In this document: positions 1 through 10,000 of the stretch, piece after piece | How the letters are laid out: every line of letters begins with the position of its first letter | Position numbering within the stretch: the first letter of the stretch is position 1 | Origin: Myxococcota bacterium | GTDB taxonomy: Bacteria; Myxococcota; XYA12-FULL-58-9; JABJBS01 | Direction: 5' to 3' | NCBI GenBank assembly: GCA_036128675.1 | Contig: JAYYQC010000118.1 | Span: forward strand, 1 to 10,000 | Length of the DNA stretch: 10,000 nucleotides | Made by a program: the position numbers and the translations under genes | The notes under the pieces: generated by a model | Databases searched by the model: none | Told to the model about the DNA's origin: nothing | The model's input: only the letters and a program-made list of their open reading frames with translations

Positions 1-802
1 TCTACTGGGTGCGGCGATGCTTTGGTTCGGTTGGTTTGGCTTCAACGCCGGCTCTTCGCTTGCCGCAGATGGCATCGCGGTGAACGCGTTGATGACAACG
101 CATCTGGCGGCTGCGAGTGCGCTTTTGGTTTGGAGTCTCTGCGAGCTCGTCAGTGGAAGTCGCCCGAGCGCGACTGGTCTTGCTATAGGCGCAGTCGTGG
201 GCCTCGTTGGGGTCACACCTGCAGCAGGCTTTGTTGATTCGCTCGGAGCGATTGCGATTGGCGGTCTCTCCTCCGTTTCAGCATTTGTTGCGATGACTTA
301 TCTGAAGAGATTCGCGCTTGATGACGCGCTTGATGTCTTTGCTTGCCACGGTGTCGGAGGCATCGTCGGGTCGCTCTTGACCGGTGTTTTCGCGTCGACT
401 GCGGTAAACCCTGGTGGTGCAGATGGCTTGCTTGCCGGCAATCCCGCTCAGATGTGGCCACAGCTCACAAGTGTATTAGCGGCAGGTCTGCTGGCGGCAG
501 TCGGAACCTGGACGATCCTTAAGCTGCTCGAACTCACGATTGGGATTCGAGTCTCATCGAATGATGAGCTAAGCCTAGACCAAGCCCTTCATGAAGAGGC
601 TGCCTACGACCAATCTGGGGAGAAACTTTTTGGTGAACGGGTAGTCGACGCTGGCTACGCGACAGCTGCGCAAGTAACCGAAGCACTTCGCTACCAGGTA
701 GAACATGCTTCATCTACGCCGCTTGGTGAGCTTTTGTGTCAGCGAGGGTGTCTAAAGGCTGACCAGCTCTCGGAGCTTTTAGAGTATCGCTTTAGTCGCT
801 AA
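1..802 (+). CDS. amt: Ammonium transporter (Amt/MEP/Rh family), 5-prime truncated at window edge, about 265 C-terminal residues visible. About 63 extra residues follow the canonical Amt C-terminus.
   Basis: The frame is open from nt 2 (LLGAAMLWFGWFGFNAGS...). WFGWFGFNAGS is the Amt signature around the central TM helices. Successive hydrophobic helices follow (GLAIGAVVGLVGVTPAAGF, LGAIAIGGLSSVSAFVAM, HGVGGIVGSLLTGVFA, LTSVLAAGLLAAVGTWTI). The tail GIRVSSNDELSLDQALHEEAAY is co-linear with the E. coli AmtB C-terminus. The ORF then continues to 802. Confidence 0.9.
   Translation, partial: LLGAAMLWFGWFGFNAGSSLAADGIAVNALMTTHLAAASALLVWSLCELVSGSRPSATGLAIGAVVGLVGVTPAAGFVDSLGAIAIGGLSSVSAFVAMTYLKRFALDDALDVFACHGVGGIVGSLLTGVFASTAVNPGGADGLLAGNPAQMWPQLTSVLAAGLLAAVGTWTILKLLELTIGIRVSSNDELSLDQALHEEAAYDQSGEKLFGERVVDAGYATAAQVTEALRYQVEHASSTPLGELLCQRGCLKADQLSELLEYRFSR
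626..793 (+). other. Tandem MshEN-like motifs (GspE/T2SSE N-terminal type, candidate c-di-GMP-binding) in the cytoplasmic tail of the ammonium transporter
   Basis: Residues 204-227, LFGERVVDAGYATAAQVTEALRYQ, fit the published 24-residue MshEN motif RLGxxLLxxGLLxxxxLxxALxxQ at G3, V6V7, G10, V17, A20L21 and Q24. After a 7-8 residue spacer, PLGELLCQRGCLKADQLSELLEYR fits at L2G3, L5L6, G10, L12, L17, L20L21. Read by eye from the translation. No HMM was run. Confidence 0.5.
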
Positions 803-2602
803 CGCGCTTACCTTCTCCCGAACGGTTGGAAGGGTAAGGTTCACGGAGGTCCCTTCTCCGGGCTTGGTGACGATATCAATTGTGCCCCCAATGGCCCGTA
901 CCCTACTCGTGATATTACGAAGGCCAAAGTGACGATAATTTTCACTGCCGGTGAAGTACCCCCCAAGCTCGAACCCAATGCCCTTGTCTCGAACTGAGAT
1001 GAAGAGGTCGCCTGCAGCCATCTCATTAAGCTCTATTTCCACTTGCTTGGTCTCAGCGTGTTTAACCACGTTGAAGAGCAGCTCTCTTACGCACTGGAAA
1101 GCCAGAGCTTCGATTTCAGCGGACTCTAGGCGTTCGTAACTTAGGGTCGATTCAAGCTGAACAGTGAGCCCAAACCGCTCGGACATCGAGTCTCGGATCC
1201 ATTCAATCGCTGCAATGAACCCGGACTCTTTGAGAACCGCCGGGTTCAGGTCGATGCTCATGGTGCGTACCCGTTGAATGCAATCGTCGATAGAGTCCGA
1301 GAGCACCTTCATCTGGGGCTTGGCATTGGAGGGTAAATTGTTGTCGAGAGACGCTAATTGAAAACGAAGCCCTACGAGGTCTTGTTGAAGACTATCGTGG
1401 AGAACCATTGCGATACGTTGACGTTCGCGGTGCTCCACTTCGTTGACTTGAATTGCTAGCCCTTGCAGCTGGTGGGCTTGTTCCCGGACAGTCTTGAGGT
1501 GACTTGCAATGCCTTTTTCTAGCTGTGCTTTCTGCGATTTTAGCTGGCTAAACTTATGATGGCGTTGTGTGATATTACTCAGGGTCCCGGAGAGCGTTGA
1601 TGCTTGTGCTGAGACCTCCAAGACAACTTGAATCCACTGCTTTTGTGCGGACTCCTGACCGTGCATTGCGATCTCGACTTCTGCGGGGCCATCTTGGCGG
1701 GCTTGTCGGATTGCATCGTAGAGAAGGGGGCGGGAGTCTGGCTCAATGCGTCGAAGGATCTCTTTAAGGCCTAACTCGCTGTTGTCTGGAAGGGCGAGTG
1801 CTTTTGCCGCGATCGGTGAGAATTCCAATTCGTTGGTGTTGAGTGAATAACTCCAAGTACCCATACCAACCGAGTTGAGGCTCATCGCCATGAGATTGTA
1901 GGCGTCGGCTAGGAGGGTCTGGGTAGCCAGCAGAGCGTTGCGCCAGCGCATGAGGAGATTGAGTGTTCGATGCCACATGAGACCTAAGAGGATGAAAAAT
2001 CCTAAGGCACTGATGAGTCCAAGTGTCGCCCAAGACTGCTTTTGGCGAAGACTCTTGTCGAACCTTGCATCGATTTGTTCGAGGAAATTGATCATACCCT
2101 CAAGGTAGATCACCTTTTGCTCATCGTACGCACTCTGTCCGAGAACTGCCCGGGCTCTCTCGATGTCCCCGCTTTGAACCGCTTGCAGTGCTTGGCGCTC
2201 CATCTCCACCAGTCGACGGTTGGCTTCGTCTGTTTGGAGAGTGGCTTGGGTGGTCTGTACGTCGTCCTGAACCAGCGCCTCGGTTTCCTTAAGCAGCTTC
2301 TCAAGCAACGGCTCGTTATAGTTGTATCGCTCAATCCATTGTTCATCACCGGTTGCAACCGCCATCCGTGCTGACATTGTAAGTACTTCGTCGAGACGGA
2401 GAATTTCGCCTCTCAATAAAATGAGTTCTTGTTGCTTCTCTCGCAACTCATTCATCGACTTGGGGATATTGTAGACAAGCAGGGCCAGGTAGCAGACCGC
2501 AACGACGGTGAGAGTTGCGGCGAGGCTTAGAGCCGTTCCGGGATAGTCGACCTTGGTCGTCCCGCTTTTTTCAGCGGGGAACTCGGATAGCTTAGATTTC
2601 AT
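779..2602 (-). CDS. Sensor histidine kinase, HisKA_3 (NarX/LiaS/DegS-type) family: TM1, about 145-aa helical periplasmic domain, TM2, PAS-like domain, coiled coil, HisKA_3, HATPase_c
   Basis: H-box ERQRIAMVLHDSLQQDLVGLRFQL (phospho-His at nt 1397-1399). N-box ELLFNVVKHA. G-boxes DKGIGF and GLRNITSRVRAIGGTIDIVTKPGEGTSVNLTLP. Hydrophobic segments ALSLAATLTVVAVCYLALLVY (aa 24-45) and WATLGLISALGFFILLGLMW (aa 191-210) bracket a helical, heptad-rich extracytoplasmic region. Its start overlaps the upstream response-regulator gene by 11 nt. Its last 24 nt overlap the convergent amt gene. Confidence 0.9.
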   Translation of the reverse strand: MKSKLSEFPAEKSGTTKVDYPGTALSLAATLTVVAVCYLALLVYNIPKSMNELREKQQELILLRGEILRLDEVLTMSARMAVATGDEQWIERYNYNEPLLEKLLKETEALVQDDVQTTQATLQTDEANRRLVEMERQALQAVQSGDIERARAVLGQSAYDEQKVIYLEGMINFLEQIDARFDKSLRQKQSWATLGLISALGFFILLGLMWHRTLNLLMRWRNALLATQTLLADAYNLMAMSLNSVGMGTWSYSLNTNELEFSPIAAKALALPDNSELGLKEILRRIEPDSRPLLYDAIRQARQDGPAEVEIAMHGQESAQKQWIQVVLEVSAQASTLSGTLSNITQRHHKFSQLKSQKAQLEKGIASHLKTVREQAHQLQGLAIQVNEVEHRERQRIAMVLHDSLQQDLVGLRFQLASLDNNLPSNAKPQMKVLSDSIDDCIQRVRTMSIDLNPAVLKESGFIAAIEWIRDSMSERFGLTVQLESTLSYERLESAEIEALAFQCVRELLFNVVKHAETKQVEIELNEMAAGDLFISVRDKGIGFELGGYFTGSENYRHFGLRNITSRVRAIGGTIDIVTKPGEGTSVNLTLPTVREKVSALATKAIL

Positions 2603-3278
2603 TGAGCCAATTGAATGCTAGGCGCAGGAGTTGGGGCTGGGTTTGAACTCCAAGCTTTCGCTTAATATGCGCGTAGTGGGCTTCGACGGTTTTGACACTG
2701 ATGAAGAGCTTTTCGGCGATCAAACGCGTCGCGGTCCCTTGTCCGAGGAGTTCAAATATTTCGAGTTCACGGTTGCTCAAAACGCTATAAGGCGAGAGGT
2801 CGTCTGAAGGGCCACCTTGGACAACGCGTCGTAGAAGTCGGTCTTGTTGATCTCGACTGAGTGCAACTTCGTTGCGTACCACTTGCCGAATGCCATTGAG
2901 AAGTTCCGCAGGAGGAGCGGTTTTCATGAAGTAGCCTCGCGCTCCTGCCTTGAGTGCGCGCTCCGCATAGAGTTCTTCTTCATGCATCGAGACGATCAAA
3001 ATTGGGGTTTCAATATCGGAATTACGAACCCGCCGGATCATCTCAATCCCGTTGATATCACCCAGGCTTAGGTCAGCAACGATAACGTCGCATGAGATAT
3101 GTTTGAGGAGTTCGAGGGCAGACCCGCCGGACTCAGCTTCGCCCACGACGGCCATATCTTCTTGGTTGTCGATAAGTGCTTTCAACCCACAACGTACGAC
3201 TGGGTGGTCCTCAACTAATACAGCTCGAATTGGCCCTTGGTTATCGGTTGCATCAGAAACTAGTTTAGCCGTAGTCAT
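2592..3278 (-). CDS. Response regulator, NarL/FixJ family (REC plus LuxR-type HTH)
   Basis: Receiver motifs AVLVEDHPVVRCGLKALI and CDVIVADLSLGDINGIEMI (acceptor Asp in VADLS), with PILIVSMHEEELYAERALKAGARGYF (K-box). The C-terminal LuxR HTH is LSNRELEIFELLGQGTATRLIAEKLFISVKTVEAHYAHIKRKLGV. A strong SD (AGGAGG) lies 8 nt before the ATG at 3278 on the - strand. The 11-nt overlap with the kinase gene suggests translational coupling. Confidence 0.92.
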   Translation of the reverse strand: MTTAKLVSDATDNQGPIRAVLVEDHPVVRCGLKALIDNQEDMAVVGEAESGGSALELLKHISCDVIVADLSLGDINGIEMIRRVRNSDIETPILIVSMHEEELYAERALKAGARGYFMKTAPPAELLNGIRQVVRNEVALSRDQQDRLLRRVVQGGPSDDLSPYSVLSNRELEIFELLGQGTATRLIAEKLFISVKTVEAHYAHIKRKLGVQTQPQLLRLAFNWLNEI

Positions 3279-3347
3279 GTGATCTACCTCCTGGACCCTC
3301 TTTCTGCAAAAACGTTTCGCTTGTCAACCGCAAGTAAGGGGATGAGG

Positions 3348-3364
3348 GTAGGAAATTCCCCTAC
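3348..3364. promoter_or_regulatory. Inverted repeat GTAGG-N7-CCTAC in the divergent response-regulator/glnII intergenic region (alternative pairing GGGGA...TCCCC)
   Basis: gtaggaaattcccctac was read directly. It lies about 150 bp upstream of the glnII start and about 70 bp upstream of the response-regulator start on the other strand. Confidence 0.25.
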
Positions 3365-3468
3365 GCTCAATGGGCTATCCACCTGAACCAAGAATCAGAT
3401 CCTCCCCCAGTGTTTTAACGCCTCGAACTCCGTTATCCGGAGCGCTGAAATTAGGTGTTGTCGCAAAA

Positions 3469-3481
3469 TAAAATTGCGCAA
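3469..3481 (+). promoter_or_regulatory. Candidate -10 (TAAAAT, 3469-3474) abutting the 8-bp palindrome TTGCGCAA (3474-3481), 26 nt upstream of the glnII start. No good -35.
   Basis: Read from the sequence. The upstream hexamer at the proper spacing (tgaaat) is a poor -35 match, which would suit an activator-dependent promoter. Confidence 0.25.
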
Positions 3482-3506
3482 TGCGTTAAACCCAGGGAGA
3501 AGCGTT

Positions 3507-4562
3507 ATGAAAGCAAATATCCAAGCCGAATATCTATGGCTTGACGGCGCAGAGCCAACTCAGGCCTTACGTTCAAAAACCAGAATTATCCGTCGGGATG
3601 TTGATACTTTACCGTCTCATGATGAGCTACCCACTTGGGGCTTTGATGGTTCATCGACCAACCAGGCGTCCGGCGGCGATTCCGACCTGATGTTGCAGCC
3701 CGTTCGCGTTGTCCGCGACCCGATCCGCGGTGGCTCAAATATCTTGGTCCTCTGCGAGGTCATGCATGCGAACGGCAAGCCTCACGAAACCAACCACCGT
3801 GCTGCTCTTCGTGATGTACTGGACCGAGGCGCCGATCGAGAAAATGCCTGGTTCGGCTTTGAGCAAGAATACACACTCTTCAGTGACCAAACACCTCTCG
3901 GCTGGCCGAGCCATGGATACCCTGCGCCTCAGGGACCTTTCTATTGTTCAGTTGGCGCATCGGTTGCATTCGGCCGAACGGTTTGTCAGCGCCATACAGA
4001 TGCCTGTTTGGATGCAGGACTCTTATTCTTTGGTACGAACGCGGAAGTTATGCCAGGGCAGTGGGAGTTCCAAATTGGTTACCGTGGCGACAAAGACGAG
4101 GTCATTGACCCATTGGTATGTACCGACCACCTCTGGATCGCACGTTGGCTTCTTCACCGTATCGCTGAAGAAGAAAACATCACCGTCTCGTTTGAAAACA
4201 AGCCGGTTAAAGGTGATTGGAACGGTGCAGGAATGCACACGAACTTCTCGACTGATTCAATGCGTAGCCGCGAGCGTGGACGCGGTGTCATCGAAGACGC
4301 CGTGGTTGCTTTAGGTAAGCGTCATGCGGAGCACATTGCAATTTATGGCGCGGGTCTGGATGAGAGGCTTACTGGGCTTCATGAGACCTGTAGCATCAAA
4401 GAATTCAAGCATGGGGTTGCTGACCGTGGTGCTTCAATTCGTATCCCCCGTCATGTTGCTGAAGAGGGCTATGGTTACCTCGAAGATCGACGGCCGGGTG
4501 CGAACGCGAACCCATACCAAGTAAGCGCCGAGATTCTGAAGACTGTCTGTAATTTAGACTAA
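3507..4562 (+). CDS. glnII: Glutamine synthetase type II (GSII, eukaryote-like, about 351 aa)
   Basis: MKANIQAEYLWLDG...LRSKTR, FDGSSTNQASGGDSD, WFGFEQEYTLF, PQGPFYCSVGA, NAEVMPGQWEFQIGY, KPVKGDWNGAGMHTNFST, HIAIYGAGLDERLTGLHETCSIKEFKHGVADRGASIRIPR and YLEDRRPGANANPYQV are co-linear with the GSII motifs of Rhizobium, Streptomyces and plants. Start chosen at ATG 3507 (SD GGGAGAAG 5-12 nt upstream) rather than the TTG at 3474 used by the ORF track. Confidence 0.9.
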   Translation: MKANIQAEYLWLDGAEPTQALRSKTRIIRRDVDTLPSHDELPTWGFDGSSTNQASGGDSDLMLQPVRVVRDPIRGGSNILVLCEVMHANGKPHETNHRAALRDVLDRGADRENAWFGFEQEYTLFSDQTPLGWPSHGYPAPQGPFYCSVGASVAFGRTVCQRHTDACLDAGLLFFGTNAEVMPGQWEFQIGYRGDKDEVIDPLVCTDHLWIARWLLHRIAEEENITVSFENKPVKGDWNGAGMHTNFSTDSMRSRERGRGVIEDAVVALGKRHAEHIAIYGAGLDERLTGLHETCSIKEFKHGVADRGASIRIPRHVAEEGYGYLEDRRPGANANPYQVSAEILKTVCNLD

Positions 4563-4576
4563 GTTAGTGAAGCTTC

Positions 4577-4608
4577 GAGGGGCGTCGACCTATCGGGTGG
4601 CGCCCCTC
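4577..4608 (+). other. GC-rich hairpin between glnII and the glutaminase gene (stem GAGGGGCG / CGCCCCTC, about 16-nt loop). Not followed by a U-tract. Candidate partial terminator or RNA-processing/attenuation element.
   Basis: gaggggcgtcgacctatcgggtggcgcccctc read directly. It starts 15 nt after the glnII stop and ends 28 nt before the glutaminase ATG. Confidence 0.3.
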
Positions 4609-4635
4609 TCATTACCGAACGACTAGGGGAAAGCT

Positions 4636-6243
4636 ATGGAAATTGTATCAGCCGAAGAGGCAGGTCGAGCTAAAAAACGAACGAAGAAAAAATCAACATC
4701 GAAGCTCAACGTTGATCGAGCTGGAATCGAACGCGAAGAAGCGCTTTTTCGGGCTCTTGATACAGCGCGTGAAGGTTTTGTTCGCCGCGAGGTAATCATC
4801 GATGCCCTAAAGCTCAGCGGTTTACGACTCGATGACCCGAGGTTGGACGAAACGCTTAAGCGTCTCGATGACCTCGACCCGCCGAATGAGATCGGCTTAG
4901 AGGCCTTCGCTTCAGCGATTGCACCATCGGTGTCTCTGATTGAACGCGCCTTGAAGGGACGTTTGGTCATTCCTGACTTTAAGCAGTTCGAGGGAGAGAT
5001 CCGGGAGATCTTTGAAGAGACTCGAGGTTTTGAGGGCGGCAAGGTTGCTGACTATATCCCCCAACTCGGTCGCGTATCACCGGAACGTTATGGTGTGGCA
5101 CTGTGTACGATCGATGGACAAAGATTGGCCCTCGGTGATGCCGACGAACGTTTCTGCGTTCAGTCGACCTGTAAGCCAATTAACTATTGCCTCGCGTTAG
5201 ATGAACAAGCACCGGAAAAGGTCCATTCTCATGTTGGCCGCGAGCCGAGCGGTCGTGGCTTTAACGAGCTTGCTCTAAATCACGATGGTCGGCCGCACAA
5301 CCCGATGATCAACGCTGGCGCCATCATGACATGTTCTCTCATCAAGCCTGAGCTTGATGTTGCCGATCGGTTTGATCATGTGATGCAGCGCTGGTCGGAT
5401 CTTTGTGGTGGTGCAAAGCCTTCGTTTAGTAACTCCATTTACCTCTCTGAGCGCCAAACTGCTGACCGAAATTTCGCGTTGGGTTATTTCATGCGTGAGC
5501 ACGAGGCATTCCCAGATGGAACGGAGCTTGTTGATATCCTTGAGTTCTATTTCCAGTGCTGTTCCATCGAAGTGACAGCCGAGATGATGTCGATGGTCGC
5601 TGCGACTCTCGCCAACGGTGGGATTTGTCCGACTACGGGCCTTCGTGTCTTTGGTCCCGAGACGGTGCGAAACTGCCTGTCCTTGATGTACTCGTGCGGC
5701 ATGTATGACTTTTCGGGCGAGTTTGCCTTTACAATCGGTCTACCTGCGAAGAGCGGCGTTTCCGGGGCTATGATGATCGTCATCCCGAACGTGATGGGCG
5801 TGTGTACTTGGTCACCTCGCTTAGACCGTCTCGGCAACAGTGTTCGCGGCATCGAGTTCTGTAAGTCGCTTGTGGAGCGGTACAATTTTCATAACTACGA
5901 CAATTTGACTGGCATCTCCGATAAACGAGATCCTCGTCATGATGCCTCTGCCGATGAAGGGGAGCATATTGCTCTTATGATTTGGGCGGCAAGCCGCGGC
6001 GACCTTGGGGCAATTCAACGCCTTATCGCCCGTGGTGCCTCGATTGATGCGCCTGATTATGACGGACGTACCCCGCTGCATTTAGCGGCGGCTGAAGGCC
6101 AAAGACATGTCGTTGAGTTCTTTTTGAAAGCGGGTGCAAAGCTGTCGCCAGCGGATCGTTGGGGCAACACACCTCTCGATGACGCTAAGAAAGCGAAGCA
6201 CAACGAAATTACGGAAATGCTTGAGCGCTCTGGGCTCAATTAA
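4636..6243 (+). CDS. Kidney-type (GLS-like) glutaminase, full-length eukaryote-like architecture: N-terminal helical (EF-hand-like) domain, serine-dependent beta-lactamase-fold catalytic domain, C-terminal ankyrin repeats
   Basis: GGKVADYIPQL, FCVQSTCKP (catalytic Ser177-x-x-Lys180, nt 5164-5175), HVGREPSG, HNPMINAGAI, SERQTADRNFALGYF, FYFQCCSIEVT, ATLANGG, LSLMYSCGMYDFSGEFAF, GLPAKSGVSGAMMIVIPNVMG and GNSVRGIEFC are co-linear with human GLS/KGA as I recall it. I estimate more than half of catalytic-domain positions identical. The C-terminus holds three ankyrin repeats (DYDGRTPLHLAAAEGQRHVVEFFLKAGAKLSPADRWGNTPLDDA). The N-terminal ALKLSGLRLDDPRLDETLKRL parallels GLS ALKSTGLRTSDPRLKECMDMLRL. 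SD GGGGAA precedes the ATG. Confidence 0.92.
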   Translation: MEIVSAEEAGRAKKRTKKKSTSKLNVDRAGIEREEALFRALDTAREGFVRREVIIDALKLSGLRLDDPRLDETLKRLDDLDPPNEIGLEAFASAIAPSVSLIERALKGRLVIPDFKQFEGEIREIFEETRGFEGGKVADYIPQLGRVSPERYGVALCTIDGQRLALGDADERFCVQSTCKPINYCLALDEQAPEKVHSHVGREPSGRGFNELALNHDGRPHNPMINAGAIMTCSLIKPELDVADRFDHVMQRWSDLCGGAKPSFSNSIYLSERQTADRNFALGYFMREHEAFPDGTELVDILEFYFQCCSIEVTAEMMSMVAATLANGGICPTTGLRVFGPETVRNCLSLMYSCGMYDFSGEFAFTIGLPAKSGVSGAMMIVIPNVMGVCTWSPRLDRLGNSVRGIEFCKSLVERYNFHNYDNLTGISDKRDPRHDASADEGEHIALMIWAASRGDLGAIQRLIARGASIDAPDYDGRTPLHLAAAEGQRHVVEFFLKAGAKLSPADRWGNTPLDDAKKAKHNEITEMLERSGLN

Positions 6244-6250
6244 GGAGACA

Positions 6251-6655
6251 ATGATGAACTTAGTCTTTGTTATCGCAATGAATGCCGCGTTGGCCTGTGG
6301 GGATGCGAAGGCATCGGTGGAATTTGATGTTCCAGCTTCAGTACTGACCGTCAACGATGGTACCGAACTACTTCGTGAGTTGAGTGGCGTTTTGCTAAAA
6401 GATGGCAAAATTACTCTGGATGCTAAGAATGGACTTATTCGAGGTACACAGCAGGCGTTCGGTGATTATCGGGTCTCATTAAACATGGACCGCCGACAAC
6501 TGGCGCTCTCCTGCGGTGCGGCGAAGGCTACCACCGAAGTCACCACGAAGCGTCACGCTCGGGGACGCCGCTTCGCATCAAGCTCAGCGCAGACCTCTCG
6601 TTGCGAACGAGAAGTTTCTGCAATGATCCAGACGCATCTAACGGCGTCACGTTGA
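6251..6655 (+). CDS. Hypothetical small exported protein (134 aa) with an N-terminal signal peptide and a possible lipobox (ALAC). The C-terminal third is Arg/Ser/Thr-rich.
   Basis: ATGATG at 6251 lies 5 nt after a perfect AAGGAG and 7 nt after the glutaminase stop. MMNLVFVIAMNAALAC|GDAKA is a Sec/lipoprotein-type leader. The ORF fills the whole gap between the glutaminase and the convergent yqjG. I recognise no family. Confidence 0.55.
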   Translation: MMNLVFVIAMNAALACGDAKASVEFDVPASVLTVNDGTELLRELSGVLLKDGKITLDAKNGLIRGTQQAFGDYRVSLNMDRRQLALSCGAAKATTEVTTKRHARGRRFASSSAQTSRCEREVSAMIQTHLTASR

Positions 6656-6659
6656 AATC

Positions 6660-7646
6660 CTAAACTGGGAAGCGCTCGGCTCGATCGTGAGAACGATTGA
6701 AGTCGAGCGCAGGTCCTTCCGGCACTATCTGGGTAGGGTTAATGTTTGCGTGGCTATAATAATAGTGGCGCTTAATCTGCTCGATATGGGTTGTCGCTGC
6801 GATGCCTGGTACTTGGTAGAGCTCTCGTAGAAAGTTTGAAAGAGCAGGGTAGTCTTCGATCCTCTGACGGTTACACTTAAAGTGCCCAACATAAACCGCA
6901 TCGAAGCGAATCAAAGTCGTAAAGAGTCGCCAGTCCGCCTCGGTAATTTGATTGCCCACAAGGTAGCGGTTGGTATTCAAGATGGACTCAACCCAATCCA
7001 GCGCCCCGAAGAGCTCCGCAAAAGCCTCCTGATAGGCATCGTGGCTGGTTGCGAAGCCACATCGATACACCCCGTTGTTGATGGTGTGGTAGACCCGCTC
7101 GTTGATGACGTCGATTTCCGAGCGTAGAACTTCCGGGCACAAGTCGAGTGTCGAGCCGGTCAATCCATCGAAGGCAGAGTTCAGCATCCGGATGATTTCA
7201 CTGGATTCGTTACTCACGATGGTCTCAGTTTGACGGTCCCATAAAATGGGGACGGTAACTCGTCCGGAATAGGTCGGCTCCGCTCGGGTGTAGAGCTGGT
7301 GGGCGTAATCAGACCCGTAGAGTGCATCGCCATCGGAGCCCTCACATCGCTCAAAAGTCCAGCCTTGCTCGAGCATATCGGGATGGACGGCCGAGACACC
7401 GATGTGGTCTGTGAGTTCTTTCAGTTCACGAAAAATGAGGGTTCGATGCGCCCAGGGACAGGCATGCGAGATGTAGAGATGGTACCGGCCTGACTCCGCT
7501 TTAAAACCGCTATCGCCTGTCGGGCCAGCGGAGCCGTCAGGGGTGACCCAGCTGCGAAACTGCGCGTCTTCTCTAACGAATTTCCCGCCTGAGGTCTTGG
7601 TATCGTACCAGCGATCCTGCCATTTTCCATCGACCAAGAGGCCCAT
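6660..7646 (-). CDS. yqjG: Glutathionyl-hydroquinone reductase / Xi-class glutathione S-transferase (YqjG/ECM4 family)
   Basis: GRYHLYISHACPWAHRTLIFRELKEL matches the YqjG active-site CPWA motif. Its length (328 aa), the N-terminal WYDTK...GKFVRE and the C-terminal GST-fold motifs are consistent. SD AGGAG lies 7 nt before the ATG at 7646 on the - strand. Confidence 0.88.
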   Translation of the reverse strand: MGLLVDGKWQDRWYDTKTSGGKFVREDAQFRSWVTPDGSAGPTGDSGFKAESGRYHLYISHACPWAHRTLIFRELKELTDHIGVSAVHPDMLEQGWTFERCEGSDGDALYGSDYAHQLYTRAEPTYSGRVTVPILWDRQTETIVSNESSEIIRMLNSAFDGLTGSTLDLCPEVLRSEIDVINERVYHTINNGVYRCGFATSHDAYQEAFAELFGALDWVESILNTNRYLVGNQITEADWRLFTTLIRFDAVYVGHFKCNRQRIEDYPALSNFLRELYQVPGIAATTHIEQIKRHYYYSHANINPTQIVPEGPALDFNRSHDRAERFPV

Positions 7647-7715
7647 ATCTCACTCCTGTAATTCTTAGGCCTTAGTTTGTGCAAAATTTCTTTCAGTTCA
7701 ACCCAACGATGGCAA

Positions 7716-7743
7716 TTGACAGATTTCAGAGTGCTATTATTAT
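7716..7743 (+). promoter_or_regulatory. Sigma70-type promoter for the SPFH gene: -35 TTGACA (7716-7721), 16-nt spacer, -10 TATTAT (7738-7743)
   Basis: A consensus -35 and a near-consensus -10 sit in an AT-rich tract 25-50 nt upstream of the SD AAGGAG (7758-7763). Confidence 0.5.
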
Positions 7744-7755
7744 GATATCATAATA
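7738..7755. promoter_or_regulatory. 18-bp perfect palindrome TATTATGATATCATAATA overlapping the -10 element and transcription start region of the SPFH promoter. Candidate operator.
   Basis: Symmetry was verified base by base, with the centre between 7746 and 7747. Confidence 0.5.
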
Positions 7756-7767
7756 GTAAGGAGAAAA

Positions 7768-8628
7768 ATGATGATGCAAAAAGAAAAGGCAATGAAGCCT
7801 ATTGCTGGGCTTCCGGTAGTGTTGGTCGGGTTATTGTTGGTGGGTGCACTTGTTGTTGGCTTGATTTCCCGATTGCTGCACCCTGGACTCGGAGTCGTAT
7901 TGTTGGCGTTGGTAATCTTCTCGGGCTTTGGACTTTTTATGGTGCATCCGAATCAGGCAAAGGTGCTCCAACTCTTTGGTAAATATATTGGCACCGCTAA
8001 AGAGCCTGGTCTTCGATGGGCGAACCCATTTTTTACAAAGCTGAATGTTTCGACAAGGATCCGAAACTTCGAAACTTCAAAGCTTAAAGTCAACGACCAG
8101 CGAGGTAATCCAATCGAAATCGCAGCGGTTGTTGTTTGGAAGGTCGTTGATACCGCCGAAGCGGTTTTCGAAGTCAATGACTTTGAAAATTTCGTTAGGG
8201 TCCAGAGCGAAGCTGCGATTCGAACATTGGCATGCCAGTACCCATACGACGCCCATGGTGAGGATGAAGTATCATTGGTGAGTAATACGACACTGATATC
8301 CGGCCGATTGAAGGAAGAGGTACAGGGGCGTCTTGATAAAGCGGGTATCGAGATCATTGAGACCCGTATGTCGCATTTAGCTTATTCCCCTGAAATTGCA
8401 CAGGCAATGTTGCGGCGTCAGCAGGCCAGCGCAGTCATTGCTGCGCGTCGGGAAATTGTTGATGGTGCAGTCGGGATGGTAGAGCATGCACTCGAAGATC
8501 TCTCAGCGAAAAAGGTAGTGGATTTGGATGAAGAGCGTAAAGCAGCAATGGTGAGCAATCTCTTGGTCGTGCTTTGTTCTGAGTCGGAAACACAGCCAAT
8601 CATTAATACCGGTAGTCTTTACAACTAG
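7768..8628 (+). CDS. SPFH/band-7 (stomatin/prohibitin-like) membrane protein with two N-terminal transmembrane helices
   Basis: VLQLFGKYIGTAKEPGLRWANPFF...TSKLKVNDQRGNPIEIAAVVVWKVVDTAEAVFEVNDFENFVRVQSEAAIRTLA shows the SPFH pattern, followed by the C-terminal helical region EIAQAMLRRQQASAVIAARREIVDG. TM helices: PIAGLPVVLVGLLLVGALVVGLI and GLGVVLLALVIFSGFGLFMV. Three in-frame ATGs (7768, 7771, 7774) follow the SD. Confidence 0.88.
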   Translation: MMMQKEKAMKPIAGLPVVLVGLLLVGALVVGLISRLLHPGLGVVLLALVIFSGFGLFMVHPNQAKVLQLFGKYIGTAKEPGLRWANPFFTKLNVSTRIRNFETSKLKVNDQRGNPIEIAAVVVWKVVDTAEAVFEVNDFENFVRVQSEAAIRTLACQYPYDAHGEDEVSLVSNTTLISGRLKEEVQGRLDKAGIEIIETRMSHLAYSPEIAQAMLRRQQASAVIAARREIVDGAVGMVEHALEDLSAKKVVDLDEERKAAMVSNLLVVLCSESETQPIINTGSLYN

Positions 8629-8640
8629 TAGTGGTTGGTT

Positions 8641-8808
8641 GTGCCAAATAAAAAGCAAATACTTCTGAGACTGGACCCTGAGACCCACGATGCTTTGAAG
8701 CGCTGGGCGGACGATGAGTTGCGCAGTGTCAATGCTCAGATAGAGTATGTGCTACGGGAGTCGCTCCGAAACTCGGGGCGATTGTCGAAGCCGAAGAAAA
8801 AAATCTAA
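8641..8808 (+). CDS. Arc/MetJ-type ribbon-helix-helix DNA-binding protein (55 aa). Absent from the ORF track because it is under 60 aa.
   Basis: Manual translation from GTG 8641: [55 protein letters not shown], stop TAA 8806-8808. The beta-strand ILLRL, helix [10 protein letters not shown], the RS(V/L)NAQIEY and the LRESL pattern are those of widespread small Arc-like RHH proteins. It begins 12 nt after the SPFH stop. An alternative TTG start at 8635 exists, and no clear SD is present. Confidence 0.6.
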
Positions 8809-8815
8809 GTGGGCT

Positions 8816-9625
8816 CTAATTCTTGGGTGCCCTTTGTCGGCTGACTCGACTCAAAACGAGATGTGTCAACCCGGCAAGGTGTCTTGAGATCCAAACAATG
8901 AGTTTGCCGTGATTCGTGATAATGACCTCGCGTTTGCGGCGATAGAGTGCTCTGCTTATCTGTGAGGCGGCTTTTTCGGCCGACATCACTAGCCAGGCAG
9001 GAACTGGGTCTTTAGCATGTTCACGGTAGACACCTTGATTGTTTACTTGACGAATTTCGGATGCGACAAAACCCGGGCAGATCAAGGTGGTGCTGATACC
9101 GTCGCTTCGCCATTCAGCCCACAATGATTGTGCGAGCGCGCGCACCGCAAATTTACTCATCGCATACGCCGAGTTTCCCGGAAGACTCACAAAGCTATTT
9201 ACACTTCCGACAATCGCTGCACGCCCTTGGCTCTTTTGGAGTTCTGGGTGGGCGGCACGGAGGGTATTCATGACGCCATAGACGTTGGTCTCAAGCTGAC
9301 GTTGGTAGTCGTCGTTGGTAAGTTTCAACAATGAGCCCGCAACGCCAAACCCAGCATTTGCGACGACCATATCTAAGCGCCCATAAGCGCCGATGATCCG
9401 GGCTACCGCATTGGTCATAGCCTCAGGCTCGGTGACGTCGCATTGGATTGCGAGCGCTTTTGCACCACCTGCGGTCAATGAGTCCACTAAGCTCTCAAGT
9501 CTCTCGAGGCGCCGAGCCCCAACCGCAACTGTGGCACCTTCGCTGGCGAGCTTTCGGGCTAAGGCTTCCCCGATGCCTGCAGAAGCTCCGGTGATAAAAA
9601 CAACTGAATTTGACCAGCGACCCAT
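8816..9625 (-). CDS. Short-chain dehydrogenase/reductase (classical SDR) family oxidoreductase
   Basis: VVFITGASAGIGEALARKL (TGxxxGIG cofactor motif), VANAGFG (NAG), catalytic S...YAMSKFAV (YxxxK). AAGGAG lies 8 nt upstream of the ATG at 9625 on the - strand. Confidence 0.9.
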   Translation of the reverse strand: MGRWSNSVVFITGASAGIGEALARKLASEGATVAVGARRLERLESLVDSLTAGGAKALAIQCDVTEPEAMTNAVARIIGAYGRLDMVVANAGFGVAGSLLKLTNDDYQRQLETNVYGVMNTLRAAHPELQKSQGRAAIVGSVNSFVSLPGNSAYAMSKFAVRALAQSLWAEWRSDGISTTLICPGFVASEIRQVNNQGVYREHAKDPVPAWLVMSAEKAASQISRALYRRKREVIITNHGKLIVWISRHLAGLTHLVLSRVSRQRAPKN

Positions 9626-9721
9626 CGATGCTACTCCTTTGTGATGGCAGACTCCTACGGTTGAGCGCGGTCTTTGGTCAAGGCTGAGTCTGGTTAGAGC
9701 TCAGAGCCACATCGATAAAAC

Positions 9722-9744
9722 CCAGGTAATTGCCGGTTACCTGG
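9722..9744. promoter_or_regulatory. Inverted repeat CCAGGTAA-N7-TTACCTGG in the SDR/GMC divergent intergenic region
   Basis: ccaggtaattgccggttacctgg read directly. Both arms are 8 bp and perfect. Confidence 0.4.
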
Positions 9745-9756
9745 TCTCCGCTCTTT

Positions 9757-9830
9757 GAGATTGGTAATCTCGGATCTGACCAATCCGTTATAATTTGGTA
9801 ATAGGTGGTAAGAGCAGTTGGCATTACCAA
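9757..9830. promoter_or_regulatory. Cluster of TTGGTAAT / ATTACCAA motifs: GAGATTGGTAATCTC (9757-9771), TTGGTAAT (9795-9802), GGTGGTAAG (9805-9813), ATTACCAA (9823-9830). A TATAAT -10-like hexamer sits at 9789-9794.
   Basis: With the arms of the 9722-9744 repeat, the pentamer GGTAA/TTACC occurs 6 times in about 110 bp. About 0.2 would be expected by chance. The last two full motifs form TTGGTAAT-N20-ATTACCAA. Confidence 0.4.
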
Positions 9831-9902
9831 TTCTTTCTGGCTAGATATAAGCTCGGGCATAGAGCACTATCATCGCGCGGTCCGAACGGGATTGGAGAAA
9901 GT

Positions 9903-10000
9903 ATGCGGGATTACACGACGATCATAGTTGGCGCTGGCTCTGCGGGTGCGGTTATTGCGGCGAGGATGACAGAATCCTCAGACCATAATGTGTTGTTGAT
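9903..10000 (+). CDS. GMC-family FAD-dependent oxidoreductase (choline-dehydrogenase-like), N-terminal fragment running off the window
   Basis: [33 protein letters not shown] carries the GMC/Rossmann GxGxxG FAD-binding start ([21 protein letters not shown]...VLLLEAG pattern). SD GGAGAAAG lies 4-11 nt before the ATG at 9903. Confidence 0.8.
   Translation, partial: [32 protein letters not shown]

Follow-up and report, generated by a model that had tools for sequence, protein, structure and literature searches.

The locus and its genes

The window, i.e., the whole stretch of 10,000 nucleotides analysed here, begins inside amt, the gene for an ammonium channel of a marine Myxococcota bacterium that carries a minimal MshEN_N-type domain 6 residues past the normal Amt C-terminus. 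The full Amt protein comprises 464 aa, of which residues 1-198 are encoded upstream of the window, and its full-length sequence was taken from contigs L003 and L004, reached via an exact match to the response regulator; an exact search with the kinase gave no match. The following features were assigned:

2..802, + strand: amt, C-terminal part (frame 2 open from nt 2; stop codon at 800-802)
2..607, + strand: Amt channel domain, C-terminal half (PF00909, E = 1.8e-52; end at ...LDQALHEEAAY)
608..625, + strand: linker DQSGEK, 6 residues (columns not conserved in the tail alignment)
626..697, + strand: MshEN-type motif I, LFGERVVDAGYATAAQVTEALRYQ, predicted helices 1 and 2 (inside the NF053729 match; AF2 helices)
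698..718, + strand: spacer VEHASST, 7 residues, non-conserved in sequence (length constant in 11/11 tails)
719..790, + strand: MshEN-type motif II, PLGELLCQRGCLKADQLSELLEYR, predicted helices 3 and 4 (last four codons within the kinase-gene overlap)
791..802, + strand: FSR and stop codon (no MshEN_C subdomain after motif II)
779..2602, - strand: sensor histidine kinase, 607 aa, convergent to amt (Pfam HisKA_3 and HATPase_c)
2592..3278, - strand: NarL-type response regulator (Pfam REC and GerE/LuxR HTH)
3507..4562, + strand: glutamine synthetase (GS), 351 aa from ATG, conserved nitrogen module (Pfam Gln-synt_N and Gln-synt_C; synteny)
4636..6243, + strand: glutaminase with N-terminal EF-hand_14 and C-terminal ankyrin repeats (Ank_2), conserved nitrogen module (Glutaminase E = 7.9e-110; synteny)

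The last 8 codons of amt overlap the convergent kinase gene, as had been noted originally, over 24 nt (779-802; 7 sense codons plus the stop codon on each side). The same overlap was called on the independent contigs L003 and L004, and the amt-kinase arrangement on L002-L004. No site resembling a terminator or a promoter was found around the ends of the convergent genes, and the intergenic region between the regulator gene and GS showed no inverted repeat.

The channel assignment rests on the Pfam match, on TIGR00836 (E = 2.1e-54) and on the pore residues typical of Amt/AmtB channels (twin His H166 and H314, DFAGG, FNAGS, and others), which were invariant in the alignments; the full-length AF2 model had a mean pLDDT of 92.7. 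The Pfam Ammonium_transp match stops at residue 202 of the fragment (...HEEAAY, nt 590-607), and the solved structures of A. fulgidus Amt-1 and E. coli AmtB align up to the same ...HEEAAY and end there. The extension beyond this canonical end had been put at about 63 residues; it is present and 64 residues long. Current annotation misses the fusion, with Pfam giving PF00909 alone and NCBI the name "ammonia channel protein".

An MshEN_N-type extension with two motifs

The tail was compared with the motif (R/K/L)LGxx(L/V/I)(L/V/I)xxG(L/V/I)(L/V/I)xxxxLxxxLxxQ in two tandem 24-residue copies, using the relaxed form of PMC5013675 with the extension given in PMC11731258; Cys was taken as a hydrophobic residue. 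Both predicted copies were located, at nt 626-697 and 719-790, and together fit the relaxed/extended motif at 22/22 defining positions, a score above the maximum of 19/22 reached in 200,000 composition-preserving shuffles. Against the strict motif, motif I deviates at L1 (not R), F2, Y11, A12, and V17, and motif II at P1, C7, C11, and R24 (not Q). The original statement that motif I matches at every defining position therefore holds for the relaxed/extended consensus and fails for the strict motif, the copy starting L-F and not R-L, while the near-match claimed for motif II was overstated in that this copy, although present, ends in R instead of Q and has two Cys at core positions. Gln thus closes only one of the two copies in the window; R at motif II position 24 is permitted by the relaxed search motif. 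In the MshEN motifs the Gln at the last position forms hydrogen bonds with the ribose and phosphate of c-di-GMP. As a separate observation, the two Cys lie at core hydrophobic positions of motif II, which speaks against binding.

In the AF2 predictions the tail forms four helices arranged as two helix-turn-helix repeats, with pLDDT values of 80-86 when the tail is modelled by itself and 90-97 when it is part of the full-length protein, which agrees with the fold originally expected and not with a disordered tail. The first tail helix begins at motif position 2, and the linker region (residues 381-410 of the full-length model) has lower values (65-75) than the flanking domains (90-97).

The NF053729 HMM ("c-di-GMP-binding, MshE-related") matched the window tail with 36.0-36.4 bits (E = 3e-9 to 5e-9), below its curated cut-off of 38 bits. 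All 11 tails available for comparison, i.e., the window tail and ten others at 55-97% overall identity, were matched (E = 2e-7 to 2e-13); five exceeded the cut-off (40.0-49.9 bits) and the others scored 30.6-37.7. The MshEN region of the NfrB model matched 9/11 tails. A search of the PDB with the tail profile recovered, at E < 0.1, nothing but GSPII/MshEN domains, among them PilF (9.4e-20), Geobacter PilB (1.8e-10), and MshE 5htl (8.8e-9). Pfam T2SSE_N (PF05157), a match to which had been proposed as the test of the assignment, gave none in the 11 tails at E <= 1. This result is uninformative because genuine MshEN_N segments, taken in isolation from PilF and PilB, miss the model as well; the test is therefore invalid, and the missing match was dropped as a refutation.

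By profile and predicted fold, the tail is an MshEN_N-type four-helix domain. The alpha/beta MshEN_C subdomain is absent, the protein ending 3 residues past motif II, and MshEN_C is dispensable for c-di-GMP binding (PMC5013675). The presence of a motif-bearing extension is confirmed, and the interpretation first given to it is partly supported.

Conservation, origin and relation to known systems

The extension is conserved in relatives, as had been anticipated: the ten other tails keep the frame, the length, the spacer and the motif positions. Identity across the 11 tails drops to approximately 30%, and the alignment lacks any conserved stretch of 7-10 columns. The columns invariant in 11/11 tails (motif I G3, G10, L21, and Q24; motif II G3) are ligand-contacting or turn positions, and motif II L2, L17, and L21 are nearly invariant. 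Motif II position 24 is Q in 6/11 tails and R, L, I or absent in the rest; within the subclade of the window it is R, R, absent or L, which indicates that the second Gln is not under selection in that subclade. A sister subclade retains Q, as do the tails of P0006, P0007, and P0009.

In a tree built from the Amt core only, the tail-bearing proteins form one clade (bootstrap 86/100), so that tail-bearing Amts are one small clade with a single evolutionary origin. A scan of GTDB with the full protein, saturated by generic Amts via the WFGWFGFN pattern, yielded no tail among the 80 loci retained; on inspection, the matches that looked long (L013, L028, L059, L067, and others) proved not to be tail-bearing. 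An exhaustive search of representatives added two tail-bearing fragments (P0122 and P0197), the only further ones among the best 150. Word-indexed homologue searches with short queries (the 117-aa C-terminus and the tail alignment) gave no match at E <= 1e-3. The original prediction had called the fusion undescribed, and neither the searchable literature nor the 2016 MshEN paper with its supplement yielded a description of an Amt-MshEN fusion; the fusion appears to be undescribed, both component families being already known.

The best profile and structural matches of the tail are the MshEN/GSPII domains of ATPases. With V. cholerae MshE (5htl), T. thermophilus PilF GSPII-B/C, and Geobacter and Myxococcus PilB it shares two tandem 24-residue motifs, the four-helix bundle, and the same invariant Gly, Leu, and Gln positions. 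In PilF GSPII-C, too, motif II begins with P and the spacer has 7 residues (PMC11731258), and its spacer and that of Geobacter PilB align with the tail spacer without gaps. The spacer of V. cholerae MshE has 5 residues, the length originally given for the tail, whose actual spacer has 7. Whereas the ATPase domains stand at the N-terminus of soluble hexamers and include the alpha/beta MshEN_C, the tail forms the C-terminal end of a membrane channel with 11 helices and consists of MshEN_N alone. It further differs from them in having no Arg at either motif start and, in the window, R at the end of motif II, and its binding of c-di-GMP is a prediction.

Among membrane proteins a parallel is E. 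coli NfrB, a polytopic inner-membrane protein with a cytoplasmic C-terminal MshEN c-di-GMP receptor that acts allosterically on the membrane activity (PMC8669469). The output of NfrB is a glycosyltransferase and that of Amt a channel; the soluble MshEN construct of NfrB (414-745) far exceeds the Amt tail in size and has a motif described as conserved throughout. NfrB also has a dedicated cyclase partner, DgcJ, of which no counterpart was found for the Amt tail. A point against a c-di-GMP input is that none of the loci inspected showed a GGDEF, EAL or HD-GYP gene over about 10 kb. Inspection of the neighbouring regulator revealed no VpsT-type W[F/L/M][T/S]R c-di-GMP motif.

Sd-Amt1 (Amt-HAMP-GGDEF) and Ks-Amt5 (Amt-histidine kinase) also combine an Amt with a C-terminal signalling module, and Sd-Amt1 already connects Amt with c-di-GMP (PMC11152129). 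In these proteins, which carry a cyclase or kinase, ammonium controls c-di-GMP synthesis or a kinase, whereas here a messenger receptor would act on Amt through a 58-residue binding-type domain that has no enzymatic output. The N1/N2 signature (QX6EX15NX2D[F/T]X54-60TX2[S/T]) was not matched in the 464-aa protein by a regular-expression search, and membership in the Ks-Amt5/Sd-Amt1 class of sensor Amts was therefore rejected.

AmtB-GlnK and Amt-PII fusions resemble the present protein in placing a small cytoplasmic regulator at the cytoplasmic face of the trimer, and two of the relatives, P0150 and L037, are covalent Amt-PII-like fusions. PII is a ferredoxin-like trimer that responds to ATP/ADP/2-oxoglutarate, whereas the tail is an unrelated four-helix bundle whose ligand would be c-di-GMP; the T-loop of GlnK plugs the Amt pore, and the tail gives no sign of pore plugging. 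The PII-independence originally proposed for the channel found no specific support, since a glnK (PII gene) adjoining amt was missing in the flanks of six tail-bearing loci and equally of five tail-less close relatives, and the idea that the tail substitutes for an adjacent glnK was rejected on the same grounds.

Putative c-di-GMP input to the channel and alternative explanations

We consider it somewhat probable from the combined analyses that the tail is a minimal c-di-GMP receptor that would bind the messenger and thereby affect transport. The tail of each subunit would bind one c-di-GMP through both motifs, in the manner of MshE, PilF GSPII-B/C, and NfrB. The short flexible linker would hang the bundle from the C-terminal region of Amt, and ordering of the bundle by the ligand would change channel activity and could also alter how partners reach the cytoplasmic face. 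In that case the uptake of ammonium would track the c-di-GMP state of the cell, and both activation and inhibition are possible. In other Amts the C-terminal region governs the activity of the subunits; how a bundle of 6 kDa would act on the pore is purely inferred. The narrower proposal, that c-di-GMP or another cyclic dinucleotide gates the ammonium channel directly via the fused minimal MshEN receptor, alongside PII plugging or in its place, is put forward tentatively.

Published cases indicate that the motif deviations of the window tail are tolerable. L at position 1 is present in GSPII-B, a 6 nM binder, and P at motif II position 1 in the c-di-GMP binder GSPII-C (PMC11731258); the isolated four-helix subdomain of MshE (residues 1-62) binds c-di-GMP with a Kd of 0.35 uM (PMC5013675); and the GSPII-B mutant Q218E, in which the final residue of motif II is changed, was crystallised with c-di-GMP still bound (PDB 9glg). 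[quoted passage not shown]

Family membership is nevertheless no guarantee of c-di-GMP binding, as the non-binding PilF GSPII-A scores 55.5 bits on NF053729, above the window tail (36.4), and the HMM score was for this reason rejected as a stand-in for binding. GSPII-A has R62 at the last position of motif II, and R62Q lies within the mutation set needed to restore binding (PMC12002112). The tail might accordingly be an MshEN-derived bundle that does not bind nucleotides and serves as a structural or protein-interaction module, which we regard as rather unlikely; possible roles of such a module are to stabilise or space the cytoplasmic face of the trimer, to block or recruit a partner such as PII, or to bind a PilZ-like protein. 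Non-binders of the fold are well documented, namely PilF GSPII-A (PMC12002112), the XpsE N-domain (PMC5013675), and the N-domain of X. citri PilB, which binds PilZ and is among the structural matches (7lkm). The loss of the motif II Gln in the window subclade, the 6/11 tails under the curated NF053729 cut-off, and the failure of the HMM score to separate binders from non-binders are consistent with this explanation. However, the columns that stay invariant at approximately 30% identity are ligand-contact or turn residues, including the motif I Gln, for which a purely structural role is not obvious. The changes associated with loss of binding in XpsE (G11V, G40L, L54H, L58C, and others; PMC5013675) are absent from the tails, and no extended, N-capped first helix of the GSPII-A type is predicted.

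It is quite improbable that the tail is instead a docking site coupling the channel to the adjacent two-component system, i.e., a "trigger transporter" in which the tail would pass on transport-dependent conformations of the C-terminal region of Amt to the NarL-type regulator or to the kinase, which control the adjoining GS and glutaminase genes. A homologue of the NarL-type regulator adjoins amt in 5/5 tail-bearing loci with enough context and is absent from 3/3 tail-less GS-amt-glutaminase operons, a co-occurrence that is perfect in a small sample and could stem from one rearrangement in the ancestor of the clade. Amt domains are known to do the sensing for kinases or cyclases to which they are fused (PMC11152129), but the present Amt is without the published N1/N2 ammonium-receptor signature, and the kinase is missing beside the regulator in 3/5 tail-bearing loci. 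To our knowledge, no contact between MshEN and a REC domain or a kinase has been described.

Still less probable is that the tail binds another cyclic dinucleotide, e.g., 3',3'-cGAMP, instead of c-di-GMP. Weak binding of cGAMP by MshEN_N has been measured (Kd 3.3e-4 M; PMC5013675), and Myxococcus is reported to produce 3',3'-cGAMP (PMC8844925). The window subclade deviates in motif II only, from which a changed specificity of one half-site could follow, but in both half-sites the positions held by Gly or a hydrophobic residue are still of the guanine type. We know of no MshEN-type domain that prefers cGAMP.

Finally, a read-through of a lost stop, an assembly error or a chance resemblance, suggested by the incompleteness of the gene in the window and the overlap of its last 24 nt with another gene, is effectively refuted by the recurrence of the open frame on independent contigs from several samples, by the agreement of the ten other tails in frame, length, spacer and motifs, by the failure of all 200,000 shuffles to reach the motif score, and by the tail pLDDT of 90-97.

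Amt channels are the universal route of ammonium uptake, for which two post-translational controls are known, plugging by PII (GlnK) and a eukaryotic one in which the C-terminal region is phosphorylated. c-di-GMP governs motile/sessile and developmental decisions, and these are prominent in the Myxococcota. If the tail is a c-di-GMP receptor, it would represent a new class of input to Amt and would tie nitrogen acquisition to these decisions. The protein would be the first second-messenger-controlled Amt and the mirror image of Sd-Amt1, and a solute channel would join secretion ATPases and glycosyltransferases among the outputs of MshEN. At approximately 58 residues, the tail would also be a natural c-di-GMP-responsive module of very small size, suitable for trials on other membrane proteins.

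The Amt gene and its C-terminal tail

The amt reading frame (+ strand, frame 2) is open from the first bases of the window to a TAA stop at 800-802, while its 5' part lies outside the window, which holds residues 199-464. The full gene has 464 codons on near-identical metagenome contigs that were reached via the neighbouring response regulator (L003:4253-5647, L004:3764-5158). Exact look-ups matched the window proteins to those of a Myxococcota MAG in NCBI (MEC8050062-71), where this Amt is labelled merely 'ammonia channel protein, partial'. The Pfam Ammonium_transp model matched the fragment with E = 1.8e-52, and both this model and TIGR00836 stop at fragment residue 202 (...LDQALHEEAAY, nt 590-607). 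A. fulgidus Amt-1 and E. coli AmtB, both of solved structure, align with the fragment as far as exactly this point, where both proteins terminate. The window Amt continues beyond ...HEEAAY for 64 additional residues in an open frame, which confirmed the original prediction of an extension carrying two MshEN-type 24-residue motifs.

Layout of the Amt tail
nt 608-625, + strand: linker DQSGEK
nt 626-697, + strand: motif I, LFGERVVDAGYATAAQVTEALRYQ
nt 698-718, + strand: spacer VEHASST
nt 719-790, + strand: motif II, PLGELLCQRGCLKADQLSELLEYR
nt 791-802, + strand: FSR and stop, end of Amt

The predicted overlap with the convergent kinase ORF (779-2602, - strand) comprises the final 24 nt of amt and is also called on independent contigs. 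The kinase C-terminus shares its coding DNA with the last four codons of motif II, LEYR (nt 779-790), and the deviant R at position 24 of this motif might be constrained by that dual use. The invariant set of Amt pore residues is kept in the alignments and the N1/N2 signature, a proposed mark of ammonium-receptor Amts (PMC11152129), was not found in the window Amt (464 aa); a transporter is therefore more likely than a dedicated sensor.

The identity of the tail was examined using the NCBIfam model NF053729 ('cyclic di-GMP-binding domain-containing protein, MshE-related', 53 positions). It matched 11/11 tails (30.6-49.9 bits), five of them above the curated cut-off of 38 bits and the window tail under it (36.0-36.4 bits, E = 3e-9 to 5e-9). 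Nine of the 11 also matched the NfrB model in its MshEN region. When the 11-tail profile was searched against all PDB sequences, solely GSPII/MshEN domains were retrieved below E = 0.1, namely T. thermophilus PilF (9.4e-20), Geobacter PilB (1.8e-10), V. cholerae MshE (5htl; 8.8e-9), entries of the c-di-GMP-binding GSPII-B domain of PilF, and M. xanthus PilB. T2SSE_N (PF05157) matched none of the 11 tails, and the isolated MshEN_N segments of PilF GSPII-B, PilF GSPII-C and Geobacter PilB, used as a control, were likewise unmatched. Since genuine segments miss this model too, the negative result is uninformative and is not valid as the refutation that had been proposed. Control segments and Amt tails share weak matches to DUF4388 and FumaraseC_C; those to DUF4388 (PF14332) cover profile positions of about 46-75, and a helix hairpin of the MshEN type seems to be part of this model.

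Structure prediction on the tail alignment using AlphaFold2 gave four helices (pLDDT 80-86), as in the two helix-turn-helix repeats originally predicted. The full-length model of P0001, a homologue 97% identical to the window Amt, has helices at 408-414, 420-432, 439-445 and 451-463 (pLDDT 90-97), and the C-terminal region and linker (residues 381-410) reach a pLDDT of only 65-75. The profile matches and predicted helices make the assignment of the tail to a minimal MshEN_N, the four-helix subdomain, well supported, with the caveats that the window copy scores just under the curated value and lacks one ligand-contact Gln. The alpha/beta subdomain MshEN_C is absent, because the protein terminates three residues past motif II.

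For a motif score, 11 defining positions per motif were compared with the search motif in the relaxed form given by Wang et al. (PMC5013675), with position 1 widened after Neissner et al. (PMC11731258) and Cys taken as hydrophobic. The window tail scored 22/22, and none of 200,000 shuffles of its 64 residues scored above 19. A survey of Amt homologues found the same extension conserved in ten further proteins (P0001-P0007, P0009, P0122, P0197; 55-97% overall identity), always with the same tail length and a 7-residue spacer; the next-closest Amts (404-436 residues) end a few residues past HxExAY. Identity among the tails drops to about 30%. Motif I has four columns that are invariant in the 11 tails (G3, G10, L21, Q24) and motif II has one (G3), with L2, L17 and L21 of motif II nearly so. 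According to Wang et al. the conserved columns correspond to c-di-GMP-contacting or helix-turn positions (PMC5013675), and the alignment indicates that the ligand-contact positions are under selection. In a neighbour-joining tree constructed from Amt-core columns alone, the tail-bearing Amts form one clade (bootstrap 86/100) with two subclades (support 100 and 98); the tail was acquired once and then maintained. The fusion is rare: in the 150 best-matching of 1.84 billion cluster representatives (50% identity), just two additional ones carry the tail. It is so far restricted to marine Myxococcota-type metagenome bins.

Candidate c-di-GMP binding

Residues 1-62 of MshE, the four-helix subdomain alone, bind c-di-GMP with a Kd of 0.35 uM (PMC5013675), and MshEN_C is thus dispensable for binding. 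Arg at position 1 is not needed, since K and L take its place in GSPII-B of T. thermophilus PilF (Kd 6 nM), and the authors of that study widened this consensus position to (R/K/L) (PMC11731258). Motif II of PilF GSPII-C (Kd about 0.3-0.5 uM; PMC11731258) begins with P like that of the window tail, and the two align without gaps across the 7-residue spacer. Furthermore, GSPII-B Q218E, altered at the last motif II position, crystallised with c-di-GMP still bound (PDB 9glg).

Against binding, this last position is R in the window tail, as in the non-binder GSPII-A (R62), where R62Q is part of the mutation set required for regained binding (PMC12002112). Within the window subclade two tails have R here, and in the others the residue is L or missing, whereas the sister subclade retains Q. 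NF053729 gives GSPII-A 55.5 bits, more than any Amt tail, and this family HMM is unable to tell binders from non-binders. Weighing the motifs against these precedents, we consider that the tail clade probably binds c-di-GMP, and that binding by the window's own Amt would be somewhat less likely, or of weaker affinity. That the tail is instead a degenerate, non-binding interaction module we regard as a possible but rather unlikely explanation.

Gene neighbourhood

In the window, amt is followed by the convergent HisKA_3 kinase, a NarL-type response regulator, glutamine synthetase (GS) and glutaminase.

Genes following amt
779-2602, - strand: HisKA_3 kinase, 607 aa, weak CHASE3-like N-terminal match
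779-3278, - strand: HisKA_3 kinase and NarL-type regulator, 11-nt mutual overlap at 2592-2602
3507-6243, + strand: GS (351 aa, divergently transcribed) and glutaminase

The glutaminase has an N-terminal EF-hand_14 domain and C-terminal ankyrin repeats, a layout resembling that of animal kidney-type glutaminase. Two ORFs had no family match: 6134-6655 (+ strand, 173 aa) and 4623-5042 (- strand, 139 aa), the latter antisense to the glutaminase gene start and probably not a gene, although on the TARA contig L001 a 133-aa gene was called between a GST-like gene and glutaminase.

Amt, GS and glutaminase form a conserved nitrogen module, also present at six other loci (L006, L009, L091, L092, L097, L098), and the window gene set recurs around P0007, P0006, P0004 and P0365. 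The NarL-type regulator directly adjoins a convergent amt, between amt and GS, in 5/5 tail-bearing loci, whereas the tail-less close relatives P0013, P0015 and P0017 have a co-directional GS-amt-glutaminase operon (0/3 with the regulator). Tail and adjacent regulator thus appear to occur together in this small sample, as would be expected if the adjacent two-component system docked onto the tail; however, the co-occurrence may reflect a single ancestral rearrangement, and we judge docking improbable. Of the P0007, P0006, P0004 and P0365 loci, three have lost the kinase. At L006, L009 and L091, loci of the sister subclade, it is missing beside the regulator.

No glnK adjoins amt in any tail-bearing locus or in five tail-less relatives. 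Because the tail-less relatives also lack it, synteny offers no specific support for the tail replacing PII, and the PII-independent regulation of the original prediction is unsupported. No GGDEF, EAL or HD-GYP genes were seen in the flanks of the loci.

Upstream of amt in the window subclade (21-kb Logan contig, L096), a divergent gene for a DUF6937/DUF6938 protein is conserved. Close to it are genes with PSD/PSCyt/HXXSHH domains, which belong to families originally described from Planctomycetes; they hinted at a planctomycete origin, but NCBI places the MAG in Myxococcota. On L001, GS was called as two pieces (4848-5889; 244 + 113 aa), and most cluster genes were fragmented on the long-read contig L096; this fragmentation probably stems from assembly frameshift errors, not biology.

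Known relatives and proposed mechanism

The MshEN partners of Wang et al. are REC, HD-GYP, CheA, CheX, cyclase, Ser/Thr kinase, glycosyltransferase and ATPase (PMC5013675); ammonium, Amt, transporter and permease are unmentioned in its text and available supplement. The literature search found no paper in which MshEN/GSPII is linked to ammonium transport or AmtB to c-di-GMP receptors, and the architecture appears, as originally supposed, to be undescribed. Precomputed Pfam annotation shows PF00909 alone for every tail-bearing member, so that architecture surveys would miss the fusion. In function, the nearest analogues are NfrB, like the tail-bearing Amt a membrane protein with a C-terminal MshEN, and Sd-Amt1 (Amt-HAMP-GGDEF), whose signal direction is opposite to the one proposed here. 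Other Amt relatives have C-terminal fusions to CBS-domain pairs, a HisKA_3-like kinase segment or PII/GlnK-like domains (P0128, P0145, P0138, P0150, L037).

The C-terminal region of bacterial and plant Amts governs subunit activity and belongs to the GlnK docking surface. In the MshEN_N fold a single c-di-GMP is bound between the two repeats (PMC5013675), and NfrB is a precedent for allosteric activation of a membrane enzyme by an MshEN domain at the C-terminus (PMC8669469). A tail serving as receptor for another cyclic dinucleotide is improbable, and an artefact is practically ruled out, with read-through or assembly error excluded by the single clade and the conservation across 11 tails. Each subunit of this channel-type Amt carries one MshEN_N bundle on a short, probably flexible linker from the C-terminal region. 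Binding of c-di-GMP would order or reposition this bundle. Acting through the C-terminal region, or because it occupies the cytoplasmic face, the bundle would then alter ammonium conductance or partner access, an effect that could be of either sign. By analogy with these systems, we slightly favour the tail as a candidate c-di-GMP input into ammonium uptake.

Follow-up and report, generated by a model that had tools for sequence, protein, structure and literature searches.

In an uncultured marine bacterium assigned to the Myxococcota, the genes of a glutamine-making and a glutamine-degrading enzyme, a type II glutamine synthetase (GSII) and a kidney-type glutaminase, lie next to each other with a stem-loop between them. 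Both enzymes have intact active sites, and the two genes are also paired in other bacteria, relatives as well as unrelated ones, in one case with a synthetase of another type. This recurrence suggests a circuit that balances glutamine by design, not a chance arrangement. As the best explanation we propose, tentatively and with somewhat less than even confidence, a conserved nitrogen-assimilation unit: transcripts that read through the hairpin would supply glutaminase in sub-stoichiometric amounts, and this glutaminase would cap the glutamine pool.

The analysis covered a stretch of 10,000 nucleotides, here called the window (Table 1). An earlier note, made from the sequence alone, had described GSII, glutaminase and a small exported protein as a co-directional cluster. 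Its coordinates and spacing agree at every position with the table of open reading frames and with the sequence: 73 nt separate the GSII stop codon from the glutaminase ATG, and 7 nt lie between the glutaminase gene and the small open reading frame (ORF). The gene identities were also right, the two enzymes being assigned by Pfam and the small ORF encoding a protein of the exported type. The three genes, all located on the plus strand, apparently form one transcription unit.

Table 1 Features of the window
Feature	Position	Strand	Remarks
Ammonium transporter (Amt), 3' part of gene	17..802	+	Pfam Ammonium_transp, E 1.3e-50
Membrane sensor histidine kinase, HisKA_3 (NarX/NarQ-like) class, PAS region	779..2602	-	Pfam HisKA_3, HATPase_c
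NarL/GerE-family response regulator	2592..3278	-	Pfam Response_reg, GerE; divergent from GSII
Imperfect palindrome GTAGGAAATTCCCCTAC	3348..3364	.	Regulator-GSII intergenic region
GSII (predicted)	3507..4562	+	ATG start, 351 aa
G+C-rich stem-loop	4577..4608	+	15 nt past GSII stop; 14 pairs
Glutaminase (predicted)	4636..6243	+	ATG start, 535 aa
Small exported protein, probably a lipoprotein	6251..6655	+	ATG start, 134 aa, AGGAGA upstream

The first gene of the cluster is predicted to encode a catalytically competent, GlnII-like type II glutamine synthetase. The protein matches the Pfam domains Gln-synt_N and Gln-synt_C, its closest solved structure is GlnII of Streptomyces coelicolor (4BAX, E 3.6e-114), and its catalytic motifs are invariant in the family alignment. 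FDGSST, NAEVMPGQWEFQ, GDWNGAGMHTNFS, RLTGxHET, and EDRRP are motifs that it shares with bona fide GSII enzymes, and in length class, two-domain structure and motifs the protein resembles both S. coelicolor GlnII and rhizobial GSII. It differs from classical GlnII in its score on the NCBIfam GlnII model NF041605 (454.6 bits, below the equivalog cut-off of 500) and in a 7-residue insertion after QWEFQIG, which is common to many GSIIs of Planctomycetota, Myxococcota, and Acidobacteriota. The Shine-Dalgarno sequence GGGAGAAG is located 5 nt upstream of the ATG; a TTG at position 3474 was considered as start codon and rejected, as the homologues all begin with M-K/x-x-x-I-Q/K-AEY, matching the ATG. 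Differences from a 90%-identical strain (L031) number 3/1/59 at the first, second, and third codon positions. The GSII type is known to lack the adenylylation and covalent control of GSI. GSII enzymes are not expected to carry the tyrosyl-adenylylation site that the earlier note wished to see checked, and no adenylylation loop aligns with the window protein. We know of no classical glnII gene that has been described beside a glutaminase gene.

The second gene encodes a protein which, according to Pfam, has the complete domain architecture of kidney-type glutaminases (GLS/KGA): an EF-hand_14 domain (residues 34-113), a Glutaminase domain (residues 135-421, E 8e-110, full profile), and an Ank_2 domain (residues 449-529). 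The presence of all three in one protein justifies the label 'kidney-type' given previously. Human KGA (5UQE) aligns to residues 36-530 (E 2.9e-160) with about half of the residues identical over the printed alignment, and all catalytic and substrate-binding residues are kept, including the tyrosine of DYIPQL, the Ser-x-x-Lys motif (QSTCKP), the Asn, Glu/Asn, and Tyr positions, and KSGVSG. The order of the domains and the catalytic residues are the same as in mammalian GLS/KGA and GLS2, whereas the mitochondrial presequence is replaced by a Lys/Arg-rich N-terminal tail and the activation-loop lysine (RFNKL in the human enzyme) by glutamate (GFNEL); owing to the latter exchange, mammalian kinetics and phosphate activation are not simply transferable. 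According to a 2026 review, the filament interface is missing from bacterial glutaminases, which are also independent of phosphate; this statement perhaps does not extend to ankyrin-bearing forms (PMC13142944). The ankyrin repeats are kept in every bacterial member of the family, and differences from strain L031 number 7/3/121 by codon position. Neither a signal peptide nor a hydrophobic N-terminus was found on the glutaminase or on GSII, which speaks against the compartmentalisation that had been considered as a way to avoid a futile cycle.

The absence of the gene order from related genomes had been named in advance as evidence against a meaningful pairing; the order is present. NarL-type regulator, divergent GSII gene, hairpin, and glutaminase gene occur in this arrangement in six marine lineages labelled as Myxococcota, with glutaminases 71-85% identical. 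The identities of GSII/glutaminase to the window proteins are 83/85, 74/75, 72/74, and 72/71%, and the two enzymes thus diverge in parallel. A GSII gene followed by a glutaminase gene is also found in a distant Myxococcota metagenome-assembled genome (MAG; L028). A Myxococcales MAG (L029) has the order amt-GSIII-glutaminase, with a 4-nt overlap followed by a 5-nt gap between the GSIII and glutaminase genes and no hairpin; this spacing is too tight for a terminator or a promoter, and the three genes almost certainly share one predicted transcript. Finally, a cultured Flavobacterium (L005) carries GSII and glutaminase genes as divergent neighbours beside another HisKA_3 kinase and NarL-type regulator. 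With recurrence in many lineages and three different configurations, the pairing is non-random, and in a rough neighbour-joining tree the pairings of L028, L029, and L005 lie on separate glutaminase branches. No synthetase gene was found near the glutaminase gene in eight lineages (L002, L003, L004, L006, L007, L008, L027, and L032), and the coupling is therefore facultative; a PF04187 protein fills the slot upstream of the glutaminase in L027 and L032.

Of all neighbours, the response regulator accompanies the pair most constantly; it is found at this divergent site also in L017, L018, L021, L024/L025, and L030. The kinase adjoins the regulator only in the window and in L017; its matches on NCBIfam are NarQ/MctS-like and sub-threshold. 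Between the regulator and GSII genes, six lineages have palindromes resembling GGGAATTCCC. With L021 or L030 as reference, the palindrome is the top shared 14-mer, its score being reached by about 2% and 0% of 200 shuffles, respectively; with the window as reference, it is not significant (41% of shuffles reach the score). As a lead only, we regard the palindrome as a candidate operator at which the response regulator may act; a promoter search in the window gave no confident call. The C-terminal tail of Amt carries two tandem MshEN-like 24-residue c-di-GMP-binding motifs and scores 32.1 bits (E 7e-8) on the NCBIfam c-di-GMP motif NF053729, below the cut-off of 38. Glutaminase and two-component system are also associated in Bacillus subtilis, whose glsA-glnT operon is controlled by the GlnK-GlnL two-component system and subject to catabolic induction by external glutamine. 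As in the window, a glutaminase gene is located beside, and probably controlled by, a two-component system in nitrogen metabolism, but the partner of glsA is a glutamine transporter rather than a synthetase, and regulator family and glutaminase architecture differ as well.

The U-tract-less hairpin noticed previously between the two enzyme genes is real. The surrounding 63 nt (4563-4625) fold at -27.6 kcal/mol (z -2.9), a value equalled by 3 of 200 shuffles. Directly 3' of the hairpin lies UCAUUACC, without a U tract, and a terminator scan of the window made no call at this site. A strong stem-loop is located past the GSII stop codon in all seven GSII-glutaminase lineages, with equivalents in L017, L018, L021, and L024 (z -2.3 to -7.6) and also in L028; the position is conserved, the sequences are unrelated. 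No second copy of the window hairpin was found in the window or in 21 kb of strain L031. It probably acts either as a partial terminator or by stabilising the 3' end, and as such it stands as a candidate for setting the stoichiometry of the two enzymes, the role suggested earlier. Intercistronic stem-loops, such as those of the Rhodobacter puf operon and the REP hairpins of E. coli malEFG, set unequal expression within an operon. The window hairpin resembles these in its anatomy, as it is stable, directly follows the first cistron and leaves the downstream cistron to be reached by read-through; unlike that of malEFG, it is not a repeated REP-type element.

The unit that we propose would consist of the NarL-type regulator (with the kinase in this genome), the divergent GSII gene, the stem-loop, the glutaminase gene and, in some cases, the gene of the small exported protein, with Amt nearby. 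The promoter region upstream of GSII would drive both enzyme genes, and the stem-loop would halt or stabilise most transcripts, so that glutaminase, reached by read-through only, would be made in lower amount than GSII. Both enzymes would be cytoplasmic and active. Upon a sudden rise in ammonium, a GSII that adenylylation cannot switch off would deplete glutamate by converting it to glutamine. For kidney-type glutaminases, the Km for glutamine is in the millimolar range, glutamate acts as an inhibitor, and activity is switched allosterically; with such properties, the window enzyme could serve the glutamine pool as an overflow valve which returns the excess. The outcome would be a controlled glutamine cycle with little ATP cost at low glutamine. 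Glutamine cycling via GS and glutaminase is known from Rhizobium etli and Neurospora. The cycles of R. etli (GS and glutaminase A), Neurospora crassa, and E. coli (GlnA and GlsA/GlsB) comprise the same two reactions in one cytoplasm and, like the cycle proposed here, serve turnover for homeostasis or signalling, not net synthesis. Their genes, however, are unlinked, and the bacterial ones involve mainly GSI and a single-domain glutaminase, whereas the window pair is a conserved adjacent unit with a three-domain kidney-type glutaminase. No published description of a GS-glutaminase operon was found in a literature search that lay mostly outside subscription journals. Concurrent activity of both enzymes in one cytoplasm is documented for E. 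coli, in which GlnA together with GlsA/GlsB causes an ammonia spike under manganese shock (PMC9603457).

An unlikely but not negligible alternative is a regulatory juxtaposition, in which the genes share a nitrogen neighbourhood and perhaps one regulator and are oppositely expressed, GSII at scarce ammonium and glutaminase at abundant glutamine or organic nitrogen or for pH control. In that case the hairpin would be a genuine terminator, and the promoter of the glutaminase and small genes would overlap the end of GSII. The stem-loop in every GSII-linked lineage accords with this, and in L017 the hairpin is followed by T6, the shape of a canonical, typically efficient intrinsic terminator, which could mean separate transcripts. 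The distance between hairpin and glutaminase gene in L018, L021, L024, and L028 (43-62 nt) might house a promoter, and the divergent genes of Flavobacterium are separately transcribed. As the title of a 2008 paper by Commichau et al. indicates (via PMC3412718), bacteria generally order the enzymes of glutamate and glutamine metabolism against futile cycles. However, the glutaminase ATG follows the hairpin after 27 nt in the window and follows the hairpin and T tract after about 21 nt in L017, so that a promoter would have to sit inside GSII, and the 5-nt gap without hairpin in L029 points to obligatory co-transcription. Opposite regulation alone also does not account for a gene order that has survived 15-29% protein divergence and recurs with a non-homologous synthetase type.

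Improbable, and placed behind regulatory juxtaposition, is a physical complex in which the ankyrin repeats, the EF-hand-like domain or the basic tail of the glutaminase dock on the GS oligomer and one enzyme gates the other, a protein-level governor of GS in a role like that of adenylylation or the cyanobacterial inactivating factors. Ankyrin repeats serve as modules for protein-protein interaction, and their retention in all bacterial members, the tight linkage and parallel divergence of the two proteins, and the established lack of GSI-type covalent control in GSII would suit such a complex. It is at odds with L029, where this type of glutaminase has the structurally different and much larger GSIII as its partner, with the eight lineages lacking a neighbouring GS, and with the family alignments, in which no sequence feature was found that sets GS-linked GSIIs or glutaminases apart from unlinked ones. 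Still less probable is that the pair and Amt serve pH homeostasis, by producing or buffering ammonia inside the cell, or spill energy, rather than protect the glutamate pool. An Amt gene is located near the pair in four lineages (the window, L018, L024, and L029, in the last within the same operon), and the activity of E. coli GlnA and GlsA/GlsB raises ammonia and cytoplasmic pH (PMC9603457); a closed GS/glutaminase cycle, however, yields zero net ammonia, and the locus contains neither a GadC-type antiporter nor acid-stress genes. Very improbable is the gamma-glutamyl-amide module (PuuA/PuuD-like or theanine-like, with a substrate other than glutamine) raised in the earlier note, which has in its favour the general logic that such pathways can pair GS-like ligases with amidohydrolases, because the synthetase keeps the GSII motifs and reaches only 32 of the 650 bits required by the model for gamma-glutamylputrescine synthetase, far below its GlnII score, and the hydrolase, closely similar to human glutaminase in its active site, is a PF04960 serine glutaminase and not a hydrolase of the PuuD-type amidotransferase fold.

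The small ORF at the end of the cluster is a real gene, as indicated by its differences from strain L031 (9/3/37 by codon position) and by homologues of 133-137 aa at the same position in three other lineages. It is located 3' of the glutaminase gene in L017, L021-23, and L030 and is missing in L018 and L024. No match was obtained in Pfam or NCBIfam, and AlphaFold gave a model of low confidence (pLDDT 59). The N-terminus of the family is a hydrophobic signal, with a lipobox-like AALAC in the window and AFA/AQA cleavage-type sequences in the others; besides the lipobox Cys16, two further cysteines are conserved. The protein, with this signal for export, is probably a lipoprotein. Full-length homologues are confined to its own clade, and it is a lineage-restricted, fast-evolving and optional third gene of the unit.

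The control of glutamine synthetase (GS) is textbook layered regulation by adenylylation, PII and feedback inhibition, a picture which is derived from the type I enzymes (GSI). Type II and type III synthetases (GSII and GSIII) have no adenylylation switch, and their restraint in bacteria is much less clear. The GS-glutaminase unit considered here recurs with two synthetase types and in two phyla and bears on this open question; it is real, conserved and testable, and we infer its mechanism. A glutaminase encoded directly behind a synthetase suggests one possible solution, namely that the product pool is capped by regulated hydrolysis while the synthetase is left on. The genes of GSII, the glutaminase and a small, putatively exported protein are located on the same strand with short gaps of 73 and 7 nt and in an order conserved in relatives, as expected of a single transcription unit, and a re-check of the window sequence showed that the earlier note had these gaps, its coordinates and an intercistronic hairpin at 4577-4608 right. 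A TARA Oceans scaffold and GOS reads are identical to the window, a 276-kb long-read metagenome contig (L031) shares 90% identity with it, and the closest named relatives of GSII and glutaminase are MAGs labelled Myxococcota or Deltaproteobacteria; the DNA is hence assigned to an uncultured bacterium of marine origin, probably a member of the Myxococcota. In L031 the glutaminase is called as two genes (11131-12737) and the Amt, SPFH and SDR genes are likewise split; because short-read assemblies show the same glutaminase gene intact, these splits are most likely uncorrected long-read frameshifts and not pseudogenes.

Genes of the window with their positions and strands
Feature	Position	Strand
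Ammonium transporter (Amt), 3' part of gene	17-802	+
HisKA_3 sensor kinase	779-2602	-
NarL/GerE response regulator	2592-3278	-
Type II glutamine synthetase (GSII)	3507-4562	+
Glutaminase	4636-6243	+
Small ORF	6251-6655	+
Xi/YqjG-like glutathione transferase	6660-7646	-
SPFH protein	7768-8628	+
Arc-like ribbon-helix-helix ORF, after SPFH gene	8635-8808	+
Short-chain dehydrogenase	8816-9625	-

The synthetase is composed of 351 aa and contains the beta-grasp domain PF03951 (Gln-synt_N, E 1e-10) and the catalytic domain PF00120 (Gln-synt_C, E 4e-15), which corresponds to the length (about 330-370 aa) and the two domains expected of GlnII. Its best solved relatives (16/16) are eukaryotic or actinobacterial GSII, the top one being GlnII of Streptomyces coelicolor (E 3.6e-114). 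With the GlnII equivalog model of NCBIfam, NF041605, it reaches 454.6 bits, below the cut-off of 500, and no other model comes close, the second one giving 51 bits; judged by these scores, the protein is to be classed as a divergent subfamily member and not as a strict GlnII equivalog. The motifs of the metal, ATP, glutamate and ammonium sites (FDGSST, NAEVMPGQWEFQ, NGAGxHTNFS, RLTGxHET, SIRIP, and EDRRP) are all found in the protein and do not vary across the family alignment, and the enzyme is apparently an ordinary, active GSII. A signal peptide is absent from both GSII and the glutaminase. A 7-residue insertion after QWEFQIG was considered as a mark of glutaminase-linked GSIIs and ruled out, as it is common to many unlinked ones. 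No glutaminase was found downstream of P0131, an unlinked GSII relative with 68% identity, and the linkage therefore belongs to particular lineages and not to the GSII subfamily.

The glutaminase matches PF04960 over profile positions 1-286 of 286 (E 8e-110) and has in addition an EF-hand-like four-helix domain (PF17959, residues 34-113, E 1.2e-10) and ankyrin repeats (Ank_2, residues 449-529, E 4e-22). It shares this complete set, EF-hand_14, Glutaminase and ankyrin, with the mammalian kidney-type enzyme and is alignable with human KGA (5UQE) over residues 36-530 (E 2.9e-160), the EF-hand-like region and the ankyrin region to residue 530 included. The catalytic Ser-x-x-Lys, Tyr, Asn, and Glu are kept (conserved motifs DYIPQL, QSTCKP, HNPMINAG, SERQTADRNFA, GMYDFSG, and KSGVSG). 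The activation loop, through which kidney-type enzymes are activated by phosphate and form filaments, is present but diverged (GRGFNELAL versus GLRFNKLFL in the human enzyme), and the lysine whose mutation is activating in the human enzyme is replaced by glutamate (GFNEL for RFNKL). At the N-terminus (4636-4720 in the window; also in L017, L018, L021, L024, L029, and L030) there is a probably disordered Lys/Arg-rich tail, e.g. AKKRTKKKSTSK, which is conserved across lineages in character and not in sequence, whereas animal glutaminases carry a mitochondrial presequence at this place. Long-form glutaminases of 640-700 aa from other Myxococcota and Proteobacteria MAGs (L003 2298-4157, L012 163-2013) give a second ankyrin-region match, which points to a putatively extended or duplicated ankyrin array. 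The 2017 study of Pasquali and colleagues reportedly concerns the bacterial origin of multidomain glutaminase. The family is abundant in bacteria (7744 matches), and a review which refers to Pasquali et al. 2017 places the gain of ankyrin repeats early in glutaminase evolution (PMC13142944); the three-domain architecture is therefore not new in itself. The unit described here provides a genomic context for these relatives of human GLS in bacteria, in which the role of the ankyrin and EF-hand-like domains is not settled.

The adjacency of the two genes is kept in related genomes, as the linkage proposed in the earlier note predicts, namely in six lineages and a more distant Myxococcota MAG (L028) and, with GSIII, in a Myxococcales MAG (L029). 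In every context of glutaminases 71-85% identical to that of the window, comprising six distinct lineages, a response regulator gene is divergent to GSII, which is followed by the glutaminase, and the identities of GSII and of glutaminase fall in parallel across these lineages. L028, with a glutaminase of 62% identity, also has GSII followed by glutaminase. In L029 (GCA_009692555.1, 4514-9647), amt is followed by the gene of a 731-aa GSIII and that of an ankyrin-type glutaminase, with a 4-nt overlap and then a 5-nt gap; the slot taken by GSII in the window thus holds a different synthetase class. In a cultured member of the Bacteroidota, Flavobacterium sp. MC2016-06 (L005 2746-9632), GSII and an ankyrin-type glutaminase are divergent neighbours, and a Reg_prop/Y_Y_Y HisKA_3 hybrid kinase and then a NarL-type regulator are encoded 3' of GSII; these are the four gene types of the window in another arrangement. 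By our estimate, one specific neighbour pair would arise by chance in a genome with a probability of about 1e-3, and given this low chance and three configurations, of which one includes a synthetase of a non-homologous type, we argue for functional coupling. In a rough neighbour-joining tree without support values, which is indicative, the GS-linked cases are on separate branches. The coupling is facultative within the glutaminase family: a synthetase was not found within the flanks examined of eight other lineages. In two of these eight, one labelled Acidobacteria and the other related to it (L027 6988-9575, L032 4867-7481), a PF04187 gene (Cofac_haem_bdg, ChaN-like) is located directly upstream of the ankyrin-type glutaminase with an 8-nt gap and represents a second conserved partner of this family.

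In every GSII-linked lineage, a strong stem-loop starts 10-30 nt past the GSII stop codon (z -2.3 to -7.6 versus shuffled sequences), the sequences of which are not alignable between lineages. L031 has several substitutions within the hairpin and the stem is still formed, the weight of this observation being limited by long-read errors. No hairpin is present between synthetase and glutaminase in L029. A REP-like nature is ruled out, as no second copy occurs in the window or in 21 kb of L031. The anatomy of the hairpin would fit an attenuating or 3'-stabilising intercistronic element, in agreement with the earlier idea that it could set the stoichiometry of the two enzymes. The strong hairpin of the window has no U tract; that of the related lineage L017 resembles a canonical intrinsic terminator, with T6 behind it, and the remaining lineages have a weak U tract or none. 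The foremost alternative, in which GSII and glutaminase are regulated oppositely and the hairpin is a true terminator, is rather unlikely in our judgement; it would reduce the finding to a tidy nitrogen-metabolism gene neighbourhood. The distance from hairpin to glutaminase start is only 27 nt in the window and about 21 nt in L017, which leaves no space for a promoter, and transcription of the glutaminase gene in these two cases therefore starts upstream of the hairpin. A sigma-70 promoter scan gave 2 sites versus 2.3 expected, and both promoter and terminator counts are at the level of shuffled sequences and hence uninformative. In L028, the Shine-Dalgarno region of the glutaminase gene is paired in a second hairpin at about 455-491 (ACCTCTTCGCTAATCGGGAGAGGT), which could gate translation of this gene; the window shows no such hairpin.

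An Rfam scan of positions 3200-6800 with E values up to 1 gave no match to a riboswitch or another known RNA, either in the leader of GSII or in the spacer between the two enzyme genes. Upstream of GSII, simple pattern scans of the window revealed no sites for sigma-54, NtcA or TnrA. Six lineages have a GGGAATTCCC-like palindrome between the regulator gene and that of GSII, in the window at 3348-3364; it was the best shared motif with two reference sequences (L021 and L030) and not with the window as reference, and is a candidate operator.

The reading which we tentatively favour, as plausible if not quite probable, is that the unit is under nitrogen control, that GSII would be produced in excess and glutaminase by read-through, and that the latter would act as a valve by hydrolysing glutamine in surplus. 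Such a valve would protect the glutamate pool and steady the glutamine signal where adenylylation cannot switch the synthetase off. Rhizobium etli and Neurospora run glutamine cycles with GS and glutaminase active concurrently. A precedent for both enzymes being active together in one bacterial cytoplasm is also provided by E. coli (PMC9603457). A physical GS-glutaminase complex formed through the ankyrin repeats is improbable; in the catalytic and activation-loop regions compared, GS-linked glutaminases showed no traits separating them from unlinked ones. It is a long shot that the glutaminase serves as a dedicated protein-level governor of GS, whose ankyrin or EF-hand-like domain would bind the upstream-encoded GS oligomer in a switchable synthetase-hydrolase complex replacing the adenylylation and PII cascade in GSII/GSIII-reliant bacteria; if this were true, the multidomain architecture would have evolved first for partnership with GS, and eukaryotic GLS would have inherited it later. 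An ammonia and pH circuit, which would suit the amt genes near the pair in four lineages, is quite improbable as well. The gamma-glutamyl-amide module of PuuA/PuuD or theanine type, another suggestion of the earlier note, is rejected by family and motif tests and has a negligible chance, since the synthetase scores 32.3 bits with NF045547 (PuuA-type ligase, cut-off 650) and the hydrolase is a PF04960 glutaminase without a C26 (Peptidase_C26, class-I amidotransferase) or GATase match, which rules out a PuuD-type enzyme.

The protein families and the glutamine cycle as a physiological idea are already known. A conserved unit which couples a type II or III synthetase with a glutaminase of the kidney type, and which has a two-component regulator of its own and an intercistronic hairpin conserved in position, appears undescribed; no description of a GS-glutaminase operon was found in the literature searched, which left out most subscription journals. 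Flavobacterium sp. MC2016-06 offers a cultured carrier for testing.

Between the window and L031, the small ORF shows 9/3/37 differences at codon positions 1/2/3, a pattern by which we take it to be a real, fast-evolving gene. Homologues of 133-137 aa are encoded 3' of the glutaminase in three other lineages, and the ORF is absent in two lineages retaining the enzyme pair (L018 and L024). By inspection, the N-terminus in the window is MMNLVFVIAMNAALAC-G, which is lipobox-like and has no basic n-region, and the homologues of L021 and L030 have classical signals (MRT...SAFA-E and SAQA-K). Cys16 is invariant within the window subclade, and the family has two further conserved cysteines and a KRHxRGRRF motif. 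Pfam and NCBIfam gave no match, and an exhaustive HMMER search returned clade members only, besides weak multi-stretch matches to giant repetitive proteins, which are regarded as compositional. The AlphaFold model (pLDDT 59) is too poor for a fold search.

The Amt fragment terminates (residues about 200-256) in a tail of ~55 residues with two tandem 24-residue motifs, LFGERVVDAGYATAAQVTEALRYQ and PLGELLCQRGCLKADQLSELLEYR, which match the MshEN c-di-GMP-binding pattern; the tail scores 32.1 bits with NCBIfam NF053729 (cut-off 38, E 7e-8) and is alignable in two further lineages (L018 6443-7852, L024 9359-10756). A c-di-GMP-regulated Amt, if true, would be unusual. The convergent genes of Amt and the histidine kinase share 24 nt at their 3' ends (779-802), and the ends of the small ORF (6655) and of the convergent glutathione transferase gene (6660) are 4 nt apart, so that neither junction has space for a terminator. 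The Arc-like ORF directly 3' of the SPFH gene encodes 57 aa (Pfam Arc, E 6e-4, just under the cut-off) and is 86% conserved in L017.

Follow-up and report, generated by a model that had tools for sequence, protein, structure and literature searches.

How does a bacterium come to encode a glutaminase built like that of animals? The window that we analysed, a 10,000-nucleotide stretch of a Myxococcota genome, carries a gene for a 535-residue protein with the domain order of human kidney-type glutaminase (KGA), and the initial annotation, which regarded this as an exceptional "metazoan-like" find, offered two origins: retention of a long form by the lineage or exchange with eukaryotes. Retention fits our data; exchange is opposed by the bacterial clade in which the protein falls, by its native composition and by its conserved synteny. 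We conclude that the gene product is very probably a long-form glutaminase (L-glutamine amidohydrolase) native to bacteria, with a gene inherited within its lineage and not recently taken up from a eukaryote.

The three-part architecture itself is secure, as Pfam domains, an end-to-end match to KGA and an AlphaFold2 model all agree on it (Table 1). In Pfam, EF-hand_14 matches residues 34-113 (E 1.2e-10, 42 bits against a cut-off of 23.7), Glutaminase matches residues 135-421 (367 bits against a cut-off of 27, with profile positions 1-286 covered) and Ank_2 matches residues 449-529 (E 4.3e-22, 78.9 bits), while the bacterial equivalog TIGR03814, glutaminase A, of NCBIfam scores 300.9 bits, above its cut-off of 255.4. 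With E-values this low, chance resemblance to the glutaminase architecture is not an issue. The motif GGKVADYIPQL occupies residues 134-144, and a sequence check of the N-domain found no canonical calcium-binding EF-hand loop. The AlphaFold2 model (pLDDT 85.3, pTM 0.76) places helix pairs after the catalytic domain at residues 437-465, 480-498 and 513-534. Homologues of at most 76% identity begin to align only at about residues 26-35; two at 84-85% identity (P0002 and P0003) span 100% of the query and so support the ATG at 4636. One metagenome protein in ENA (P0001) is 100% identical to the glutaminase.

Table 1. Features of the glutaminase gene and its neighbourhood in the window (residue numbers are those of the glutaminase)
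Feature	Position	Strand	Basis or remark
Ammonium transporter (Amt), N-terminus cut by window edge	17..802	+	PF00909 E 1.3e-50; TIGR00836, NF053729
HisKA_3 sensor histidine kinase, 607 aa	779..2602	-	HisKA_3 plus HATPase_c
NarL/LuxR-family response regulator	2592..3278	-	Response_reg plus GerE
Divergent regulator/glnII intergenic region, presumed control region	3279..3506	.	Same arrangement in L010, L013, L015
glnII, type II glutamine synthetase, 351 aa	3507..4562	+	NCBIfam GlnII E 1.9e-136; PDB 4bax E 3.6e-114
glnII-glutaminase spacer, 73 nt	4563..4635	+	GC-rich hairpin 4577-4608 without T-run; RBS-like AGGGGA 4625-4630
Long-form glutaminase gene, "glutaminase A" type	4636..6243	+	ATG start, 535 aa plus stop
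Lys-rich N-terminal tail, residues 1-33, predicted disordered	4636..4734	+	pLDDT <50 for residues 1-27
EF-hand-like helical N-domain, residues 34-113	4735..4974	+	PF17959; helices 32-41, 51-60, 68-79, 88-106
Serine-dependent glutaminase catalytic domain, residues 135-421	5038..5898	+	PF04960 E 7.9e-110
Activation loop, residues 206-218, GRGFNELALNHDG	5251..5289	+	Unlike vertebrate GLRFNKLFLNEDD at Pi/BPTES positions
Equivalents of mammalian filament-interface residues: F246, F264, N266, Y269, E303, Q307	5371..5559	+	Residue mapping
C-terminal ankyrin module, single, three repeats, residues 449-535	5980..6240	+	Ank_2; three helix pairs

The resemblance to KGA runs along the whole chain. Human KGA is the best PDB match (5uqe_A, query residues 36-530, E 2.9e-160), and weaker matches are to GLS2 (E 7.5e-150) and E. 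coli YbaS (E 2.2e-51). Overall identity to KGA is 48.9% over 495 aligned residues, comprising 58.9% (169/287) in the catalytic domain, 43.2% in the ankyrin module and 30.4% in the EF-hand-like domain; catalytic identity to GLS2 is 54.4%. The catalytic identity of more than 50% to human GLS, which the initial annotation had estimated, is thus confirmed by computation and lies above the 35% or less that it would have called ordinary. Superposed on near-full-length KGA (8gwr_B), the model gives a TMq of 0.83 and a TMt of 0.88 over 500 columns, and its N-terminal plus catalytic part fits GAC with a TMt of 0.96 and an rmsd of 1.5 A. S177, K180 and Y357 align with the Ser-Lys-Tyr catalytic triad of KGA (S286, K289 and Y466), Y140, N226, E272, Y305 and V375 align with the substrate residues Y249, N335, E381, Y414 and V484, and the catalytic residues are kept in about 152-158 of 160 long forms. 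Domain order, catalytic and substrate residues and fold are common to KGA (5uqe, 8gwr), GLS2 (8szl) and the bacterial protein, and the sequences indicate that the bacterial long form is homologous to eukaryotic GLS/GLS2 over its whole length. KGA has a long mitochondrial N-terminal region, whereas the bacterial protein, encoded in a bacterial nitrogen operon and devoid of a mitochondrial targeting region, has a Lys-rich tail of 33 residues before its N-domain.

Short bacterial glutaminases stand further away. E. coli GlsA1/YbaS and GlsB/YneH and B. subtilis YbgJ share the PF04960 family and serine-lysine chemistry with the long form, but they are only ~310 aa long, lack the EF-hand-like and ankyrin domains and show 35-37% catalytic identity; the two E. 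coli forms, at 310 and 308 aa, bear out what the initial annotation said of typical bacterial enzymes. These short forms are reported to be Pi-independent and non-filamentous (PMC13142944).

The regulatory surfaces of KGA are retained unevenly. In the activation loop, R317, K320, F322 and E325 of KGA are replaced by G208, E211, A213 and H216, respectively, so the Pi-binding R317/K320 pair and the R317-E325 salt bridge are missing. The BPTES/CB-839 pocket is likewise incomplete, with F209 and L212 kept but F322 replaced by A213 and Y394 by F285; the Pi-contacting R387 of KGA is retained. Since the loop lacks R317, K320, F322 and E325 and Y394 is a phenylalanine, neither phosphate gating nor sensitivity to BPTES or CB-839 is expected. 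The loop instead has the generic form GRxFNELxLN, not the vertebrate Lys320-containing type, as it does in Nannocystis radixulma P0020 and other bacterial "glutaminase A" proteins, and of the 118 bacterial core sequences 108 have Glu in place of K320. For the filament interface we mapped GLS F355, F373, N375, F378, D412 and Q416 (PMC13142944, PMC10912226) onto the bacterial protein. Four of the six are identical and two conservatively replaced, which makes the interface conserved at the level of sequence, and of 118 bacterial long forms 105-117 keep these residues; E. coli GlsA1 and GlsB do not. Fold stability, rather than the formation of filaments, could account for this conservation.

The long form is far from the rarity that its animal-like architecture suggested. 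Database matches to the protein at E<=1e-20 number 7728, numerous 50%-identity clusters span the full query, and Glutaminase plus Ank occurs in every one of the nearest 120 clusters, the named sources of which represent at least six phyla (named clusters include Myxococcota, Planctomycetota, Acidobacteriota, Dadabacteria, Gammaproteobacteria, Flavobacteriia and Actinomycetota). Long-form loci were located in genomes of Polyangiales, Myxococcota, Flavobacterium, Flavobacteriaceae and Actinomycetota; a Maricaulaceae match is partial and covers only the C-terminal part. The closest relatives are bacterial (71-85% identical), the nearest named homologues are 71-73% identical, and named bacterial long forms (N. 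radixulma P0020 and Myxococcota, Planctomycetota, Acidobacteriota and Dadabacteria MAGs) are 55-71% identical overall. Catalytic identity to the protein is 59-76% across bacterial phyla and 59% in human, so a value as high as the human one characterizes the long-form family at large. Contigs of giant-virus MAGs (GVMAG) also commonly carry the long form, full-length with all three domains but in a viral context (residues ~13-533 covered, 40-53% identical). Given its presence in thousands of bacteria, in many phyla and in giant viruses, we see an ordinary member of a known but under-studied family, with no sign of exchange with animals; such proteins already go by the name glutaminase A in the NCBI pipeline.

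Neighbor-joining (NJ) trees place the protein, together with the Myxococcota MAG sequence P0009, in a 12-leaf clade with 100% bootstrap support, and this clade lies in a 118-leaf bacterial core group supported at 76% in the catalytic-domain tree and 86% in the full-length tree. A position in a broad bacterial clade of long forms is the outcome that the initial annotation had itself named as contrary to its reading. The core does not include animals (GLS/GLS2), protists, giant viruses or Flavobacteriia; the catalytic-domain tree was rooted on two E. coli sequences, and the giant viruses are only in the midpoint-rooted full-length tree. Identities in the catalytic, ankyrin and EF-hand-like domains rise and fall together (Spearman 0.73 and 0.66), and the same relatives also supply the best ankyrin matches; to judge from these comparisons, the protein is free of domain shuffling.

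The trees also bear on an older event, in which the long form would have been built in early eukaryotes, entered bacteria once, possibly via giant viruses, and then spread among phyla by horizontal transfer. In the E. coli-rooted tree animal, protist and unlabelled lineages branch below a bacterial core that looks derived, the form is common on giant-virus contigs, and its distribution among bacterial phyla appears patchy in our sampling, in lineages that are known for eukaryote-like genes. The duplicated ankyrin block of most bacterial members also looks derived. The relevant backbone nodes of the catalytic-domain tree, however, have bootstrap values of 0-37%, the backbone of the full-length tree is poorly supported as well, the root consists of just two sequences, and the bacterial core is as diverse as the identities of 59-76% across phyla imply. 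We consider such an ancient transfer possible but unlikely.

What the ankyrin module does is a separate matter. As in KGA, it is one three-repeat module with conserved motifs, and two of these, DYDxR..HLA (D474, Y475, D476, R478, H482, L483 and A484) and DRW..T...DA (D507, R508, W509, T512, D516 and A517), show little or no variation between bacteria and eukaryotes. A single KGA-like module, as here, is found in 26 of the 120 nearest clusters; 91 have a doubled post-catalytic region, in four of which two ankyrin blocks were shown. An N-terminal extension was ruled out for this longer class, the additional length being a second ankyrin block. Ankyrin repeats are generic protein-protein interaction modules, and the initial annotation took them to imply partner proteins in the bacterium; a small open reading frame stands at a conserved position after the glutaminase both here and in the relative L015. 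The two small frames, however, are barely similar (E 0.043), and no candidate partner gene is conserved beside the glutaminase across phyla. In KGA and GLS2, moreover, the repeats are sandwiched between N-domains within the dimer of the enzyme itself, and in the homo-oligomer they restrain activation like a brake (PMC10912226). Motifs so nearly invariant from bacteria to animals point to a conserved self-contact rather than to a lineage-specific partner, and we regard recruitment of other proteins as distinctly improbable. According to Pasquali et al. 2017 (cited in PMC13142944), ankyrin repeats were gained early in glutaminase evolution.

The neighbourhood in turn is that of a bacterial nitrogen locus. 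The adjacent gene is indeed a type II glutamine synthetase (GSII), as first annotated; its best PDB match, 4bax, is the Streptomyces enzyme, and its nearest named homologues come from Deltaproteobacteria/Myxococcota MAGs, the same taxa as the glutaminase homologues. We place its start at the ATG at 3507, as relatives are 351-352 aa long; the mechanical open reading frame begins at a TTG at 3474. The initial annotation had asked whether related bacteria carry the long form, and they do: the order regulator/glnII/glutaminase is common to relatives L010, L013 and L015, an Amt gene belongs to the cluster or is found close to it in L010, L013 and L018, and the cultured isolate Nannocystis radixulma has amt-glnK-glutaminase-glnII plus the kinase and regulator. 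Nannocystis and four relatives have the regulator beside glnII, and the kinase-regulator pair recurs in Nannocystis; the kinase is absent from L010, L013 and L015. Synteny is kept across relatives of 62-75% identity, and the cluster of Amt, kinase plus LuxR-type regulator, GSII and glutaminase is conserved in Myxococcota. Outside them glnII adjoins the glutaminase in one Flavobacterium. Linkage to the synthetase is not found everywhere, being absent from the loci of Acidobacteria, Thiodiazotropha and Polyangiales and from two of Flavobacteriaceae. The C-terminus of the Amt has an MshE-like tail.

The noncoding parts of the cluster offer little by way of control elements. The 73-nt spacer has no terminator-like site on the + strand, its fold (-29 kcal/mol, z -1.57) is not exceptional, and it is not kept in relatives (glnII and the glutaminase gene overlap in L015); on these grounds, and for want of a T-run, we rejected its hairpin as an attenuator or terminator. 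One sigma-70-like match lies at 3445-3474 in the regulator/glnII intergenic region, where a conserved operator was also rejected, as relatives share only a weak block, TAGGnnATnCCC, and no inverted repeats. Across the whole window, no Rfam family, the glutamine riboswitch included, gave a hit of E<=1.

Composition and selection complete the case against a recent horizontal gain of a eukaryotic GLS, from an animal or any other eukaryote. Full-length collinearity with KGA at 59% catalytic identity would suit such a gain, and ankyrin repeats are far commoner in eukaryotes. Yet GC3 is 0.534, against 0.49-0.62 in neighbouring genes, and codon-usage distance is 0.110, against 0.097-0.173, so that the compositional check proposed for a foreign origin gave values within the neighbours' range and a compositional signal of transfer is rejected. 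Together with bacterial closest relatives, nesting within the bacterial core, an operon context kept in relatives down to 62% identity and an activation loop of generic rather than vertebrate type, this leaves a recent gain very improbable. Against a colinear sister relative (90% nucleotide identity, on a 276-kb contig), dN/dS is 0.023 overall, 0.061 in the EF-hand-like domain, 0.004 in the catalytic domain and 0.024 in the ankyrin module: all three domains are under strong purifying selection in this lineage. Low dS (0.09) in the first 33 codons was rejected as the mark of an RNA element because several further 100-nt windows are equally conserved. Nor is the split glutaminase of the sister contig (L089) a pseudogene; the split stems from a 1-nt deletion within a C homopolymer, and fragmented calls affect several other genes of this pilon-polished assembly as well. 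The host is probably Myxococcota-like, going by the nearest named homologues, although the sister contig also bears PSCyt/PSD domain families, which are also typical of Planctomycetota. That eukaryotic or chimeric DNA was misread as prokaryotic, for which nothing speaks beyond the animal-like architecture, has a negligible chance of being right, given the tight packing of intron-free genes on both strands, their overlapping ends and RBS-like sites, the presence among them of amt, glnII and a two-component system, the colinear relative and the same cluster in the cultured Nannocystis genome.

If the protein is a native long form, its active-site conservation predicts that it would convert glutamine to glutamate plus ammonium, probably as a homotetramer. 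We infer that it is co-transcribed with glnII from the divergent region upstream because the gap between the genes is 73 nt and has no T-run terminator, although it does hold a stable hairpin, which counts against this; the adjacent NarL-type two-component system may exert control. By analogy with KGA and GLS2, the ankyrin module may serve as an internal brake on activating movements. Retained filament residues and replaced phosphate-sensing Lys and Arg suggest activation by substrate or oligomerization, probably not by phosphate, and such post-translational control may spare the cell a futile cycle with the glutamine synthetase expressed alongside. A search of the literature found nothing specific on bacterial ankyrin glutaminases or glnII-glutaminase operons, and no published activity, oligomeric-state or transcript results for any bacterial long form. 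Only tentatively, and with more doubt than confidence, we propose that bacterial long forms are substrate-gated filament-formers, as mammalian GLS is, but without a phosphate brake (Glu replacing Lys320), in which the ankyrin module limits polymerization, and that in Myxococcota this switch is co-encoded with GSII (and Amt/GlnK).

Bacterial long forms, with filament-interface residues and an ankyrin brake apparently retained but no phosphate sensor, occupy a middle position: on one side are the short bacterial enzymes, which need no Pi and form no filaments, and on the other the mammalian ones, which are activated in filaments and serve as cancer drug targets. As the culturable Nannocystis has the cluster, the order in which filamentation, ankyrin braking and phosphate gating arose is directly testable. 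The conserved pairing with GSII raises a physiological question of its own, namely, how two opposing glutamine reactions are controlled. Should our proposal be correct, Myxococcota could co-express glutamine synthesis and breakdown without a futile cycle, and filament-based control of glutaminase would be shared with, or older than, eukaryotes and not an animal or mitochondrial innovation.

The long-form glutaminase of the window is an ordinary member of a known, experimentally neglected bacterial family with thousands of bacterial examples in the databases. With candidates capped at 8,000, searching 5.8 billion protein clusters gave at least 7,728 matches at E ≤ 1e-20; all 120 of the best combine Glutaminase and Ank domains, approximately 107 of these 120 also carry a precomputed EF-hand_14 match, and their source names include Myxococcota, Nannocystis radixulma, Planctomycetota, Acidobacteriota, Dadabacteria, Candidatus Thiodiazotropha, and Pseudomonadota. 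This breadth of phyla does not support the rarity implied by the initial annotation. One cluster (P0001) is the identical protein, already present in an ENA metagenome assembly. Exhaustive HMMER searching of 1.84 billion 50%-identity representatives yielded many distinct clusters that align with residues ~30 to 533 of the query. With each GTDB species represented by a single genome, scanning located long-form loci in Polyangiales, Myxococcota, one Flavobacterium isolate, two Flavobacteriaceae metagenome-assembled genomes (MAGs), and one Actinomycetota MAG, together with a partial Maricaulaceae match covering only the C-terminal part. In the Actinomycetota MAG (L007, 6001-7438), tblastn recovers the glutaminase as two pieces that overlap and lie in different frames, so the gene is apparently frameshifted or a pseudogene. 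NCBI labels the homologues "glutaminase A," and the window protein scores over the curated cut-off for that family (TIGR03814, 300.9 vs 255.4 bits). PMC13142944, citing Pasquali 2017, records the existence and early origin of ankyrin-bearing glutaminases.

The open reading frame is real, and the three-part architecture first read from the sequence was upheld by Pfam (see the table), by PDB matches, and by a structural model. Among all PDB sequences, the top match was human kidney-type glutaminase (E 2.9e-160, query residues 36-530), followed by liver-type GLS2 (E 7.5e-150), with the short Escherichia coli YbaS at just E 2.2e-51. Against the human sequences taken from these matches, catalytic-domain identity is 58.9% (169/287) with the kidney-type isoform KGA, in agreement with the initial estimate of more than 50%, and 54.4% with GLS2; identity with KGA is 43.2% in the ankyrin (ANK) region, 30.4% in the EF-hand-like domain, and 48.9% overall across 495 aligned residues. 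An AlphaFold2 model, built from an alignment of 42 sequences, is confident (pLDDT 85.3, pTM 0.76) and has three helix pairs C-terminal to the catalytic domain; it matches near-full-length KGA (8gwr_B) with TM scores of 0.83/0.88 over 500 columns, and its N-terminal and catalytic part superposes on structures of the GAC isoform at ~1.5 Å. By every structural criterion tested, the window protein belongs to the GLS-type multidomain glutaminases and would work as they do; the vertebrate phosphate-activated subtype is excluded, because the activation-loop residues of that subtype were checked and are absent.

Features of the window and domains of its glutaminase
Feature	Position	Strand	Remarks
Amt	17-802	+	Cut by left window edge
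Amt C-terminal extension	629-784	+	~52 aa
HisKA_3 kinase, then LuxR/NarL-type regulator		-	
Regulator/glnII intergenic region	3279-3506		
glnII	3507 (probable true start, ATG)		351 aa; length matches relatives
glnII-glutaminase spacer			73 nt
Glutaminase	4636-6243	+	535 aa
EF-hand_14	residues 34-113		Pfam E 1.2e-10, over curated cut-off
Glutaminase domain	residues 135-421		Pfam E 7.9e-110
Ankyrin repeats	residues 449-529		Pfam Ank_2 E 4.3e-22
Small ORF	6251-6655	+	134 aa; starts 8 nt past glutaminase stop
GST, SPFH, SDR genes			3' of small ORF

The high identity to the human enzyme is not special, because catalytic-domain identity to the window protein is 59 to 76% in other bacterial phyla, 59% in human, and 35 to 37% in the E. 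coli short forms, and is thus a property of the whole family; the human figure lies above the approximately 35% or less that the initial annotation would have considered ordinary. We built neighbor-joining (NJ) trees with 100 bootstraps from 160 to 176 aligned sequences, comprising the 120 nearest clusters, 32 diverse representatives, labeled bacterial loci, human KGA and GLS2, an ostracod, three EukProt protists, and, later, 16 giant-virus sequences, with E. coli GlsA1/GlsB as the outgroup. The window protein falls with a Myxococcota MAG protein (P0009) in a 12-leaf clade at 100%, inside a 118-leaf group made up exclusively of bacterial (Myxococcota, Nannocystis, Planctomycetota, Acidobacteriota, Dadabacteria, and Gammaproteobacteria) or unlabeled sequences. 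Bootstrap support for this bacterial core group is 76% on full-length sequences, 86% with giant viruses included, and drops to 29% when the tree is built from the catalytic domain by itself. Human KGA, GLS2, and the ostracod form their own clade apart from it, and protists, Flavobacteriia, and giant viruses form further distinct groups. Placement in a broad bacterial long-form clade (76 to 86%, full-length) argues against the exceptional, metazoan-like status first suspected, and is the very outcome that the initial annotation had named as counting against it. The backbone between groups has negligible support, and the donor and recipient of the long form therefore cannot be read from these NJ trees.

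The gene is native to its host lineage on five counts. First, the comparison of composition that had been suggested at the outset places it within the range of its neighbors, both in GC3 (0.534; seven neighbors, 0.49 to 0.62) and in codon-usage distance to the rest (0.110; neighbors, 0.097 to 0.173). Second, across 156 homologues, catalytic identity to the window protein co-varies with ANK (Spearman 0.73) and EF-hand-like (0.66) identity, and the closest ANK matches are also the closest catalytic matches, namely Myxococcota-type relatives, so there is no sign of a separately grafted ANK region. Third, a 276-kb sister contig (L089) is colinear with the whole window at 90% nucleotide identity, and dN/dS between the two glutaminases is 0.023 overall (EF-hand-like, 0.061; catalytic, 0.004; ANK, 0.024). 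Fourth, the L089 glutaminase (11131-12737) is called as two genes owing to the loss of 1 nt from a run of Cs at the equivalent of window position 5058; we rejected a pseudogene and read the split as a long-read assembly error, because in this pilon-polished assembly the calls of Amt, SPFH, and SDR are likewise broken up or cut short. Fifth, the nearest named relatives of the adjacent GSII come from the taxa already seen for the glutaminase, first Deltaproteobacteria/Myxococcota (72 to 73%), then Acidobacteriota, Planctomycetota, and Polyangiales. L089 also carries PSCyt3, PSD4/PSD5, and HXXSHH (DUF1552-type) genes (1438-2010, 2881-3051, and 18889-21056), families typical of Planctomycetota and marine Myxococcota; a Myxococcota host is therefore probable and less than certain.

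The identity of the GSII neighbor was confirmed (NCBIfam GlnII, E 1.9e-136; PDB 4bax, E 3.6e-114). A divergent regulator, glnII, and glutaminase recur in three relatives at 70 to 75% identity, two of which also have Amt at the locus; in cultured Nannocystis radixulma, kinase and regulator diverge from amt-glnK-glutaminase-glnII, and in the Flavobacterium isolate glnII adjoins the long glutaminase. The linkage is absent at Acidobacteria, Thiodiazotropha, and several other long-form loci examined, and is thus Myxococcota-centered and not family-wide. Co-transcription of glnII and glutaminase is plausible from the arrangement: the spacer holds a stable hairpin without a T-run, unexceptional against shuffles, and no terminator-like site was found on its plus strand. 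No Rfam family matched anywhere in the window. Compared with its equivalents in three relatives (L010, L013, and L015), the regulator/glnII intergenic region shares one short block only (TAGGAAATTCCCC at ~3360-3372 in the window; TAGGnnATnCCC overall), a weak candidate for an operator. The Amt tail matches NCBIfam NF053729, "cyclic di-GMP-binding domain, MshE-related," slightly under the 38-bit cut-off (E 7.1e-8, 32.1 bits), and c-di-GMP regulation of Amt is possible; the Amt frame runs with its final 24 nt into the end of the kinase gene, which is convergent with it. The small ORF has a ribosome-binding site (AAGGAGA) overlapping the glutaminase stop, a lipoprotein-like N-terminus (MMNLVFVIAMNAALACG), and no match in Pfam or NCBIfam. 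In L015, that position holds a 135-aa protein with a signal peptide and no annotation, whose colinear resemblance to the ORF is marginal (E 0.043, 20% identity); the ORF is also present in L089, at a below-average nucleotide identity of 0.877.

All KGA catalytic and substrate-contacting residues are kept (Y140, S177, K180, N226, E272, Y305, Y357, and V375). In GAC and GLS2, activation-loop residues R317 and K320 bind phosphate, and the K320A substitution makes the enzyme constitutively active; filaments form by stacking of tetramers via F355, F373, F378, D412, Q416, and GLS2 N308 (GLS N375), the ANK repeats hold back the scissor movement required for activation, and short bacterial glutaminases have neither filament interface nor Pi dependence (PMC10912226; PMC13142944). 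The filament interface, which the initial annotation had proposed to probe by structure prediction, is retained in the alignment: the equivalents in the window protein are F246, F264, Y269, E303, Q307, and N266, the same or conservative in 105 to 117 of the 118 bacterial core sequences, whereas E. coli GlsA1/GlsB have unrelated residues there. The Pi contact R387 is invariant. The activation loop (residues 206-218) reads GRGFNELALNHDG in the window protein versus GLRFNKLFLNEDD in human, with K320 replaced by E, R317 by G, F322 by A, and E325 by H, and Y394 is replaced by F; Glu occupies the K320 position in 108 of the 118. A GRxFNELxLN loop is common to bacteria, protists, the ostracod, and other animal-clade members. 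The Lys320/Phe322 loop targeted by BPTES and CB-839 looks derived, because only vertebrate-like sequences within the animal clade carry it; the loop of the window protein is of the generic type. Judging from these residues, the enzyme is probably neither phosphate-gated nor BPTES-sensitive, and it may assemble through the mammalian-type filament interface.

We propose that the ANK repeats act as an internal brake. Bacterial and eukaryotic sequences alike carry the motifs DYDxR..HLA and DRW..T...DA with little or no variation, which fits a conserved self-contact better than the partner proteins initially expected of this region, or any lineage-specific partner; Pasquali et al. reportedly described conserved ANK motifs in intramolecular contacts. 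Co-expression with GSII would otherwise give an ATP-wasting cycle, and a post-translational switch on the glutaminase would be a reasonable way round it.

Family members vary around this plan. The post-catalytic region is 220 to 280 aa in 91 of the 120 nearest clusters (P0020, P0044, P0056, and P0015 among them), with two Ank_2 blocks in all four such members scanned with Pfam, and a single 100- to 140-aa module in 26; most bacterial long forms thus have a duplicated ANK region, whereas the window protein, with 114 aa after the catalytic domain, has a single module like KGA. A canonical DxDxDG-type calcium-binding loop occurs in 7 of 120 N-domains (P0015, P0027, P0054, P0065, P0103, P0105, and P0109), and P0015 exceeds the Pfam EF-hand_7 cut-off, so a subset of long forms may bind calcium. 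The N-domain of the window protein has no canonical EF loop, and that of human GLS is not known to bind calcium either. At least 16 contigs of giant-virus MAGs (L020-L036; IMG/VR, mostly GVMAG-labeled) encode full-length three-domain forms at 40 to 53% identity to the window protein; these forms cluster loosely, outside the bacterial core group, in the NJ tree. Giant viruses could have carried the gene between domains.

The modest interest of this family lies in a filament interface conserved without the phosphate sensor, in a Myxococcota nitrogen cluster that joins glutaminase with GSII, and in a deep history that links bacteria, eukaryotes, and giant viruses through the long form.
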